From Clostridia bacterium (GTDB lineage Bacteria; Bacillota; Clostridia; Oscillospirales; CAG-382), in NCBI GenBank assembly GCA_017429165.1, contig JAFRPL010000032.1, forward strand, positions 173,007-237,006: 64,000 nt of DNA, read 5' to 3'. The notes under the pieces were generated by a model. The model made no database searches. It was not told where the DNA came from and saw only the letters and a program-made list of their open reading frames with translations. The position numbers and the translations under genes were made by a program. Positions 1 to 64,000 of the stretch are shown here, piece by piece (within the stretch, counting starts at the first letter, position 1; each line of letters starts with the position of its first letter).

Positions 1-435
1 GCCTATCTGAGCGCAGATGTTTTCATAAGCCGCGGCGCGCTCGCGCGCGGAAAGAAACGCGCGTACCGTTTCGAGTTTTCCGTCTCTGACGTTCCATGTC
101 TGCGGAACGCGCGCGGAGATCCCGCTCTTTTCGCCGTCGAAAACGCGCAAGTCGACGGCGACCGAAACGAATTCTTCGTCGGCGTATGTGACGCGCGAAG
201 TCATGACCGCGCCGTAAGGGAGGGAGCTGCCGCCGGCGCACGCGCGCTTGAACAGCTTTTTGCGGCAGAAAGAATCGAACTGTTCGCGCATCTCTCCGTA
301 AAACGCGTTCACTTCCGCAAAAACGCCGTCGCTTTCGGAAAATTCAGGCAAAGTTACCGAGCTTATGACGCGGATATTCCCGTTTCCGTCGGGATATTCA
401 CGCCTTTCTTTGATCATTTTATAAGATTTTTCCAT
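1..435 (-). CDS. Hypothetical protein, C-terminus cut by window edge
   Basis: Not in the ORF track because it runs off the left edge. Minus-strand translation from ATG 435..433 reads MEKSYKMIKERREYPDGNGNIRVISSVTLPEFSESDGVFAEVNAFYGEMREQF... and stays open to position 1. Composition is ordinary. Track ORF 23..241(-) is an Arg-rich shadow frame. No family confidently recognised. Confidence 0.5.
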   Translation of the reverse strand, partial: MEKSYKMIKERREYPDGNGNIRVISSVTLPEFSESDGVFAEVNAFYGEMREQFDSFCRKKLFKRACAGGSSLPYGAVMTSRVTYADEEFVSVAVDLRVFDGEKSGISARVPQTWNVRDGKLETVRAFLSARERAAAYENICAQIG

Positions 436-454
436 TACTTTCACCGGTTAGATT

Positions 455-1030
455 CTATGTGCGTCCGACGCACGTTATTATTCCGCAAACGAACGCGAGC
501 AACAAAAAGAAGATCCCTGCGTAAGTCACGAGTTCGGCGCAGACGCCCCCGCAGACGCGCATAAAGAGGCCTGTGCACGCGCCTGCGAAACCGGATACCG
601 CCGCGCGCGCGGGGCGCGCCTTGCAGATATGCGCCGTACACGCGCCGGCGGCGAGCGCAAACGGCAGGTGGTATATCCGGGCAGCGGGCATCGCTTCGCC
701 CGCAAAGAACGGCATGAGCAGAATAAACGGGATAGATACGGCAAACAGTATCCTCCCGGCGCCGCAGACTCCGCCGCGCCCGGCAGCGCACGCCGACACG
801 GCGAAGAGCGCGAAAGCGGCGCACAGGCCGGCACCGTATGAAGTATACAGATAATGCAGCAGTAAAAGTACCGCCGCGGCATAGACGAACGCCGCGCCTC
901 GCTTTGCGCCGCGCAAAAAGGCAAACAGGACAGCCGCCGCCGTGAACGCGACGGCGGCGAGCAGGGCGTTTTCGCCCGAGAACGACGAGACCGCCGCGGC
1001 GGAAGCGAGGACAAGCGAAAAATCGATCAC
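455..1030 (-). CDS. Ala/Gly-rich polytopic membrane protein (~191 aa)
   Basis: Track ORF 455..1159(-), trimmed to GTG 1030..1028. That GTG overlaps the TGA of the upstream gene (GTGA) and has GGAGGG 6 nt upstream. The sequence has several hydrophobic helices (VIDFSLVLASAAAVSSF..., LLLLHYLYTSYGAGLCAAFALFAV...). Confidence 0.5.
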   Translation of the reverse strand: MIDFSLVLASAAAVSSFSGENALLAAVAFTAAAVLFAFLRGAKRGAAFVYAAAVLLLLHYLYTSYGAGLCAAFALFAVSACAAGRGGVCGAGRILFAVSIPFILLMPFFAGEAMPAARIYHLPFALAAGACTAHICKARPARAAVSGFAGACTGLFMRVCGGVCAELVTYAGIFFLLLAFVCGIITCVGRT

Positions 1031-2427
1031 AGGTCTTCCCTCCTGCCCAGCGTTTTTTGCGGCACGGCGAGCACGAAATCGAACATAAAATCGCGCCGAA
1101 ACGGCATTATACCAAGCAAATACGGTACGCCGAGTTCGCGTTTTGCGCACAGCACGCACAGTACCGCACCCGTCGCCGCCGCGATCCCCGCAAAACCCGC
1201 GGCGTTCGCCGCAAGCAGGAACAGCAGCCTGAGGAGCGACGTGGTGTTCATATACACCGGGACGACGAAATTCGCCACCGCCGAGACCGCAACCGCGAGT
1301 ATTACCGTGGTCGAAGCTATACCCGCCTGTGTCGCGGCGTCGCCGATGATGATAGAGCCCACTATACCCACCGCGTCGCCCACCGAGCGCGGCATACGCA
1401 GGCCGACCTCGCGCAGCATTTCGAACACCAGAAGCATTATGAGCAGCTCCCAGAACAGCGGGACCGGGATTCCGCGCCGCAGTTTTTCCATGACTTCATA
1501 CAGCTCCGTGGGGATGAGCTCGTGGCGCGCATCCGACACTATCAGAAAAAGCGATGGCAAATAGAGTGCCGTGAGCAGCGAGGCGAAACGCAAAAGCCGC
1601 ATAAAAGTGGCGTAGAACGGCGAACGCAGATAATCTTCCGCCGACTGCAGCGATTCCATAAAAATATACGGCGCGGTAAGCACGAACGGCGAGCCGTCGC
1701 ATATGACGACCGCCCTGCCCGCCGCGAGCAGGCTCGCCGCCTTATCGACTTTTTCGGTATACCCGAACGACGGGAAAAAACCGTATTTGTTCTTACGCAG
1801 CTTGGATTCCAAATTGCCGCTGTCGACTACGACCGACAAATCGGCGCTTTGCAGTTTTTCGCGCAGTTTTTCGGCAAAGCCGGGAGGGACGCGCCCGGCG
1901 ACGTACATCAGCGCAACGCGCGTGTGCGTGACGCCGCCTTTTACGAAACGCTCACATTTGAGGTCGGGCGTACGGATTATCCGTCTTAGCAGGCTGACGT
2001 TCTTATCCATATCCTCAACGAACGCGGTCTGAGCTCCCTTGACGGTTATATCTGTTTCGGCCTTTGCCGCCGCCCTGCCGAAATAAGTGTCGGCGGAACA
2101 GACCGCGCAAAGCAGTTTTTCGTTCTGCAGCGCCACGAACGCGCCGCCTTCGCAAAGCGAATCGAACACTTTCTGCGCGTCGGCCGTTTCTTCGTACGCC
2201 GCGGCCTGCAGGATATCGCCTATGGAAGATATCTGCCCGGCGTCTTCCGCGTCCATAAGAGGGCGCAGGATCTTTTCGCTGATATAATTTTTATCGGCAA
2301 GTCCGCCGAGCGAGCATACAAGGGCGCATCCCCCTCTGAGCGCAACGCGCCGCACCGAAAGGTCGGCGCACGATTCGAAACGTCCGCGCACTGCGCGTTC
2401 GGCGGAATCTATGTTTTCAAACGTCAT
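1027..2427 (-). CDS. Spore germination protein, GerA-family A subunit / SpoVAF-like
   Basis: 466-aa ORF with a soluble N-terminal domain and a C-terminal multi-TM region (PLFWELLIMLLVFEMLREVGLRMP...GIVGSIIIGDAATQAG), typical of GerAA/SpoVAF proteins. No GerB or GerC partner is adjacent. Confidence 0.85.
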   Translation of the reverse strand: MTFENIDSAERAVRGRFESCADLSVRRVALRGGCALVCSLGGLADKNYISEKILRPLMDAEDAGQISSIGDILQAAAYEETADAQKVFDSLCEGGAFVALQNEKLLCAVCSADTYFGRAAAKAETDITVKGAQTAFVEDMDKNVSLLRRIIRTPDLKCERFVKGGVTHTRVALMYVAGRVPPGFAEKLREKLQSADLSVVVDSGNLESKLRKNKYGFFPSFGYTEKVDKAASLLAAGRAVVICDGSPFVLTAPYIFMESLQSAEDYLRSPFYATFMRLLRFASLLTALYLPSLFLIVSDARHELIPTELYEVMEKLRRGIPVPLFWELLIMLLVFEMLREVGLRMPRSVGDAVGIVGSIIIGDAATQAGIASTTVILAVAVSAVANFVVPVYMNTTSLLRLLFLLAANAAGFAGIAAATGAVLCVLCAKRELGVPYLLGIMPFRRDFMFDFVLAVPQKTLGRREDL

Positions 2428-2503
2428 TCACTTATCACCCGCAAGTTATTTTTTACCGCTTTAAAAAATATATTCCATTATAAAATTATTAACTTATTAT
2501 CTA

Positions 2504-2531
2504 TTGACACGGATGATTTAGGTGGTATAAT
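2504..2531 (+). promoter_or_regulatory. Sigma-A-like promoter (TTGACA-16 nt-TATAAT)
   Basis: TTGACA at 2504..2509 and TATAAT at 2526..2531, about 38 nt upstream of the ATG at 2569. Confidence 0.4.
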
Positions 2532-2568
2532 ATAATTCGACAATATACAATTTTAGGATGGTCTTCGT

Positions 2569-3750
2569 ATGAAGCTTAGGATCTTTACAATAGTACTTAC
2601 CGTGCTTGTCATTTCCATGACTCTCGTCTCGTGCCTCGTCACGCTGCCGCTGAACGACTCTTCTTCGGAAGCCGATAAGAGTTCTTCGCCGGCGGAAAGT
2701 TCGGAGCCGGGAACGAGCGGCGACCCGGTATCCGTGCCCGAAGACAGCACGCCAGACACCTCGCCCGAGCAGTCGCCCGACCCCGCGTCGCAGGACGTAA
2801 CGCACGAGGAAAGCAGCGAGCCGCCCGTGGAGGAGTCGTCGACGCCGCCTGTTGAGCAATCGTCCGAACCGCCCGTGGAGCAGTCGTCCGAACCCCCCGC
2901 TCCGGTATCCAAGGACCCGGTGGAAGAATCTTCGGAACACTCGCGCGAGCCGGTATCGCAGCCCGAGGAATACGACTATATCCCCGACGTGCCGGGACTT
3001 CCCTACACCTCGTACGAAGGTATGACCAAGAGCAAGCTCACGGCTTCGGAATACGACGCGTATTTCAAGGATTCGATGTTCATAGGGCTTTCGATATTCG
3101 TGCATTTTTCCACCTTCAACGAGACCATGCTCACCAAATATCCCGGATTCTTGGGCAACACGATAATATTTGCGAGATCCAACTTTTCGGCGTACAACAA
3201 CTTCAGGTATAAGCCCACCGACGAAGATTCGGTGCATCCCAAACTTAACGGCGTGAAGATGACCTGCGAAGACGCTGTCAAGGTATCCGGCGTGAAGACC
3301 GTGTATCTTTCGATAATGGCGCTGAACGAGCTGGGCATTTACAAAAACGACTGCGTAAAGAAAACTTACGACAGCACGGTCAAGCTCATAAACGCCATAA
3401 AAGCCAAATCCCCTTCGGTGGAGATAGTCATACTGAGCAACACCTATATGGTGTACGATTTCAACAACTTTAAGAACTTAAACAACGGCAACATTTCGGC
3501 GCTGAACAATATGATGCTCGATTACTGCAACGAACACGGGATGGATTTCATCGACGTTTCGACCATGCTGATGGACGGCAACGTGCTCGCCGACAAATAC
3601 TGCCGCGACGCGCATTCCGGCAGCGGCTGCCATTTGAACAACGACGGCTTCGCCATCTGGACCTGCGTGTTCCGCAATTACGCGTATCTCAAACAGAAAG
3701 GGCTTTACGAAAACCCGCCGTTCATGCCCACCTACACCAAGAACAAATAA
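2569..3750 (+). CDS. Lipoprotein with Ser/Glu/Pro-rich linker and SGNH/GDSL-like hydrolase domain
   Basis: Signal peptide with lipobox (TLVSC), a roughly 130-aa low-complexity acidic linker, and a C-terminal domain ending in a DxxH-like block (GCHLNNDGFAIW) typical of SGNH hydrolases. Confidence 0.7.
   Translation: MKLRIFTIVLTVLVISMTLVSCLVTLPLNDSSSEADKSSSPAESSEPGTSGDPVSVPEDSTPDTSPEQSPDPASQDVTHEESSEPPVEESSTPPVEQSSEPPVEQSSEPPAPVSKDPVEESSEHSREPVSQPEEYDYIPDVPGLPYTSYEGMTKSKLTASEYDAYFKDSMFIGLSIFVHFSTFNETMLTKYPGFLGNTIIFARSNFSAYNNFRYKPTDEDSVHPKLNGVKMTCEDAVKVSGVKTVYLSIMALNELGIYKNDCVKKTYDSTVKLINAIKAKSPSVEIVILSNTYMVYDFNNFKNLNNGNISALNNMMLDYCNEHGMDFIDVSTMLMDGNVLADKYCRDAHSGSGCHLNNDGFAIWTCVFRNYAYLKQKGLYENPPFMPTYTKNK
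2809..2904 (+). repeat. In-frame 24-nt tandem repeat x4 inside the linker
   Basis: Codon-aligned units at 2809, 2833, 2857 and 2881 encode ESSEPPVE / ESSTPPVE / QSSEPPVE / QSSEPPAP. Confidence 0.85.
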
Positions 3751-3774
3751 AGCATTTTGAAAAGAGGGACCGAT

Positions 3775-4236
3775 ATGAAAAAAGCATTAGCGTTGCTGCT
3801 CGTAATAGGCTGCGTGTTCTGCGCCGCCTGCGCGGGGAGCGAAAAGAAGCTCGCCTGCACGATGGACGGTCTGTTCGATATGATATGCCAAGTCAACGCC
3901 GAAGGCGATATGTTCGCGCGCAGCGCAGACCGTCTTGAAGAGCTCGGCATACCCGCGGACAGCTTTAAGGCCGGCAGATTTATGATACCCGAAGAAAGCG
4001 CCGGAGTTGAAACCATAGCGTTTTTCGAAGCCGTCGACGGCGATCAGGCGAACGTGATCAAAGCCGCGCTCGAAGCGTACGTGAACGCCACCAGAGTGGA
4101 ACAGAAAGACTACAACGCCGAAAACTATCAGGTAGCTCTCGACGCCGAAGTGGTAAAGGAAGGCAACTACGTTTACCTCGTTATGTCCAGCGCCAAAGAA
4201 GCGATACTCAAGATAATCAACGACAATCTCAAATAA
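3775..4236 (+). CDS. Small lipoprotein, DUF4358-like
   Basis: ATG 3775 with AGAGGGA 6 nt upstream. Lipobox in MKKALALLLVIGCVFCAAC. The C-terminal pattern (ETIAFFEAVDGDQANVIKAALEAYV...GNYVYLVMS) resembles DUF4358. The track start at 3757 is a TTG extension. Confidence 0.7.
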   Translation: MKKALALLLVIGCVFCAACAGSEKKLACTMDGLFDMICQVNAEGDMFARSADRLEELGIPADSFKAGRFMIPEESAGVETIAFFEAVDGDQANVIKAALEAYVNATRVEQKDYNAENYQVALDAEVVKEGNYVYLVMSSAKEAILKIINDNLK

Positions 4237-4254
4237 AACATTCAGAGGCGAACA

Positions 4255-5850
4255 ATGAATCTCAGACACCGCAAAAGAACGGCGCTCATAGTATTCTTGC
4301 TGTGCCTGCCGTTGGCTCTAATTGCGTATTTCCTGTTCACTTTCACCAACGAAAAACTCAACGCCGACGAAATAACGAATATGGAGATAACGAGCGACGG
4401 AGCGGAGACGGTCGTATACACCGACCGCGAAAGCATAAGCTTTTATACCGAGCTGTTTCTGGCTTCCTCCAAGCTCAATTCGCCCATGCGCGAGCTGGAA
4501 AACGAACCGGCGGTTAAGGTACGGCTCGAGCGCGAGGATTCGGTGCTCACGTACGTTATCTACCCCGAGCTTTCCGAGACCGGATGTATGTTCACCGATC
4601 CGCGCGGCGTGTGCTATCTTATTCCCAAGGAGGACGCGCGCGCAATGCTTTCGCGCAAGGAATTCTCGTTCCTATACGTGGCTTCGGCGCTCCCCGAGTT
4701 TAATATCGTTTCGGGGTCTTCTAAGACCGAGATACTGCCCGTTTCGTACGGCTGGTATTATAAAAAACAGGACGGCGCGTACGAGCAATACAAAGAAAAA
4801 CCGGTGACCGAAGGCGGCGAATATGCGCGCATCTATTCCAACCGCAGCAATTCGATGACCTTCAGCCGCAAGCCGGACGAGCTGAGCGTGACCATAACCG
4901 ACAAAGACGGCAACATACTGCCGCAGACCGAGCTCGGACCTCTGGTCTTCGGCAACGACACGGTGCTCAAAGTCACGGTGAACGCCACATGGCTCCGCAC
5001 CGGCGCGGGCAACTGCGACGGAAGCGCGTCTTACGATTTTGAACTGCTTTACGATATACCCGCCATTCTCACGCTTTCTTCCGATACGGCGCAGATAGGC
5101 GGAGGCGTGGTGATAAACGTAAGGTTTTTGAACGAAGACGAGACCGTGACGCTTAAATCCGGGCTCGACCTGGGAGAACTGTATTTCACCGAAAACGAAG
5201 GCGTCAAGACCGCCGTGCTGGGCGTTGCGGATACCAATTTCCCCGGCAAATATGAAATAGAGTATACCATAGGCGATAATACCGATTACTTCGACCTCAC
5301 CGTGGCGGGAAAGACCCAGGACGAAAGGTCAGAGATCTACCGTATGAGCGTGAGCGACGAGCTTTACGAACAGGCGCTGAGCGATTCCGCCAAGGCTGAG
5401 CTGAACGGGATAATCGAATCCATATACGCGACCGCCCCCGAAAAGACTTATTCGGTGCTCGGTTTCGCCAAGCCGGTATCTTCGGGCAAGCTTGTCCAGC
5501 CCTACGGCACGCGCGTTATCGCCAACGTGAACAACACGACCGACACTCATCTGTTCTACGCCATAGGCAACACCTATTCCGTGGATAAAGAGGCCGGAGT
5601 CTACGCCGCCGCCAAAGGCAGGATCGCCTATACCGGCGAATGCGGGACTTTGGGCAAAGTGGTCATAATCGACCACGGCTGCGGCGTTTTCAGCTGGTAC
5701 TGCGGACTCAGTTCCATAGAGCGCGGCGAAGGCACCGAGGTCGGTCCTTCCACGTTGCTGGGCAAAGCCGGAGTCAACCCGTACGACAATACTTCCACGG
5801 TGGTGTTCTGCGTCACCGCAGGCAAGGTGTTCATCGATCCAATACCCTGA
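4255..5850 (+). CDS. Membrane-anchored M23/LytM-family peptidase
   Basis: N-terminal TM helix. The C-terminal block GKVVIIDHGCGVFSWYCGLSSIERGEGTEVGPSTLLGKAG matches the M23 HxxxD/HxH-type core. Confidence 0.8.
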   Translation: MNLRHRKRTALIVFLLCLPLALIAYFLFTFTNEKLNADEITNMEITSDGAETVVYTDRESISFYTELFLASSKLNSPMRELENEPAVKVRLEREDSVLTYVIYPELSETGCMFTDPRGVCYLIPKEDARAMLSRKEFSFLYVASALPEFNIVSGSSKTEILPVSYGWYYKKQDGAYEQYKEKPVTEGGEYARIYSNRSNSMTFSRKPDELSVTITDKDGNILPQTELGPLVFGNDTVLKVTVNATWLRTGAGNCDGSASYDFELLYDIPAILTLSSDTAQIGGGVVINVRFLNEDETVTLKSGLDLGELYFTENEGVKTAVLGVADTNFPGKYEIEYTIGDNTDYFDLTVAGKTQDERSEIYRMSVSDELYEQALSDSAKAELNGIIESIYATAPEKTYSVLGFAKPVSSGKLVQPYGTRVIANVNNTTDTHLFYAIGNTYSVDKEAGVYAAAKGRIAYTGECGTLGKVVIIDHGCGVFSWYCGLSSIERGEGTEVGPSTLLGKAGVNPYDNTSTVVFCVTAGKVFIDPIP

Positions 5851-5930
5851 AAATAACGAATATACAACAGCATCATGCCGCGTCTTTGCCAAAAGGCGCG
5901 GCTTTGTTTTTGCGGAAAGGAAGAAAATGT

Positions 5931-6119
5931 ATGAAAAGGATAAGCGTGGCGGTAATGCTCGCGACCGCGGCAACGGCGACGTTTTTGTGCGGCGCGTTCC
6001 TGCTTTGGGGAGGAGGCGGCATAGAAGCCATACCGGCAAAGCGCGAATGCGCGGAACTGCTTGCGGCGTGTCTGACCGAAAGCGTAGGCTTTGCGGTGCT
6101 TTGCGAATACATACTGTAA
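5931..6119 (+). CDS. Small hydrophobic protein (62 aa)
   Basis: ATG 5931 preceded by GGAAGAAAA. Encodes MKRISVAVMLATAATATFLCGAFLLWGGG... and is followed directly by a terminator. Short, so uncertain. Confidence 0.4.
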   Translation: MKRISVAVMLATAATATFLCGAFLLWGGGGIEAIPAKRECAELLAACLTESVGFAVLCEYIL

Positions 6120-6130
6120 AAAGGCAGACG

Positions 6131-6161
6131 GGCGGTCCGGAAAAAACGGCCCGCCTTTTTT
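6131..6161 (+). terminator. Rho-independent terminator
   Basis: GGCGG-T-CCG / CGG-C-CCGCC stem followed by TTTTTT. Confidence 0.6.
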
Positions 6162-6172
6162 GTCAGTTCGTA

Positions 6173-6201
6173 TTGACAAACGCGCGGCGCGGGAGTATAA
6201 T
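6173..6201 (+). promoter_or_regulatory. Sigma-A-like promoter (TTGACA-17-TATAAT)
   Basis: TTGACA 6173..6178 and TATAAT 6196..6201, upstream of the AbrB-like gene. Confidence 0.5.
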
Positions 6202-6230
6202 GTAAGAAAAATAAGAAAGGTAGGAAATGT

Positions 6231-6443
6231 ATGAAAGACAAAGCCGAAGGACGCTTTATCGTCAGCGTCAAGGTCGGTCCCAAGGGGCAGATCACCATAC
6301 CCAAGGAAGCGCGCGAGATGTTTGATATTTCTGTAGGCGACACTCTTATGGTCCTGGGGGACAAAAAGCGCGGGATAGCGCTTTTGAAAGACGAAATGTT
6401 TTACGGTTTGATGGAGGCAAACGATGGCGATAAAAACGCATGA
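6231..6443 (+). CDS. AbrB/MazE/SpoVT-type DNA-binding protein
   Basis: 70 aa. The motif VKVGPKGQITIPKEAREMFDISVGDTLMVL is the classic swapped-hairpin SpoVT-AbrB fold. Overlaps the downstream ABC gene by 20 nt. Confidence 0.8.
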   Translation: MKDKAEGRFIVSVKVGPKGQITIPKEAREMFDISVGDTLMVLGDKKRGIALLKDEMFYGLMEANDGDKNA

Positions 6444-7152
6444 ACTGTGCAAAGAGTACAAAGACGTAAAGGCGGTCGACCGGCTTTCGCTTGAAATAAG
6501 CGAAAACGAGATATTCGCGCTGCTGGGCGTGAACGGAGCGGGCAAGACCACCACGGTCAAAATGCTTTCATGCCTCACCCGCCCCACTTCCGGCGACGCC
6601 GAAGTTATGGGATATTCGGTGACGAAAGATCCCGAAAAAGTCAAATCGGTCATAGATATTTCGATGCAGGAGACCGCAATAGGCAGAAATCTGACCGTTA
6701 TGGAAAACCTGAAATTCTACGCCGGGATACGCGGGCTTGACGGATCCGCCGCTAAAGCGCGCATAGACGCAATGACCGAGGCGTTCGGATTTGAAAAGGT
6801 GCTCAAAAAGCGCGGCAAGACGCTTTCCGGCGGGTGGCAGCGCAAACTTTCGATCGCCATGGCGCTGCTTTCCGAGCCGAAGGTGCTCTTTCTGGACGAA
6901 CCCACGCTGGGGCTCGACGTGCTGGCGCGCCACGAGCTTTGGGATATGATACACAGGCTCAGAGGCGGCACGACCGTGGTGCTCACAACGCACTATATGG
7001 AAGAAGCCGAAAAGCTTTCGGACCGCATAGGAATAATGAAAGAAGGCAGACTTATAGCAGTCGGGACCGCCGAAAGCTTTATCCAAAACACCGGATGCGC
7101 GAACTTTGAAGACGCGTTCATCGCGACGGTGACGGAAGGGGGCTTGAAATAA
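6424..7152 (+). CDS. ABC transporter ATP-binding protein
   Basis: Walker A GVNGAGKTT, signature LSGGWQRKL, Walker B VLFLDEPT. Confidence 0.9.
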   Translation: MAIKTHELCKEYKDVKAVDRLSLEISENEIFALLGVNGAGKTTTVKMLSCLTRPTSGDAEVMGYSVTKDPEKVKSVIDISMQETAIGRNLTVMENLKFYAGIRGLDGSAAKARIDAMTEAFGFEKVLKKRGKTLSGGWQRKLSIAMALLSEPKVLFLDEPTLGLDVLARHELWDMIHRLRGGTTVVLTTHYMEEAEKLSDRIGIMKEGRLIAVGTAESFIQNTGCANFEDAFIATVTEGGLK

Positions 7153-7895
7153 TGAAATCTCTTAAACGTATTTACGCGTTCGCCGCAAGGAACATAAAAG
7201 AGACGATACGCGAGCCGCTCACGCTGATATTTATGTTCGCGTTCCCGCTGTTTATGGTGGCGCTGTTCTATTCCCTGTTCCATTCCGCCGCGCCGCAGTT
7301 CACGATGGCGAATCTCGCGCCCGGGATGATGGTGTTCGGCCAGGCGTTCATTACGCTGTTTTTAGGCATACTCATCGCGTCCGACCGCGCATCGTCGTTC
7401 GTCATACGCCTTTACACCACCGAGCTCAAACCGATGGAATTCCTCGCCGGGTACGAGCTTTCGATGGTGCCGGTCGCGCTCCTTCAGGCAGTGCTCATTA
7501 TGGCGGAAGCTATGATCATAGACCCCTCGTTCGCTTCGTGGAACGTGCTGCCCGCCATAATCATAGGACTTATCCCCGCAAAGCTGTTCCTTTCGTTCGG
7601 CGTGCTGTTCGGCTCGTTCTGCACCGAAAAGACGGTCGGCGGCGTGTCTTCCATAGTCATAACCGCGCAGTCGATGCTCAGCGGTATGTGGTATCCGCCC
7701 GAAGGGCTGAGCGGCGCGTTCGTCACGCTGATGGACATACTTCCCTTCAAGAACGCCGCGCTCGCGGTGAGCAGCGTGGCGACCGGCAACGTGAGCGTGG
7801 AAAACACGCTTGTCCCTTCGCTAATCGTGCTCGGCTACGCCGTGGCGATATGGATAGCCGCGGTGTTCATCTACCGCCGCAAAATGATCCAGTAG
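7152..7895 (+). CDS. ABC-2 type transporter permease
   Basis: 247 aa with about 6 TM helices. Its start overlaps the stop of the ATPase gene (TAATG). Confidence 0.85.
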   Translation: MKSLKRIYAFAARNIKETIREPLTLIFMFAFPLFMVALFYSLFHSAAPQFTMANLAPGMMVFGQAFITLFLGILIASDRASSFVIRLYTTELKPMEFLAGYELSMVPVALLQAVLIMAEAMIIDPSFASWNVLPAIIIGLIPAKLFLSFGVLFGSFCTEKTVGGVSSIVITAQSMLSGMWYPPEGLSGAFVTLMDILPFKNAALAVSSVATGNVSVENTLVPSLIVLGYAVAIWIAAVFIYRRKMIQ

Positions 7896-7902
7896 CTGCA
7901 TC

Positions 7903-7931
7903 TTGACACACGGCGTTTGCGGATATATAAT
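7903..7931 (+). promoter_or_regulatory. Sigma-A-like promoter (TTGACA-17-TATAAT)
   Basis: TTGACA 7903..7908 and TATAAT 7926..7931. Confidence 0.5.
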
Positions 7932-7964
7932 ATTGATATCCCCAAACACGAAAGGAGAGCCGTT

Positions 7965-9902
7965 ATGCCCTCGTTTTATGCCAGAGTGACGCTCAACTAT
8001 TCCTACGCACAGAAAATGATAGAAGAACAGAAATCGCCTTTTTCGGATTTTGTGAAAGGATTCCCCGCGGAAGCCGGATGCGTATCGGTGAACGAAAGGT
8101 TCACGTTCGGTATATTCCGCGTAGTCGCTTCCGACTCCGATTCGTGCCGCGGGATGATAAAAGAAGTCTGGGACCGCACGTCGGAAGGCGACGGCGGCGA
8201 TATAAGCGTTTTGCTGACTCCCGACGACGGCAGCAGCACCGCCGAACTGATGCGCGTCATTTATAACGTGTATTACGGCGTGGAGCCGTATCAGGCGCTG
8301 GTCACCGAACTGACAGCGGCGATCCCTCTGCTCAAAGAACGCGGAGCGCTTGGCGCCGTCAGAAAGCGCAACTACCTGTTCGCCATCGACGGCGGATGCG
8401 GGTTCACGCGGCTGCTTTCGTCGTTCGGCGACTATCTGCACAAGATGCAGGTATACGAATCCACCGAGGAAGAGCGGACCAAATACATAGAATACAAGCT
8501 TTCAAAGGAAAGCGGCAATGGCTTTACGGGCGTGGACGATTTTATCGGCGCGCTGCGCGAAGGCACCGAAAAGCCCGACCTGAGCATTATAGGCGTTGAT
8601 ATTTCGTCTTTTCTCGAAGGGCAGAAATTCGACGAGCTCAGAAACGTGCTCCGCCGCATGGAACGCTACCAGAACGATTATATCTTTGCGTTCCGCATTC
8701 CCTTTTTGGAAAAGAAAGCCATGGACGACGTGGCGTCGGTCATCGCGGACGTGTTGTATTTGAAAGTGATACAGATCCCGCCGCTCCACGATGCCGTGAT
8801 GTACGATTTCGCCTGGGACTGCATACGCGACCTGGGTTATTCTTGCGACAGCACGCTGGCGGAAACGCTGTTTGCGCGCATACGCAAGGAAAAACAGGAC
8901 GGCCGTTTTTACGGGTTCAAGACCGTTGAAAAGATCATAAACGAAGCCGTGCTTATAAAAGCGAACCGCGACGCCGCCGAGGAATACGCCGGCAGAACGG
9001 TCGACCGCAAGACGATAATGCCCGCCGACGTGGAGGCGCTGAACCCCAAAGAAAAAGCCAAAAAGACCGGCTACGACGAGCTCGCCGAGCTCATTGGCAT
9101 GGAAAAGATAACCCAAAAGGTGCGCGAGATCGTCGCACAGGTCAGGTATTCGATGAAACAGGAAAAAGTCGACCGCCCGTGCATACATATGCGCTTTGTT
9201 GGGTCTCCCGGCACCGGCAAGACCACGGTGGCGCGTATAATAGGGCAGATCTTCCGCGAAGAAGGCATTCTGCGCAAGGGCGCGTTCATGGAATATTCCG
9301 CGCGCAGTTTATGCGCCGAATACGTGGGTCAGACCGCGGTGCGCACCGCCGCGATATGCCGCGACGCGTACGGGTCGGTGCTGTTCATAGACGAAGCATA
9401 CGCCCTGTACGACGGTTCGCGTTCGAGCAACGACTACGGCCGCGAGGCGCTGACCACGCTCATTTCGGAAATGGAAAACCACCGCGACGATATGCTCGTC
9501 ATAATGGCGGGCTACACCGACGATATGGAGACCCTCATGCAGGGCAACGCCGGATTGCGAAGCCGTATGCCGTTCATGATCGAATTCCCCAACTACACGC
9601 GCACCCAGCTTTACGAGATATTTATGCTGATGGTGAGAAAGAATTTCGACTACGAGCCCGGGCTCGAAGAGGAAGTCCGCAAATTCTTCGATTCGATATC
9701 GCAGGAATACTACGACTCGCACGAGTTCGCCAACGCCCGCTTCGTGCGCAACCTTTACGAGCGCACCTGGTCCAAAGGCGCCACCCGCGCCGCGCTCGAA
9801 GGTCTGCCCCGGCTGAAACTGCTCAAACAGGATTTTATTGCGGCGAGCGGCGAAAAAGAGTTCGGCGAAAAGCTGCAGAAAGAAACGCGCATAGGCTTTT
9901 AA
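7965..9902 (+). CDS. AAA+ ATPase, SpoVK/CbbX-like, with long N-terminal extension
   Basis: ATG 7965 with AGGAGA upstream. The C-terminal AAA module has Walker A GSPGTGKTT, Walker B VLFIDEAY and LVIMAGY. The N-terminal ~400 aa contain a degenerate AAA-like segment (NYLFAIDGGCGFTRLL ... LSIIGVDIS). Confidence 0.85.
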   Translation: MPSFYARVTLNYSYAQKMIEEQKSPFSDFVKGFPAEAGCVSVNERFTFGIFRVVASDSDSCRGMIKEVWDRTSEGDGGDISVLLTPDDGSSTAELMRVIYNVYYGVEPYQALVTELTAAIPLLKERGALGAVRKRNYLFAIDGGCGFTRLLSSFGDYLHKMQVYESTEEERTKYIEYKLSKESGNGFTGVDDFIGALREGTEKPDLSIIGVDISSFLEGQKFDELRNVLRRMERYQNDYIFAFRIPFLEKKAMDDVASVIADVLYLKVIQIPPLHDAVMYDFAWDCIRDLGYSCDSTLAETLFARIRKEKQDGRFYGFKTVEKIINEAVLIKANRDAAEEYAGRTVDRKTIMPADVEALNPKEKAKKTGYDELAELIGMEKITQKVREIVAQVRYSMKQEKVDRPCIHMRFVGSPGTGKTTVARIIGQIFREEGILRKGAFMEYSARSLCAEYVGQTAVRTAAICRDAYGSVLFIDEAYALYDGSRSSNDYGREALTTLISEMENHRDDMLVIMAGYTDDMETLMQGNAGLRSRMPFMIEFPNYTRTQLYEIFMLMVRKNFDYEPGLEEEVRKFFDSISQEYYDSHEFANARFVRNLYERTWSKGATRAALEGLPRLKLLKQDFIAASGEKEFGEKLQKETRIGF

Positions 9903-9957
9903 GAAAACGCAAAACAAAAGGAGCTTTTCCGTGAAATGCACGGAAAAGCTCTGCTTT

Positions 9958-12222
9958 TTATTCTGTTATCCGGCGTTTTCGGCGAAAGCGGAAGGTAGTA
10001 GCGAAAATGGCTTTGTCGGCAAGAAGTATGAGCTGCGGCAGCACCGTAAGCACCGCCAACACGGATATCACCGCTCCGCGGCCCACGGCGTGGCCTATAT
10101 GGCCCACGTAAACGTCGCTTACGCGGTAAGCGATTATGAACCCCGCGGCCGCCATTATGGCGCCGGAAGTGATAAGAGTGGGGAAGCTTTCGTTGACCGC
10201 GCGTTTGACGGATTCTTTTTTATCGTACGTCTTGCGGTTTGCGAGATACCGGCTCATCATAACTATGGCGTAATCTATGGTGGCGCCCATCTGGATCGCC
10301 GAAACGATCATATACGTGACAAAGGAGGCGCGCATACCGAGAAGGTACGGGATCGAAAAATTGATCCAGATACTGCCTTGGATAACGAACACCAGCACCG
10401 CCGCCGCGACCGGGCTTTTGAAGGTGAACAGCAGTATAAGGAACACAAACACCACCGTCAGCACGGAAATGAGCACCGAGTCGCTCTTATACGAATCGCG
10501 CAGGTCGCGCGCCACGGCGATATCGCCGACTATGAGCGCTTTCCCGGACCCGAACTCGTCTTCGCAGATCGAGCGCAGAGTTTCGACGAACCGCTCGCTT
10601 TCTTCGCCTTCCACCGGCAGCGAAGTGCTTATCAGCAGCCGGTCGTATTCTTTGCCGCAAAGCTGAGTGTACGCGGTCTCGAGCTGAGCGCGGTAAGCCG
10701 AAAGCATACGTGTCTGTTCGGGCGTGAGCGCGACGGCTCCCGAATCGATCTTGCCGAACAGATACATCGCTACGTCAACAAGCGGGAACGCGAACCCGGA
10801 TCCGTCGTCGACGAGCGCGCGGATATCGCCGTTTTCAAGCCGAAAACCCTTGTAGAGCAGATCCGCATCTTCGCGGCTCACTCCAAAAAGGTTCGCGAAT
10901 TCCGCGGACGTGAAGCGGTCGGTGACGTATCCGCCGCCGAATTCCGCGCTTGCGAGCCCCAAAGCAGAGACCACGGAAGGAAGCCGCGTTATCCTTTGCA
11001 AGGCGGCGCGCTGAGCGCCGTATTCGCCCGCCGGGACCAATATCACCGCCTCGGCGCCCGGATGAAAAGTTTCATCTATGGTACGCATGGCGTCGCGGCT
11101 TTCGGAACTCACTATTTCGGAGACCGACGAATCGCTGAAAGCGTATTCGGTCTTGCCGGAAAGGATCACCGCTGCGGGGAGCGCGCACGCGAACACTATG
11201 AGGAACACCGGTATCTTTTTGGCAAGGAACGCTCCCCATCCGCTGATATCCGGCACGAGCGAGCGGTGCACGGTCTTCTTAAGCGGTTTCTGGAAGACGT
11301 ATATCATACACGGCATAAGCAGGAACACGGTGAGCATACTGCACACGATCCCTTTTGCCAGCACTGTGCCGAGATCATATCCCAGGCGGAACTGCATAAG
11401 CATCAGCGCGACGAGGCCCGAAACGGTGGTCAGCGCCGAAGAGGATATTTCTTTTATCGATTTGGAAAGCGATACGACGAGCGCTTCCCTGCTTTCGGGG
11501 CACTGCGTGAGTTCGAATTGATACCGGTGGGCGAATATGATGGCGTAATCTATTGCGAGCGCGAGCTGAAGTATGACCGCGACCGAATTGCTGATGGAAG
11601 ATATTTCGCCCAGCCAGTGATTGGTGCCCATATTGAAAAGCGCGGCGAAAACAAAAACTATTGCAAAAACGACCACTTCGAAATAGCTTTTGGAAGTGAA
11701 AAGCAGCACGGCGGCGATAACGACGGCGGCTATTGCCATCACTCCGATCATTTCGCTTGCGAGTTTATCTATGTAATTATTGCCCATTTTGGCGTAAACG
11801 TAGTTTTCGTGACCCGATACCAGTTCGCGTATCTGCTCTACCGACCGCGTGACCGACTGCCCGCCGGGGCGCGACGAAAGAGACACGTCAAACAGCGCGA
11901 CGTTATCTTTGAAATGCGAATCCGACGAATCGAACTCCGTCATAACGACGTTTTCCACGCGCGATATTTCGTCGGCGATAGACTTTGCCTGTTCAAAGGT
12001 CACGCCTTTGACCATCACGCGCGCGGATTCGAACGGCGGGAATTCTTCTTCCATTGCGGAAAGTCCGCGCCTCGTTTCGGAGCTCGGCGGCAGAAAAGCC
12101 GCGAGTTCGCCGTTGGTCTTCACTTTTCCCAGCGAAAGGGCGCAGTACACCGCGAAGACCGCGAACAACGCGAGTATGATATGGCGGTATTTGACTGTGC
12201 GCGCAGCGGCGGAATATGCCAT
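9958..12222 (-). CDS. MMPL/RND-superfamily membrane transporter
   Basis: Track ORF 9958..12402(-), trimmed to ATG 12222 (MAYSAAARTVKYRHIILALF...). It has two multi-TM bundles, each preceded by a large soluble loop, which is MMPL-like topology. The 884-aa plus-strand ORF over it is a shadow frame. Confidence 0.85.
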   Translation of the reverse strand: MAYSAAARTVKYRHIILALFAVFAVYCALSLGKVKTNGELAAFLPPSSETRRGLSAMEEEFPPFESARVMVKGVTFEQAKSIADEISRVENVVMTEFDSSDSHFKDNVALFDVSLSSRPGGQSVTRSVEQIRELVSGHENYVYAKMGNNYIDKLASEMIGVMAIAAVVIAAVLLFTSKSYFEVVVFAIVFVFAALFNMGTNHWLGEISSISNSVAVILQLALAIDYAIIFAHRYQFELTQCPESREALVVSLSKSIKEISSSALTTVSGLVALMLMQFRLGYDLGTVLAKGIVCSMLTVFLLMPCMIYVFQKPLKKTVHRSLVPDISGWGAFLAKKIPVFLIVFACALPAAVILSGKTEYAFSDSSVSEIVSSESRDAMRTIDETFHPGAEAVILVPAGEYGAQRAALQRITRLPSVVSALGLASAEFGGGYVTDRFTSAEFANLFGVSREDADLLYKGFRLENGDIRALVDDGSGFAFPLVDVAMYLFGKIDSGAVALTPEQTRMLSAYRAQLETAYTQLCGKEYDRLLISTSLPVEGEESERFVETLRSICEDEFGSGKALIVGDIAVARDLRDSYKSDSVLISVLTVVFVFLILLFTFKSPVAAAVLVFVIQGSIWINFSIPYLLGMRASFVTYMIVSAIQMGATIDYAIVMMSRYLANRKTYDKKESVKRAVNESFPTLITSGAIMAAAGFIIAYRVSDVYVGHIGHAVGRGAVISVLAVLTVLPQLILLADKAIFATTFRFRRKRRITE

Positions 12223-12369
12223 GCCCTTCTTTGCAAACGTTTTGTTCGTACTTTTCAAAAGACGCCTCCGGACGACGTAATCAATATGATACAATATTAT
12301 ACACAAAACGACACGGTATTTCAATACCCTTTTTATACCTCCGCGCCGTCTGTTTTTGGCGCTTCCATC

Positions 12370-12398
12370 TTGATTTTTAAAACCATATGTGCTATAAT
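12370..12398 (+). promoter_or_regulatory. Promoter of tRNA-Leu unit (TTGATT-17-TGc-TATAAT)
   Basis: TTGATT 12370..12375 and an extended -10 TGcTATAAT ending at 12398. It would give a leader of about 80 nt that includes the heptamer repeat. Confidence 0.45.
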
Positions 12399-12429
12399 CC
12401 ACTTTACCGACCGGTTTTCACTTTTATTT

Positions 12430-12478
12430 TCAATTTTTAATTTTCAATTTGCAATTTGCAATTTGCAATTTGCAATTT
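12430..12478 (+). repeat. 7-bp microsatellite (KYAATTT)x7, with the last four units perfect GCAATTT
   Basis: Units start at 12430, 12437, 12444, 12451, 12458, 12465 and 12472. The repeat ends 6 nt before the tRNA-Leu 5' end. Confidence 0.9.
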
Positions 12479-12484
12479 ATATTC

Positions 12485-12567
12485 GCGGGTATGGCGGAAT
12501 CGGCAGACGCGCCGGATTTAGGATCCGGTGGGAGACCGTGCAGGTTCGACCCCTGTTACCCGCACCA
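12485..12567 (+). tRNA. tRNA-Leu(UAG): tRNA-Leu (anticodon UAG)
   Basis: Hand-folded cloverleaf. Acceptor GCGGGTA/TACCCGC, anticodon stem CCGGA/TCCGG with loop TTTAGGA, a long variable arm, T-arm GCAGG-TTCGACC-CCTGT, and an encoded CCA. Confidence 0.9.
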
Positions 12568-12570
12568 TGC

Positions 12571-12597
12571 AAAAGACCCGCTTAAGCGGGTCTTTTG
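12571..12597 (+). terminator. Rho-independent terminator of tRNA-Leu
   Basis: GACCCGC-TTAA-GCGGGTC followed by TTTT. Confidence 0.75.
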
Positions 12598-12600
12598 CAA

Positions 12601-12860
12601 TGATATCCGTTCCTTCCCCATTCCCCAAAACTCGCTTCGCTCGTTTCGGGGGCCCCTTGGGGCGCCGGAACGGGTGATATATGCTTCGCATATGATATCC
12701 CCTTCGGGGGTGATATACGCCTGCGGCGTATTGACGGGGTCCCCACAAAACCCGCGGGTTTTGTGGGGGTGTCAGGAACGGGTATTATATCATATTGCGA
12801 CGAAGGAGCAATATATCATACGGCGCAGCCGTATATCATATCGCGTCAGCGATATATCAT
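12601..12860 (+). repeat. Micro-hairpin array A (GC-rich hairpins separated by GATAT/ATATCAT spacers)
   Basis: ATATCAT at 12787, 12813, 12833 and 12854, separated by ATTGC..GCAAT, ACGGC-GCA-GCCGT and ATCGC-GTCA-GCGAT. Earlier hairpins are ATATGC-TTC-GCATAT, CCCC-TTCG-GGGG and ATACGCC-TGC-GGCGTAT. There is a perfect 28-nt palindrome at 12741..12768. Confidence 0.7.
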
Positions 12861-12895
12861 TTATCCTGTGTTATGAATATTCTGACCAAACAGTA

Positions 12896-12937
12896 CAAAT
12901 CCGAACCCAAGGCCTATTGGCGAAGGGTTCGGATTTG
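12896..12937 (+). terminator. 13-bp-stem hairpin closing array A
   Basis: CAAATCCGAACCC (12896..12908) pairs with GGGTTCGGATTTG (12925..12937), followed by the T-rich TCGTTTATTTC. Confidence 0.5.
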
Positions 12938-13007
12938 TCGTTTATTTCGGCGATCTGAATTTGACCTCAGGCAAAAAAACCAAAAATGAAAAACGGAGGT
13001 CAAGAAA

Positions 13008-13365
13008 ATGAATTTGAACATCGGTAACATCGGAGTCTGGGGGCGCGGGTGTCCGGTGGACACCTCTGCCGAAGGCAGAAGCGCTGACCGAGCCGGCAGG
13101 CGAGATCCGGCATTATGAATATCTCAAACAAAACCGCCCGTCCACCGTCGGCGTTATGCGTATGAACGGAACGCTTGAAGGGTATCTCAAAGAGGTCAAC
13201 CAAGAAGCAACAGAAATGCTTGAAACGCTCGTCCGGCAGTATGCAAAGGCAGAAGGCGTCACAGAAGCCCTCAAGCGATCGGATCAGCTTGAATGGGTAC
13301 GCCATATGAATAACATCCGCAACCGCGCCGAAGAAGTCGTTCTGAACGACATCATTTACCGATAA
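13008..13365 (+). pseudogene. TnpV-like transposon protein, apparently frameshifted
   Basis: GGAGGT-7 nt-ATG at 13008 opens a 36-codon frame that stops at 13116. TnpV-like sequence (…LPKAEALTEPAGEIRHYEYLKQNRPSTVGVMRMNGTLEGYLKEVNQEATEMLETLVRQYAKAEGVTEALKRSDQLEWVRHMNNIRNRAEEVVLNDIIYR) continues in another frame from 13018 to 13365. Confidence 0.6.
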
Positions 13366-13372
13366 ATGTAAG

Positions 13373-13399
13373 AGGCGGGGAGATCAACTCCCCGCCTCA
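13373..13399. repeat. 27-bp hairpin repeat, copy 1 (AGGCGGGGAGATCAACTCCCCGCCTCA)
   Basis: 8-bp stem GGCGGGGA/TCCCCGCC with loop GATCAAC. Identical to 14686..14712. Confidence 0.85.
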
Positions 13400-13443
13400 T
13401 CTTTATGCTCTGGAATCGAATAAGTGGAGATAGTCAAAAACCC

Positions 13444-14439
13444 TTAACTAAGTTTTTGAATTTCTCTTTTCGCCCAATCGACACACTCGCCGTCGTTAAT
13501 CCCGTAGTCATCGGCAAGAGATTTGATAATCATTTTCCAAACATCAATCGCTTCGGCATTCTTTTTAATCTTGGTATACAGAAATGCTTGAGCGTAAAGC
13601 GCATCCAATTCTTTTGGAACAGGAGCTGCCTCGTATGACTGCTGATATAACTGCAGTGCAGCATCGATGTCATGAATGTTATCGAATCTTTCTGCTATCT
13701 TGAAAAGTAATTCGCAGTCGCGGTGGTTTTCATTCGCTGCGGAACGCCAAAGCGCAATCGCCTTGTCTTTGCGTCCCAAAGCAAGTTCAATATCCCCTTG
13801 ATAAATCTCAAATATTGGTCTTTTTTTAGATGACAGCATCAGAGAAGCAGCATCATCGCAACGACCGTGCGTGATATAAATATCGATCAATGTTTCTACG
13901 AGAATATCGTTCTGTTTATTTTTTGAATACAGAGCTTCAAAAAACTCGATTAAACGATCCGATTCGTCTCGCTTTTCTCTGATTCTTGTCAGTTTTCCAA
14001 TCAAAGCAATGTTTGAGGGCTCGATCAACAATCCTTCTTCGCAGAGCCGACCGCAAGCCAGTAAATCTCTGTTTTCACGATGTTCATACAACTCTACGAG
14101 AAGAATTCGTGCGTTGTTGTTCTGTTTTTCTTCGCTCAATAAACCTTTGAGATATCGTTCTGCCCACAAAAAGTTTTCGGGAGCTATCGAATACTCATCC
14201 CGGATCATTTTGCTGATTCGCTCAATATAATCGTCTTTATTCATTGAAAACAGCGTATCGATGCTGACGCCGAAAAACAAGGCAAGCTGAGGGAGAATTG
14301 CGATGTCTGGCGTTGTTGCGTTTGTTTCCCATTTAGAGACTGCTTGAAAAGATACGCACATTCTGTTCGCAAGTTCTTCTTGCGTGATACCCCGCTCAGT
14401 ACGAAGTTTCTTTATTGCTGCGCCAAGTTTAAGTTCCAT
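13444..14439 (-). CDS. XRE-family HTH regulator with TPR-like C-terminal domain (paralog 1)
   Basis: N-terminus LGAAIKKLRTERGITQEELANRMCVSFQAVSKWETNATTPDIAILPQLALFFGVSIDTLF is a Cro/C1 HTH. The remaining ~260 aa are helical-repeat-like. GGAGG RBS present. Confidence 0.85.
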   Translation of the reverse strand: MELKLGAAIKKLRTERGITQEELANRMCVSFQAVSKWETNATTPDIAILPQLALFFGVSIDTLFSMNKDDYIERISKMIRDEYSIAPENFLWAERYLKGLLSEEKQNNNARILLVELYEHRENRDLLACGRLCEEGLLIEPSNIALIGKLTRIREKRDESDRLIEFFEALYSKNKQNDILVETLIDIYITHGRCDDAASLMLSSKKRPIFEIYQGDIELALGRKDKAIALWRSAANENHRDCELLFKIAERFDNIHDIDAALQLYQQSYEAAPVPKELDALYAQAFLYTKIKKNAEAIDVWKMIIKSLADDYGINDGECVDWAKREIQKLS

Positions 14440-14465
14440 AAGGATACCTCCAAATAATAATGATG

Positions 14466-14494
14466 TTTATCACGTGACATATACATTATATCGT
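14466..14494 (-). promoter_or_regulatory. Candidate promoter of XRE-TPR paralog 1 (TTGAAT-17-TATAAT, minus strand)
   Basis: The reverse complement of about 14460..14520 reads TTGAATtctattatactcgacgaTATAAT. Coordinates are approximate. Confidence 0.4.
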
Positions 14495-14527
14495 CGAGTA
14501 TAATAGAATTCAATAAACACTTGTTAG

Positions 14528-14563
14528 AATCAACTCGCTTGTTGAGAGAATAGCGAGTTGATT
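14528..14563. promoter_or_regulatory. Perfect 12-bp-arm inverted repeat (operator candidate)
   Basis: AATCAACTCGCT (14528..14539) and AGCGAGTTGATT (14552..14563), upstream of the XRE-TPR promoter. It shares a CAACTCG/GAGTTG core with 22059..22073. Confidence 0.5.
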
Positions 14564-14650
14564 TTCAACCGAACATTTGCCCTTCCTAAGCAAAAAAACT
14601 TATACATTAGGCGAGTATATAATAAATGGCACCGAGCCAAATTATACATT

Positions 14651-14676
14651 TATAATTGACAACTATAATTGACAAC
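14651..14676. repeat. Tandem 13-bp duplication TATAATTGACAAC x2
   Basis: Exact copies at 14651..14663 and 14664..14676. Each carries a TATAAT hexamer and a TTGACA hexamer. Confidence 0.85.
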
Positions 14677-14685
14677 GCAAAAATA

Positions 14686-14712
14686 AGGCGGGGAGATCAA
14701 CTCCCCGCCTCA
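14686..14712. repeat. 27-bp hairpin repeat, copy 2 (also the likely terminator of the sigma gene on the minus strand)
   Basis: Identical to 13373..13399. On the minus strand it is followed by a T-run (CCTTATTTTTG). Confidence 0.85.
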
Positions 14713-14783
14713 ATGATTTCAGCAAATAATTTCAAGAAAAACAATACGCCTTTTATCAAAACATCCACGTCCCAAGCTGTTAT

Positions 14784-16355
14784 TTACACTTGAACGTTAT
14801 TTCTTGCTACTTGTTTATCATCATTGTCGATTTCATAAACAAATACAGCGACTGGCTTTTCTTCATCGGATATCATCAGCACGCCGGAATCTGCAGCACA
14901 TTTGCCGATATAGCCGACAGTTCTGAAAAACAGAGTCTTGCCGACGATCTTCTCCACGATTGGCTCAACACTTTTCGGCGCGTGCTGTTTCATCAGATCT
15001 ACGGCAATATCCTTTAACTCTCCATAAAGCGCCGCCATATCACTGATCTGTTTACTAAGCATCGATTCAACTTCCGCAAGCTCGCGTTTTGTCAGGATCA
15101 TATATTCGTCTTTTCCCGAATCGAGTGAATCTTTGACAAGTGAGCCGTTATAGTTGTAGTGGCATATTTTCGGCAGAATTCCGAAATCCGCAAAAGCCGC
15201 CGCATAACGGTCATTGATTTCGGAGTATCCAGCAAAAGAGTAACAGTCGTTTTCTTTAATGACCAACGTTTCTTTTTCCGTGTCAAATCCCGACTCATCG
15301 TAATCTGTTCCATAATTGATTCCCGTTGCACCGGAATAGATCTCGTCTGGATTACTGTCGGACAAAGTATTCTCAAATACTCCATGTCCTCTATGCATGA
15401 TCAGCCACAACAGCGGCCAGAGCAAATGATTTTCATCGAGCGTGTTTCCACGAAAACCGATCTTGCGCAATTCCGGGAGGAGGAGTTTTGTGTCGCTTAT
15501 GATTTTGCCGATTTTACTTACACAAAGCTCTTTTGCTTTTGAATAGAATTCCAGCGTGTAATCCGAAGTAAAAATCACAAGATTTGTCTGGTACTTGCCG
15601 CCTGGAAGCGCTGAAATCAGCTTGTATTTTTCGAGCAGAGCTATCTCGTCTTCCATATAGACCGACGACACGCCGAGCTCAAGAGACAATTCACGGATCG
15701 TCATTGGAGTATAATACGCGCTGTGAAGTATGTTTCCGGGCAACTTGCGATTGAACAGATTTCTGTATTCGCGGTTGAATTGCCCTGAGAATATCGTAAC
15801 AAATTCAAATTTTGCGGGGTTATAGCTTTTTTCGCCAAACTGTCTTTCCATACCGATACCTTCTTTCAGTAATTGCCTTGTTTTAAACAGGTGATACTTC
15901 ACCATTTCAAGGCTGATGTTTTGTTCTTCTGCTATTTCTTTGCAGGACTTGTTTTGGAAATAAAAGGCAAGGCAAACCTCACGGTGAGTTTTGGAAAGCA
16001 AAGACAGTTCGCGCCGCAGCAGATTCAGGCTTTCGTTTTTGCGCTCGCTCTCGATCAACTCTTCCTCCGGCGACGCTCCGGCGTCAATAAACGTATCGTC
16101 GTCGGGCAACGGCGAAAGCGACTGCCGGCGTTCCTTTTGCTTTATGAATTTGCGGAACGTATTTTCCGCAATTTTCCACAGAAACGCCCAGAACGCTTCG
16201 TCGTCTTTGATCCTGTTTGCCGATCTCAAAACCTCGTACACGATCTCTTGGGCCAGTTCGTCCACATCGTCTTTGTCATAAAGGCGCGCGAATGCGTAGC
16301 CGTAGATGTTTTTCAGGTTATCTGATATCAGCTTTGCCGCTTTTTGGTTTTCCAT
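14784..16355 (-). CDS. Sigma-70 family (ECF-like) sigma factor with ~340-aa C-terminal extension
   Basis: Region 2-like ELAQEIVYEVL...FWAFLWKIAENTFRKF and region 4 HTH CKEIAEEQNISLEMVKYHLFKTRQLLK lie within the first ~180 aa. The remainder includes a winged-helix-like stretch (MTIRELSLELGVSSVYMEDEIALLEKYKLI). Confidence 0.8.
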   Translation of the reverse strand: MENQKAAKLISDNLKNIYGYAFARLYDKDDVDELAQEIVYEVLRSANRIKDDEAFWAFLWKIAENTFRKFIKQKERRQSLSPLPDDDTFIDAGASPEEELIESERKNESLNLLRRELSLLSKTHREVCLAFYFQNKSCKEIAEEQNISLEMVKYHLFKTRQLLKEGIGMERQFGEKSYNPAKFEFVTIFSGQFNREYRNLFNRKLPGNILHSAYYTPMTIRELSLELGVSSVYMEDEIALLEKYKLISALPGGKYQTNLVIFTSDYTLEFYSKAKELCVSKIGKIISDTKLLLPELRKIGFRGNTLDENHLLWPLLWLIMHRGHGVFENTLSDSNPDEIYSGATGINYGTDYDESGFDTEKETLVIKENDCYSFAGYSEINDRYAAAFADFGILPKICHYNYNGSLVKDSLDSGKDEYMILTKRELAEVESMLSKQISDMAALYGELKDIAVDLMKQHAPKSVEPIVEKIVGKTLFFRTVGYIGKCAADSGVLMISDEEKPVAVFVYEIDNDDKQVARNNVQV

Positions 16356-16464
16356 ACCGTTCCTTTTCCTTTTGAAAGCTTTCGCCTATATAGTATCGGT
16401 CGGTGTCTTTTGGTTAATTGTGATCAAATATTTTTTTGCCGCCGAATTTCTCCGACGACAAAAA

Positions 16465-16650
16465 TCATTTCTTTTTATGTTCTTTTTCTCCCTCAGCCGG
16501 TTTATTCTCGCGTTGCGCCTTCCATTCTTCAAACTCGCGCTTGCCTTCTTCGGATTCAAAGAAAGCGCGGATGTCGGGGAGCATATCGTCAACGATAGCT
16601 TGCAGGACGTATTTTGGTACGTCGCATTCGGCGCTTCGCCGCGCAAGCAT
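16465..16650 (-). CDS. Small charged protein (61 aa)
   Basis: ORF MLARRSAECDVPKYVLQAIVDDMLPDIRAFFESEEGKREFEEWKAQRENKPAEGEKEHKKK. Composition is plausible but no family is recognised. Confidence 0.4.
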   Translation of the reverse strand: MLARRSAECDVPKYVLQAIVDDMLPDIRAFFESEEGKREFEEWKAQRENKPAEGEKEHKKK

Positions 16651-16677
16651 ACCGGCGCATTACAAAGCGGCGTCAAG

Positions 16678-17184
16678 TCACCCGGCCTCATCATTCCCCG
16701 ACGTCCACTGGTACGCAATGCGCGGCGAGCCGTCGGCGATGTATATGGTGCCGCACTTTACGAATCCGTTCGATTCGATACGGCGCTGCATGATCTTATT
16801 GTCGGCATGGGTGTCGATCCTTATGTTTTGCGCAAAGCTCTTGCAAAAATCCGCCGCGCATTTGAATATGCCGTGCGTTTTTCCGTCGCCCGCTATGCGG
16901 TGGATCGTAACGTACGGTCCGGAGTTGAGCCACGCGCCGCCTTCTATGCGCGCGTACGTAGGGTCTTCGCCGCTTATCAGCGCGAATGCTCCGTGCACGC
17001 CGTCTTCGTCATATACAGCCATGCAGTACCCTTCACGGATATCAGTTTGGACAAGCTCCGGCGAAGGGTATCCGCGCCCCCACTGGCGGGGATTCCCGCT
17101 GCGTATCATAAAACCCCGCGCGTATTCGTATATCTGCATTATGCGTTCGAAATCCTTAGGAACGGCTTTTCTTACTTTAAGCAT
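16678..17184 (-). CDS. GNAT-family N-acetyltransferase
   Basis: 168 aa with a typical GNAT core (VTIHRIAGDGKTHGIFKCAADFCKSF...RIDTHADNKIMQRRIESNGFVKCG). Confidence 0.85.
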   Translation of the reverse strand: MLKVRKAVPKDFERIMQIYEYARGFMIRSGNPRQWGRGYPSPELVQTDIREGYCMAVYDEDGVHGAFALISGEDPTYARIEGGAWLNSGPYVTIHRIAGDGKTHGIFKCAADFCKSFAQNIRIDTHADNKIMQRRIESNGFVKCGTIYIADGSPRIAYQWTSGNDEAG

Positions 17185-17292
17185 ATTATCACATACCTTT
17201 TATTTACTATACCATACCGCCGACTGAAAAGCAATACAAAAAAGCGCAAGACAGACGCGCACAAATAAAAAGCGCGTTTTGCAAAATAATCA

Positions 17293-17321
17293 TTGACAAC
17301 AGGCAAAAATTATGATATACT
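17293..17321 (+). promoter_or_regulatory. Promoter of tRNA-His (TTGACA-17-TGa-TATACT)
   Basis: TTGACA 17293..17298 and an extended -10 ending at 17321, 12 nt before the tRNA. Confidence 0.6.
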
Positions 17322-17332
17322 CACAAAAGCTC

Positions 17333-17410
17333 GGTGGAAGTAGCTCAGTTGGTTAGAGTATCAGGTTGTGGCCCTGAGGGTCGTGGGTTCGAGTCCCATC
17401 TTCCACCCCA
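17333..17410 (+). tRNA. tRNA-His(GUG): tRNA-His (anticodon GUG)
   Basis: Extra 5' G(-1), acceptor GTGGAAG/CTTCCAC, anticodon loop TTGTGGC, T-arm GTGGG-TTCGAGT-CCCAT, and an encoded CCA. Confidence 0.9.
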
Positions 17411-17418
17411 GCAAAAAT

Positions 17419-17441
17419 GGCACGCGCAAGCGTGCCTTTTT
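17419..17441 (+). terminator. Rho-independent terminator of tRNA-His
   Basis: GGCACGC-GCAA-GCGTGCC followed by TTTTT. Confidence 0.8.
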
Positions 17442-17443
17442 GC

Positions 17444-17532
17444 AACTAAATCCTTCCTCCCAATTCCCCGAAACGAGCGATACGAGTTTTGGGGAACGGG
17501 GTCCGCGATTTCACTAAGTGTTTTATCATCCC
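17444..17532 (+). repeat. Micro-hairpin element B (related to the first module of array A)
   Basis: TCCTTCCTCCCAATTCCCC-GAAACGAG..CGAGTTTTGGGG-AACGGGGT, then ATTTCAC and TTATCAT spacers. Aligns with 12609..12680. Confidence 0.55.
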
Positions 17533-17559
17533 GCAAGAATCATTTCGTCTTGCTTTTTT
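17533..17559 (+). terminator. Second terminator closing element B
   Basis: GCAAGA-9 nt-TCTTGC followed by TTTTTT. Confidence 0.6.
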
Positions 17560-17641
17560 AACAAAAACATTGTATAATAAAAGCGCGAAAAGTGGTATAA
17601 AGTCATTGTACCAAATTTGCGCGGATCTGCGGGAGGAGAAG

Positions 17642-19090
17642 ATGGGAAAAGTGAAAAAAGCTCTGGCGTTTGCCGGAAAGCTGTTGTTATACTACGCGGC
17701 GATACCGTTTATCGCATGTCTGGTCGGCGTCGTCTTCTATTTTGGGTTACTCGACTTTGCGGTCGTGCCCGCCGCCATACTCTTGATATATATCTTCATC
17801 CGGTGGAAAAAGCTCCTCGATATGCGCGAAGCGGCGGTGATGAACATCTGGATGTTCGCCGCGGTGGCTATAGTGTTCGCTTTTACCGCAGTCATTTCAA
17901 AAGGCGATTTCACGGGCGCGTCGCGGACGATCATCAGCGTGGTCTGTTTTCCGTTCATAATCGTTCCGTATTCGGATTTTACCCTTATAATCGTAGCGCT
18001 CGTCACCTATTTTATCGCGGCGCTCACCTGCGCGATCTGCGCGGGGTTCCGCGTTAAGGCGGCGCGTTCTGTCATAGGCGTGATCGTCGCCGCGGCGGCG
18101 TTGTTCGTGGGGTTCAGAGCTTACGGCAACAGATCGGAAGTGAGGTACGCCGGGCACGGATTTAAGTATATGCACGGCTATTCGAGCACCGATTTCACCG
18201 ATTACACGGTCTACGCTTCCAAATCCAAGCTCGTGACCCCCGACACGGATCCCGGCTATATGATAGAAAACGAAGAAGAAATGCCGGTGATGGACGGGGC
18301 CGAGGCGTGCTATCCGCTTTACGCGGCGTTCGCCAAAGCCGTTTACAAAAATATAGACGTCATCGAGCGCGAATACATACAATCCGGACAGGATTCGGGA
18401 GCAAACGGAAAGATAGTCACGTTCACCAACACGGTGGTAGGATTCGAACGCCTTGTGAACTGTGACGCCGATCTGTTTTTCGGCGCACGGCCCTCGAAAT
18501 CGCAGCAGGAATACGCAAAGAATGCGGGAGTGGAGCTCGTCATCACACCCATTGGCAAAGAGGCGTTCGTGTTCTTTGTTGAAGACGACAACCCCGTCGA
18601 TTCGCTGACGAGCGAGCAGCTCAGGGCGATCTACCACGGCGACGTCACTAACTGGAAAGACATGGGCGGCAAAGACGAAGAGATCGTTGCGTTCCAGCGC
18701 CCGGAAAATTCCGGCTCACAGACAATGATGCAGTATTTTATGGGCGAAACGTCTTTGATGGATCCGAAAAAATACTACGTCGCCGATATGGCGGGCGTTT
18801 TGGACGTTGTCGCACAGTACGCCAACGAAGCCGGCGCTTTGGGATATTCGTTCCGCTACTTTGTGGAAGAACTTCAGCAGGAAAAAGGCGTAAAGCTTAT
18901 ATCTGTTGACGGGGTGGCGCCCACTTTGGAAAACATAGAAAACGGCACGTATCCGCTCACGGTGGATCTGGTACTCATAACCCGCAAAAACAACAAAAAC
19001 GCGCGCGTGGAACAGATGATAGAATTCATCCTTTCGGAATCCGGTCAGGAGATTATACGCAAGACCGGCTACGCCGCTTTGGGAAACTGA
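17642..19090 (+). CDS. Membrane-anchored PstS-like (type 2 periplasmic-binding fold) substrate-binding protein
   Basis: ATG 17642 after GGGAGGAGAA. The N-terminal ~190 aa are polytopic. The C-terminus (FGARPSKSQQEYAKNAGVELVITPIGKEAFVFFV...LRAIYHGDVTNWKDMGG...QRPENSGSQ) is PstS/PBP_like_2-type. The track start at 17489 would span a terminator. Confidence 0.8.
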   Translation: MGKVKKALAFAGKLLLYYAAIPFIACLVGVVFYFGLLDFAVVPAAILLIYIFIRWKKLLDMREAAVMNIWMFAAVAIVFAFTAVISKGDFTGASRTIISVVCFPFIIVPYSDFTLIIVALVTYFIAALTCAICAGFRVKAARSVIGVIVAAAALFVGFRAYGNRSEVRYAGHGFKYMHGYSSTDFTDYTVYASKSKLVTPDTDPGYMIENEEEMPVMDGAEACYPLYAAFAKAVYKNIDVIEREYIQSGQDSGANGKIVTFTNTVVGFERLVNCDADLFFGARPSKSQQEYAKNAGVELVITPIGKEAFVFFVEDDNPVDSLTSEQLRAIYHGDVTNWKDMGGKDEEIVAFQRPENSGSQTMMQYFMGETSLMDPKKYYVADMAGVLDVVAQYANEAGALGYSFRYFVEELQQEKGVKLISVDGVAPTLENIENGTYPLTVDLVLITRKNNKNARVEQMIEFILSESGQEIIRKTGYAALGN

Positions 19091-19126
19091 AAAGAAAAAG
19101 ACCGAAATATTGAAAGGCACGGACAG

Positions 19127-19873
19127 ATGGATATTCTGGAACTTAAAAACGTATCGTTCAGCGTGGCTGACGAAAGCAGCGCCAAAGAGATAGTGCGCGA
19201 CGTGGATCTCAGCATACCGTACGGCAAGCTGATCGCCGTCACCGGCCCCAACGGCGGCGGAAAATCCACGCTCGCCAAGCTTATAGCGGGTATAGAAAAG
19301 CCCACCGAAGGCGCGATATTCTTCAAAGGCGAAGACATAACCGAAAGATCGATAACCGACCGCGCAAAAGCGGGGATCGGCTTTGCGTTCCAGCAGCCGG
19401 TAAAATTCAAGGGCATACGCGTGCTCGACCTGCTGCGCATCGCCGCGGGCAGAAAGCTCACGGTCGCCGAAGCGTGCGAATTCCTTTCGCTGGTGGGGCT
19501 GTGCGCGCGCGATTATATAGACCGCGAGGTGAACGCCAGTCTTTCCGGCGGCGAACTCAAACGCATAGAGATCGCCACCCTGCTTGCGCGCAGGACCGAG
19601 CTCGCCGTGTTCGACGAGCCGGAGGCCGGCATAGACCTGTGGTCGTTCAACAACCTTATAGACGTATTCCGCCGCATGCGCGACGGGATGGACGGCGGTT
19701 CAATTATCATAATTTCGCATCAGGAACGTATATTGAACATAGCCGACGAGATCGTGGTGCTCAAAGACGGCCGCGTGGCAAGCCGCGGCAGCCGCGACGA
19801 TATACTGCCCACGCTGATAGGCACATCCGCCGCGGTGAACTACTGCGTTAAGATCGATCCCAACGGGAGGTGA
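19127..19873 (+). CDS. sufC: Fe-S cluster assembly ATPase SufC
   Basis: ABC ATPase with GPNGGGKST, LSGGELKR and LAVFDEPEAG. Followed by a SufB/D-family gene. Confidence 0.85.
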   Translation: MDILELKNVSFSVADESSAKEIVRDVDLSIPYGKLIAVTGPNGGGKSTLAKLIAGIEKPTEGAIFFKGEDITERSITDRAKAGIGFAFQQPVKFKGIRVLDLLRIAAGRKLTVAEACEFLSLVGLCARDYIDREVNASLSGGELKRIEIATLLARRTELAVFDEPEAGIDLWSFNNLIDVFRRMRDGMDGGSIIIISHQERILNIADEIVVLKDGRVASRGSRDDILPTLIGTSAAVNYCVKIDPNGR

Positions 19874-19877
19874 CGGC

Positions 19878-20804
19878 ATGAAAGAACTCGATACCATTCA
19901 AAAGCGGCTGCTCGAAGAAGTCGCCGACCTTCATACCGTACCCGAAGGCGCGTACAACATCCGCGCAAACGGCGAATCCGCCGGGAGAAGATCCACCGAA
20001 AACATAGAGATAACTTCCAAGACCGGCGTGAGCGGACTTGAGATACGCATAAAGCCGTTCACCAAAAACGAAAGCGTACATATCCCCGTGGTCATAGCGG
20101 AAAGCGGGCTGAAGGAAGTGGTCTACAACGATTTTTACGTGGGCGAAGGCGCCGACGTCGTCATCGTCGCCGGCTGCGGGATCGATAACTGCGGCAGCCA
20201 GGATTCGCAGCACGACGGCGTGCACCGCTTCTTCATAGGCAAGGGCGCGCACGTCAAATACGTGGAAAAGCATTACGGTTCCGGCGACGGCGCCGGCAAA
20301 CGCATACTCAACCCGGTGACCGAAGTGTACCAGGAAGAAGACAGCTTTGCCGAAATGGAAATGGTGCAGATAAAGGGCGTGGACGATACGCTGCGCACCA
20401 CCAAAGCCGAGCTCGCAGGAGGGGCAAAGCTTATTGTGCGCGAACGTCTTATGACGCACGGCGAACAGAACGCGGTAAGCAAATACGAAGTAGCGCTCAA
20501 CGGAAAAGGTTCGAGCGCCGACGTGGTTTCGCGCTCGGTCGCGCGCGGGGATTCGCACCAGGTTTTCGACGCCAAGATAGCCGGCAACGCCCCCTGTAAG
20601 GGACATACGGAATGTGATTCCATCATAATGGACCGCGGACGCATACTCGCCGTCCCGGGGCTTGAAGCCAACGACACCGAAGCCGAGCTGTTCCACGAGG
20701 CAGCCATTGGCAAGATAGCGGGCGACCAGCTCATAAAGCTGATGACTCTGGGGCTTACCGAAGCCGAAGCCGAAGAGCAGATAATCAACGGATTCCTGCG
20801 TTAG
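19878..20804 (+). CDS. SufB/SufD-family Fe-S assembly protein
   Basis: 308 aa with beta-helix-like repeats and a C-terminal ...HEAAIGKIAGDQLIKLMTLGLTEAEAEEQIINGFL typical of SufB/SufD. Confidence 0.8.
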   Translation: MKELDTIQKRLLEEVADLHTVPEGAYNIRANGESAGRRSTENIEITSKTGVSGLEIRIKPFTKNESVHIPVVIAESGLKEVVYNDFYVGEGADVVIVAGCGIDNCGSQDSQHDGVHRFFIGKGAHVKYVEKHYGSGDGAGKRILNPVTEVYQEEDSFAEMEMVQIKGVDDTLRTTKAELAGGAKLIVRERLMTHGEQNAVSKYEVALNGKGSSADVVSRSVARGDSHQVFDAKIAGNAPCKGHTECDSIIMDRGRILAVPGLEANDTEAELFHEAAIGKIAGDQLIKLMTLGLTEAEAEEQIINGFLR

Positions 20805-20812
20805 GAGCGGCC

Positions 20813-21379
20813 ATGACACAGCGCGAACTTATTCTTGCCGGCGGGATCTACGACCCGACCGACCCAGAACTCGCCGCCGAGCAGGCGGAATACAGCAAAA
20901 AGCTTTTTGCGTTCAATTCCCTGCCGCCGGAGGATATGCCCGCGCGTGAACGCTATTACAGCGACACGTTCGCTTCCGTGGGCGAGGGCTGCTATATAGA
21001 GCCGCCATTCCACGCCAACTGGGGCGGGAAAAATCTGCACGTGGGCAAAAGGTTTTACGCAAATTTCAATTTCACCGCGGTGGACGACGCGGATATCTTC
21101 ATAGGCGATAATGTGCTTATCGGCCCCAATGTCACCATAGCCACCGCCTGCCATCCGATCGACCCCGAGCCGAGGCGCAAGGGCCTTCAGTATAACAGGC
21201 CGGTGCACATAGGCGATAACGTTTGGATCGGCGCGGGTGCGATCATCCTGCCGGGCGTGACCGTGGGTGAAAATTCTGTCATTGGCGCGGGCAGCGTGGT
21301 CACAAAGGATATCCCCGCGAATTCGGTCGCCGTCGGCAACCCCTGCCGCGTTATCCGCACGGTAAACGAAAACACTTGA
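20813..21379 (+). CDS. Maltose/galactoside O-acetyltransferase (hexapeptide-repeat)
   Basis: N-terminal Mac domain (GGIYDPTDPELAAEQAEYSKKLFAFNS) and a left-handed beta-helix (IGDNVLIGPNVTI...IGDNVWIGAGAIILPGVTVGENSVIGAGSVV). Confidence 0.85.
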   Translation: MTQRELILAGGIYDPTDPELAAEQAEYSKKLFAFNSLPPEDMPARERYYSDTFASVGEGCYIEPPFHANWGGKNLHVGKRFYANFNFTAVDDADIFIGDNVLIGPNVTIATACHPIDPEPRRKGLQYNRPVHIGDNVWIGAGAIILPGVTVGENSVIGAGSVVTKDIPANSVAVGNPCRVIRTVNENT

Positions 21380-21404
21380 CACAATAGAGATCATATAGTA
21401 TAAT
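21376..21404 (+). promoter_or_regulatory. Promoter of tRNA-Pro (TTGACA-17-TATAAT)
   Basis: TTGACA 21376..21381 (overlapping the end of the acetyltransferase gene) and TATAAT 21399..21404. Confidence 0.6.
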
Positions 21405-21436
21405 AGCAAACGCTCCGCAAAATGCGGAGCGGATAA

Positions 21437-21512
21437 CGGGATGTAGCGCAGCTGGTAGCGCGCGTGGTTTGGGACCACGATGTCGCAGGTTCGAACCCTG
21501 TCATTCCGACCA
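21437..21512 (+). tRNA. tRNA-Pro(UGG): tRNA-Pro (anticodon UGG)
   Basis: Acceptor CGGGATG/CATTCCG, anticodon stem CGTGG/CCACG with loop TTTGGGA, T-arm GCAGG-TTCGAAC-CCTGT, and an encoded CCA. Confidence 0.9.
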
Positions 21513-21563
21513 AAAAAGAGCAAAAGGGGGTTTACCTCTTTTGCTTCTTTTTTTATTTATAAG

Positions 21564-21593
21564 ACAGGGTTCGAAGGGCGCGTGTTGAATGAC
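21564..21593 (+). repeat. 30-nt direct repeat, copy 1 (ACAGGGTTCGAAGGGCGCGTGTTGAATGAC)
   Basis: Identical to 23603..23632. Its first 10 nt are the reverse complement of the tRNA-Pro T-arm 3' half. Confidence 0.9.
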
Positions 21594-21640
21594 GTGCCGG
21601 TGGCACGTCAGACCGCGCCACCGCTCCGCCCGCAGGCGGG

Positions 21641-21661
21641 CGAACCCTGTCATTCCGACCA
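21641..21661 (+). repeat. 21-nt duplicate of the tRNA-Pro 3' end
   Basis: CGAACCCTGTCATTCCGACCA at 21641..21661 is identical to 21492..21512. Confidence 0.9.
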
Positions 21662-21662
21662 G

Positions 21663-21694
21663 AAAAAGTCCGGCGCTTGCGCGTCGGACTTTTT
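21663..21694. terminator. Bidirectional-looking terminator hairpin
   Basis: AAAAA-GTCCGGCGC-TTGC-GCGTCGGAC-TTTTT. Confidence 0.6.
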
Positions 21695-21881
21695 CAACTC
21701 TATTCGCCTTCGGCGAGTTTAATTGCGTTGCAGTGTTATTCGGCTGACGCCGAGTGTTATTGCGCTTCGCGCAGTTTAAGGCGAATAGAATATCACTTCG
21801 AGCGAAAGCTCGAAATATCACTTTTCGCGCAGCGAAAAATATCACATCACGCGTCAGCGGGATATTTCACTCTTGTAAGGT
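21695..21881 (+). repeat. Micro-hairpin array C (ATATCAC-punctuated)
   Basis: ATATCAC at 21790, 21815 and 21839 and ATTTCAC at 21864. Inserts are TTCGAGC-GAAA-GCTCGAA, TTTTCGC-GCA-GCGAAAA and ATCACGC-GTCA-GCGGGAT. Preceded by TCGCC-TTC-GGCGA, TCGGC-TGAC-GCCGA and TGCGC-TTC-GCGCA. Confidence 0.7.
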
Positions 21882-21910
21882 AGCAGGCTCGGTGAGTCTG
21901 CTCGTTTTTT
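21882..21910 (+). terminator. Terminator closing array C
   Basis: AGCAG-GCTCGGTGAGT-CTGCT followed by CGTTTTTT. Confidence 0.6.
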
Positions 21911-22058
21911 CAGCCGGTATTAACGGTTACGCAACTTAAAAAAGTGTGTAAACCCACTATGACACTTTCACGGCTTCGTCGTGCAAAGATGCCAGTGTGC
22001 TTTATATCAACGCAAGAAATCGAAAAAACTTCGTCCAGTCACTCACGCTCGGCATCAA

Positions 22059-22119
22059 CAACTCGTTGAGTTGACAACAACAAATTGATAATTGACTTCG
22101 CTTTATATTCTGATATAAT
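22059..22119 (+). promoter_or_regulatory. Operator-like palindrome plus promoter of XRE-TPR paralog 2
   Basis: CAACTC-gtt-GAGTTG at 22059..22073, then TTGACT (22092..22097)-16 nt-TGa-TATAAT (22114..22119). Confidence 0.5.
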
Positions 22120-22156
22120 GAAGTTACACCGGTGAATTCAAATGCTTGGAGGAAAT

Positions 22157-23320
22157 ATGAATATCAAAATAGGAGCAAAAATCAAATCACTGCGAAAGCG
22201 CGACGGCGTGACGCAGGAAAAGCTGGCTGACGCTTTGGGCGTCACGGCACAGGCGGTCAGCAAATGGGAAAGTGAAATCGGTTATCCAGACCTTGAGTAT
22301 CTAACACCAATCGCAAACTTTTTCAATATCACGATCGATGAACTCTTTGAACACGATCTTATTGAGAAACAGCGAAAGATCGACGACTACTGCGCACGTT
22401 ATGACGATCTGGCACGGAACTGGTCGCCGCCGGAAGAACGCGTCGAACTGATGCGTCAGGCACTTGCCGAATTTCCTGCAAACGAAAAGCTGCTTTTCCG
22501 TTTGGCTCAGGCTTTGTGGTATAAATGGGAAGACGCATGGCGTTCTTGCGACGAAATTGGCGTAACCATTGACGGCAAGTACCGCCGTGATCAAAACAAA
22601 ATCAGGGCTGTGCCCGGTTGGGAGGAACCGTGCCGGATCATGGAAGAACTGCTTGCGGTTTCCGTTGACGATCTTATCCGTTATGAATGCACGCAGCTTT
22701 TGATATTTATCTACAGTTGTATCGGCGAAAAAGAGCGGGCTATCGAACTGGCGGAGCGCTATCCCGATTCCAAAGACTCCTTTTTGTCGGTGGCCTTTAT
22801 GAACAGTTACGATGATGAAGCCGACATGTACAGTCAAAGGCTCATGATTGACGGTCTTCACAATTTGCTTTACCAGCTTTTAAGACAAGTTAAAACACCG
22901 GCGGACAGAATTGCCGCCGCCAACAAACTGATCGATCTGTATAGTTTTCTTTTTGGAGAGGACTGCGGATTTTATCACGTGCATTTTTATTATCTGTATC
23001 TTGATCTCGTTTCCGCTCTGCTGGATCTGGATCGTACGGACGACGCTTTTTCCGAACTGAATCACGCTTTTGAACACGCCAAAGCGTTCGATGAGTTTTT
23101 GGATAAGCTGCGCAAGGAGGGAGAGTATCTCTATTCATCCTCTGTCGTAAGCAAGTTGAAAAGCAAGTCTGAAGAAGTCTACGCAACAAAACAATTACCC
23201 GAGTTTCTTGAAAACGTGTTGTTGGATAAAAACAACGTATATTTCAAAAAACTGAACGACGATCCACGGTTTATTTCTCTTGTTGAGCGCGTCAAAGAAG
23301 CAATAAACCAAGATAAATAA
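22157..23320 (+). CDS. XRE-family HTH regulator with TPR-like C-terminal domain (paralog 2)
   Basis: ATG 22157 after GGAGG. The N-terminus IGAKIKSLRKRDGVTQEKLADALGVTAQAVSKWESEIGYPDLEYLTPIANFFNITIDELF parallels paralog 1. The C-terminal region is a long helical repeat. Confidence 0.85.
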   Translation: MNIKIGAKIKSLRKRDGVTQEKLADALGVTAQAVSKWESEIGYPDLEYLTPIANFFNITIDELFEHDLIEKQRKIDDYCARYDDLARNWSPPEERVELMRQALAEFPANEKLLFRLAQALWYKWEDAWRSCDEIGVTIDGKYRRDQNKIRAVPGWEEPCRIMEELLAVSVDDLIRYECTQLLIFIYSCIGEKERAIELAERYPDSKDSFLSVAFMNSYDDEADMYSQRLMIDGLHNLLYQLLRQVKTPADRIAAANKLIDLYSFLFGEDCGFYHVHFYYLYLDLVSALLDLDRTDDAFSELNHAFEHAKAFDEFLDKLRKEGEYLYSSSVVSKLKSKSEEVYATKQLPEFLENVLLDKNNVYFKKLNDDPRFISLVERVKEAINQDK

Positions 23321-23560
23321 AGATTCCCGGAAACTGAAATTGATGAAAAAGCTGAAAAATACAATCTCAGACACAGAATTCACCTGTATATCTGTTTCGT
23401 ACGAGCAGCAGAAAAACGCGAACTATTCAGTAAGCTATTGCCGTGAATTCTTGCAAACGTGTGAAATGACAAGCAGAATGTGCAGATCGCTCGGGCATTG
23501 GCATGTGTATATCATCATAGAATTCACTTGCGTTATGAATATTCGCACCAACACAAGAAG

Positions 23561-23585
23561 GGCTCCCCTTGAGGGAGTCCTTTTT
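23561..23585 (+). terminator. Rho-independent terminator
   Basis: GGCTCCC-CTTGA-GGGAG(T)CC followed by TTTTT. Confidence 0.55.
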
Positions 23586-23602
23586 GCGCAGTTGAAGCAG
23601 AA

Positions 23603-23632
23603 ACAGGGTTCGAAGGGCGCGTGTTGAATGAC
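23603..23632 (+). repeat. 30-nt direct repeat, copy 2
   Basis: Identical to 21564..21593. Confidence 0.9.
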
Positions 23633-23760
23633 AGCCCGGGCAGCAATAAATAAAGAAAGGAATAATTCTGCTTTTTGTTTTACACGGATCGATTTTGAGG
23701 CTTGAAATTACAAAAGCGGCATGTTATAATATAAGTAATTCAAAAAACAGGAGGTCACAC

Positions 23761-24447
23761 ATGAAAAAAATATTAGCGCTCACGCTTGCACTTTTGGTGC
23801 TCGTCAGTCTGGCTGCTTGCGGAAGCTGCGGCAGTCCCGTCGACAACAATACAAACAATTCCGCCGCTACCGGCGATGATCAGCAATCCGGAAATGAATC
23901 CGGGAACGGCAACACTTCGCAAAGCGGCAGTACCGCCGAACCGGCTAAACTCACCGGAAAGCTCAATCTCATCGAACTCGACGACAGGGATCCGTCCGTA
24001 CTTCGCGGCGTGACCATCAAAGGCAACTGTGCCGGCACTGCGGATGGTTTCAACAACAGAGAGTCTTCCCTTACCGATGTCCGCTGCATCTTTGAACTGA
24101 ACGAGTGGGTCTATTTCTACCCGGATACCGACGCGACCTACGGACTCAGAGTCTGGATACTCAAGCACCGCGACGATCAGGAATATTACAACACCTGCAA
24201 ATTCAGCGACCTTATGCCGAACTTTGCAAACTATTGCGATCTTCATTATCCCGAGGATGAAGAAAATCCGGATGAATCAGAATGGGGCAGCTTCTACCTG
24301 AATAAGGAAGAATGCGAACCCGGCTATTACGATTTCGTTTTCACTTATGAGGGAAAAGCCATCGCCACCCTGCTGACCCGCTTCTATAACGAAAATGAAC
24401 TCACCGTCAAATCCGACGCGGAGCTTGAAGCGCTGATGCACGAATGA
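23761..24447 (+). CDS. Lipoprotein of unknown function
   Basis: ATG 23761 after AGGAGG. Lipobox in MKKILALTLALLVLVSLAACGS, followed by a Gly/Asn/Ser-rich linker. Confidence 0.75.
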   Translation: MKKILALTLALLVLVSLAACGSCGSPVDNNTNNSAATGDDQQSGNESGNGNTSQSGSTAEPAKLTGKLNLIELDDRDPSVLRGVTIKGNCAGTADGFNNRESSLTDVRCIFELNEWVYFYPDTDATYGLRVWILKHRDDQEYYNTCKFSDLMPNFANYCDLHYPEDEENPDESEWGSFYLNKEECEPGYYDFVFTYEGKAIATLLTRFYNENELTVKSDAELEALMHE

Positions 24448-24540
24448 CCGGCGCCGCGTTTTAAGAACGTTTTTGAGCGTACAGGAACGACGCGGATCTG
24501 ATCCCCGGCGGCAAAGCCGGCGCCTGTGATAAGTCACCAT

Positions 24541-24568
24541 AAAAAAGCAGCCTTTTGGCTGCTTTTTT
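24541..24568. terminator. Bidirectional terminator
   Basis: AAAAAA-GCAGCC-TTTT-GGCTGC-TTTTTT, between convergent genes. Confidence 0.75.
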
Positions 24569-24658
24569 CCAATGATATACGTTCATTGCGGGAGCGGATA
24601 TCATCTTGCGGCGGTAAAAGAATATATCACACACGCCTGCGCGAGAATATCGTTTATC
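24569..24658 (+). repeat. Degenerate micro-hairpin element D
   Basis: Spacers GATATAC, GATATCAT, ATATATCAC, ATATCGT and ATCTCAC are interleaved with short GC-rich segments. Confidence 0.45.
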
Positions 24659-25987
24659 TCACTTCCCCGCAAACTTTTCGCGCACGGCTTTGCAGCGCAT
24701 GGCGAATCCGCGGATGGAAGCGTTGTCGAACCCGGTGATGCCGGAAGAGTACGTATCGTTCAGTGGTTTCGCGAACCGTTCGGGGATATTCGACGCGCCC
24801 ACCAAAGCGCCCATGAACGAGCCGACGGTGGCGCAGTTGCAGTCGGTGTCCATTCCGCAGGTGAGGGCGGTGCAGATGGCGTTTGCGAAATCGCCTTTTG
24901 CAAAGAATATGCTCGCTATGCACACGGCGGAGTTGTTCAGCGCGTGGACCGCGTTGTATTCGGGCATTCCGTTTATCACGCGATCGGCGAGCTCTTCGCG
25001 GCTCTGCGCGGTCTCGCCTATCTTTTTGGCTTCGAGCGCCGTTTCGTAAAAGCGCGAACGTTTTGGCACGAACGAAAGCGCGGTATCGAAGCACTTGTTT
25101 ATATCTTTTTCGGTAAACGCCGCGGCAATGAACGCCGCAAAGAACATCGAAGAATAGACGCCGTTTTTGATATGCGAAAGGAACGAATCCTCGTACGCCA
25201 TCTTCGCCGCCGCCGCGGGCAATCCTGCCGCGCAGTAAGCGTAGCCGTCTATGCGGATCTGCGCGCCGATCCATTCGCGATAAGGGTTGCGGTATTCGTT
25301 TATGCGCTCTCTTTTGAGTATTTCGAGCGCGTGCTCGGGTCTTCCCCACGGGCCGAATTCATCCACCGAGGCAAAGTTCAGGTACACCTGGTTTTCGGCA
25401 GTGCATACGTAGCGGTACGGGATGGAATACATCCAGTGCGCGCCCACGTCGTAACTGTCGAATTTAAAGCCCATCCTTTCGCAAAGCAGCAGAGCCAGAA
25501 CGGTAAAGCGGATATCGTCGTCGGGAGGCATGCCCTGTATTTTTTCGTCGGTCGCAAATCCCTCGTTGCGTTTATCGCCCGATACGGTGGGGACATAGCC
25601 GTCTATGGGATATCTGCCGGCGTTTTTATACCATTCGCGTATCCCTTCGCCGTTCCACAGCTCCACCGGCTGGCCGAGCGCGCATCCGGCGCATCTGCCG
25701 AGCCACGCGCCGTGGAAATAGTCGTCGTCCACAGGCGACACTTCGCCGTCTTCTTTGAAGGCCGCTTCTTTTTTTATGCCTTCCAAGTCGCTGGGTTCGA
25801 CATACGAGTAATCTTTGCGGAACGGAAGCGCCATGAGCTCGTCGTAGAGCGCGGAAAGCTCTTTCTTATCGCCCGCGCATTCGGTTATGCGTTTTTCGCA
25901 TTCCGCGCGGTCGATGACTCTTCCCTCTTCGACGAGCTCGTCGAGTTCTTCGCGAATAAGTATTTCGATCTTCTGATACCCTGCCAT
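24659..25987 (-). CDS. ADP-ribosylglycohydrolase-family protein
   Basis: 442 aa. Motifs GAWLGRCAGCALGQPVE near the N-terminal third and GMDTDCNCATVGSFMGALVG near the C-terminus match the family. Confidence 0.85.
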   Translation of the reverse strand: MAGYQKIEILIREELDELVEEGRVIDRAECEKRITECAGDKKELSALYDELMALPFRKDYSYVEPSDLEGIKKEAAFKEDGEVSPVDDDYFHGAWLGRCAGCALGQPVELWNGEGIREWYKNAGRYPIDGYVPTVSGDKRNEGFATDEKIQGMPPDDDIRFTVLALLLCERMGFKFDSYDVGAHWMYSIPYRYVCTAENQVYLNFASVDEFGPWGRPEHALEILKRERINEYRNPYREWIGAQIRIDGYAYCAAGLPAAAAKMAYEDSFLSHIKNGVYSSMFFAAFIAAAFTEKDINKCFDTALSFVPKRSRFYETALEAKKIGETAQSREELADRVINGMPEYNAVHALNNSAVCIASIFFAKGDFANAICTALTCGMDTDCNCATVGSFMGALVGASNIPERFAKPLNDTYSSGITGFDNASIRGFAMRCKAVREKFAGK

Positions 25988-26181
25988 AATGATGCCCCTT
26001 TTTAGATGATCGGTTTTTCGGAAGCGCGTTTTCTTTGCGATATGATGTATAATTATACACTAACACCTGCCGTTTGTCAATGGATCGGGCATAAAACAGG
26101 GCTATTTTGCTAAAATTACGCATTTGCGGCTTGCAAATAACAAAACGACAGGTTATAATTAGTAAAAAGGAGGATTAATAA

Positions 26182-27087
26182 ATGCCAAAGAAGATATTTG
26201 CCATGTTTCTGGCGCTTCTGATCGCCGCCGTCTTGCTGTGTTCCTGCGACATTTCCGCAGCAAACGGAGACCAATCGAACACCGGAACGAATTCCGACGA
26301 CCCTGCCGTCGGCGACGGCACTTCGTATTCGGATTTCATCACCGTCATGACCGAGATCAAAGGGTACGGCGACAGGATGGCGGAGATGGGGCTTCCGGTA
26401 CAGAGCGAATACTATTATTCGTTCGCCGGCGCTTCGGCAAGCGCTTTCCGGTTCGCCGCGGAATACATACTCTGGCTCAAGGGCGAAGGCGAAACGTTCG
26501 AATCGTTCACTTCCGGCAGCCGTTACGCCGGCTGGGAAAGGATCGCCGAGATCAATTACACTTCGCCGTATCCGAGCTATTTCGAAGGGCTGATCCTGGA
26601 AGTTCAGGGATTGACCGAAGAATGCTTCGATCCCTATGCTTCGGCGGCGATAATGCCGATGTTCCCGGAGGAAGGGCTGGATTTTTATTATCTTAAATCC
26701 ATGAGCGTGGAAAAGCTGTACGCGCTGCGCGATTCTCTGCGCGCGCTCGAAGATTCGATATACTCGGCGTACACGCCCGTACTCAACGGGCACGAATGGG
26801 ACAAGCTGTTTTTCGACGCCGAATACCTTATAGCGCTTTCGTATCAAAGCGTTCAGGCGGAAGACTACTCTACGGCGCTGTATTACGCGAAACTGGCGCT
26901 CAAAGCGGATCCGTTTTACGCGACCGCGTGGCATAACGCCGTGATGTGCGCGATCTACGCGGAAGAGACGGAGCTTGCGGGCGGATATATCGACGAAGGG
27001 CTCGCGGTCTTCCCCGAAGACGGGCAGCTGCTGGAATTCAGGCAGATGATGCTGGACATAGCAAAAGGAATGGAGGCGGGACAATGA
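26182..27087 (+). CDS. Putative lipoprotein with C-terminal TPR-like repeats
   Basis: Signal/lipobox MPKKIFAMFLALLIAAVLLCSC. The C-terminus (YSTALYYAKLALKADPFYATAWHNAVMCAIYAEE) is TPR-like. Confidence 0.7.
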   Translation: MPKKIFAMFLALLIAAVLLCSCDISAANGDQSNTGTNSDDPAVGDGTSYSDFITVMTEIKGYGDRMAEMGLPVQSEYYYSFAGASASAFRFAAEYILWLKGEGETFESFTSGSRYAGWERIAEINYTSPYPSYFEGLILEVQGLTEECFDPYASAAIMPMFPEEGLDFYYLKSMSVEKLYALRDSLRALEDSIYSAYTPVLNGHEWDKLFFDAEYLIALSYQSVQAEDYSTALYYAKLALKADPFYATAWHNAVMCAIYAEETELAGGYIDEGLAVFPEDGQLLEFRQMMLDIAKGMEAGQ

Positions 27088-28487
27088 AAAGGACAGTCAT
27101 GATATCGGCGTTAGTGCTCGCGGCGGCGCTGCTCTGCCCGCTCCTGTGTTCTTCGCTTTATGTTTCCGCCGCCGGCACATCCGGGAATATGGCGGAGATA
27201 ATCGGCATAGATTACGACCGCATAACTCAGAAGACCTACGGCGGGAAGAAATCGTATCCCGTGGAGCTGAAGCTTGGGAGCTTGACTTTTTCCGGCGAGC
27301 TGTACGGCGACTACGGGCTCACCTACAAAGAACTGAACGACATTATTTACCGGACGCTGGAAGAAAAAAACCTTACGGTCGAGCGCGTCGTAACGGTAAA
27401 GAACATCGCCGCGCGCGCGCAGACCGATGCGGCGCTCTACTGGGGCGACCAGGTCCTGGAAGGACTGCTTTCGTACCTTACGATCCCGTTCATACCCGTC
27501 AGCGCAGGCGATTACTATTCGTACAAAGTCCACGGCGAAATAGAGCCCGGGGTAAAATCGGCGGTATTCAGCGCTTCGAAAGCGTCCGCCAAAGAGGCGG
27601 TGCGCAGGGCGGCGAATCTTGCGGGAAAAGTGGGTCGAGTGGGCCGCGTGGCTTCGACGACGGCGGGGCTTCCCGGTCTGGGGCAGATAGTGAACACCGC
27701 AATGGTCGGGTCTTCCTGGCGCGAAGGCAGCAACCGCTTTGAAAACTATCAAAAGCTTCTTGAAGATAACCTGGCATTGATAAACGATTTCTATTCGACC
27801 TGCAGTCAACGCGCCGCCAAGCTGGTAGAAGACAAGGACGTGCAGAACAAGTGGAAGATCAAATTCGACAAAAACAGAAACTACAGAACTTACAACTGCA
27901 CTTTCTGGGGGATATCGGGCAATCTGATGAGCTGTACGCTCAGCGGAGAGCTTTCGAGCGCGGACAACAGTATGACCGGCGCGTATACCGGAACGCTGTG
28001 GCTGGAGTTTGCGGCGGAAGATTTTTCGCCGGTCGAGACCAACATCGAAAAGACGACAGGCCTGAAAAGCGTGATAGGCCTGATTTACTCGACGGGAGGC
28101 TATAAAAAGACCGCCGACACGGGCGGCAGGACGACGCTGAAATGCGAATCGCAGGGGCAGCTCACCTTTTACATAGAAAAGACGGAAGGCACCGTAAAAC
28201 CTAACGTCGTAGGAACGCTTTCGGGCGATAAGGAGACGGAATTTTCGTTTGACCGGCATTTGGAATGGCGCGACGAGACGTATGCATCGCTCGGCGCTCA
28301 CGGGTTCACAGAAGCCGACGTCACGAGCGGCAGCATCGATTCAGTCAATATGAAGACTTCGTCGATAGCTTACGGCGATAAGGGCGGCGGCGAATCGACA
28401 AAGACCGACAACGATTACAGGCAGGATCCGGGCACCGTGCTCGCGCCGCTGGAAAAAGATCCCGTGATTATTATCTATTTTTCGTAA
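27084..28487 (+). CDS. Secreted protein of unknown function (467 aa)
   Basis: ATG 27084 overlaps the upstream stop (ATGA). Signal peptide MKRTVMISALVLAAALLCPLLCSSLYVSAAG. No family recognised. Confidence 0.7.
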   Translation: MKRTVMISALVLAAALLCPLLCSSLYVSAAGTSGNMAEIIGIDYDRITQKTYGGKKSYPVELKLGSLTFSGELYGDYGLTYKELNDIIYRTLEEKNLTVERVVTVKNIAARAQTDAALYWGDQVLEGLLSYLTIPFIPVSAGDYYSYKVHGEIEPGVKSAVFSASKASAKEAVRRAANLAGKVGRVGRVASTTAGLPGLGQIVNTAMVGSSWREGSNRFENYQKLLEDNLALINDFYSTCSQRAAKLVEDKDVQNKWKIKFDKNRNYRTYNCTFWGISGNLMSCTLSGELSSADNSMTGAYTGTLWLEFAAEDFSPVETNIEKTTGLKSVIGLIYSTGGYKKTADTGGRTTLKCESQGQLTFYIEKTEGTVKPNVVGTLSGDKETEFSFDRHLEWRDETYASLGAHGFTEADVTSGSIDSVNMKTSSIAYGDKGGGESTKTDNDYRQDPGTVLAPLEKDPVIIIYFS

Positions 28488-28505
28488 CAGACGGTAAATA
28501 CGCGC

Positions 28506-28531
28506 AAAAGGCACGCGAAAGCGTGCCTTTT
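28506..28531 (+). terminator. Rho-independent terminator
   Basis: GGCACGC-GAAA-GCGTGCC followed by TTTT. The stem is identical to the tRNA-His terminator. Confidence 0.75.
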
Positions 28532-28571
28532 GCAGTTGTAAAAGCCGTAACGGACCGGATATTCGCCGGAT

Positions 28572-29288
28572 TCAATCGAGCGGCACTTTGAACACTTTGT
28601 TTGCGAATTTGGGGAAAAGCGGCGAAAAATCTATGTATTTGTCGCAGAATCTTCCGAAAAGGCCGATCATAGGAGCGTTGACCGCGGCGATGATGAGCGT
28701 CCCCGGTCCGATGAGCGAAAGGTCGAACCTGCCGAACAGCGCGAGCATAAGCGCTACGGCGACGGTGAGCGACGACATATCGTATATCCACTTGACCTTG
28801 TTCATATTGTATTTTTTGACCGTGCTTATTTCTTTTACCGCAAAATCGTACGCCTGCTGCGGCAGATAGCTGCGCAGCATGAGCGCGATGGAAAAAGAGG
28901 TCACGAACGCACCGGCGATCATATAGATTATCTGCAGATACAGCTCTTCCGCGGGATCGGCACCCAAAAGAAGCCGCCACATATCGAGCGTGAAGCCGTA
29001 TATGAGCGCGGTGACGAACGCAAGCGGATATGATATGGTGATGCGCTTTACGAAAAGCGCGAGCAGCAGAAGCAGCACGCCCTGGACAACGTATTCGGCA
29101 AAGCCGAACGTGAATACGGGCGCGACCGGTTCGAGATACGAAGACAGTATGAAAGCAGGCGCGACGACGTGCGAAACGCCGAGTCCGCTCTTGGCGGATA
29201 TGGCTACTCCAAGGGCGCAGAGTACGATCCCGACGGCGTACGCCGCTTCGCCGAACCGGCGCACGGGTTTTACGGTTTTTTCCGACAT
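28572..29288 (-). CDS. YczE-like (DUF6198-type) integral membrane protein
   Basis: Trimmed to ATG 29288 (AGGAG RBS). Encodes MSEKTVKPVRRFGEAAYAVGIVLCALGVAISAKSGLGVS... with about 6 TM helices. Confidence 0.65.
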   Translation of the reverse strand: MSEKTVKPVRRFGEAAYAVGIVLCALGVAISAKSGLGVSHVVAPAFILSSYLEPVAPVFTFGFAEYVVQGVLLLLLALFVKRITISYPLAFVTALIYGFTLDMWRLLLGADPAEELYLQIIYMIAGAFVTSFSIALMLRSYLPQQAYDFAVKEISTVKKYNMNKVKWIYDMSSLTVAVALMLALFGRFDLSLIGPGTLIIAAVNAPMIGLFGRFCDKYIDFSPLFPKFANKVFKVPLD

Positions 29289-29553
29289 AATTACTCCTAA
29301 CGGTTCTGATGGACGTTGTTGGACACGCGGCGCCGCATTGCGCCGCTTACGCTTAATTATAACGCCCGGAGACGGCAATGTCAATAAGCATACGCGCGCT
29401 TTGCGGCTCTTATTTTTGTCGTGAGCGTCTTTGCGCGGCGAAATGAAGAAGGAACCGGTCTTGCTTTTGTGCGCCAAAGTATTAACACTTGATTTTCGGA
29501 AAACGTTGTGATATTATTATCATATAGTTTGAAAACAGGAGCGTAGCGCGGCG

Positions 29554-30234
29554 ATGAAGATAACTTTTTTGGGCCAGGCGGGACTGCTTTTTGAAAAAGA
29601 GGGGCTGACGGTCATGGCGGATCCGTACTTTTCGGATTCCGCGGCAAAAGAAGACGAAAGCAAGCACAGGCGGATCCCGGTGAAGACTTCCCTTTTGAAG
29701 CTAAAGCCGGACGTGCTCGTTTTCACGCACGATCACACGGATCACTACGATGAAAAGACCGCGAAACGAATACTTCCCGGCGACGGCGGAGTCACCGTGC
29801 TTTCGCCGCGCTCGGTCTGGCAGAAGGCGCGCGAACTTGGAGGCGCCAACAATTACGTGCTGTTTGACCGCGGTACCGAATGGACCGAAGGCGGCGTGCG
29901 TTTTACCGCCGTAAAAGCCGTTCACAGCGATCCGTACGCCATTGGCGTGATAATAGAAGACCTTGAAGACGGGCGCAGGTATTATATCACCGGCGACACC
30001 CTTTACGGCGAAAGCATATTTTGCGATATCCCGCGCGATATTTACGCGCTCTTTCTTCCCGTGAACGGCGAAGGAAACAACATGAACGAGCGCGACGCCA
30101 TGCGGTTCGCCGCGCGCGTAGGAGCGCGCTTCACCGTCCCATTCCACGTGGGATTGCTCGACGACAAGACCGACGCCGGCTTTGTTTGCGAAAACAAAGT
30201 CAGCCCGAAAATATACGAGGAGATAATACTGTGA
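29554..30234 (+). CDS. MBL-fold metallo-hydrolase (possible lactonase)
   Basis: 226 aa with metal motif FTHDHTDHYD. First gene of the sugar-acid operon. Confidence 0.8.
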   Translation: MKITFLGQAGLLFEKEGLTVMADPYFSDSAAKEDESKHRRIPVKTSLLKLKPDVLVFTHDHTDHYDEKTAKRILPGDGGVTVLSPRSVWQKARELGGANNYVLFDRGTEWTEGGVRFTAVKAVHSDPYAIGVIIEDLEDGRRYYITGDTLYGESIFCDIPRDIYALFLPVNGEGNNMNERDAMRFAARVGARFTVPFHVGLLDDKTDAGFVCENKVSPKIYEEIIL

Positions 30235-31391
30235 AAGTTACAGACGTAAAAGCATTTACCGTAGACTGTTTCCGTACCAACTGGGTGTTCGTGAAAGTCT
30301 ATACCAACGAAGGCATAGACGGCGTGGGCGAAGCCACACTTGAATACAAGGAAAAAGCTCTGCTCGGCGCGGTGGAGCACATAAAGGAATATCTCGTGGG
30401 CAAGGATCCGCGCAACGTGGAAAAGCATTTCCACGATATTTACCGCGACGCGTACTGGCGCGGCGGAGCCGTGCTGATGTCGGCGCTTTCGGCGGTAGAG
30501 ACCGCGCTGTGGGATATCCTGGGCAAATCGCTGGGCGTGCCCGTGTACGCGCTGCTGGGCGGAAAAGTGCATGATTCCGCGCGCATCTACGTCAACGGCT
30601 GGTTCGCCGGAGCAAAGACGCCCGCGCAGTTCGCCGAAAAGGCAAAGCTCGCCGCCGCGCGCGGCGTGACCGCGATGAAATGGGATCCGTTCGGCAAATC
30701 GTATTTGCAGATATCCAATAAAGATCTCGACACCGCGCTGGAATGCGTCGCCGCGGTGCGTGACGCCGTGGGCGAAAGCGTGGATCTGCTTATAGAAGGC
30801 CACGGGAGGTTCGACGTGCCCACCGGTATAAAGATAGCGAAAGAACTGGAGCAGTTCAAACCTATGTTCTTTGAAGAGCCCACCCCGCCCGACAATCTCG
30901 AAGCGCTGAAAGCGGTGCGCGACAAATCGCCGGTGGCGATATCGGCAGGCGAACGGCTCTATACGCTGAAATCGTACAAAGACCTTTTCGAAATGCGCGC
31001 GGCGGATTATATCCAGCCCGACGTTTCGCACGCGGGCGGGATAATGGAGCTCAAAAAGATCGCCGCCGTGGCGGAGGCGTACTACATCCCGTTCGCGCCC
31101 CACAATCCGTCCGGCCCCGTGGCGAACGCCGCCACGCTCCAGCTCGCTGCCTGCTGCCCCAATTTCTGCATACTCGAAATAATGTACAGCGACGTCACCT
31201 GGCGCAAGGACGTGACGAACGAATCGCTTGAATACGCCGACGGCCGCATAAAGATACCCGAAAAGCCCGGCATAGGCGTTGAGATAAACGAGGAAGAATG
31301 CCTTAAACATCCGTACAAGCCGCACACGCTGAGGCATTACACGGGCGCGCTGACCGATATACGCCCGCCCGAAACAGAATTCTATTTTTAA
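30231..31391 (+). CDS. Enolase-superfamily sugar-acid dehydratase (galactonate-dehydratase-like)
   Basis: GTG 30231 overlaps the upstream TGA, with GAGGAG upstream. VKVTDVKAFTV..NWVFVKVYTNEGIDGVGEATLEYKEKA...ALWDILGKSLGVPVYALLGG is typical of mandelate racemase/muconate-lactonizing-family dehydratases. Confidence 0.85.
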   Translation: MKVTDVKAFTVDCFRTNWVFVKVYTNEGIDGVGEATLEYKEKALLGAVEHIKEYLVGKDPRNVEKHFHDIYRDAYWRGGAVLMSALSAVETALWDILGKSLGVPVYALLGGKVHDSARIYVNGWFAGAKTPAQFAEKAKLAAARGVTAMKWDPFGKSYLQISNKDLDTALECVAAVRDAVGESVDLLIEGHGRFDVPTGIKIAKELEQFKPMFFEEPTPPDNLEALKAVRDKSPVAISAGERLYTLKSYKDLFEMRAADYIQPDVSHAGGIMELKKIAAVAEAYYIPFAPHNPSGPVANAATLQLAACCPNFCILEIMYSDVTWRKDVTNESLEYADGRIKIPEKPGIGVEINEEECLKHPYKPHTLRHYTGALTDIRPPETEFYF

Positions 31392-31403
31392 GGAGTTTTA
31401 CCG

Positions 31404-32207
31404 ATGTCCAAAGCTATTTTTGTGACCGGAGCGGCTTCCGGCACGGGATACGCCATCGCATGCCTGTTCGCAAGCCGCGGTTACGACGTGTTCATCACCA
31501 GCCGCAGCAAATCAAGCGCCGAAAAGAGCGCGGCGGAAGCGGCAAAGAAATACGGCGTTTTCGCCAAGGGCTACGAATGCGCCCCGGTCGACGAACGTCA
31601 GGTAATGGATATTTTCGCCGATATCGATTCCACCGGCAGGACCGTAGAAACGCTGGTCCTGAACGCGGCGAATCTGGGTTTTGACCCCAAAGATCCCGCC
31701 GCCGGCCAGGATCTGTGGACCGTGAGCGTGGAGGATTTCAGGAACGTCTTTGAGACCAACCTGGTGTGGAATTTCACGATCGTCCGCCAGGCGGCGCTGC
31801 GGATGCGCGGCGCGGGCAAGGGCGCCGTGGTTTTCATAAGCTCCAACACTTCCTACCGCGCTATTCCCAACCGCGCGGCGTACAGCGCATCCAAAGGCGG
31901 GATCAACGCCTTTGCAAAAGCGCTCGCCGTGGATCTGGGCAAATACGGCATCCGGTGCAACGTGATACTCCCCGGCACCATAAAGACCGAACGCTGGCAC
32001 GCGATGGGCGGCGGTAAGAAGATAAGCGGCGAACTTGCCCCCACCGGCGATATTTCGGATTTTGACGACATCGCCAACGCTGCGTGGTTTTTAGGCACCG
32101 ACGAAAGCCGCAACGTCACCGGCGCCGAGCTTGCGGTGGACGGCGGAATGTCGTGCCAGCTCTACCCGCAGATACTGAACGATCTGCTGAAAAAAGAGAA
32201 CGAATAA
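31404..32207 (+). CDS. SDR-family oxidoreductase
   Basis: TGAASGTGYA cofactor motif and YSASKGG catalytic motif. Confidence 0.85.
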   Translation: MSKAIFVTGAASGTGYAIACLFASRGYDVFITSRSKSSAEKSAAEAAKKYGVFAKGYECAPVDERQVMDIFADIDSTGRTVETLVLNAANLGFDPKDPAAGQDLWTVSVEDFRNVFETNLVWNFTIVRQAALRMRGAGKGAVVFISSNTSYRAIPNRAAYSASKGGINAFAKALAVDLGKYGIRCNVILPGTIKTERWHAMGGGKKISGELAPTGDISDFDDIANAAWFLGTDESRNVTGAELAVDGGMSCQLYPQILNDLLKKENE

Positions 32208-32221
32208 AAGGATCTTGAAAG

Positions 32222-32860
32222 ATGAAAAGCATTATTGACCGTATGACCGAATACGGCGTGATCCCCGTTATAAAGCTCGATTCGCCCGAAGACGCGCTGC
32301 CGCTCGCCTCTTCGCTCAAAGCCGGCGGCCTGTGCTGCGCGGAGATCACTTTCCGCACCGACGCTGCTGAAGAAGCGATAAAACTCATTGCAAAAGCGCA
32401 CCCGGATTTTTTGCTCATCGCCGGCACCGTGCTCACGCAGGAGCAGGTGAAAAGGGCGATCTCCGCCGGCGCGCAGGCGATAGTAAGTCCCGGGCTGAAC
32501 CCCGCGGTGGTTTCGTACTGCCTGAGCAACGGCATTCCAGTGATACCCGGCGTATGCACGCCGAGCGAGATAGAGACGGGGCTTTCGATGGGGCTTGAAT
32601 ACCTCAAGTTCTTCCCTGCCGAGGCGGCGGGCGGCGTGAAGATGATAAAAGCGGTATCGGCGCCGTATACGCGCGTGAAGTTCATGCCCACGGGCGGTAT
32701 CAACGCCGCAAACATAGCCGATTATCTGGCGCTTCGCTCGGTTTTCGCCTGCGGCGGAAGCTGGATGGCGACGGATAAACTTATAAGCGAAAGACGCTTT
32801 GACGAAATAACCGCGCTCACCGCACAGGCGGTATCCGCGGTCAAGGAGGCACGTAAATGA
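32222..32860 (+). CDS. eda: 2-dehydro-3-deoxyphosphogluconate / 4-hydroxy-2-oxoglutarate aldolase
   Basis: VIPVIKL...AEITFRT...IAGTVLT...IVSPG...PGVCTPSEI...KFFPAEAAGG...MPTGGI matches Eda along its whole length. Confidence 0.9.
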   Translation: MKSIIDRMTEYGVIPVIKLDSPEDALPLASSLKAGGLCCAEITFRTDAAEEAIKLIAKAHPDFLLIAGTVLTQEQVKRAISAGAQAIVSPGLNPAVVSYCLSNGIPVIPGVCTPSEIETGLSMGLEYLKFFPAEAAGGVKMIKAVSAPYTRVKFMPTGGINAANIADYLALRSVFACGGSWMATDKLISERRFDEITALTAQAVSAVKEARK

Positions 32861-33876
32861 GAGTAGTTACTTTTGGCGAAATAATGTTGCGGCTCGCTCC
32901 CGAAGGCCATTACCGCTTTTTTCAGAACGACAGGATGAACGTTTCTTTCGGCGGCAGCGAAGCCAACGTGGCGGTGTCGCTGGCGAATTTCGGCGCGGAA
33001 AGCGTTTTTGTGAGCAAACTGCCCGCCCACGCCATAGGTCAGGGCGCGGTCGATTCGCTGCGCGCTTTCGGCGTGGATACGAGCCATATCGCCCGCGGCG
33101 GCGAGCGCATAGGCATATATTATCTTGAAAAGGGCGCGTCGCAGCGCGGTTCGGTATGCATATACGACCGCAAAAATTCCGCGATACAGCAGGCGTTCGC
33201 CGACGAATTCGACTGGGACGCGATTTTTGAAGGCGCTGACTGGTTCCATTTTTCGGGCATCACTCCCGCGCTGGGCGCCAACGTTGCGGAAATATGCCGT
33301 ATCGCCTGCGCCAAAGCCAAAGAAAAAGGGCTTAAAATATCGTGCGACCTGAATTACCGCGCCAAGCTGTGGACGCGCGACGAAGCAAGAACGGTGATGA
33401 CCGGGCTTTTGAGCTACGCCGATATCTGTATTGCCAACGAGGAAGACGCCAAAGACGTGTTCGGCATAGAAGCCGAAAATACAGATATCACCGGCGGAAA
33501 GCTGAACAAAGACGGCTACGTTTCGGTGGCATCGCAACTGACGGAACGGTTCGGGCTCGAAAAAGCGGCGATCACGCTGCGTTCTTCGATTTCGGCGAGC
33601 GACAACGACTGGTCCGCTATGCTTTACGGCAAAGACGGGTGCGTTTTTTCCAAAACCTACCGCCTGCATATAGTCGACCGCGTAGGCGGCGGCGATTCGT
33701 TCGCCGCGGGGCTCATCTATTCCCTGCTCGCGGGCAAAAGCGACAAAGACGCCGTGGAGTTTGCGGTGGCGGCGAGCGCGCTCAAGCACAGCATAGAGGG
33801 CGATTTCAACCGCGTTTCGGTGAGCGAAGTCGAAAAGCTGGCAGGCGGCGACGCTTCCGGCAGAGTCCAGAGATAA
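32857..33876 (+). CDS. kdgK: 2-dehydro-3-deoxygluconokinase (PfkB family)
   Basis: MRVVTFGEIMLRLAPEG...FGGSEANVAVSLANFG...GGGDSFAAGLIY. Overlaps eda by 4 nt. Confidence 0.85.
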   Translation: MRVVTFGEIMLRLAPEGHYRFFQNDRMNVSFGGSEANVAVSLANFGAESVFVSKLPAHAIGQGAVDSLRAFGVDTSHIARGGERIGIYYLEKGASQRGSVCIYDRKNSAIQQAFADEFDWDAIFEGADWFHFSGITPALGANVAEICRIACAKAKEKGLKISCDLNYRAKLWTRDEARTVMTGLLSYADICIANEEDAKDVFGIEAENTDITGGKLNKDGYVSVASQLTERFGLEKAAITLRSSISASDNDWSAMLYGKDGCVFSKTYRLHIVDRVGGGDSFAAGLIYSLLAGKSDKDAVEFAVAASALKHSIEGDFNRVSVSEVEKLAGGDASGRVQR

Positions 33877-33891
33877 AAGGCGGTGTGTTTT

Positions 33892-34179
33892 ATGAACGTT
33901 AAAAACGATTTGGAAAAAATGCAGAACGAACTGTACGCCGCGATAGCGGCGACAGACAGCGCCGAAAAAGCGCAGTCGCTGCTTGCGGACCTGTGTTCCA
34001 AGCGCGAAATAGAGCAGATGGCGCAGCGCCTGCGCGCCGCAAAACTGCTTTTCGACGGTTTCACCTACAACGAGGTCATTGAAGCCACGGGGATATCTTC
34101 CGCCACGCTCAGCCGCGTTTCGCGCTGCGTGCAGTACGGCAAAGGATATTCCGCGCTGTTTGAAAAAGGCAAAAAATAA
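33892..34179 (+). CDS. YerC/YecD-family TrpR-like protein
   Basis: ATG 33892. ...LADLCSKREIEQMAQRLRAAKLL..GFTYNEVIEATGISSATLSRVSRCVQYG is characteristic of the family. Confidence 0.75.
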   Translation: MNVKNDLEKMQNELYAAIAATDSAEKAQSLLADLCSKREIEQMAQRLRAAKLLFDGFTYNEVIEATGISSATLSRVSRCVQYGKGYSALFEKGKK

Positions 34180-34228
34180 AAGCCGCGCCCGGATCTTTGG
34201 GACGCGAAATGTGAAAGGATCATGTTTT

Positions 34229-35269
34229 ATGAAAAGATTTGCTTGTCTGCTTATATGCGTTCTTTTGATATGCGCGTGCTTTGCCGCGTGCGCGAAAACC
34301 GAACCCGAAACGAGCGCCGGCGAAAGCTCGGCCGAACCTTCCGCACCCGCGGAAAGCGAGGGACCCGGCGTTGAACCGAGCGAAGAACCCAGCGTTGAAC
34401 CGAGCGTTGAAGAAAGCTCCGAAGACAGCGAGCACGTCGCCATACCCGATGGGGTAAAAGTCATAACAAATCTGGATTACGACAACGGCAAGGGCAAAAT
34501 GGGCGACAGCGACGGCCCCGCTTACTGCGTGTATTCCAACGTGGGCTACAACAAAGCCAGCATGGATATCAAAATAAGCGAAATGAAGATAAACACCCTG
34601 CGCACATCGGACAGGAAATACGTAAACGCGTATATGTTCCTGGGGTGCGATATCTACAGCGGCTCGTACTGGACGAACTGCTTCGACTGCGGATTCTGCT
34701 GGTCGGGCAGGAACGCCGCGTGGCATCTTTTCTATAACATCTACACCCCCGCCGACAAGAGTCAGGCCGGCTGGTACGAATCGAGCGTGCGGCTCAAGAA
34801 GAACCACGACTACAGGCTCACGCTTGACACTTCCGAAAAAGACGAGCTCGCCACCATAATCGTTTACGACCTGACTAAAGACAAAGAAGTCGACCGCGCC
34901 GAGTTCCGCGTGAAAGGTATGAAATGCGACGGCTCCAACACTGCGTATCTTATGGATTTTGCGCTCGATTATCCCGGGGACGTGAAAAAGGACACGAACG
35001 GCGACCCCAGCGACGACAACTGGAAAGAGATAACTCTTTACAACACCGACGAGAATCTTTATATGCGCAACGTGATAGTTGAAAACGTGAAGATATATGC
35101 CGGCGAAAACGAATACGTGTGGGACGATTCACGCACTAAAAACCGCTCGCTCTGGCCGGATATCAATATACCGGAGATCGACTACGCCTGCACCAAGGTC
35201 ATTGCGGACGAGGAAAACTACGATTTTTCTTTCCGCGTGGACCTTGATATGAACCGGGAACAGCAATAA
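34229..35269 (+). CDS. Lipoprotein of unknown function (346 aa)
   Basis: ATG 34229. Lipobox in MKRFACLLICVLLICACFAACAK, followed by an acidic Glu/Pro/Ser linker. Confidence 0.75.
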   Translation: MKRFACLLICVLLICACFAACAKTEPETSAGESSAEPSAPAESEGPGVEPSEEPSVEPSVEESSEDSEHVAIPDGVKVITNLDYDNGKGKMGDSDGPAYCVYSNVGYNKASMDIKISEMKINTLRTSDRKYVNAYMFLGCDIYSGSYWTNCFDCGFCWSGRNAAWHLFYNIYTPADKSQAGWYESSVRLKKNHDYRLTLDTSEKDELATIIVYDLTKDKEVDRAEFRVKGMKCDGSNTAYLMDFALDYPGDVKKDTNGDPSDDNWKEITLYNTDENLYMRNVIVENVKIYAGENEYVWDDSRTKNRSLWPDINIPEIDYACTKVIADEENYDFSFRVDLDMNREQQ

Positions 35270-35288
35270 AAGAAAAAACGTGCAGAAA

Positions 35289-35317
35289 GATCCCCGCGCC
35301 GAAACGGCGCGGGGATC
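35289..35317. terminator. Bidirectional terminator (12-bp stem)
   Basis: GATCCCCGCGCC-GAAAC-GGCGCGGGGATC, between convergent genes. Confidence 0.75.
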
Positions 35318-35324
35318 GTTGCTT

Positions 35325-36182
35325 TTAATTGCCGAAAGTCACAGAATGCGCGTATTTGAAAGCGTTTTCGCCCCACACGTCCGGAGTATCTGAAGCGAAC
35401 TGCACAACATAGAAACTGTTTTTGCCTTTAAAGTAAAACGTGAGGTAATAATTGGTCAGCTTATACAGCGAATAATACAGTTCGTATTCGCAATACACCA
35501 GCCCGTCTTTTTCTTTTACTTCCGCGTCCTGAACATCCGGGTCGTTGGCCATGATTTCTTCGGCGAACCCTTTGGCGTCTATGATCGCCGCCGTGGGAAC
35601 ATAGATGAACTCGATCTCTTCGACGTATATCGAATATCTGTCGCAGAACAGTTCATAGCCCTCTTCTTCGGTCGTCCTCTCTTCAAAATCGCGAGTGAGG
35701 GTTATAGACATTTCGCCCACGGTGAACGTCTTGGGCGTAAGCTTGCGCACGAACGAATATATGACGCCGCCAACGGCCGCGCAAGCCACTATCGCGAGCA
35801 CGATGCGGGTAACGGTCGCGGAACGGCTCTTTTTGGGGGCGGACGAAGAAGCGAGCTCGCGCGCCGCGCTTTCCTGCCCTTTGAATACGAACACCGCTCC
35901 GGCGTTTACGAAATTCTGCACGCTGCCTTCTATGCGGACGTCGTCGAATCCGGGTTCGACCCGGTACGGGGCGCACAGGCACAGGTCTCCGCCTACGAAC
36001 ACACGCGCGCCGTATTCGCCTATTTCAAAGACTTCGGTCTTTCCGTTCTTAACGCTCCCCAGCTCGCGGCACTTCACGCCCTGTATATCTACGGCGCCGC
36101 TGTAAGGGTCTTCTATAAAAACCTTCAGCTTTCGCAGGCTCAGCACTGCGGATCTGCCGCGTATTACGGTCAGTTTTCGCAT
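35325..36182 (-). CDS. Single-pass membrane protein, unknown family (paralog A, one C-terminal module)
   Basis: MRKLTVIRGRSAVLSLRKLKVFIED... N-domain, TM segment IVLAIVACAAVGGVIYSFV, and a ~130-aa C-terminal module ending KYAHSVTFGN. Confidence 0.7.
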   Translation of the reverse strand: MRKLTVIRGRSAVLSLRKLKVFIEDPYSGAVDIQGVKCRELGSVKNGKTEVFEIGEYGARVFVGGDLCLCAPYRVEPGFDDVRIEGSVQNFVNAGAVFVFKGQESAARELASSSAPKKSRSATVTRIVLAIVACAAVGGVIYSFVRKLTPKTFTVGEMSITLTRDFEERTTEEEGYELFCDRYSIYVEEIEFIYVPTAAIIDAKGFAEEIMANDPDVQDAEVKEKDGLVYCEYELYYSLYKLTNYYLTFYFKGKNSFYVVQFASDTPDVWGENAFKYAHSVTFGN

Positions 36183-36204
36183 ACGGTATCATACCTTCCT
36201 TTTT

Positions 36205-37512
36205 TTATTTTATCGCTGCCACAGCATGAGTAAACCGGACGGAACGCGCGTATCCGAATATCTCGTCGCGCTGATCGACGGCGGAACGGGTGCCGAATTC
36301 GACGATCCAGTAATTCTTTTCGCCTTTGAAAAAGAACGACGTGAAGTGAAGCGTGGAAGAGTCTTCGTAAATATACGTGTATTCACAATACGTGAGCCCG
36401 TCTTTTTCTTTTGTTCCGTCGCATTCGAGTTCCCACGCTTCTATTATGGTCTGCGCGTAGTCCGCCATAGTGGGGAACATCATATCGGTGCCGTATTCTT
36501 TGCCGCTCGGGCCCATTTTATAAACGTAAACGACCATATCCGAATTGCGGTAGATATATTCGTCGTCTTCCGCCGACACGAGTTCGAACCCGGTGTTGAG
36601 CGTAATGGTGAACTCCTCTATGCTCATATCCTTTGCCTCGATCGCGGCGCGTTCGGCGAACCTGACGGTCGACGCGCGTTCGGTTATCTCGCCGCGGTGC
36701 GCGCCCGGCTCGTGCGTAGAAAAATCGAGCATCCAGAAGCTCTCGTTCCCTTTGTAAAAGAAACTCACGTAATACTGCGTGTCGTTGTATTCTTCGAAAT
36801 AATGCTCGTGTTCACAGTAAAGAAGTCCGTTTTCTTCTTTTAAGCCGTCACATTCCAGCGAGTTTGATTCGATAAAATGCAAAGCGAAATCTTTGACCGT
36901 AATAATTTCTAATCCGGAATAAAAGATGATCGGGTATTCGTAAACGAACATGCTGTAATCGGAGTTATATACTTCCGGAATTGCCGGTGCGTGTGCAGCA
37001 TCGACGCTTTCGGTTCTGAAGCTTTCGTCGAGCGTGACAGTAAGTTCGCCGAACGTGAAATCCTTTGGCTTATTTTTGCGGAACACGCGGAACAGCGTTA
37101 TTCCCACGGCGGCGCAGACGAGCAAGATCGCCAGAACGCGTATAAGAGTACTGCGTTTTGTATTTTTGGATCTGATCCTTTGGGAAACTTCCTCTATTTG
37201 CGATTCGTCGCCCTTTACGGCGAAAGCCCTTCCCACGCCGCTGATACTTACGACCTCGCCTTCGAGAACGACGTCCTCTTCCCCTTCGGGCAGATCGTGC
37301 TTCCAACTGAACGAGCTGCCGACGAACAGTATCTCCGCACTCTTTTCGCTTATCTCATACGTCGCGCTCGCACCGTTTTTCAAAGTCCCGAGAAGACGGC
37401 ACTTTACGCCGTATAAATTGATGTTGCCGTTTTCTTCGTCTTCGGCGAACACCCGCATACTGCTGAAGCGGGCTGTATTCGATTTATTGCGTATCACGGT
37501 AAGCTTGCGCAT
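36205..37512 (-). CDS. Single-pass membrane protein, unknown family (paralog B, two C-terminal modules)
   Basis: Trimmed to ATG 37512 (MRKLTVIRNKSNTARFSSMRVFAED...). TM segment LIRVLAILLVCAAVGITLF. Two copies of the same module end in ERASTVRFAE and GYARSVRFTH. Confidence 0.7.
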   Translation of the reverse strand: MRKLTVIRNKSNTARFSSMRVFAEDEENGNINLYGVKCRLLGTLKNGASATYEISEKSAEILFVGSSFSWKHDLPEGEEDVVLEGEVVSISGVGRAFAVKGDESQIEEVSQRIRSKNTKRSTLIRVLAILLVCAAVGITLFRVFRKNKPKDFTFGELTVTLDESFRTESVDAAHAPAIPEVYNSDYSMFVYEYPIIFYSGLEIITVKDFALHFIESNSLECDGLKEENGLLYCEHEHYFEEYNDTQYYVSFFYKGNESFWMLDFSTHEPGAHRGEITERASTVRFAERAAIEAKDMSIEEFTITLNTGFELVSAEDDEYIYRNSDMVVYVYKMGPSGKEYGTDMMFPTMADYAQTIIEAWELECDGTKEKDGLTYCEYTYIYEDSSTLHFTSFFFKGEKNYWIVEFGTRSAVDQRDEIFGYARSVRFTHAVAAIK

Positions 37513-37667
37513 ATACGGCTTTCCTTTTTTCGGTATTTTTGTCATTATAGCACATTTAAAAACCCGTGTCAATCCCCATTGCTTCACGGACACGCGGCAG
37601 AACGCGAGCATATAATGGCGTGACGGGGCATACGCCCCGCAAAGCTACAAGGAGGCCACCAACACAA

Positions 37668-38516
37668 ATGGCAGCATTCTATAATCAGGCGTCGCTCACC
37701 TACAGCGGCGGCACCGTGTATTCCAACGTCGCCGCGGGCGAAATAACCGAAGTGCTTTCGGCAAGCAAGACCGCGGTCAACGGCGAATACACGCAGGGCG
37801 ACGCGTTGACCTACGTTATAAACATCATCAATTCGGGTCCCGCGCCCGTGGAAAACGTCGCGGTGTCCGACGATCTGGGCGCGTACGAGTATGGCGGACA
37901 GACGCTGGTCCCGCTGACCTATATCGAAAACTCGATAAAATACTTCGCCGACGGCGTGCTGCAGGCGGCTCCGGAGGTAACGGCGGACGGCTCGCTCGAT
38001 ATCACCGGCATAACCGTTCCCGCCGAAGGCGAAGTGACGCTGGTGTATTCCGCCGAAGCGAACGAATTCGCGCCGCTCGGCGAAGGAGGCGTTATCACCA
38101 ACACCGCGACCGTGACAGGAGGCGTCGAACCCGTGACCGCGAGCGCGACGGTCAACGCCGGCGGCGGAGTGATACTTGAAATGCAGAAATCGGTATCGCC
38201 GGCAAGCGTGAAAGCGAACGGGAACGTGACATATACGATAACGATATATAACTACGGTCCCGCCGAAGCCGGAGCGGCCGAAAATATCGTGGTCAACGAT
38301 ACGTTCGACCCTCTGCTTACCGATATTTCGGTGACGTTTGACGGAAAAGCATGGACTTCGCCCGAAGATTACGCCTACGACGCGACCACCGGTGTGTTTT
38401 CCACAGCAGCCGGGAACGTGACGGTCCCCGCCGCGGTCTTTACGCAGGATCCCGCGACCGGCGCGTGGAGCGCGACTCCCGGAAGCGCTTCGCTCACCAT
38501 TACCGGAACGTTATAA
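37668..38516 (+). CDS. DUF11-like repeat protein (two CARDB/DUF11-type beta domains)
   Basis: ATG 37668 after AAGGAGG. Repeated motifs GDALTYVINIINSGPAPVENVAVSDDLG and GNVTYTITIYNYGPAEAGAAENIVVNDTFDP. No obvious signal peptide. Confidence 0.7.
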   Translation: MAAFYNQASLTYSGGTVYSNVAAGEITEVLSASKTAVNGEYTQGDALTYVINIINSGPAPVENVAVSDDLGAYEYGGQTLVPLTYIENSIKYFADGVLQAAPEVTADGSLDITGITVPAEGEVTLVYSAEANEFAPLGEGGVITNTATVTGGVEPVTASATVNAGGGVILEMQKSVSPASVKANGNVTYTITIYNYGPAEAGAAENIVVNDTFDPLLTDISVTFDGKAWTSPEDYAYDATTGVFSTAAGNVTVPAAVFTQDPATGAWSATPGSASLTITGTL

Positions 38517-38529
38517 ATCACAAAAAAAG

Positions 38530-38563
38530 CGCCCGAAAGCCATGCGGCTTTCGGGCGTTTGTT
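38530..38563 (+). terminator. Rho-independent terminator
   Basis: CGCCCGAAAGCC-ATGC-GGCTTTCGGGCG followed by TTTGTT. Confidence 0.75.
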
Positions 38564-38680
38564 GCGTCGGGGCAAAACAATGCAGACCCGTATAAAGAGC
38601 AGTCGAATTCTTTAAACCGTTCGGAACTGCGCAATGCGCAGCGCTTACAGTTTATGAAAACGCATTATTTCAGACGTTTT

Positions 38681-39685
38681 TTATCGACACAATAACGCGT
38701 CGGCTATGCGCTGCGCGAGCGCGGTCTTTGTGGGCGGGTGTATGCAGTCGGTCTCGCAGATATCGCGTGAGACTACCAGACGTGCGTTACCGTCGCGTTC
38801 GCAGTAAAGCTCCTGCGCGCGCTGGATCCCGCGCCAGCCGGATGAGTTCACGGCTATGCGCTCGTCGCAATCGGCTATCTGCACCAGAGAGACGCGAAGC
38901 GTTTTGTCGCGGAACGAACGGCGCATCGTGTCAAATAGGCTTTCGAGTTCGGATGCGTAGATCGCGGCTTCCGCAGGCGACGCGTCGCTTTCGCCCTGAT
39001 ACCACACGACGCCCGAAAACGAAAACGGAAACAGCGTGCAAAGCATCGAGTCGTATATCACGGAATTGCGGTTCCAGTACGCGAATTCGGGGATAAAATG
39101 GTCGCAATAAAGTTCTTCGTCGGGCAGGCGGAAACGGGTGGAATCTTCCGGCGCAAGCCAGCTTTCTATGCAGGAAGCGCCCTGAAAACACGAAACGAAA
39201 CCCACGCAGCCGCCCTTCTCTTTGCGCACTGCGCGGGCAACGAGATACCCCAGCGCGGACCATTTGCCCACATTCCCGGCTGCCGCTTTCTGCCAGCCGT
39301 CGGACATTTTGACGGGGTCGTTTTCGTCCCACGGCCGCGCGACGAAAAAGCTGCGCATCATTGCGTCCGAGACGTATTCGCTTTCCTGCGTGTTGGATTC
39401 TTCCAGCCGGAATTCGGCGTTGGACTGCCCCGCCACAAGATACACTAAGCCAACGTAAACGTCGTTAAGCGTGACGGTCTCGGTCCCGTCCGTGACGGTG
39501 AGCGCAAACGGTCCGCCCGCTTCGCGCGCGGGAAAGCGCACGAGCCATTTGCCGTCTTTGCATTCGGCGCTGACCGTGTCGCCGCGGAAGGCGGCGCATA
39601 TATTCCCTTCGCCGCTGCCGAACACATAAACGGGTTTGTTTTCGGCAAACACGGCGTTATCGGTAAAAACGGGTGCTAATTTCAT
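38681..39685 (-). CDS. Sialate O-acetylesterase-like (SASA/DUF303) esterase
   Basis: Trimmed to ATG 39685 (GGAGGG RBS). MKLAPVFTDNAVF...VYVGLVYLVAGQSNAEF contains the GQSN nucleophile motif, and later WYQGESD. Confidence 0.75.
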   Translation of the reverse strand: MKLAPVFTDNAVFAENKPVYVFGSGEGNICAAFRGDTVSAECKDGKWLVRFPAREAGGPFALTVTDGTETVTLNDVYVGLVYLVAGQSNAEFRLEESNTQESEYVSDAMMRSFFVARPWDENDPVKMSDGWQKAAAGNVGKWSALGYLVARAVRKEKGGCVGFVSCFQGASCIESWLAPEDSTRFRLPDEELYCDHFIPEFAYWNRNSVIYDSMLCTLFPFSFSGVVWYQGESDASPAEAAIYASELESLFDTMRRSFRDKTLRVSLVQIADCDERIAVNSSGWRGIQRAQELYCERDGNARLVVSRDICETDCIHPPTKTALAQRIADALLCR

Positions 39686-39702
39686 ATCGCTTTTCCCTCC
39701 GT

Positions 39703-40371
39703 TCATTCGTCCTGCGGCCACACAAAAGTGGGGTTCAGGTCGTGTTCGCCGTTATCTATGAGCAGGTTCTGCCCGGACATCGAGCGATTGACGACGGTGA
39801 GGAACACCACCCAATCGGCGACTTCCGCCGGAGTCATCCATTTTTTGAGCGGCGTGACCGCCATAATGCGGTCCCAGAGAGTTTTATCGTTCATGACCGG
39901 GTCGTTGAGCGGCGTGAGCACGCCGCCAAGGGAAATGGCGTTGCAGGTGACGCCGCGCGGCGCCAGCCGTATGGCGACGTTTTTCATATACCCCACAACG
40001 CCCGCTTTGGAAGCAGCGTACGCGGGGAATTCCTGCCCCGACACCGCCGACGCCGACGCGTTGAACAGCACCGACTTGAGCGCGGGATTTGAAATCATGT
40101 ATTTTTCGGTGACGCCGATCGTCCCCGAAAGGTTGTTTTTGATATCGTCTTTTCCGTTCTGCGCGCCCGCGTTGTTGAAGAGGATATCGGCGTCCGTGAT
40201 ATCGGGGAGAGATCCGGCGTCGGTGATATCCGAGATGAAATGCGTATAACCTGGGTGCGAGACGGCGGCGGGCAGAAGATCTATGCCGCAGACCGAATGC
40301 CCCAGCGAAAGAAAGCGTTCGGCGACGGCGGCGCCTATACCGCCGGAAGCGCCGGTGATTATTATCTTCAT
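39703..40371 (-). CDS. SDR-family oxidoreductase
   Basis: MKIIITGASGGIGAA...YAASKAG. Confidence 0.85.
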   Translation of the reverse strand: MKIIITGASGGIGAAVAERFLSLGHSVCGIDLLPAAVSHPGYTHFISDITDAGSLPDITDADILFNNAGAQNGKDDIKNNLSGTIGVTEKYMISNPALKSVLFNASASAVSGQEFPAYAASKAGVVGYMKNVAIRLAPRGVTCNAISLGGVLTPLNDPVMNDKTLWDRIMAVTPLKKWMTPAEVADWVVFLTVVNRSMSGQNLLIDNGEHDLNPTFVWPQDE

Positions 40372-41102
40372 AAGTCAGCCTCCCTTACGTGTTTAAGGTA
40401 TTCTTCGCCAACGCCGTCTTTTTTCCAGCTTTTGAGCACCGCGTAGCCGATAGGCGAAAAGAAGATCTCCATAAGCAGTTCGAGCGATGCGCCGATAAGA
40501 GAGCAGGTCACGCACTGTAGCACGGTCCACGAAAAGCCGTCCCAGAATATCGGCGCGAAGACCGTGAAGGTGAGCAGTGCGAAAATGAGGTTATCTATGA
40601 ACTGCCCTACAAAAGTGGAAATATAAGTGCGCGAGACATACGCGAGCTTGCCGTCCGGGTCTTTGACGAACAGCCTGCCTATTCCCCAGTTGAGGAAATT
40701 GTTGACGATAGCCGAACACAGAAACGCGACCGTGCTGGAAAGCAGGATGAACCACGTTCCGCCGATGATGGTGTTGAACGCCGTATAGTCGGTCTCGGTG
40801 GGAATGACGCTGACGACGAAATAGATGAAGCACACGAGCAGATTGACGCAGATGGCGAACACCGATATCTTGGTGGCGGCTTTTGGTCCGTACGCCTTGG
40901 TTATGATATCCATGCACAAAAAAGACAGCCATGATACCAGTATGCCGCCGTCGATCGCCAGCGCGCCCGACTGATAGATTGTTTTGTTGGCGAGCAGGTT
41001 CATGGTGACGACAGAAATGGTAAACAAAGCCGTTATTACCGCAGGGATACTGCGGAAGAGCAGTTTGGTATCCGCCCATCCGCGCATAAATTTGTTTTTC
41101 AT
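40368..41102 (-). CDS. yhhQ: Queuosine-precursor transporter, YhhQ/DUF165 (VUT) family
   Basis: Trimmed to ATG 41102 (AGGAGA RBS). Polytopic, with ...ANKTIYQSGALAIDGGILVSWLSFLCMDIITKAYGPKAA... and ...FVGQFIDNLIFALLTF... typical of the family. Confidence 0.8.
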   Translation of the reverse strand: MKNKFMRGWADTKLLFRSIPAVITALFTISVVTMNLLANKTIYQSGALAIDGGILVSWLSFLCMDIITKAYGPKAATKISVFAICVNLLVCFIYFVVSVIPTETDYTAFNTIIGGTWFILLSSTVAFLCSAIVNNFLNWGIGRLFVKDPDGKLAYVSRTYISTFVGQFIDNLIFALLTFTVFAPIFWDGFSWTVLQCVTCSLIGASLELLMEIFFSPIGYAVLKSWKKDGVGEEYLKHVREADL

Positions 41103-41110
41103 TTGTGTTT

Positions 41111-41162
41111 TCTCCTTGGTTTTGATTTGTAAAGCGGAGGATTTAGAGGCCGAACTCCGCCG
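41111..41162 (-). promoter_or_regulatory. Candidate preQ1-I-like leader (low confidence)
   Basis: The minus-strand RNA reads CGGAG-UUC-GGCCUCUAAAUC-CUCCG-CUUUACAAAUCAAAACCAAGGAG. This gives a 5-bp P1, UUC after P1, a C immediately 5' of the P1 3' strand, and an A-rich tail running into the SD. The loop and tail are longer than canonical. Confidence 0.25.
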
Positions 41163-41185
41163 TTCGGGATATTCCGTTCGCCCGT

Positions 41186-41214
41186 ATTGTAGCACAGACG
41201 CGCGGAATAGTCAA
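41186..41214 (-). promoter_or_regulatory. Promoter of yhhQ (TTGACT-17-TACAAT, minus strand)
   Basis: Reverse complement: TTGACT (41214..41209) and TACAAT (41191..41186). Confidence 0.55.
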
Positions 41215-41249
41215 TAGCAAAAAAACGGCGTTTTTACTTCCCTTTCTTT

Positions 41250-41285
41250 AAAAAAGAAAAAAGCCGGGCGGGTGCCGCGCCGGCT
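41250..41285 (-). terminator. Terminator ending the NRPS-containing operon
   Basis: On the minus strand, AGCCGG-12 nt-CCGGCT is followed by TTTTTTCTTTTTT. It lies 20 nt after the stop of the last DUF4434 gene. Confidence 0.6.
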
Positions 41286-41304
41286 GTTTTGATATTTGAC
41301 GTAT

Positions 41305-42213
41305 CTATCTCTTTGCGCCGTAATATTCCCTGTACAACCGGTTGAGGTTACGGGCGGAAAGGTATATCGACTGCGGACTTAAAAAATGCGAAAACTCAAA
41401 AGTGATAAGCTTTTCGACAATGCCTTCTACCGCCTTTATCCTGCGCTTGAGCTGATCGAAAGGGATCGGATAATACAGACGCCGGACGTCGCGTTCGAAC
41501 GTTTCCACGTTGGACCACAGCGCGATACCGTGTTTATCGCATACGGTCTTGACCGCGGAAACGTAGGCGGCAAGCTCGTCCAGCGGCGCGGTGCCGTCCT
41601 GGAAAGCGCAGAAATCTATATCTTTGCCGCATTTTTCCCAAATATAGTCCCACTCTTCGGCGGTGCGTTCGGGAGTGAACGGTTCGGCGGAAGTGACGGC
41701 AGAACGGAAGAACGGGCTCACGAGCACGTATTTTTCCGGAGTAGAATCTTTATACAGCGCCGCCAGGCCGCCCATAGTATCTTTGAGGTTGAGTATCCTG
41801 TCGTATCCTTCGTGCGGGACATACCATCCCTTGAACGACGGGATATCGCCGTAGCGCGCGACGAATTCCTTAATGAACTTTTTGTTCTGAGCGATCTCGT
41901 TTTTCCAGTCGCCGTTGTTCCATGTGAGATTGCTTATATATCCGCCCACGAAAACGGTCATATTGCGCTTTGCCGCTTCTCTGAGTATGAATCCGGCAAA
42001 ATCGTCGTCTTCGTCTTTGAGCGTGGGAAATATCTTTGAAGGATAAATGCATTTGCCGCAGAACACGGCGCGGGCGAAAATGAGGGTGTCTATGCCGACT
42101 TCGGCCATATTGTCGAGCTCTTTCGCCCATTCTTCGTAAGTCCAGTTGGAACACGGGATATCATAAGTGACGTCGTCGATAAAAGTGCCGGTTATGGGAA
42201 AGTTCGTTTTCAT
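41305..42213 (-). CDS. DUF4434-like TIM-barrel (glycoside-hydrolase-like) protein, paralog 1
   Basis: 302 aa. FPITGTFIDDVTYDIPCSNWTYEEWAKELDNMAEVGIDTLIF...GWYVPHEG. Confidence 0.8.
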   Translation of the reverse strand: MKTNFPITGTFIDDVTYDIPCSNWTYEEWAKELDNMAEVGIDTLIFARAVFCGKCIYPSKIFPTLKDEDDDFAGFILREAAKRNMTVFVGGYISNLTWNNGDWKNEIAQNKKFIKEFVARYGDIPSFKGWYVPHEGYDRILNLKDTMGGLAALYKDSTPEKYVLVSPFFRSAVTSAEPFTPERTAEEWDYIWEKCGKDIDFCAFQDGTAPLDELAAYVSAVKTVCDKHGIALWSNVETFERDVRRLYYPIPFDQLKRRIKAVEGIVEKLITFEFSHFLSPQSIYLSARNLNRLYREYYGAKR

Positions 42214-42236
42214 AAGATTGTCTTCCGCCTTTCGGT

Positions 42237-43145
42237 TTATTTGCTTTTGCCGCCGTAGTAACGTTTATAAAGATCGTGCAGGTTCCGCGCGGATATATAC
42301 ATGGACTGCGGACTTAAGAAATGCGAAAACTCAAACGTGATGCGCTTTGCGACTATACCTTCGACTTCTTTTATTTTTCGCTTGAGCAGGTCGAAAGCGA
42401 TGGGATAATACAGATTCCGCACGTCGCGTTCGAACGTTTCCACGTTGGACCACAGTTCTATGCCGTATTTTTCGCACACCGTTCCGACCGCCCTGAAATA
42501 CGAAGCCATATCCCCAAGCGGCGCGGTGCCGTCCTGGAACGCGCAGTAATCTATGAACCTGCCGTGTTTTTCAAAAATATAGTCCCATTCCTCGGCGGTG
42601 CGTTCGGGAGTGAACGGTTCCGTCGACGTGACCGAAGTCCTGAAAAACGGGCTGACGAGCACCGGTTTTTCGGGGCAAAGTTCTTTGCAGAGTTCGGCGA
42701 GGCCCATAATCTCTTTGAGGTTCAGTATACGGTCGTAGCCTTCGTGCGGGATATACCATCCCTTGAACGACGGGATATCGCCGTAGCGCGAGACGCATTC
42801 TTTTACGAATTTTTCGTTTTGCGAAAATTCCGTGCGCCAGTCGCCGCCGTTCCAGGTGAGGTCGCTTATATAGCCGCCCATAAAGACGTCCATTCCCCGT
42901 TTTGCCGCTTCGTTGAAGATGAACCCGGCGAAATCGTCGTCTTCGTCTTTTAGCGTGGGGAATATTTTTGAAGGATAGACGCATTTGTTTTCGAACGCGC
43001 CGCGGATGAATATGAGCGTGTCTATGCTCAATTCCGACATATAGTCGAGTTCGGCCGCCCACTGTTCACGCGTCCAGTTCGCTTCCGGTATGCCGTAAGT
43101 AATTTCGTCTATAAAAGTGCCGGTTATTGGGAAATCTCTTTTCAC
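42237..43145 (-). CDS. DUF4434-like TIM-barrel protein, paralog 2
   Basis: 302 aa with a GTG start. Collinear with paralog 1 over its full length and has many identical blocks (PSKIFPTLKDEDDDFAGFI, YGDIPSFKGWY, EPFTPERTAEEWDYI, WSNVETFERDVR). Confidence 0.8.
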   Translation of the reverse strand: MKRDFPITGTFIDEITYGIPEANWTREQWAAELDYMSELSIDTLIFIRGAFENKCVYPSKIFPTLKDEDDDFAGFIFNEAAKRGMDVFMGGYISDLTWNGGDWRTEFSQNEKFVKECVSRYGDIPSFKGWYIPHEGYDRILNLKEIMGLAELCKELCPEKPVLVSPFFRTSVTSTEPFTPERTAEEWDYIFEKHGRFIDYCAFQDGTAPLGDMASYFRAVGTVCEKYGIELWSNVETFERDVRNLYYPIAFDLLKRKIKEVEGIVAKRITFEFSHFLSPQSMYISARNLHDLYKRYYGGKSK

Positions 43146-43181
43146 AGACAGTATCAGCCGCCTTTCGTTCGGGTCGATCGT

Positions 43182-45359
43182 TCATTCCGGTATTTCGGAA
43201 GCTTTGCTCTTTTGCATATTCTTGGTGACGCACAGCCGGTTATAGCCGTCGACGCGCCGGTACGCGACCGTATCGGAAAGCGACCTGACGATCGTTATTC
43301 CGTTGCCCCCGCCGTCCGTATCGCCGTAAGACGCATCTTCGGCGGCAAGAGGGTCGAAAGCCGCGCCGTTGTCGGTAAGCGTCAATTCGAGCGTACCTTC
43401 CGCATAGCTGAATGCGAGCGATACATAAGGCGAAGGCACGCCTTCGAACGCGTACGAGATACAGTTGTTCAAAAGCTCGTCGATGATAATGCCGAGCTCG
43501 GAAGCGCATTCGGGATCGAACGGCCCGAAATGCTCTTCTACCCTGTCGCAGACCGCGGGGATATCGTCGTAGCGGGGATCGTTCAGCTCGATCTTAAGCG
43601 TGTCCGCAACGGAAGCGCAGAGCATAGTCACGTCGTCGAACTGCTCGGTTTCGCCCGCGAAACCGCAGAGCGAAGAGTAAAGGCTTTGCGTATAGTCTCC
43701 GGAACAGCTATCCATGACGCCGGCGATACGTCCGTAGCCGAACTCTTCTTCGGCGGTATTGATGCCCTCGTTGAGTCCGTCGGTGAACAGAAGCAGCACG
43801 TCGCCCGGCTCAAGCGTTATCTCGTCGCTTTCGTACGTCATGTTTTCAAAAGCGCCGAGTATGAAATTCGCTTCTTCGGCGATCTGTTCCGTGCGTCCCC
43901 CGTGCTTCAGGAACGGTTTTTCGTGCCCTCCGCGCAAAAAAGCGAGGCGGCCGGTGCGTTTGTCGTAGATCGCGAAAAACGCCGTTATGAAGAGCGCTTC
44001 CGCATTGTTGCGGCAGAGTTCTTCGTTTATGTCGCGTGCGAGCTTTGCAAGGTCGCTGTCTGCCAATACGCGCGCCTTTATCATTTCCTTCGTCATCATC
44101 ATGAACAAGGCGGCGGGCACCCCTTTGCCCGAAACGTCGGCTATATAGAAGAACAGGCGGTCTTCATCCAGCGGGAAATAATCGTAAAAGTCGCCGCCGA
44201 CTTCCTTTGCGGGGTGCAGAAAGCTCGTGATGCGCAGGTCGCCGAAACGCATTCCGCCTTCCGGAAGCGCCTCTTTTTGTATGCGCGAGGCGACGCCGAG
44301 TTCGGCATTGAGTTTTTCTTCTGCCGCGGTCTTTTCTGCCAGCGTGCCGGCGTAATCGACTATTGCGTTCTGCATGAGCCCGAACTTGGACGCGAGCTCG
44401 CCGATCTCGTCGCCGGTCTCGACGCCCGAAGGCACCGGAACGGGCTTTTCGCCGTTTTCAAGTTCCGTGGCGAACGATTCGGCAGACCGCGCGAGCTTTT
44501 TGATATTTCTGACAATAAGTATATCGGCAAACGCGAGATAAAACAGCGCCAGCACCAGCGTGGCAGCCAGCATGAGATACAGCGTGGAACGTGTGTAACC
44601 GTGCACGCTTTCCATGAGTTTTTCGGAATACTGTCCGTAGCAGACGTAAGCGACGGTCTCGCCGGTAGCGGGATCTTTTACCGGCGAAAGCGCGTAAAAC
44701 AATCCGTCGTCGTAAAACGCCGCGGGCGTTTCGCCGGAAAGCAGGACTTCGTTAAGCTTTTCGCCCGGTTTTTCTATTTCGCACGGAAAACAGTAGCCGT
44801 TCAGCGCTTCTTCGCCCGCCGCGCCGGTCTCGTCGTACGGTCCGTCGATAAGGTGGACTATGTTGCCGCGTTCGGAATCGTAAAAGAAAGCGAAACCTCT
44901 TTCGGCTTCGTTGGTCATTTTCACCAGACCGAGATACTGGACCGAAGCCATGTAATTCATCTTTCTTTCAATATTCTGAAACGTGGCGCCGAACGCCCCT
45001 TCGGGGGGAAACAGCCCGGCGATGAGCGAATCGTAATACTCCTTACGTTCTTCAAAGCTTGCAAACGACGCGCCGGGGCCGGCGCGGCTTTCGAGCTCCG
45101 CGAGATTTTCGTCATATATCGACTCTATCATAGAACGGTATTCAATAAAAAAGCTGATATAATTCTTTTCGAATATGCCCGCGGTGCTGTTCGCCGAATC
45201 GAGGCAGTCTTCCATCGCGTCGTTCTGCGCTTTTTGAGTAAAGAGGCGGTTGGTCGTAAAAACGGCGACGAAGATCAGGGCGACCGAAAGCGCCGCCGTG
45301 AGTAGCATCAGCTTATGCCGTATCCTGAAACGTCCGAACCGCTGACCGTTGTTTTTCAT
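43182..45359 (-). CDS. Sensor-HAMP-PP2C (SpoIIE-type) phosphatase fused to RsbW-like HATPase kinase domain
   Basis: 725 aa. TM1, a ~230-aa extracytoplasmic domain, TM2, and HAMP (DEIGELASKFGLMQNAI). PP2C motifs are GGDFYDYF, YIADVSGKGVPAALFM and LLLFTDGL. The C-terminal HATPase_c has ELLNNCISYAF, LTDNGAAFDP and GGNGITIV. Confidence 0.85.
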   Translation of the reverse strand: MKNNGQRFGRFRIRHKLMLLTAALSVALIFVAVFTTNRLFTQKAQNDAMEDCLDSANSTAGIFEKNYISFFIEYRSMIESIYDENLAELESRAGPGASFASFEERKEYYDSLIAGLFPPEGAFGATFQNIERKMNYMASVQYLGLVKMTNEAERGFAFFYDSERGNIVHLIDGPYDETGAAGEEALNGYCFPCEIEKPGEKLNEVLLSGETPAAFYDDGLFYALSPVKDPATGETVAYVCYGQYSEKLMESVHGYTRSTLYLMLAATLVLALFYLAFADILIVRNIKKLARSAESFATELENGEKPVPVPSGVETGDEIGELASKFGLMQNAIVDYAGTLAEKTAAEEKLNAELGVASRIQKEALPEGGMRFGDLRITSFLHPAKEVGGDFYDYFPLDEDRLFFYIADVSGKGVPAALFMMMTKEMIKARVLADSDLAKLARDINEELCRNNAEALFITAFFAIYDKRTGRLAFLRGGHEKPFLKHGGRTEQIAEEANFILGAFENMTYESDEITLEPGDVLLLFTDGLNEGINTAEEEFGYGRIAGVMDSCSGDYTQSLYSSLCGFAGETEQFDDVTMLCASVADTLKIELNDPRYDDIPAVCDRVEEHFGPFDPECASELGIIIDELLNNCISYAFEGVPSPYVSLAFSYAEGTLELTLTDNGAAFDPLAAEDASYGDTDGGGNGITIVRSLSDTVAYRRVDGYNRLCVTKNMQKSKASEIPE

Positions 45360-45655
45360 ACGATCGTGAACGTCTTGTTGAAGCCCGAAACAGCGAATAC
45401 TTCGCGTACCACCCTGCCGGGATTCCTTATGATGAGCTTTTTGCCGCAGGCAGCGGTCTGCTTATGCAGCGCCACGAGCAGACGGAGCCCGGCGGAAGAG
45501 ATATAATCGACTTCGGTAAAATCAAAGTCGATATCCACGCCGTCGGCGCCTACGGGATCGATCTTTGCTTTGAGATCGGCGCTGTTGACGGTGTCGAGTC
45601 TTCCGGAAGGCTTAAGGTAAAGCGTTCCGTTTTCTTTTTTGATGATTGCTTCCAT
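45356..45655 (-). CDS. STAS-domain anti-sigma-factor antagonist (SpoIIAA/RsbV-like)
   Basis: Trimmed to ATG 45655 (99 aa). DFTEVDYISSAGLRLLVAL contains the conserved phosphorylatable Ser context. The stop overlaps the downstream ATG (ATGA). Confidence 0.85.
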   Translation of the reverse strand: MEAIIKKENGTLYLKPSGRLDTVNSADLKAKIDPVGADGVDIDFDFTEVDYISSAGLRLLVALHKQTAACGKKLIIRNPGRVVREVFAVSGFNKTFTIV

Positions 45656-45690
45656 TTGCTGTTTCCTTTCTACTGTTGTGTGGGTATCTG

Positions 45691-48600
45691 TCAGACGTCT
45701 TCCCTGGTGAAATATCCGAGCGTGTCGAGCGATTCGATCATGCGGCGCAGATAGTTTTCGTCGGTTATGGGCCATTTGTATCCCAGACGGTACAGCGCCT
45801 TTACGGTAAACGTGTTATCGGTCTTTATAAAGGCGTGCACATGATGGTCGCTCGACGAATAGGTCAGCAGCGACGAAACGAGCAGACTGCGTTCCCCGTT
45901 CCTGAGGAAAGAGGACAGGCGTTCGGAAAACTCCTCTTCCGGAACGGTCTCGATATCGAATCCGCAGCGGTTCATTTCGGCTATCACGTCGCCCATCTGC
46001 ACCTCGTGAGAGTTTGCGGAATGGAACGTTGTGAACTTTTTATCGGTCTTTGCGAGCAATACGACCGTCTTTGCCACTTCATCGACCGGTGAAAAGTCGA
46101 CCGTGGAATCGCAGGCGGAGACCGGGAAACATCCGAGCGCCTCGTATGCTCTGAGACTCTTGATAAAGCTGTTGGTTATGGAATTGATCTGGAATTCGCC
46201 GTCGCTCTGGCGGCCCATGAGGTTGCCGACGCGTATCATCTTGGCGTCGAGCCCTTCGCCTATGGCGTCGATGATGGCTTTTTCGGCTTTGAATTTTGAG
46301 TTGACGTATTTGTTCGAAATATCCTGACCTACGTACAGGCGGTTTTCAGCCATCCTGAACGTGGGCTCGAACTTGCCGTCGATGTTTTCGCCGGCGACCG
46401 AAAGCGTGGATATCTGCACCAGGCGCGCGCCGTGCGATCCCGCCACCTTTATAAGGTTTTCCACACCGTGGAAATTGATCCTTTCGATAATGTCGTCGGA
46501 TGCGAAATGCTTGACGCACGCGGCGCTGTTGATGACGGTATCTATTCTTTCATCTTTCAGCTTTTCGGCAAGGTCGGCGTTGGTTATGTCGCCGTCGACG
46601 ACCTTGATGAGACCGCCGTATTCTTCCTCGAGCGGCGCGTCGAAATAATACGCCATCATAGCCGAAAGGCGCGTGGGCGCGTCGAGTTCATTGTTGCCGC
46701 GGCACAAAACGAGCGTTTCCACGCCGTTTCGCAGCAGCTCCCTTAAGATATGCGAACCCAGGAATCCCGTGGCGCCTGCCAGAAGCGTCCTGCCGAGCGG
46801 GCGTACGGCTGCTATTTCGTTGACGAAACGGACCGAATTGCATGCGAGCGCTTCCTCGCCGGAGATCTCGGCTGCCTCGTCTTCTTTACGCGAAGAGCCG
46901 TTTTGCGAACTGATATAATTTGCGAGCGAGCGGGCGGTGGGATTGTCGAAAACGTCCTTGTAAACCACGGGGTAGTTTTTGTTCATTGCGAACATGACCA
47001 CCTTGGCGGCGCTGATGGAAGTGCCGCCGAGCTCGAAGAAGTTATCGGTCGCGCCGACGGTTTCGACGCCGAGTATCCCCGCGAATACCTTGCAGAATTC
47101 GCGTTCGAGCTCGTTTTCGGGCTCGCTCTTCACGCCGGATTCGGCGCTGCGCACGGGAGCCGGCAGCGCGCGTTTATTGACTTTCTGGTTCTGGTTGAGC
47201 GGTATCTCGTCCAGCTGCATAAACGCCGCCGGGACCATATAAGGCGGTTTTTTGCTCTTTATGAATTCAGCCAGCGCGCGGAAATCCACTTTTTCGTCCG
47301 AAACGACGTAGGCGGCTATGAATTTTCCACCGAACGCCTTATCTTCGAACGCCTGTATCGTAACGTTCTTTATGCCCGGATATTCGCGCACAACGCTTTC
47401 GACTTCCGAAAGTTCTATGCGGAAACCGCGGATCTTGACCTGGCCGTCGTTTCTGCCGATAAAATCTATGCTTCCGTCGGAAAGGCGGCGGACGATATCA
47501 CCGGTACGGTAAACGCGCGAATAACGTTCGGAGGCGCTGAACGGATTGCTTATGAACGCCCTTGCCGTTTGCTCGGGAAGGTCGAGATATCCGCGCCCCA
47601 CGCCTGCGCCGGAGATCCAGAGTTCGCCAAGAGCGCCGGCAGGCAGACGGTCGCCGTTTTTATCCACGACGTACAGCCGGTAGTTCCATAGTGCCGAACC
47701 GATGGGATTGCGGTAATACAGGCGGTCGATCTTTTTGACGGTGGAAAAGATCGTGCATTCGGTCGGGCCGTAGACGTTCCACAAAGTATAGTTCTCGGGC
47801 GGGGCGATCGGCGCGAGCGTCTCGCCGCCGACGGAAAAGTGAGTAAGGCTTTTGCCCGGCATGTTCTCGGCGAACATGCGCCCCATCTGAGTAGTCATAA
47901 ACAGGTGCGAAACTTTATTTTCGGCAAGCGATGAATCGAGCTCGCCTAGATCGAGGCGCATATCCTCGGGGATGATATACACCGCCGCGCCGGAAGTAAG
48001 CGCGGGGTAAAGGTCCATCATATCCGCGTCGAAACCGAAACTGGCGTATGCGCCTACTACCGACTCGGAAGTGAGCGAATAGTGCGACTTGTACCACGTG
48101 CAGAAATTGACCAGATTCCCGTGCTCCAGCATAACGCCTTTGGGCGTTCCGGTGGTGCCGGAAGTATACAGCACTATGAACAGGTCGTTTCCGCCGAGGC
48201 GCGGGTACTCAGGAGTTTCCGCGGGGAGACCCGAGATATCGTCGATAAACAGCGTATCGCCGCCGTATTCCGAAAGCAGGCCGATAAGTCCGCGGTCGGA
48301 AACGACGAGTTTTGCGGAAGCGTTCTTCACCATAAAGTTGAGTCTTTCGGGCGGGTACGACGGATCGAGCGGTTCGTACGCCGCGCCGGCTTTGAGCGCG
48401 CCGATAGAGGCGATGACCATATATTCGCCCCTGGGCACGAGGATCGAAACGATATCCCCTTTGCCGACGCCGCGGCTTTGTATGTACGAAGCGACTTTAT
48501 CGGTGAGCGCGTCGAGCTCCTTGTATTTTATGTGTTTGCCGCGGAATATCACCGCGTCGTTTTCGGGATATCTGCGGGCGGCGCGCCTGAACAGCGTAAC

Positions 48601-51600
48601 GATATCGGTGTCTTCAACTTCGTATTCTGCCGACTGGGTACTGTCGATGCGCGCGGCTTCTTCGGCGGATAACATCTTTATGCCGTCCGTCGTGCCGCCC
48701 CGCATCATTTCGCGGAACACGGCGACGGTGCTTTCGATAAGCGATCTTATGCTCCATTCCTCGTAATAGCGCGCGTTGTATTCGCAGTCCAGACGGTAGC
48801 CGTTCGGAGTTTCGTAAACGAATACCGTAAGATCGGCTTTGAGCGTTCCGGTGCTGAGCTTTACGCTTTCGGCAGGTTTGCCGCCGACCGTGAAACCGAT
48901 TCCGATGGCGCCTTCGTAAACGAACATAACGTTCGCTTTGAGACCCGAATTGCGGGAAATTTCGGAAAACGGGTAAATATCGTTGGCCATATTATCGGTA
49001 AGCTGTTTTGCAATACGGCGCACCGCATCTATACATTTTTCGCCCTTGACGGCGGTAAATACCGCAGGCAGCGTTTTGACGTACATGCCCACCGAACCGT
49101 ACAGGCGCGAATCGCTCCTGCCGTTGTAGACCGTGGTGTAAACGCTGTCGTCGCGGCACAGGAATCTGGCGAGCGTGTAACCGAACGCGGCGTTCCAGAG
49201 CGCATTTGCGGTGACTCCCCCTTCTTTGAGGAAAGCCGAAAGCGCGGCGGCGTCCGAATCGGCATCCACCGAAAAGCCGCCGACGGCGTCTTTGCCTTCA
49301 TCGCGGTCACGGATGGGCACGCACTCGGTATCGACGGGATCGAGGAGTTTTTCGTAATAGGCTTTGCCCTTACCGTAATCCCCGCCCTTGAGCCGTTCGG
49401 CTTCGTCCAGCGCGAATTCGTATCCCGTGTATTTTTCGATCTCTATTCCGTTTCCGCCGTACGCGGCGTCGAGTTCGCGGAGGAACACGACCAGCGATTC
49501 GCCGTCGAAAACGATATGATGCGCGTCAATGAACAAATACTTGTCGCCGTCACCGCTCACGATGCAGGCGCGGAACAGGTCGTCTTTAAGCAGTTCGAAC
49601 GGCCTGACGAGTCCTTCGAGCCCGCCGGGGATATCGCTTTCAGACACGAGCCCGACTTCTATGCGGCGCGAATCGTCGCGCAAAGCGTAAACGCCGCCGT
49701 CTTCCGCGGATATGACGCGCATTTTGAGATACGGGTGCGCGTCGATCACTGTATTCAGCGCGCCGCGCAGGCGGCCGGTATCGACTGCCGGATCGAGTTT
49801 CAAAAGCAGCGGGATATTGTAGATCGTCGTGCCGGGGTGCGTGGTACATTCGACGAAAATGCCTTCCTGAGTTTTGGTGAGCGGATACTTATCGCGTAAT
49901 TCATAAGTCTTTTCACGCTCCGCGCCTCCGATGGAAGCCGCGAGCGAACGAACCGTGGGGTGCGACGCGAGCTCGGAATTCGAAAAGCTTCGGCCGAACT
50001 CCTTGGAAAGTCTTATCGCAAACCGTATTGAAGACACCGACGTGAGGCCCGCGTCGGCAAAATCGGTAGTGACGCCGAAATCCTCGTGGCCCAATATACC
50101 GCTTAAAATGCCGAATATCACGGTTTCGGCTTCCCCCGAAGGAGGCACGGCGTCGGTCTTTTGCAGCTTGGGTTCGGGCAGCGCCTTTTTATTCACCTTC
50201 TGATTCTGGTTGAGCGGTATCCTGTCGATCTGCATTATATAAGCGGGGACCATATAGGGCGGCTTGTTTTTGCGTATGAAATCCGCTATCGCCGCCGTGT
50301 CGGCTTTTCCGTCGCAGACGACGTACGCCGCGATGAACCTGACGCCCGAAGGGTCGGCAAAATCCTTTACCGTGGCGTCCTTTACGCCGGGATATTTGCG
50401 TATTATCTCCTCGACTTCCGAAAGCTCTACGCGGAAGCCGCGGATCTTCACCTGACCGTCGCTGCGGCCGAGGAAATCGATGTTCCCGTCGGGCAGCATA
50501 CGCACGATATCGCCCGTCTTATACATACGGGCAAAGCGCGGATCGGAATCGAACGGGTTTTTGATATACGCTTTTTCAGTCTCCTCAGGACGGTTCAGAT
50601 ATCCGCGGGAAACGCACGGTCCGGCGATATAAAGCTCGCCTTTCGCCATACGAGGCAGACGTTTCTTTTCCGAATCGAGGATATAGAATTTGTAATTGCT
50701 GTTGTGTTTGCCCACGGGAACGCGGTGATAGCGTTTATCCACCGGCTGTTTGCAGCAGAACACGGTGCCTTCCGTGGGTCCATAGCCGTTGTAGAATTTA
50801 TAACCTTTCGGGGGATCGAGCGGAACGAGCTTTTCGCCGCCGACGATAAAGTGTTTGAGCGTTTTGAATTCGATCTCTTCCGCCGCCTGCCTGCCGACCT
50901 GGGTGGTTATGACCGTGTGTGTGATGCCGACTTCGTTGAAATATTCGCCCAAAGCGACAAGATCGAGACGCATTTCCTCGGGGATGACGTAAACAGCGCC
51001 GCCGCTCGTCATCGCGGGATAAATATCCTGCATATCGGCGTCGAAGCCGTAGGAAGCGTATGCGGACATCCTGGAGTCGGGGCCGCATTCGAATTCACGG
51101 TGACAGTATTTGCAAAAATTGAGTATGTTGACGTGCTCGATCATAACGCCTTTAGGCTTGCCGGTCGTGCCCGAGGTATAGAGCAATATGAACAGATCGT
51201 TGGGTTTGATATCCGCCTTGAACGGAGCGGCGTAAGGAAGATCGCAAAGCTCGTCCGTATAGAGCACGAGCCCTTTGAAATCCTTTATAAGGCCGTCGTA
51301 TCTGCGGTCGAGTATCAGCGCTTCAGCGCTCGCGTCTTCGACCATAAAGCAAAGGCGCTCCGCAGGATACGTAGGATCCAGCGGCTGATACGCGGCGCCG
51401 CTCTTGATGACGCCGAGACTGGCGAGCACGATATATTCGCTCTTGTCGATCAGCACCGATACCACGTCTTCTCTGCCGATGCCTTCGGCGCGGAGCCGGG
51501 CGGCGATGCGATCGGTGATAAGGTCGGCTTCTTTATAAGTGTATTTGCGGTCTTTGAAGACCACGAGCGTATTGTCGGGATTCTTTTCGACCTGCTCGCG

Positions 51601-58367: not shown

Positions 58368-58907
58368 TCAGATAAGCGCCGCTATCTCAGCGTCAAAATC
58401 CGCGGGATCGCTCGTGGGACCGTAACGCTTTACCACGTTGCCGCTGCGATCCACGAGGAATTTGGTGAAATTCCACTTGATATCGGACGGCTTACGGTAC
58501 GTTTCGCTGAATTTTTCGATCTTATTCATGATGATCTTGTTCTTCATGCCTTTGACTTCTTCATCCGGCGCCTGCGCCTTAAGGAAGGTGAAAAGCGGTT
58601 CCTCGTTTTCGCCGTTCACGTCGATCTTGGCGAGCTGATCGAACTGAGTCTTATACTTCGCCGTGCAGAATTCATGGATCTCGCCTTCGTCTCCCGGCGC
58701 CTGATGGCCGAACTGATTGCAGGGGAAATCGAGGATCTCAAGACCCCTGTCATGATACTTTTCATAAAGCGCTTCAAGCGCTTTATACTGCGGAGTGAAA
58801 CCGCATCCGGTCGCGGTGTTTACGACAAGAAGGACTTTCCCACGGAGGTCCTCCATATTGAGCGTCGCTCCTTTTCTGGCTTTTACGGTGTAATCGTAGA
58901 TACTCAT
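58368..58907 (-). CDS. gpx: Glutathione-peroxidase-family thiol peroxidase (paralog 2)
   Basis: LLVVNTATGCGFTPQY...ILDFPCNQFGHQAPG...WNFTKFLVDRSG. Confidence 0.85.
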   Translation of the reverse strand: MSIYDYTVKARKGATLNMEDLRGKVLLVVNTATGCGFTPQYKALEALYEKYHDRGLEILDFPCNQFGHQAPGDEGEIHEFCTAKYKTQFDQLAKIDVNGENEEPLFTFLKAQAPDEEVKGMKNKIIMNKIEKFSETYRKPSDIKWNFTKFLVDRSGNVVKRYGPTSDPADFDAEIAALI

Positions 58908-58976
58908 TGTTTTTTCCTCCTTAAAAATATTTATAATTATTTTATTGTGCCTGATCTTTTCGGATTTCTCCGCCCT

Positions 58977-59420
58977 TCAATCCTCAGCCCGCTCTTCATC
59001 GAGCATCTTGTATAAAACCGTGTAAAGCGACGTAGCTTCGTCGGGCGTAAGATGAAACTCCTTGGAAATGTTCTCCGGCACGCAAAGCGCTTCGTCCTGC
59101 AGCTTTTCACCGGATTTCGTCAGCGTGATCACAAGATTGCGCTCGTCGGTTTTGTCTTTTTCTTTCTTTATGTATCCTTTGTCTTCGAGCTTTTTCAAAA
59201 GCGGGGTGACGGTGTTCGATTTAAGATACAATGCTTCGCACAGAAGCTTTTCATTCACCTGCTTTTCTTCCCACAGGACCATCATAACGATGTATTGCGT
59301 GTAGGTCAGGTCAAGCTTGTCGAGCAGCGGTTTGTATTTCCTGGTTATCATATTCGACACCGCGTACAGCGGAAAGCAAAGCTGATTTCTAAGTTTGAGA
59401 GAAGCGTATTTGTCTGTCAT
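58977..59420 (-). CDS. ohrR: MarR-family regulator, OhrR-like (peroxide-sensing Cys)
   Basis: LKLRNQLCFPLYAVSN places a Cys in the position of the OhrR sensing cysteine. Winged HTH ...LYLKSNTVTPLLKKLEDKGYIKK. It heads a redox operon. Confidence 0.75.
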   Translation of the reverse strand: MTDKYASLKLRNQLCFPLYAVSNMITRKYKPLLDKLDLTYTQYIVMMVLWEEKQVNEKLLCEALYLKSNTVTPLLKKLEDKGYIKKEKDKTDERNLVITLTKSGEKLQDEALCVPENISKEFHLTPDEATSLYTVLYKMLDEERAED

Positions 59421-59440
59421 TTATTCCACCTCTTGATTAT

Positions 59441-59493
59441 GTCGCGTGCGACTTATCTGTTATTATTATATCGCGTGCGATACAATTTGTCAA
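59441..59493 (-). promoter_or_regulatory. ohrR-operon promoter with two palindromic operators
   Basis: On the minus strand, TTGACA (59493..59488)-17-TATAAT (59470..59465). Palindrome TATCGC-ac-GCGATA (59469..59482) overlaps the spacer and -10. GTCGC-ac-GCGAC (59441..59452) lies just downstream. Confidence 0.55.
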
Positions 59494-59767
59494 GAGGTTT
59501 TTCTGCTTTTTTTAAAAAACAGTGCGGAATAAAACCGCACCGCCGACGAGTTTACCGGTTGTCGATGGTTTCTTTGCCATTTGGCATTAATGACTCTCCG
59601 CCAAAGATCATTTACCCATACGCGATGAAAGAACAGATCATATCCGCCCGCTGACAACAAACCGCGCGCCGCGTAATATGAAACGTCTTGATTTTTACAC
59701 GGTTTTATGGTAACATATATTGAGTTATTATAAATCGGTTCAAGCAGAAATCTCACGAGGTTCCACA

Positions 59768-60127
59768 ATGAGCGAAACATATGTTGAAGAAGCAAAAAAA
59801 CGCTGGGGCGATACGGCGGCGTGGCGGGAGTTTGAAGCGCGGTCGGGCTCGGCAGACGGAGCGGCGGACGGGCTGATGAAGCTGTTTGCGCGGCTCGGCG
59901 AGCTGAAAGATCTTCCGCCGGAGAGCGGCGAGGCGCAGGCGGCGATCGCGAATATTCAGAAGTATATCACCGGGCATTATTACGAATGCACCGACGAGAT
60001 CTTCGCCGGGCTCGGAGATATGTACGTTTCCGACGGGCGGTTCAGAAAGAACATAGACAAAGCCGGAGGCGTCGGGACGGCGGAATTCGCCCGCGAAGCG
60101 ATACGCGCACGCTGCGGAAAAAAGTAA
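59768..60127 (+). CDS. TipAS-like antibiotic-recognition-domain protein (no MerR HTH)
   Basis: ATG 59768. YVEEAKKRWGDTAAWREFEARS...HYYECTDEIFAGLGDMYVSDGRFRKNIDKAG is TipAS-like. Confidence 0.7.
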   Translation: MSETYVEEAKKRWGDTAAWREFEARSGSADGAADGLMKLFARLGELKDLPPESGEAQAAIANIQKYITGHYYECTDEIFAGLGDMYVSDGRFRKNIDKAGGVGTAEFAREAIRARCGKK

Positions 60128-60151
60128 ATCCACGAAGCAGGAGAAAAACAA

Positions 60152-60769
60152 ATGAAAGTACTTATTATCAACGGAAGCCCGAGACCGAACGGCAACACGT
60201 CGGTCGCGCTCAAAGAAATGGTCGGCGTTTTCAATTCGGAAGGCGTTGAAACGGAGGTCGTTCAGATCGGCGGCAAGGATATTCGCGGCTGTATCGCATG
60301 CGGAAGCTGCAGCAAGAACGGCAAATGCGTCTTTAACGACGTTGTAAACGAGCTTGCGCCGAAATTCGAGGAAGCGGACGGGCTCGTCGTCGCATCTCCG
60401 GTTTATTACGCTTCCGCCAACGCCACGTTGATCGCCTGCCTCGACCGGCTCTTTTTCAGCACCGGCTTCGACAAGACGATGAAGGTCGGCGCGAGCGTCG
60501 CCGTCGCACGTCGCGGCGGCACTTCGGCGACCTTTGACGAACTGAACAAATATTTCACGATCTGCGGCATGCCGGTCGCATCCAGCCAGTACTGGAACAG
60601 CGTCCACGGCAGAGCGCCGGGACAGGCGGCGGAAGATCTCGAGGGGCTGCAGACGATGCGTACCCTTGCCCGCAATATGACGTTTCTGATGAAGTCCATC
60701 GCGCTCGGTAAAGAAAAATACGGGCTGCCCGAAAAAGAGGAATGGCAGCCGACGCATTTTATCAGATGA
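60152..60769 (+). CDS. NADPH-dependent FMN reductase / iron-sulfur flavoprotein
   Basis: MKVLIINGSPRPNGNTS... and the Cys cluster CIACGSCSKNGKC. Confidence 0.8.
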   Translation: MKVLIINGSPRPNGNTSVALKEMVGVFNSEGVETEVVQIGGKDIRGCIACGSCSKNGKCVFNDVVNELAPKFEEADGLVVASPVYYASANATLIACLDRLFFSTGFDKTMKVGASVAVARRGGTSATFDELNKYFTICGMPVASSQYWNSVHGRAPGQAAEDLEGLQTMRTLARNMTFLMKSIALGKEKYGLPEKEEWQPTHFIR

Positions 60770-61392
60770 TGAAAACCTACGAATTCGGCGATCCGAAAGC
60801 GGATACGATTCTTATTCAGCCGGCGGACGAATACGACCTTGCGGGTATTGAAAACGAGTTCTCGCTCATCGCCGCAAGCTGCGGCAAAAGCTTTCAGTTG
60901 ATCGCCTTAAAGGTCGAAAACTGGAATACCGATCTTTCGCCGTGGAAAGCGCCCGCCGTGTTCGGCAAAGAGGATTTCGGCGAAGGAGCCGGGGAAACGC
61001 TCGCGGAGATATTGAAACTCTGCTCCGACGAGAGCAAAACGTATTATATCGGAGGCTATTCGCTCGCCGGGCTTTTCGCGCTGTGGGCGGCGTATAGGAC
61101 GGACGTATTCAAAGGCGTTGCGGCGGCGTCCCCCTCGGTGTGGTTCCCGGGTTTTACGGATTATATGAAGAAAAATGAGATCAAGACCGGCGCGGTATAT
61201 CTCAGTCTCGGCGACAAGGAAGAAAAGGCGCGTAACTCCGTGATGGCGACGGTGGGCGACAGGGTACGCGATACGTATTCCCTGCTCTCGGCGCGCGGCG
61301 TGAAATGCGTTCTCGAATGGAACGAGGGCAATCACTTCAAGGAAGCCGACGTCCGCACGGCAAAGGCGTTTTCGTGGGTGATGCAAAATTGA
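60766..61392 (+). CDS. Alpha/beta-hydrolase-fold esterase
   Basis: ATG 60766 overlaps the upstream stop (ATGATGA). Nucleophile-elbow motif GGYSLAG. Confidence 0.75.
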   Translation: MMKTYEFGDPKADTILIQPADEYDLAGIENEFSLIAASCGKSFQLIALKVENWNTDLSPWKAPAVFGKEDFGEGAGETLAEILKLCSDESKTYYIGGYSLAGLFALWAAYRTDVFKGVAAASPSVWFPGFTDYMKKNEIKTGAVYLSLGDKEEKARNSVMATVGDRVRDTYSLLSARGVKCVLEWNEGNHFKEADVRTAKAFSWVMQN

Positions 61393-61450
61393 AAAGATCC
61401 CTCCAAATCGGGATCCGGTAATAAAACTGGAGGCACTTAGGTGAAATAAT

Positions 61451-62224
61451 ATGCTGAATCAATTTTCGAGAACACAGCTTCTGCTTGGGAAACAGGCGAT
61501 AGATAAACTGCAGTCGAGCCGCGTTGCGGTCTTCGGCATCGGAGGCGTGGGCGGCTACGTCTGCGAGGCGCTGATACGAAGCGGCGTGGGAAAATTCGAC
61601 CTGATCGACGACGATAAGGTTTGTCTGACAAATCTGAACCGCCAGATCATCGCCACCAGAAAAACGGTGGGTCAATACAAGGCGGACGTTATGAAAGAGC
61701 GGATGCTCGAGATCAATCCCGACGCCGAGATCACCGTGCGCAAATGCTTTTTCCTGCCGGAAAACGCGGACGAATTTCCGTTTGACGAATACGACTACGT
61801 CGTGGACGCAGTCGATACCGTTTCGGCAAAGCTCGAACTGGTGATGCAGTCGCAAAAACACAACGTGCCCATCATCAGCTGCATGGGCGCGGGCAACAAG
61901 CTCGACGGCAGCCAGTTCCGCGTCGCGGACATTTACAAAACGAAGATGTGTCCGCTCGCAAAAGTGATGCGTTATGAACTTCGGCGGCGCGGGGTGAAAA
62001 AGCTGAAGGTCGTTTATTCGGAAGAACAGCCTATAAGACCTGTCGAGGATATGTCGATAAGCTGCCGTACGCACTGCATATGCCCTCCCGGCGCAAAGCA
62101 CAAGTGTACCGAACGGCGCGATATTCCGGGCAGCGTCGCGTTCGTACCTTCTGTTGCGGGGCTGCTTATAGCGGGAGAGGTCGTAAAGGATCTGACGACC
62201 GACGAAAGAAAAGAAGTAAAATAA
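61451..62224 (+). CDS. tcdA: tRNA threonylcarbamoyladenosine dehydratase (ThiF/E1-like)
   Basis: FSRTQLLLGKQAIDKLQSSRVAVFGIGGVGGYVCEALIRSGVGKFDLIDDDKVCLTNLNRQ. Confidence 0.85.
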   Translation: MLNQFSRTQLLLGKQAIDKLQSSRVAVFGIGGVGGYVCEALIRSGVGKFDLIDDDKVCLTNLNRQIIATRKTVGQYKADVMKERMLEINPDAEITVRKCFFLPENADEFPFDEYDYVVDAVDTVSAKLELVMQSQKHNVPIISCMGAGNKLDGSQFRVADIYKTKMCPLAKVMRYELRRRGVKKLKVVYSEEQPIRPVEDMSISCRTHCICPPGAKHKCTERRDIPGSVAFVPSVAGLLIAGEVVKDLTTDERKEVK

Positions 62225-62363
62225 TATGAAATCGTTACTTAAAACCGGTTCAAGCGGAAATCGGGTTTTCCGTTTCTTTGCCCGACGAATGATATTGGCG
62301 CTTTCCGGTTTGACGACGTAAATAATGATCCCTACAAACAGGGATCTGCGGAGGAACAGTATT

Positions 62364-63144
62364 ATGCCGGAATACAGTGAACAGGATCTGAAATACGCGG
62401 CGGAATTCCGTGAGGAGATCCACAAAGAAGCTCTGGCGAAAGTCAAGGCGGTTTACCCGGACGCCGATCACGTGGTCGACGGATATCCGGCGGACGCGTA
62501 TTTTCAGAGAGTCTGGGATTATCCCGGAACGTGGTACATGGTGGTGGGGACACCCTCCCGGCGCCGGAGGCAGAAAAGACCTTACGGAGACCATTATACG
62601 TCAAACGCTTGAGTATTACAGGAATAAGGTAAACGTCTGTTCCGGCGATGAGTTTTATCGGCTTATCGCAGAATACCCGGATATCGTCTGCGATTACCGG
62701 CTTGTCGATTCCGATGATAGGAACGCGGACGCATCAGGCGTATTTCCTTACCGCGGGGTCGGTTCGCACCGTCTCGCTTTGGAATGCGCCTTCCGCGAGC
62801 TCTCCGAAAGCGGCGGCAAATGGTCTTACGATACTGAAGCCGCCAGGTTCAGAAAACTAAAAAGCACGGCGCTTTTTGCGCCGGCGGGTGCGGATAACTG
62901 GCTCAATTACCGCAAGGCGTTTCTTTGTCCCCCGCACGGGAATTCCTATACCGACAGGGATTTTGAGCGGGTCAACGACGTTTTGTTCCCCGGCGGGACG
63001 GAATGCCTGGAGGTTTACAGATGGACGACCGACTGGTCGGACTATTTCGACGAGGGTCACGAGTGGTGGGGCGCGCTGTGTCTTACGGTTTATGACCGGA
63101 CGCTCGAACGGTTCGTAGTTATCACGGCGTCGGCGACGGATTGA
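62364..63144 (+). pseudogene. Unknown-function gene split by an apparent +1/-1 frameshift near 62545..62560
   Basis: The frame from ATG 62364 (GGAGG RBS; MPEYSEQDLKYAAEFREEIHKEALAKVK...WDYPGTWYMVVG) becomes Arg-rich junk. Sensible sequence (PPGAGGRKDLTETIIRQTLEYYRNK...ITASATD) continues in the next frame to 63144. The switch is at GGTGGTGGGGACACCCTCCC. Confidence 0.5.
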
Positions 63145-63421
63145 CAAATGCCGGTTTGAGTATTTTTATTCACATAGGTCCTGTTAGTTATTCGATTCTA
63201 AACGCAAGCTATATGATGTGAACAGAACACCGAAAAAGTGCGTGCAGTTGATTATATTCAAAATTCAGCGGCGGAAGCGATCCCGCCGCTGTGCGTTATG
63301 TATTGCCTTTTACAAACGGTACGACCATCTATATCATCAAACTGACGCCGGGACGAAATCAGGCTTCTATAATAACTTCCATTTATCTTATCTTAACGCG
63401 CGAGTTTTTTCGCTGACCCCG

Positions 63422-63450
63422 TTGACAAATATCAAACGTTGTGATACAAT
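63422..63450 (+). promoter_or_regulatory. Promoter of zupT (TTGACA-17-TACAAT)
   Basis: TTGACA 63422..63427 and TACAAT 63445..63450. Confidence 0.55.
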
Positions 63451-63543
63451 GGTTAGCGGTGGCTAACCGCATTCATTCATCATTCGGCTGATCAAAAGAG
63501 TTTTGCTCTTTATTTTTTGGGGCGCAGGTTAGCCGTTGCTAAC
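63451..63543 (+). promoter_or_regulatory. Twin palindromes GGTTAGC-N4-GCTAAC(C) in the zupT leader
   Basis: GGTTAGCGGTGGCTAACC at 63451..63468 immediately follows the -10. GGTTAGCCGTTGCTAAC at 63527..63543 lies just before the RBS. A weak AAGAG-TTTTG-CTCTT + T-run hairpin sits between them. Confidence 0.45.
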
Positions 63544-63563
63544 TTGCGGACGGGAGGAACGGT

Positions 63564-64000
63564 ATGTGGCTGAACGTGATAGAGGGAATAGCGATCCCGT
63601 TCATAGGCACGGCGGCAGGCTCCGCGTGCGTGTTCTTTATGAAAAAGCAGCTGAGCCGCGCGGTACAGCGCGCGCTGACCGGCTTTGCGGGCGGCGTGAT
63701 GGCCGCGGCGTCGATCTGGAGTCTTCTGATACCCGCGATGAATCAAAGCGCCGACCGTGGCAGATGGGCGTTTCTGCCCGCTTTTATCGGCTTCTGGCTC
63801 GGTATCCTGTTTTTGCTCCTGCTCGATAAGATCATCCCGCACTTACATATGAACGCCGGGCAGGCGGAGGGACCGAAAAGCAAAGCGAAGAAAACGACGA
63901 TGATGGTGCTCGCCGTCACGCTGCACAATATTCCCGAGGGAATGGCGGTCGGCGTCGTGTTCGCCGGACTTCTTTCCGGCTCCGCCGAGATCACGGCGGG
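63564..64000 (+). CDS. zupT: ZIP-family zinc transporter ZupT, 3' end cut by window edge
   Basis: Not in the ORF track because it runs off the right edge. ATG 63564 after GGGAGG. MWLNVIEGIAIPFIGTAAGSACVFF...MMVLAVTLHNIPEGMAVGVVFAG contains the ZIP HNxPEG motif. Confidence 0.85.
   Translation, partial: MWLNVIEGIAIPFIGTAAGSACVFFMKKQLSRAVQRALTGFAGGVMAAASIWSLLIPAMNQSADRGRWAFLPAFIGFWLGILFLLLLDKIIPHLHMNAGQAEGPKSKAKKTTMMVLAVTLHNIPEGMAVGVVFAGLLSGSAEITA

Follow-up and report, generated by a model that had tools for sequence, protein, structure and literature searches.

A Gut-1-type hairpin array behind a tRNA-Leu terminator and its two-armed relatives in gut Clostridia

The closest described relative of the locus analysed here is the Gut-1 RNA motif (Rfam RF01706), in which three short covarying hairpins stand between GUGAAAU or GUGAUAU linkers and which comes only from gut-derived uncultivated bacteria. 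The published text gives only 'human gut only' for the motif (Weinberg et al. 2010, PMC2864571), and in the literature that we searched the family is mentioned only in that discovery paper. The Rfam model covers one arm, annotated 'Gene; sRNA' as if free-standing. In the flanking sequences of Weinberg et al. a second, inverted arm is already visible behind a tRNA or gene terminator (PMC2864571).

Array A lies 3' of a tRNA-Leu gene in a window of 64 kb, by which we mean the whole stretch of DNA that was analysed. The original prediction had seen in it no fit to a CRISPR, a tRNA or a riboswitch and had counted a match to a known Rfam family as a refutation. The array gave no match of those three kinds, but a known family had been missed, and the novelty was lost to an Rfam search. 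With the curated Rfam gathering score of 50 bits as the cut-off for membership, the distal arm (12782-12862, minus strand) reaches it at 50.8 bits, and the proximal arm (12598-12721, plus strand), which carries a 53-nt insertion in hairpin 1, falls just under it at 49.4 bits; the proximal arms of relatives score 51-74 bits. The model alignment and 74 relatives display three consecutive covarying hairpins with a GUGAAAU-like linker, and the matches listed come from gut-associated uncultivated bacteria. Each arm of array A is a Gut-1 motif, and since the array belongs to a curated Rfam family it is not a new kind of thing. Apart from tRNA, Gut-1 was the only Rfam family matched; riboswitches, tRNA-like RNAs and the ROOL, GOLLD and raiA models, which had been put forward as candidates, gave no match, nor did any other Rfam family match the long form of the element (~400 nt).

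Array A differs from Gut-1 as described in its linkers (ATGATAT/ATATCAT) and in two expansion hairpins. Moreover, just one half of the element seems to be captured by the Rfam model and its 'sRNA gene' label. In the literature searched, the description of Gut-1 includes neither a two-arm architecture with complementary linkers and a P1 helix nor sub-families, a terminator context or a ~400-nt long form.

Parts of array A and further copies in the window

The element spans 12569-12860 with the terminator hairpin P0 included, downstream of a promoter-like TTGATT-17-TATAAT (12370-12398) that precedes the tRNA gene. Its parts and surroundings are the following:

12485..12567 (+): tRNA-Leu, anticodon TAG, the upstream transcription unit (ARAGORN; Rfam tRNA, 56.1 bits)
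12569..12598 (+): P0, strong hairpin abutting the element, the intrinsic terminator of tRNA-Leu, GCAAAAGACCCGC-TTAA-GCGGGTCTTTTGC
12600..12729 (+): proximal arm, the Gut-1 motif on the plus strand (Rfam match and sequence)
12600-12606 (+): linker L0, ATGATAT
12607-12613 (+): foot X, CCGTTCC
12614-12666 (+): expansion within hairpin 1, containing CCCCAAAAC..GTTTCGGGG and GCCCC-TT-GGGGC
12667-12673 (+): X'', GGAACGG
12674-12680 (+): linker L1, GTGATAT
12681-12691 (+): hairpin H2
12692-12698 (+): linker L2, ATGATAT
12699-12709 (+): hairpin H3
12710-12716 (+): linker L3, GTGATAT
12717-12729 (+): hairpin H4
12730..12773 (+): central insertion with the perfect 28-nt palindrome CCCCACAAAACCCG/CGGGTTTTGTGGGG (12741-12768), in full CCCCACAAAACCCGCGGGTTTTGTGGGG
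12774..12788 (+): central complement of the 5' foot, AGGAACGGGTATTAT, pairing with 12600-12614
12787..12860 (+): distal arm, four ATATCAT copies (12787, 12813, 12833, 12854) around three hairpins (Rfam match on the minus strand; full-element model R1)
12794-12812 (+): hairpin H5, ATTGC-N9-GCAAT
12820-12832 (+): hairpin H6, ACGGC-GCA-GCCGT
12840-12853 (+): hairpin H7, ATCGC-GTCA-GCGAT
12896..12937 (+): hairpin with a 13-bp stem (12896-12908 / 12925-12937), followed by GTCGTTTATTT, 35 nt beyond the element

The original prediction proved accurate in its coordinates, namely those of the four ATATCAT copies that separate H5, H6 and H7, of the GATAT-type spacers (TGATAT at 12601, 12675, 12693 and 12711) flanking ATGC-TTC-GCAT, CCCC-TTCG-GGGG and ACGCC-TGC-GGCGT, of the module that occurs twice, its second copy being the perfect palindrome, and of the 13-bp stem. 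It had described a single array of at least nine hairpins; the hairpins are real, but they belong to two arms of opposite linker orientation that are tied by long-range pairing. This pairing is P1, a 15-bp helix of 12600-12614 (ATGATATCCGTTCCT) with 12774-12788, which encloses the proximal arm and is used in the MFE structure of the plus strand. The opposite linker orientation, this pairing, the full span of the element, the degenerate third copy and the remnant listed below had escaped the original prediction. Copies of GGAACGG at 12667 and 12775 are both complementary to foot X, giving a three-way complementarity of the 5' foot.

The central insertion is an optional expansion module; a CCCCAC(A/G)AAA..TTTTG(T/C)GGGG module is common to it and to the hairpin-1 loops of loci L247 and L259, and a CCCCGAAAC..GTTTTGGGG version stands 3' of a tRNA-His gene. 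The combination of a GC-rich hairpin and a direct U-run, which defines an intrinsic terminator, is found in array A in P0 only (tail TTTTGC), the array's own hairpins being devoid of U-runs. A search of array A for a terminator of its own gave nothing convincing, and no promoter-like site of its own was found on either strand. The hairpin at 12896..12937 may be a weak terminator and does not belong to the conserved part of the family; the 70 nt past the last linker fold at or below -15 kcal/mol in 49% of relatives as against 31% of control DNA, so that this stretch is only slightly more structured.

The window holds three copies of the element and one remnant, the additional ones being:

21663..21871 (+): array C, second complete copy, of the major sub-family (Rfam Gut-1 on both strands; model R1)
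21663-21694 (+): array C terminator
21700-21708 (+): array C foot, CTATTCGCC
21780-21788 (+): array C central complement, GGCGAATAG
21790, 21815 and 21839 (+): array C distal linkers ATATCAC, followed by ATTTCAC at 21864
24541..24663 (+): third copy, degenerate, with a terminator (24541-24568) and, at 24570-24663, AATGATAT .. GATATCAT .. ATATCAC .. ATATCGT with decayed hairpins (model R1, 18.7 bits, E 0.034)
17444..17518 (+): remnant 3' of the tRNA-His terminator, a hairpin-1-type expansion module plus AACGGGG and a single ATTTCAC, recognised by its likeness to 12600-12675 alone

Array C follows the loop order of array A, as had been noticed before, and its proximal linkers are degenerate. It stays below the Rfam threshold on both strands (40.1 bits on plus, 41.7 bits on minus) and scores 164.6 bits with model R1, a value to be read in the light of its presence in the R1 training set. 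The motifs far exceed chance: TGATAT-N(8-30)-TGATAT has nine matches in the 64-kb window against 0.05 expected, seven of the nine in arrays A and C, and GTGATAT has 22 against 4.4. The folding energy of array A has a z-score of -10 on either strand.

Architecture, folding and covariation of the family

A pattern scan found at least 120 loci in genomes of gut Clostridia. The matches listed were all from Clostridia-class gut bacteria, nearly all of them MAGs, from human, goat, deer, sheep and cattle; carriers are Acutalibacteraceae, Oscillospiraceae and Ruminococcus-type MAGs of humans and ruminants. Model R1 retrieves array A at 12690-12861 (plus strand; 41.5 bits, E 1e-6), scores relatives at 120-199 bits on the forward against 30-70 bits on the reverse strand, and finds eight further diverged copies in 565 kb. 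A metagenome scan for three ATATCAT copies, aimed at A-type relatives, returned AT-rich tandem-repeat junk only, and broad GTGATAT-repeat scans of viral contigs gave a single true member, L172, nearly all other matches being phage operator arrays (GTGATATCAC) or coding repeats.

The whole element was reconstructed from more than 120 loci, and the order of parts is uniform across relatives: P0, a proximal arm of four hairpins with a 7-nt linker, the central complement of the foot, and a distal arm in which three hairpins are set between four copies of the linker's reverse complement. The core measures 165-175 nt. At least eight linker types exist (GTGATAT/ATATCAC, GTGATGT/ACATCAC, GCGATAT/ATATCGC, ATGAAAT/ATTTCAT, TCGATAT/ATATCGA, ATGAAGC/GCTTCAT, TATGTAAT/ATTACATA and ATGATAT/ATATCAT), proximal and distal linkers being reverse complements in every one, and several such sub-families may stand side by side in one contig. 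The spacing of the linkers differs between the two arms, 18-20 bp as against 24-25 bp. The arms also mirror each other in their loops, TTC, TAC or TTAC in one as against GAA, GTA or GTAA in the other, and loop type tracks linker polarity even in a sub-family of inverse polarity. Within one element all linkers are identical, and H5 of array A recurs almost unchanged in loci L201 and L263, where the linkers are ACATCAC, so that the same linker position differs in all copies despite a common hairpin. Simple selection for pairing does not predict identical linkers within an element, an observation that stands against the reading favoured below.

The hairpin array is under selection for structure, in agreement with the original prediction. 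Paired cells make up 96.6% of the stems in the 74 relatives compared with 77.2% in shuffles (none of 500 shuffles reached the observed value), 24 of the 36 pairs have changed on both sides, and the covariation score is 0.441 as against 0.111 for shuffles and at most 0.08 with slid partners. A helix equivalent to P1 is present in all 74 aligned relatives, with one pair that is AU in 43 and CG in 31 and knows no exception, and it covaries across sub-families (TTCGCC, GTGTTCC, AAATCCC, TCGTTCC, CCGTTCC, CCAATCC). An alternative 'fishbone' fold pairs proximal with distal linkers (L3:R1, L2:R2, L1:R3) and lets the hairpins protrude. It is the MFE structure of locus L197, and a compensatory change of L1 (GCG..) with R3 (..CGC) was seen in L222 and L300 only; in arrays A and C it is less stable than the P1 fold (-111.6 versus -125.9 kcal/mol). 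Kissing loops between the arms were also considered, the loop classes UUC/UAC and GAA/GUA being complementary, but were discarded, as complementarity within elements equals the shuffle expectation.

The wobble pairs give some indication of the strand. Linker pairs read on the plus strand contain 23 G.U against 5 A.C (p = 0.0009), wobbles in the distal hairpins favour the same strand by 24 to 11, and a conserved U.G closes H2 and H3. Among variable stem pairs wobbles amount to 1.1%, very rare for an RNA, with 27 G.U against 15 A.C (p = 0.09).

Genomic context and dispersal

Cores start 1-2 nt past terminators, and the long form sits inside terminator stems, bracketed by locus-specific A-run/T-run stems. 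A P0-type hairpin touches the start of the core in 94 of 96 elements, with a T-run in 30 of the 94. Upstream genes are mostly co-oriented with the element (64:12) and downstream genes show no preference (38:39); about one third of the copies immediately follow a tRNA gene, with at least ten isoacceptors represented. At the other end, the -35 box of the next gene is often only ~5 nt away from the distal arm. The array is thereby placed with a terminator on one side and the following promoter on the other.

The neighbours are unrelated, the largest homologous cluster among 340 ORFs flanking ~100 copies having four members. No transposase or RNA-binding protein recurred, the flanking-ORF clusters inspected were not transposases, and no RAYT/IS200-type partner was seen among these ORFs. 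XRE-HTH/TPR genes adjoin arrays A and C and lie directly downstream of four other copies, a weak excess. Between species, copies are 88-93% identical amid dissimilar flanks, with sharp boundaries of similarity. Near-identical copies within one contig were not found, nor was a direct repeat around array A or the relatives inspected that could represent a target-site duplication; the ends are inverted (TGATAT...ATATCA in A). From these counts, tens of copies per genome may be roughly extrapolated across gut Oscillospirales.

The neighbouring MMPL gene was used to look for an empty site at the tRNA-Leu locus. Orthologues at 77% and 67% identity stand without both the tRNA-Leu and the array. A relative with a 96% identical MMPL has the same tRNA-Leu and a different sequence from the first base 3' of the tRNA, its contig stopping ~150 nt past the tRNA, and in another at 97% the contig stops before the position of the array. 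No empty insertion site was found among them.

Readings of the element and comparison with known systems

The reading that we tentatively prefer, at a little under an even chance, is that of a dispersed, self-folding structured element, a 3' trailer of the sense strand with a REP/BIME-like genomic behaviour. Array A is one complete copy of a modular element dispersed in uncultivated gut Clostridia (Oscillospirales-type MAGs), and its sense strand would act in single-stranded form, most likely, we infer, as RNA transcribed within the 3' trailer of the tRNA or mRNA upstream. The element could fold by itself into a compact branched structure, either P1 with the local hairpins, favoured in A and C, or the fishbone, and such a self-closing fold might leave an intrinsic terminator intact even when the element sits directly behind it or in its loop. 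A likely effect would be a very stable 3' structural block against 3' exonucleases and read-through. The element would have multiplied as repetitive DNA much as REP/BIME elements do, a mobility that we likewise infer. Several observations speak against this reading. Besides the identical linkers, the rarity of wobble pairs in the variable stems, the lower stability of the fishbone in A and C and the degenerate proximal linkers of C count against it, and neither an empty site nor a target duplication nor an associated enzyme was found that would speak for mobility. P0 is a good terminator with a U-run in A and about a third of the copies, so little sense transcript should reach the array, and the mirror symmetry of the arms, loops included, is what would be expected of a DNA-level element read on both strands.

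It is also possible, at somewhat less than an even chance, that Gut-1 is no free-standing small RNA and represents one arm of a new class of modular, self-folding 'fishbone' element colonising intrinsic terminators, either right behind them or within their loops with the terminator stem kept closed, with at least eight sub-families and two mutually exclusive, covariation-supported folds, P1 and the linker ladder. If so, we may be dealing with a mobile element resident in terminators, its structure maintained by selection against breaking the host terminator, or, alternatively, with a multi-copy structured RNA with a switch. The question can thus be framed as one of an RNA switch, an ssDNA element or a terminator-resident selfish repeat. 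After 16 years without function, context or organism, Gut-1 obtains hosts, a fixed genomic address at terminators and the 3' ends of tRNAs, and an architecture for the whole element, and the half-element model with its 'sRNA gene' label affects the annotation of thousands of gut genomes. Concrete, testable structural models follow from the way in which linkers covary across the arms and from the 5' foot with its three-way complementarity.

The best surviving alternative, in our view rather unlikely, is a palindromic repeat acting at the DNA level, a true analogue of REP/BIME or MITE elements, whose unit would be a heptamer plus hairpin in ssDNA. C-GNA-G triloops are characteristic of DNA mini-hairpins of high stability, and each strand would show one cluster in active form (ATATCAC-type linker, C-GNA-G hairpins) to a hairpin-recognising enzyme, HUH/RAYT-like or other, or to a replication or repair factor, the RNA being incidental. 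Such a repeat would account for the mirror symmetry down to loop composition, the almost exclusively Watson-Crick pairs, the homogeneous linkers that shift in concert between sister sub-families (A versus L201/L263), the coexistence of sub-families in one contig as among REP families, the dispersal to unrelated loci with sharp boundaries and the copies in or behind terminators, even strong ones expected to block transcription. It would have to face the bias of wobbles and orientation towards the sense strand, at least eight linker specificities that would need equally many cognate proteins, the lack of a recurrent transposase-like neighbour, of target-site duplications and of near-identical copies in one contig, and phage and plasmid collections in which no match to the element was found.

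That array A is the end (att-side arm) or scar of a mobile element integrated at tRNA-Leu is improbable. The low GC content of the stretch downstream, where a TnpV fragment, a sigma-like gene and an HTH-TPR regulator lie, is consistent with it, as are the strain that keeps the tRNA-Leu and diverges immediately after it and the two orthologues devoid of both tRNA and array. The same architecture, however, follows many different tRNAs as well as ordinary genes whose surroundings are free of mobile-element genes, the original tRNA-Pro 3' end is where array C natively belongs, and the window contains no second tRNA-Leu 3' end.

Taking the Rfam label at face value, each arm would be a separate Gut-1 sRNA gene and array A two convergent ones, as the model matches the proximal arm on plus and the distal arm on minus in A, C, L195, L223 and L265. 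We regard this as very improbable and rejected it on architecture and wobble: the arms are always adjacent in fixed order and number (4 + 3) and tied by P1 and complementary linkers, the short distances to P0 and to the next -35 box leave no room for promoters, and the wobbles of the distal arm favour the plus and not the minus strand.

Least credible of all is the view that the heptamers are duplex sites arrayed where transcription units end and bound by a roadblock, insulator, partition or nucleoid protein. The repeated, highly conserved heptamers in two inverted clusters, the position between terminator and promoter and the adjoining XRE-HTH/TPR genes might point to it, but it leaves the compensatory changes of the hairpin spacers unexplained, would need at least eight heptamers in one bacterial group, sometimes in the same contig, and, with a DNA helical repeat of ~10.5 bp and spacings of 18-20 and 24-25 bp, would not place the sites on one helix face.

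Among known systems, the REP/BIME elements (REPIN) of Proteobacteria share with the preferred 3' trailer element short palindromic units, clusters of opposite orientation, an intergenic location at gene 3' ends, copy numbers of tens or more in a genome and several families per genome; many dispersed intergenic copies in opposite clusters at gene 3' ends were indeed found here. Co-transcription as 3' structures would be a further likeness. REP stems, however, are conserved in sequence and go with a 5' GTAG and a RAYT gene, whereas in the present family conservation is confined to the 7-nt linkers, the stems are free to vary, and the units form direct clusters of 4 + 3 instead of alternating pairs; neither a GTAG-type signature nor a sequence-conserved palindrome was found. 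The original prediction of a REP/BIME-like family or a 3' trailer is borne out by dispersed, multi-copy, terminator-adjacent and co-oriented copies amid unrelated neighbours, but with no RAYT/IS200 partner among the flanking ORFs and no target duplication or GTAG signature seen, REP/BIME is an analogy and not a membership. A MITE derived from a DDE transposon does not fit, no flanking direct target-site duplication being present at A or the relatives inspected, and neither does a CRISPR array, the repeat having only 7 nt, the 'spacers' being hairpins, the halves inverted and no Rfam CRISPR model matching.

Pneumococcal BOX, ERIC/IRU, Neisseria Correia and Bacillus bcr1 elements are likewise modular intergenic repeats of 100-400 bp with predicted RNA folds, often near terminators or promoters and of mostly unknown or generic function (mRNA stability). 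They differ in being conserved in sequence, some with terminal inverted repeats and target duplications, and to our knowledge none has a linker/hairpin fishbone design or linker covariation between arms. Finally, Streptomyces telomere 3' overhangs, parvovirus ITRs and ssi/primosome sites combine packed short hairpins with C-GNA-G type loops and a longer enclosing palindrome, and the part of array A made of P1 and H2-H4 resembles these multi-hairpin ssDNA structures, a resemblance only; they occur just once or twice in a replicon, at its ends or origins, whereas the element is chromosomal and internal, in what we extrapolate to be tens of copies at gene 3' ends.

Array A and its identity as Gut-1

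Array A, the hairpin array behind a tRNA-Leu gene (12569-12860), conforms on re-reading of the positions to the sequence description of the original prediction. The array and its immediate surroundings read as follows.

12485-12567, tRNA-Leu, upstream of array A
12569-12598, tRNA-Leu terminator hairpin
12601, 12675, 12693 and 12711, copies of TGATAT, spaced by short GC-rich hairpins
12667 and 12775, two copies of GGAACGG
12741-12768, perfect palindrome of 28 nt
12787, 12813, 12833 and 12854, copies of ATATCA(T), spaced by three further hairpins
12896-12937, hairpin with a 13-bp stem

This pattern is beyond what chance gives. In the window the spaced-linker pattern has 9 matches against 0.05 expected, seven of the nine inside array A and its second copy, array C (21663-21871); GTGATAT has 22 matches against 4.4 expected, and on both strands the predicted fold of the array A region is more stable than that of shuffles by 10 standard deviations. 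The region had previously been left unclassified, a status that no longer holds, as the Rfam 15 scan of the window returned, besides three tRNAs, a single other match, to Gut-1 RNA (RF01706; 12782-12862, minus strand, 50.8 bits against a gathering score of 50). Under relaxed filters the proximal half of array A, 12598-12721 (+), also matched Gut-1 (49.4 bits), its first hairpin bearing an insertion of 53 nt. Array C was likewise matched on both strands (40.1 and 41.7 bits), and the proximal arms of the relatives from our pattern scan are Gut-1 by Rfam at 51-74 bits. Gut-1 was first reported by Weinberg et al. 2010 (PMC2864571), in the paper and its supplement, as a probable non-coding RNA of the human-gut metagenome, absent from sequenced organisms; we found no other mention in the literature searched. 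A second, inverted half is already visible in some flanks of Weinberg's Stockholm file, behind a tRNA and terminator or a stop codon and terminator. What is novel is the full architecture, the Rfam model spanning one arm only.

Linker-only patterns matched chiefly phage operators and coding repeats. The pattern GAATAKAATATCAC-N9-32-ATATCAC, which spans the centre and distal arm, matched at least 120 loci in a species-representative genome collection, where by our estimate about a dozen are expected by chance. The 80 matches listed were all in Clostridia-class gut bacteria, nearly all metagenome-assembled (Acutalibacteraceae, Oscillospiraceae, Ruminococcus, Faecousia, Christensenellaceae and 'Eubacteriales'), from humans, goats, deer, sheep and cattle. 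Copies with other linkers came from our covariance model and from an unbiased search for repeated 6-mers of whatever sequence spaced by hairpins, and the 565 kb of sequence covered contained eight additional diverged copies. The element matched nothing in phage and plasmid collections. Separately, a family of viral contigs of ~55-60 kb in IMG/VR (L022, L038, L044, L049, L060 and others) has palindromic GTGATATCAC sites, grouped by 6-9, immediately before a small gene; these look like operator arrays and are unrelated to the element.

Architecture, linkers and alternative folds

On the upstream gene's strand, the parts follow the same order in every copy. A strong hairpin, P0, touches the core in 94 of 96 copies. 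Thirty of these hairpins carry a T-run and serve as terminator to the tRNA or gene before them; the other 64 have no T-run. The proximal arm comprises linker L0, the foot X and hairpins H1-H4 spaced by the GTGATAT-like linkers L1-L3; after a short spacer the centre holds X', the complement of the foot, and in the distal arm the reverse-complementary linker (ATATCAC) occurs four times (R1-R4) around H5-H7. Core length is 164-173 nt in copies whose hairpins are not expanded. Array A keeps to this general plan, with ATGATAT/GTGATAT as proximal and ATATCAT as distal linkers and the foot CCGTTCC, and is expanded twice, within H1 and, by the 28-nt palindrome, before X'; the CCCCACAAAA..TTTTGTGGGG module of the palindrome recurs in the H1 loop of two loci elsewhere (L247, L259).

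The long form, ~370-420 bp, runs from P0 and the core through a polypurine hairpin and another two or three hairpins to an inverted P0-like hairpin. It is flanked by locus-specific inverted arms with an A-run and a T-run, and thus sits within the apparent stem of a bidirectional terminator. Its extra conserved hairpins (L223 2480-3100, L218, L238, L290, L310 and others), namely AAAGAAAGAGAAGACTCG..CGAATCTTCTCTTTTCT, GGGTTTGGGC-TACT-GCCCAA, GCATTTGTAC-TTA-CAAATGC and GGTTCTTA..TAAGAAC, have no Rfam match and could constitute a separate structured domain, so far undescribed. Downstream of the distal arm, one long-form sub-family present in many species has AACCCACTATGACACTTTCA, usually after GTATGTA, within a hairpin with T-run (L212, L237, L238, L239, L241, L244, L251, L254, L257, L268, L269, L276); this motif, absent from Rfam, also stands ~80 nt past array C (window 21951-21970).

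In every linker type found the two arms carry reverse-complementary linkers, and a single contig can carry different types.

Linker pairs (proximal/distal)
GTGATGT/ACATCAC
GCGATAT/ATATCGC
ATGAAAT/ATTTCAT
TCGATAT/ATATCGA
ATGAAGC/GCTTCAT
TATGTAAT/ATTACATA
ATGATAT/ATATCAT, array A of the window
TATATCAT/ATGATATA, inverse polarity

Covariation between the linkers of the two arms supports their pairing in nested register. Within the major type, complementarity is 92-100% for L3:R1 and 80-100% for L2:R2, weaker for L1:R3 and poor for L0:R4; R3 ends in ..CGC in two elements only, both among the three whose L1 begins GCG.., and plus-strand linker wobble is G.U in 23 cases vs A.C in 5 (p = 0.0009, uncorrected for kinship).

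RNAalifold, run on 74 cores aligned with MAFFT, predicts a consensus with a long-range helix, P1 (foot with X'), together with H2, H3, H5, H6 and H7. Compensatory double changes occur in 24 of 36 pairs, 96.6% of cells are paired vs 77.2% in column shuffles (0 of 500 reaching it), and the covariation score of 0.441, against 0.111 for shuffles and at most 0.08 for slid partners, supports the earlier suggestion of selection on secondary structure. The foot has two partners, the proximal X'', giving H1, and the central X', giving P1; both follow it across sub-families (TTCGCC, GTGTTCC, AAATCCC, TCGTTCC, CCGTTCC, CCAATCC), and the two pairings are mutually exclusive. For one locus, L197, the minimum-energy fold is a 'fishbone' or linker ladder (-61.0 vs -54.3 kcal/mol for P1), and of the 74 cores folded singly, 33 form L3:R1 and 24 form P1. 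Arrays A and C favour the P1 fold (array A, -125.9 vs -111.6 kcal/mol). Four proximal against three distal hairpins are consistent with the ladder, with H4 at its apex.

RNA or DNA

The sense strand probably acts, so that the element would most simply be an RNA. Besides the linker wobble, distal-hairpin wobble leans 24:11 toward the sense strand, the U.G pairs closing H2 and H3 are conserved, model scores are asymmetric (forward 120-199 bits, reverse 30-70 bits), and the upstream gene is co-oriented with the element 64:12, as compared with 38:39 for the downstream gene. Against these signs, wobble makes up just 1.1% of variable stem pairs and, taken together, favours the sense strand only weakly (27:15, p = 0.09). 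The two arms mirror each other, loop composition included, and the loop type goes with linker polarity; most loops on the ATATCAC-reading strand have the form C-GNA-G or C-GNNA-G, familiar from stable DNA mini-hairpins. Within an element all linkers are identical and change together, array A shares H5 with two loci (L201, L263) yet differs in every linker, a third of copies, array A included, have a good terminator before the core, and kissing between loops of the two arms is unsupported. We therefore retain a DNA-level element as a strong rival to the RNA reading.

Genomic behaviour and likeness to known repeats

In a third of copies the element immediately follows a tRNA gene, or the final tRNA of an operon, with at least 10 isoacceptors represented; the remainder stand behind protein genes. 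Flanking genes are unrelated (340 ORFs, the largest cluster having four members); identity between copies of different species is 88-93% over 160-400 bp and vanishes entirely in the 1.4-kb flanks compared beyond the element. This dispersal suggests mobility. No target duplication was found at the copies inspected, no recurrent enzyme gene among the 340 flanking ORFs, and no empty site at relatives' tRNA-Leu loci, where the contig of the 96%-identity relative ends near the tRNA. Besides arrays A and C, the window holds a degenerate copy and a remnant after tRNA-His.

24541-24663, degenerate third copy including terminator (copy proper 24570-24663; full-element covariance model 18.7 bits, E 0.034)
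17444-17518, past the tRNA-His terminator, a lone CCCCGAAAC..GTTTTGGGG and AACGGGG module, then one ATTTCAC

The degenerate copy stands directly behind the terminator of a gene ending at 24447, between convergent genes, with linkers AATGATAT, GATATCAT, ATATCAC and ATATCGT and decayed hairpins; 17444-17518 resembles the H1 expansion of array A, as if it were a truncated copy.

Genes of XRE-HTH type adjoin both arrays, at 13444-14439 (-) and 22142-23320 (+), their products having TPR-like C-terminal halves and 42% identity over the first 88 aligned residues. Related proteins encoded directly downstream of four other copies (L202, L271, L303, L304) form the largest neighbour cluster, a weak excess. 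The first of these genes lies in a low-GC stretch (40-45%) right behind array A, 13008-16355, which also holds a 523-aa protein with sigma-70 regions 2 and 4 (14784-16355, -) and a TnpV fragment (13156-13365, Pfam TnpV positions 47-111 of 111) whose reading frame from the ATG at 13008 has five stop codons; the stretch looks like a decayed mobile element beside tRNA-Leu. At tRNA-Pro the last 20 nt are duplicated 149 nt downstream (21492-21511 and 21641-21660), the piece between having its own terminator, AAAAAGAGCAAAAGG..CCTCTTTTGCTTCTTTTTTT; behind the second repeat copy come the end of the original tRNA with its terminator and then array C, an arrangement that looks like an integration scar.

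Between promoter and tRNA-Leu the leader contains a tandem heptamer, (CAATTTG)n, at 12445-12472, and a similar TTTTCAATTTTCAA run occurs in the flank of one Weinberg Gut-1 seed sequence. A close relative, L320 (1-160, minus-strand reading; MMPL protein 96% identical), has almost the same tRNA-Leu gene and promoter region except for a longer, more irregular leader repeat (~280-340). It diverges completely from the first base past the tRNA, having there a different terminator and a different, irregular group of short hairpins, at which the contig ends; the tRNA-Leu 3' flank is a strain-variable hot spot.

In the best-supported picture, array A would be a self-folding element, dispersed and associated with terminators, whose sense strand probably acts as a 3' trailer RNA of unproven function. 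The REP/BIME-like nature originally proposed stands as regards genomic behaviour, but the element lacks the features that define REP/BIME.

Follow-up and report, generated by a model that had tools for sequence, protein, structure and literature searches.

REP, BIME and REPIN elements of Proteobacteria are dispersed, non-coding intergenic palindromes that lie at gene 3' ends and between convergent genes. Each consists of a hairpin and a short conserved flank; the units alternate or are inverted, and form mosaics with other short motifs. They are mobilised by RAYT (Y1 HUH) transposases, which are typically flanked by REPs. The copies share one common palindrome sequence, number in the hundreds and, when transcribed, can serve as terminators or 3'-end stabilisers. 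In Firmicutes and Neisseria, BOX (boxA-boxB(n)-boxC), RUP and Correia-type small repeats are modular, structured intergenic elements of 100-300 nt, in which the number of internal modules varies and which affect neighbouring transcription.

Gut-1 (RF01706) was described in 2010 from human-gut metagenomes, without host or function (Weinberg et al. 2010, Genome Biol 11:R31, PMC2864571), and its authors graded the motif 'certainly RNA' (PMC2864571). A search of a limited paper collection found no mention of Gut-1 beyond the original paper. DNA mini-hairpins of the forms GCGNAGC and GCGNNAGC occur at single-strand initiation sites (the phage G4 origin, ssiA/ssiB of RSF1010) and in the hairpin promoters of phage N4 (PMC13037366). 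Such DNA mini-hairpins are 'extraordinarily stable', and the RNA versions are much less stable (PMC13037366; PMC3201870).

Element C and the other Gut-1 copies in the window

Array C, an array of hairpins in the window (the whole 64-kb stretch of DNA analysed), is one half of a ~180-nt composite Gut-1 (RF01706) element, hereinafter designated element C (21694-21873). A search with the Rfam covariance model gave Gut-1 matches on both strands at both loci of the window, elements C and A (Table 1). The two halves of element C, the S array on the + strand (40.1 bits, E = 3e-6 locally) and the L array on the - strand (41.7 bits, E = 1.2e-6 locally), match with E of about 1e-6 locally and 1e-4 window-wide, and both score below the Gut-1 gathering score of 50 bits. 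Element A reaches that score on the - strand with 50.8 bits, and has 49.4 bits on the + strand. The published motif has at least three short hairpins joined by GUGAWAU, with AU/GU ends in the stems and GAW single-stranded (PMC2864571), and the elements described here have the same build. Specifically, element C has at least three consecutive hairpins with GUGAWAU-type linkers (three L hairpins with three ATATCAC and one ATTTCAC, and four S hairpins with GTGTTAT/GTTTAAT), and its stems are supported by covariation. Shared as well are the gut-metagenome source and the flanks of the Gut-1 seed, namely tRNA or stop codon, terminator, array and inverted array. Array C is a rediscovery of a known orphan motif, and its own novelty is therefore modest. 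It differs from the Rfam description in extent: the Rfam model covers one array, whereas the unit here comprises a boundary hairpin, a helix designated P0, the S array and the inverted L array.

Table 1. Positions of element C, element A, related sequences and neighbouring features in the window
Feature	Position	Strand	Description
tRNA-Pro(TGG)	21437..21512	+	ARAGORN; Rfam tRNA 65.3 bits; co-directional gene upstream of element C
Boundary hairpin T1	21662..21695		A5 and T5 runs, bidirectional form; abuts element C
Composite element C, type 1	21694..21873	-	End-to-end alignment with 34 MAG elements
S array of element C	21695..21765	+	Gut-1 match; hairpin sequences kept across MAGs
S-array hairpins	H1' 21703-21717; H2' 21724-21732; H3' 21740-21753; H4' 21761-21773		
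S-array linkers		+	GTTTAAT, GTGTTAT, GTGTTAT
P0 5' strand	21699..21708		TCTATTCGCC; pairs with 21780-21789
P0 3' strand	21780..21789		GGCGAATAGA; repeats H1' 3' arm (GGCGA)
L array of element C (array C)	21785..21872	-	Gut-1 match
L-array hairpins	HL3 21797-21814; HL2 21822-21838; HL1 21846-21863		HL3 TTCGAGC-GAAA-GCTCGAA; HL2 TTTTCGC-GCA-GCGAAAA; HL1 ATCACGC-GTCA-GCGGGAT, one A.G mismatch
L-array linkers	start 21790, 21815, 21839, 21864		ATATCAC at the first three; ATTTCAC at 21864-21870
Terminator T2	21882..21910	+	-13.7 kcal/mol; T-run and G.U pair on + strand only
tRNA-Leu	12485-12567		Upstream of element A
tRNA-Leu terminator	12572-12596		Between tRNA-Leu and element A
Composite element A, type 2	12598..12862		Gut-1 match on both strands; R1 39 bits, E = 6e-6
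Element A S array	12598-12721	+	
Element A L array	12782-12862	-	
Element A P0	12603-12613		Pairs with 12775-12785
Truncated relative of element A	17436..17500	+	Proximal part, after tRNA-His terminator; without arrays
Candidate degenerate relic	24569..24665	-	Adjoins bidirectional terminator 24543-24569

The hairpins and spacers that the initial annotation had read in array C are exact, with heptamer spacings of 25, 24 and 25 nt. So are those it had placed in array A (12787-12860), where ACGGC-GCA-GCCGT is followed by ATCGC-GTCA-GCGAT between ATATCAT spacers. It had also taken both arrays to share their loops and loop order by conservation. This holds for the two copies in this genome, which share complete hairpin tips (GCGCAGC, GCGTCAGC) beyond the loops; the order is a property of these two copies and not of the family. 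The four smaller hairpins, taken as a prelude, are instead the second array of the same element, in opposite orientation (21703-21773).

The terminators proposed to bound the array are real. T1 has A/T runs on both sides and a folding z of -6.4, with -25.5 kcal/mol on the + strand and -21.6 on the - strand; one G.U of its stem on the + strand is A.C on the - strand. T2 has its T-run on the + strand (Table 1). Only T1 and T2 have the U-tract of an intrinsic terminator behind them, the internal hairpins being followed by the heptamer. The 181 nt of element C fold with z = -4.5 (+ RNA), -4.1 (- RNA) and -3.8 (DNA), and P0 is present in the MFE and centroid folds of both strands, as RNA and as DNA. 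The P0 5' strand overlaps the 5' arm of H1' and doubles as the T-rich tract after T1. On the + strand the P0 3' strand reads TAGAAT and resembles a -10 element. Covariance model R1 gives element C 162.8 bits, element C itself being in the R1 training set.

The window has 45 occurrences of ATATCAY where 9.2 are expected, and 0/100 shuffles have as many. The 64-kb window contains two intact copies and one relic. The truncated sequence after the tRNA-His terminator aligns with 12596-12680 over about 70 nt and is undetected by R1; the candidate degenerate relic starts with the element-A-like CAATGATAT, and its R1 score (13.7 bits, E = 0.34) is not significant. HTH_3+TPR genes lie beside both window copies and recur elsewhere only in locus L143. 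The organism of the window is a spore former. Contigs identical to locus C were found in only three ENA metagenome assemblies, and the three metagenome contigs with the flanking gene are all identical and so give no view of strain variation at this locus.

Family architecture, hosts and placement

We parsed 52 composite elements from 120 genome loci and aligned 35 full elements from different MAGs (element C and 34 others). The comparison adds to the published description a larger, precisely built unit with a long-range helix, of which the Rfam Gut-1 motif makes up one half. Read in the sense of the upstream gene, the unit of about 170-230 nt consists of a GC-rich terminator-like hairpin, P0 around the S hairpins, and the L hairpins. 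Specifically, P0 is a covarying helix of 10-11 bp that encloses an S array of four small conserved hairpins, and the inverted L array has 3-4 variable hairpins separated by GTGATAT. An oriented heptamer (GTGATAT / ATATCAC) borders every hairpin, and the S and L arrays run in opposite directions. The heptamer is the best conserved feature of the L array, with GTGATAT at 4/4 linker positions in 33/35 elements. Heptamers are 22-26 bp apart in the L array and 16-21 bp apart in the S array. Linker position 4 is free and position 3 varies in the S array, where linkers are degenerate (ATACCAC, ATAGAAC, ATATAAC; GTGTTAT in the window). At the outer ends of the unit, the linkers repeat each other in inverted orientation (GTGATATT...AATATAAC).

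The stems covary. In the 35 elements 96.1% of the stem cells of the alignment are paired, compared with 77.6% in shuffles and ~40% with slid partners; 24/37 pairs have compensatory double changes, and the observed values are reached by 0/500 shuffles. In P0, column 105-205 covaries (AU16/CG10/UA8). Together with the Gut-1 matches on both strands, this supports the proposal of the initial annotation that the family is structured RNA or ssDNA and not random palindromes. The objection that stems might cease to covary once more copies were aligned fails, since covariation holds with more copies. Palindrome covariation by itself cannot prove an RNA.

Of 48 elements in which the boundary was tested, most have a strong hairpin, terminator-like in the S sense in 35 and in the L sense in 26; a terminator-like hairpin abuts the S side in 39/48. 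Hairpin loops of some elements carry inserted other palindromes, and elements are flanked by other short conserved motifs in mosaic arrangement. Two subfamilies coexist, each conserved across species. Two candidate architectures were rejected: a ladder of junctions between L linkers (GUGAUAU) and S linkers (AUAUCAC), as the S linkers degenerate without matching L changes, and an inverton flanked by P0, as the internal orientation is the same in 50/50 distinct P0-bounded segments.

The hosts of Gut-1 can now be named as a group, the gut Clostridia. Among the genome matches listed, 74/80 are Clostridia MAGs from human and animal guts; most of the host MAGs are of Oscillospiraceae or Acutalibacteraceae type. 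Also new is a strict placement rule: elements lie directly behind the terminator of a co-directional gene, often a tRNA gene. A tRNA gene lies within 200 nt on the upstream side in 11/52 elements (21%), always co-directional, and in none on the other side, and elements are about 8-fold enriched downstream of tRNA genes. Upstream protein genes divide into 32 co-directional and 9 opposed ones, the stop codon being 45-60 nt from the element. The idea, raised in the initial annotation, that copies lie 3' of terminators in one orientation is thus borne out. The upstream genes do not belong to a single functional class (GroEL, an S1/IspH fusion, PPDK, TrxB, an SLH protein, AraC, MecA, transporters).

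No recurrent neighbour protein was found among 700 ORFs, the largest cluster being a generic ABC transporter at 7 loci. In about 5 loci the gene behind the L array is 23S_rRNA_IVP/bAvd-like. A plasmid or phage origin was rejected, with only one 43-nt chance match in PLSDB and none in INPHARED; a loose viral pattern scan of 120 loci gave 3 true arrays, the rest being largely noise. As a control set we used 80 metagenome SufBD loci (75-83% identity, 514 kb) without synteny to Mac or tRNA-Pro. The simple array detector found no array in these 514 kb, and the covariance model found one genuine simple array, in locus L261.

Copies are dispersed, several to a genome, each immediately behind a gene's 3' end or terminator. 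Loci L174 and L209 hold two near-identical copies each, 1.4-2.7 kb apart and with different flanks; the elements of L137 and L235 show 100% identity across about 185 nt although their contexts are unrelated, and the flanks are likewise unrelated in three more pairs whose identity is 90% or higher. Behind tRNA-Gln, copies persist in at least 5 MAGs and are conserved far above their flanks. With ~2 copies per 64 kb in the window and a further 5 clusters across 729 kb of other loci, the number per genome looks like tens, not the hundreds of REPs.

Strand evidence and competing explanations

Several indirect strand tests, on wobble depletion, loops and terminators, do not favour the annotated RNA strand, and in this the elements depart from the published view of Gut-1. 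G.U makes up 1.1% of stem cells, compared with 7.1% in 40 tRNAs of the same loci (about 7x rarer), and is about as frequent in element stems (10) as A.C (15). Hairpin pairing is kept by Watson-Crick to Watson-Crick changes, almost without wobble, with 196 double changes vs about 12 one-sided changes. In the flanking hairpins G.U and A.C number 2 vs 2 on the S side, and the L-side numbers are small.

The loops are asymmetric between strands. The closing pair is C:G in 175/210 hairpins; the ATATCAC strand has GCGNAGC or GCGNNAGC 64 times and the other strand 2 times, and for C-GN(N)A-G the two counts are 153 and 33. The ATATCAC-strand tips of each module have the DNA mini-hairpin consensus C(GNA)G / C(GNNA)G, in both halves on the strand opposite Rfam's RNA strand, where the loops are UNC and unremarkable. 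In array C the + strand tips GCGAAAGC, GCGCAGC and GCGTCAGC, as well as CCGAAGG of H1', are exact matches to the consensus. The loop asymmetry goes with each array's own orientation; in any one transcript, therefore, some modules are in the wrong sense. A similar arrangement is found in RSF1010, with two signals on opposite strands in inverted orientation (PMC13037366). The known mini-hairpins are single plasmid or phage origin or promoter sites, whereas those of Gut-1 form arrays in many chromosomal intergenic regions.

The initial annotation left RNA or ssDNA open, and the evidence leans to the DNA or both-strand side. Among the explanations weighed, we tentatively favour a passively transcribed, REP/BIME-like dispersed hairpin array over a classical sRNA, short of calling it probable. 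Selection would act on single-stranded DNA or on both strands rather than on a single RNA strand. The heptamer and its mini-hairpin would form a putative recognition unit for a trans-acting, structure-specific protein, which may copy or maintain the element. The element may also supply or reinforce termination of the upstream gene, because the first hairpin and the T-rich P0 strand make up an intrinsic terminator. Transcription would be passive only, through read-through, in 3' UTRs or in operon spacers, and the transcribed hairpins could also protect 3' ends in a REP-like manner. Passive transcription is consistent with the arrangements in L131, L192 and L261. In L131 and L192, 4-8 nt separate the upstream stop codon from the element, and the next gene of L131 begins 33 nt downstream of it; in L261 a stop codon and an operon terminator enclose a simple array.

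The repeat-like array is supported by the covarying architecture, the placement behind co-directional genes, the multiple copies in the window, the near-identical copies in unrelated contexts, the inserted palindromes and the mosaic flanking motifs. It is also supported by the lack of a recurrent neighbour and of a shared promoter, the diverse upstream genes, the terminator-like hairpin abutting the S side, and the strand symmetry (G.U depletion) combined with the DNA mini-hairpin signature. Like REP/BIME, the elements are intergenic, at gene 3' ends or between convergent genes, and consist of inverted units, each a hairpin with a short conserved flank, the heptamer and the loop asymmetry going with the orientation of each array. 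REPs have hundreds of copies of one palindrome, whereas stems here differ between hairpins and between copies; each of the 7-8 hairpins has its own stem and the whole 170-nt unit is copied. BOX, RUP and Correia-type repeats are likewise modular, structured, non-coding and intergenic, but have no sequence relationship to Gut-1 elements, which differ from them in lacking target-site duplications and long terminal inverted repeats and in their strict post-terminator position. DDE-derived MITEs are marked by terminal inverted repeats and a target-site duplication; here the outermost linkers are inverted, yet neither the 52 elements nor the paralogous L174 and L209 copies have a flanking direct repeat.

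Other evidence counts against the repeat-like array. Neither the window nor the neighbourhood of any copy showed a transposase, integrase or HUH protein, and no RAYT (Y1 HUH transposase) was found among the 700 neighbouring ORFs or the window ORFs; copies appear to number in the tens, each hairpin with its own stem sequence. The conservation of the tRNA-Gln copy and of the two subfamilies also fits a selected RNA gene, and P0 with its alternative H1' pairing resembles RNA design. Invariant U.G/A-U stem extensions, part of the published RNA model, are present on the GTGATAT strand only, U.G at the P0 end occurs in 6 sequences in the L sense only, and a promoter-like site (-35 TTGAAA, TG-extended -10) lies at a fixed position of the junction in 38/52 elements. 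The 'certainly RNA' grading also stands on this side.

A classical ncRNA, Gut-1 as given by Rfam, is a possible but rather unlikely alternative. The transcript would be a GTGATAT-sense string of hairpins joined by 3-nt GAW junctions, its repeated motif serving as sponge or scaffold for a protein or RNA, or being cut at each linker, and it would come from its own promoter or from read-through of strong genes such as those for tRNAs. In its favour are the RF01706 covariance-model matches with strong covariation, the orthologous tRNA-Gln loci conserved well above their flanks, the two paralogous subfamilies each conserved across species, and the stem extensions together with linker position 1, where a G-to-A change keeps pairing only in the GTGATAT sense. 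Terminators also fit: + strand-only terminators follow both window elements, and a same-sense terminator follows simple arrays in L133, L147, L153, L160 and L261. Automatic sorting of simple arrays for terminator polarity misses degenerate S arrays and so lets composites through. The tRNA-downstream enrichment would fit piggy-backing on strong promoters. Against a classical ncRNA, no promoter common to all subfamilies was found upstream of the L array, and a terminator lies directly upstream in the S sense and often also in the L sense. Half of the modules would be antisense in any single transcript, G.U is no commoner than A.C, and the UNC loops are on its strand while the DNA mini-hairpin consensus is on the other. 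The near-identical copies in unrelated contexts and the existence of relics also argue against it. RsmY, RsmZ and CsrB, the protein-sponge sRNAs, likewise are hairpin strings that display a repeated short motif, but have GGA in loops where the elements have GUGAWAU in linkers; the weak Rfam matches to RsmX and RsmY (28 and 20 bits vs cut-offs of 56 and 57) overlap the tRNA terminator. The antitoxin RNAs of type III toxin-antitoxin systems consist of identical tandem repeats beside a toxin gene, whereas the repeats of the elements differ from one another in sequence, and no recurrent neighbour gene accompanies them.

Two RNAs from promoters inside the element are an improbable explanation. The extended -10 (TGATATTNT) and the -35 (TTGAAA) in the innermost L hairpin would drive an L-sense RNA across the S array to the boundary hairpin, and TANAAT on the other strand would drive an S-sense RNA across the L array, both with GNA/GNRA loops. 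This accounts for the loop orientation in both halves, and is consistent with the fixed position of the junction site, with TTGCTC-N16-TGATATAAT on the - strand of element A, with the boundary hairpin as L-sense terminator in 26/48 elements and with T2 as + strand terminator after array C. The promoter of the window tRNA-His has TGATATACT, indicating that this -10 form is used in this organism. However, the predicted transcripts would begin past the P0 5' strand, which leaves P0 covariation without explanation; hairpins upstream of a promoter would need no pairing, and G.U depletion is not accounted for. The S-sense site has no -35 or TG, the site of array C itself is weak and a promoter scan of the element found none, and S-only units in L209 have unrelated upstream sequence.

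Less probable still is a protein-binding array in double-stranded DNA, resembling iterons, a centromere or transposon ends, with heptamers that form two inverted sets at a spacing of about two helical turns. The conserved L-array heptamer, the regular spacing and the inversion of the sets, as of two transposon ends, agree with it, and the heptamer core ATCAC resembles the WATCACW heptads to which the omega repressor of pSM19035 binds. Binding to a duplex gives no reason for perfect palindromes, compensatory changes or biased loops; moreover, the linker is free or variable at positions 4 and 3, no target-site duplication was seen at the elements, and no DNA-binding gene is consistently nearby. 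Nothing more specific than ordinary terminators or chance intergenic palindromes is already refuted: although two real terminators bound element C and palindromes are common after tRNA genes, the internal hairpins have no T-runs after them, ATATCAY is enriched 5-fold, folding has z = -4.5, more than 50 homologous copies with covariation exist in other genomes, and the 514-kb control scan gave one array only, a genuine one.

Implications for Gut-1

The present analysis adds to Gut-1 a host group, a larger unit, a placement rule and strand tests that go against the annotated strand. Carried further, the repeat-like array leads to a possible, though doubtful, picture of Gut-1 as no sRNA but the first REP/BIME-like system of gut Clostridia. 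Its both-strand modules would be read as ssDNA by a putative structure-specific enzyme (HUH-type nuclease or transposase, primase or restart factor), and would lie behind the terminators of tRNA and other genes, doubling as terminators or insulators.

Should the RNA reading hold, the loci supply exact positions at which expression can first be tested. Should the DNA-level reading hold, there would be an undiscovered protein partner in very abundant gut bacteria, and a 'certainly RNA' Rfam family would be DNA-level palindrome maintenance that mimics RNA covariation. Covariation in palindromic repeats would then be no proof of RNA.

Membership in Gut-1 and anatomy of the unit

The Rfam family Gut-1 (RF01706) matches the window at four places and nowhere else (see table). 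Two of these are array C, the ATATCAC-punctuated hairpins of the initial annotation, and the "four smaller hairpins" that precede it; the other two make up element A. The Gut-1 gathering score is 50 bits, so that default annotation would miss array C. The element is a Gut-1 member, with array A above the curated score and array C below it. Gut-1 was first reported by Weinberg et al. 2010 (PMC2864571) from 43 representatives, all of human-gut origin and with no sequenced organism among their sources, and was graded 'certainly RNA, probably not cis-regulatory' with no proposed function. The flanks of the seed alignment already display the layout of tRNA or stop codon, terminator, array and inverted array (PMC2864571). 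No mention of Gut-1 beyond that report was found in the literature searched.

The spacers of array C, its bounding terminators T1 and T2, and the array A hairpins ACGGC-GCA-GCCGT and ATCGC-GTCA-GCGAT between ATATCAT spacers are present as initially annotated. The array C hairpins TTCGAGC-GAAA-GCTCGAA, TTTTCGC-GCA-GCGAAAA and ATCACGC-GTCA-GCGGGAT are also present; the last has one A.G mismatch. T1, flanked on either side by A and T runs, has a folding energy of -25.5 kcal/mol; the T-run of T2 is on the + strand only. As had been argued, the palindromes are not random: ATATCAY occurs 45 times in the window versus 9.2 expected. The 181-nt region has folding z scores of -4.5 (+ RNA), -4.1 (- RNA) and -3.8 (DNA). 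Chance is excluded as the source of array C. A simple array detector found 0 arrays in 514 kb of related metagenome DNA.

Positions of features in the window
Feature	Position	Strand	Remark
Tandem heptad CAATTTG	12431-12472
Second Gut-1 match at element A	12598-12721	+	49.4 bits
CCCC(A/G)AAAC palindromes	12623-12652; 12741-12768; 17466-17494
Array A, Gut-1 match	12782-12862	-	50.8 bits
Array A, hairpins and spacers	12787-12860
XRE-type gene, element A	13444-14439	-
tRNA-His promoter	17294-17322
Truncated relative of element A	17436-17500
Last 20 nt of tRNA-Pro	21493-21512		repeated at 21642-21661
Terminator between the repeats	21518-21546
Inverted partial copy	21563-21575
T1	21662-21695
Four smaller hairpins, Gut-1 match	21695-21765	+	40.1 bits
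P0 of element C	21699-21708		pairs with 21780-21789
Array C, Gut-1 match	21785-21872	-	41.7 bits
ATATCAC spacers of array C	21790; 21815; 21839		start positions
ATTTCAC spacer of array C	21864		start position
T2	21882-21910
Two-hairpin motif	21925-21975	-
XRE-type gene, element C	22157-23320	+
Bidirectional terminator	24543-24569
Possible relic	24569-24665

We parsed 52 elements, typically 171-173 nt long, from the scanned loci and the window. Read along the upstream gene (S-sense, the + strand of the window), the unit begins with a GC-rich hairpin, often a bidirectional terminator, which is kept as part of the repeat in some subfamilies. The following T.TATTCGCC has a triple role as T-rich tract after this hairpin, 5' arm of the small hairpin H1' (arms TCGCC/GGCGA), and 5' strand of P0, a long-range helix enclosing the S array. 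Three further small hairpins of the S array (H2'-H4') are conserved in sequence across genera and have degenerate linkers of the GTGATAT type. The P0 3' strand, GGCGAATA.A, leads into the inverted L array, which corresponds to array C and contains 3-4 variable-stem hairpins with ATATCAC between them on the S-sense strand. Element C is of type 1. Element A belongs to a type 2 subfamily, in which the linkers are (A/G)TGAAAT or ATGATAT and P0 is ..CGTTCC/GGAACG... Types 1 and 2 occur together on single contigs (L183, L130), and simple forms with one array were found at L133, L147, L153, L160, L209 and L261.

Genome collections scanned for three GTGATAT 10-20 nt apart yielded at least 120 loci; because exact triplets were required, three of the four L linkers look more conserved than they are. 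Among the matches listed, 74 of 80 belong to MAGs of Clostridia recovered from the guts of humans, ruminants and deer, with the labels Oscillospiraceae, Acutalibacteraceae, 'Eubacteriales', 'Clostridia', Ruminococcus, Christensenellaceae and, for a few, Lachnospiraceae; the remainder are tandem-repeat noise. The window is chromosomal DNA of a spore-forming Clostridium-type organism, with genes for GerA, SpoIIE, Suf proteins, an NRPS and an AAA protein resembling SpoVK; genes for mobility were not seen in it. Identical DNA was found in three ENA metagenome assemblies only, and nothing resembling the element was found in plasmid and phage collections. Three viral-filed IMG/VR contigs bear true arrays, namely L102 (3800-4380; a GC-rich variant in which a small ORF is flanked by two arrays of the same sense, ~450 nt from each other), L031, and L053, where the array directly follows a tRNA and its terminator.

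Placement and dispersal

Of the 52 elements, 11 have a tRNA gene on the S side at a distance of up to 200 nt, always upstream and co-directional (eight different tRNA species in all), and none has one on the L side. In the window, intact elements follow tRNA-Leu and tRNA-Pro, and past the tRNA-His terminator ~70 nt can be aligned to the proximal part of element A, a truncated relative without arrays; all three window tRNA genes are therefore followed by a Gut-1-type element or relic. Where a protein gene lies on the S side, it runs with the unit in 32 cases and against it in 9, but a number of these 9 are wrongly scored tRNA cases. The S-side stop codon is 45-60 nt off, just the length of the boundary hairpin. 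Placement 3' of terminators, a possibility raised initially, was borne out by simple consensus scans, the method of all our terminator and promoter calls: of 48 testable elements, 39 have a terminator-like hairpin adjoining the S side (S-sense 35, L-sense 26, both 22), and one lies within 110 nt of the L side in 20 of 50. The genes upstream are diverse, and the 700 ORFs in the neighbourhood show no recurring protein family.

A gap of 4-8 nt separates the upstream stop codon from the element at L131 and L192, and at L131 the next gene starts 33 nt past the element. On the related metagenome contig L261, a four-hairpin simple array (4925-5125; linkers ATGAATT/ATGAAAT/GTGAAAT) is located past the SufBD stop codon and ahead of the operon terminator, and therefore within a 3' UTR, in the GTGAWAT sense. 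The elements at these three loci would have to be transcribed as part of an mRNA.

The L side of both window elements carries a gene for an HTH_3 + TPR (XRE-type) regulator in a low-GC stretch (0.41-0.47 vs ~0.54); a homologue adjoins the element at L143, and the association is not general. At L129, L131, L144, L216 and probably L220, the L array is followed after 10-70 nt by the start of a small gene for a four-helix bundle of the 23S_rRNA_IVP / bAvd-like kind, a distance that at L131 leaves no space for a promoter of its own. A conserved motif of two hairpins, GAAAGTGTCATAGTGGGTT(T)AC.CAC...GTGCGTAAC, has no Rfam match and lies 60-90 nt past the L side in the window and at L136, L171, L219, L223 and L237. 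The end of tRNA-Pro is directly repeated 150 nt downstream, with an inverted partial copy and a separate terminator in between, and the segment from tRNA-Pro to T1 looks like an old integration scar or a tRNA pseudogene. Just upstream of tRNA-Leu, the leader contains the heptad CAATTTG 5-6 times after TAATTTT/CAATTTT; a comparable AATTTTC-type run flanks Gut-1 seed BAAY01013587 in the 2010 alignment.

The element also behaves as a dispersed repeat. Specifically, two near-identical copies with differing flanks lie 2.7 kb apart at L174 and 1.4 kb apart at L209; L137 and L235, from two species-level MAGs, share an identical ~185 nt including the boundary hairpin between unrelated flanks; and three further pairs have at least 90% identity and unrelated flanks. 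Other small palindromes are inserted in hairpin loops (H1' of window element A, L233, and HL3 of L128 compared with L149), and further short conserved motifs lie beside the element in varying combinations. Extra copies occur at ~1 per 100-150 kb around seed loci and 2 per 64 kb in the window, which suggests tens of copies per genome. In contrast, a copy after tRNA-Gln in at least 5 MAGs is far better conserved than its flanks.

A second palindrome family, CCCC(A/G)AAAC...GTTT(T/C)GGGG, occurs in element A (one in the H1' loop, one before P0-3'), after the tRNA-His terminator, in L137, and in the H1' loop of L233. The stretch beginning CAATGATAT directly after a bidirectional terminator between convergent genes may be a degenerate relic of Gut-1; its covariance-model score is not significant (13.7 bits, E = 0.34).

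Covariation and strand preference

In the structural alignment of 35 full elements (A2), RNAalifold recovered all hairpins and P0, predicting 46 pairs with compensatory changes in 24; covariation, on which the initial annotation had staked its case, is thus present. For 37 non-linker pairs, 96.1% of cells pair, versus 77.6% when columns are shuffled and 31-45% when partners are shifted by 1-3 columns, and the covariation score is 0.445 versus 0.115. None of these values was reached in any of 500 shuffles, controls that overstate independence because the sequences share ancestry. P0 has one strongly covarying position (AU 16, CG 10, UA 8), whose states follow subfamilies and therefore reflect few independent events. 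In type 2, P0-5', H1'-3' and P0-3' all differ together. The whole-unit covariance model finds window element A (39 bits, E = 6e-6) despite its different subfamily.

Because the stems are near-perfect palindromes, linkers and loops alone tell the strands apart. The 37-pair table contains 196 double changes versus ~12 one-sided ones, and G.U accounts for 14 of 1290 cells (1.1%); in 40 tRNAs from the same loci, G.U makes up 7.1% of pairs. Among 225 distinct hairpins, 172 are perfect, with 10 G.U versus 15 A.C mismatches in the Rfam (GTGATAT) sense. A function of one RNA strand should tolerate G.U and not A.C, but G.U is no commoner than A.C. Equal rarity would follow from a need for both strands, or DNA, to pair, and also from templated DNA-level repair that keeps the palindromes perfect.

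Of 210 hairpins, 175 are closed by a C:G pair. Loops in the GTGATAT sense are TTC 32 versus GAA 1, TGC 15 versus GCA 0, and TAC 13 versus GTA 2, so that tips on the ATATCAC strand have the forms C(GNA)G and C(GNNA)G. Counts of the exact consensus, GCGNAGC or GCGNNAGC, are 64 on that strand versus 2 on the opposite one (153 versus 33 for C-GN(N)A-G). The three + strand tips of array C are GCGAAAGC, GCGCAGC and GCGTCAGC, and - strand tips of the S array include GCGAAGC, GCGTCAGC and CCGAAGG. Judged by their sequence, the tips are 'extraordinarily stable' DNA mini-hairpins, whose stability depends on the C:G closing pair (PMC3201870) and whose RNA counterparts are far less stable (Tm of r(GCGAAAGC), 39 °C; PMC13037366). 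As RNA, 38 ATATCAC-strand tips would be C(GNRA)G tetraloops; GNA triloops predominate. The loop bias tracks the orientation of each array and the S and L arrays are inverted, so no one transcript has every module in the favoured orientation.

Candidate explanations

We tentatively favour, at somewhat below even chance, a REP/BIME-like, dispersed, non-coding structured repeat, possibly mobile, with modules selected as single-stranded DNA or on both strands. Each module would consist of an oriented heptamer and a C:G-closed mini-hairpin, recognised by a putative trans-acting protein. The first hairpin and the T-rich P0 strand would form a terminator for the upstream gene; the element would be transcribed in passing only, and its hairpins may then also protect 3' ends. 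The element resembles REP/BIME/REPIN in position, inverted hairpin-plus-flank units and mosaic build. The defining features of those repeats include hundreds of copies and one shared palindrome, and the element has neither.

The main rival reading, which we rate as somewhat less likely, is that of Rfam, in which a string of hairpins would act as an sRNA produced by read-through or from a promoter that has escaped recognition. Several features argue for RNA. Stem extensions of the published model (A-U and U.G at linker ends, GAW unpaired) exist in the GTGATAT sense only, and the type 2 G-to-A change at linker position 1 preserves the extension pair. P0 ends in a U.G pair in 6 sequences, in the L-sense only, and both T1 and T2 have G.U on the + strand. 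Counts of G.U versus A.C across the flanking hairpins favour neither strand (2 versus 2 on the S side, small numbers on the L side). The junction of L array and P0 resembles a promoter in 38 of 52 elements (TTGAAA and TG-extended TATTNT at a spacing of 16-17 nt; TGATATAAT in window element A), with a predicted start downstream of the P0 5' strand. The tRNA-His promoter, TTGACA-N17-TATACT, is also TG-extended (TGATATACT), its TGATAT string being that of the Gut-1 linker. No promoter common to all subfamilies was found upstream of either array. Two RNAs from internal promoters are improbable, and a protein-binding array on duplex DNA is still more so; both are less likely than the REP/BIME-like and Rfam readings. 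We reject readings of the element as a MITE with target-site duplications, as an inverton, as a terminator array and as a type III antitoxin.

Because the element belongs to Gut-1 and array C scores below the curated value, the initial finding is a rediscovery, and a sub-threshold addition to a known orphan family. New to Gut-1 are its host range, the full unit including P0, the placement of the element after a terminator, the two subfamilies, and the strand evidence that questions its annotation as RNA.
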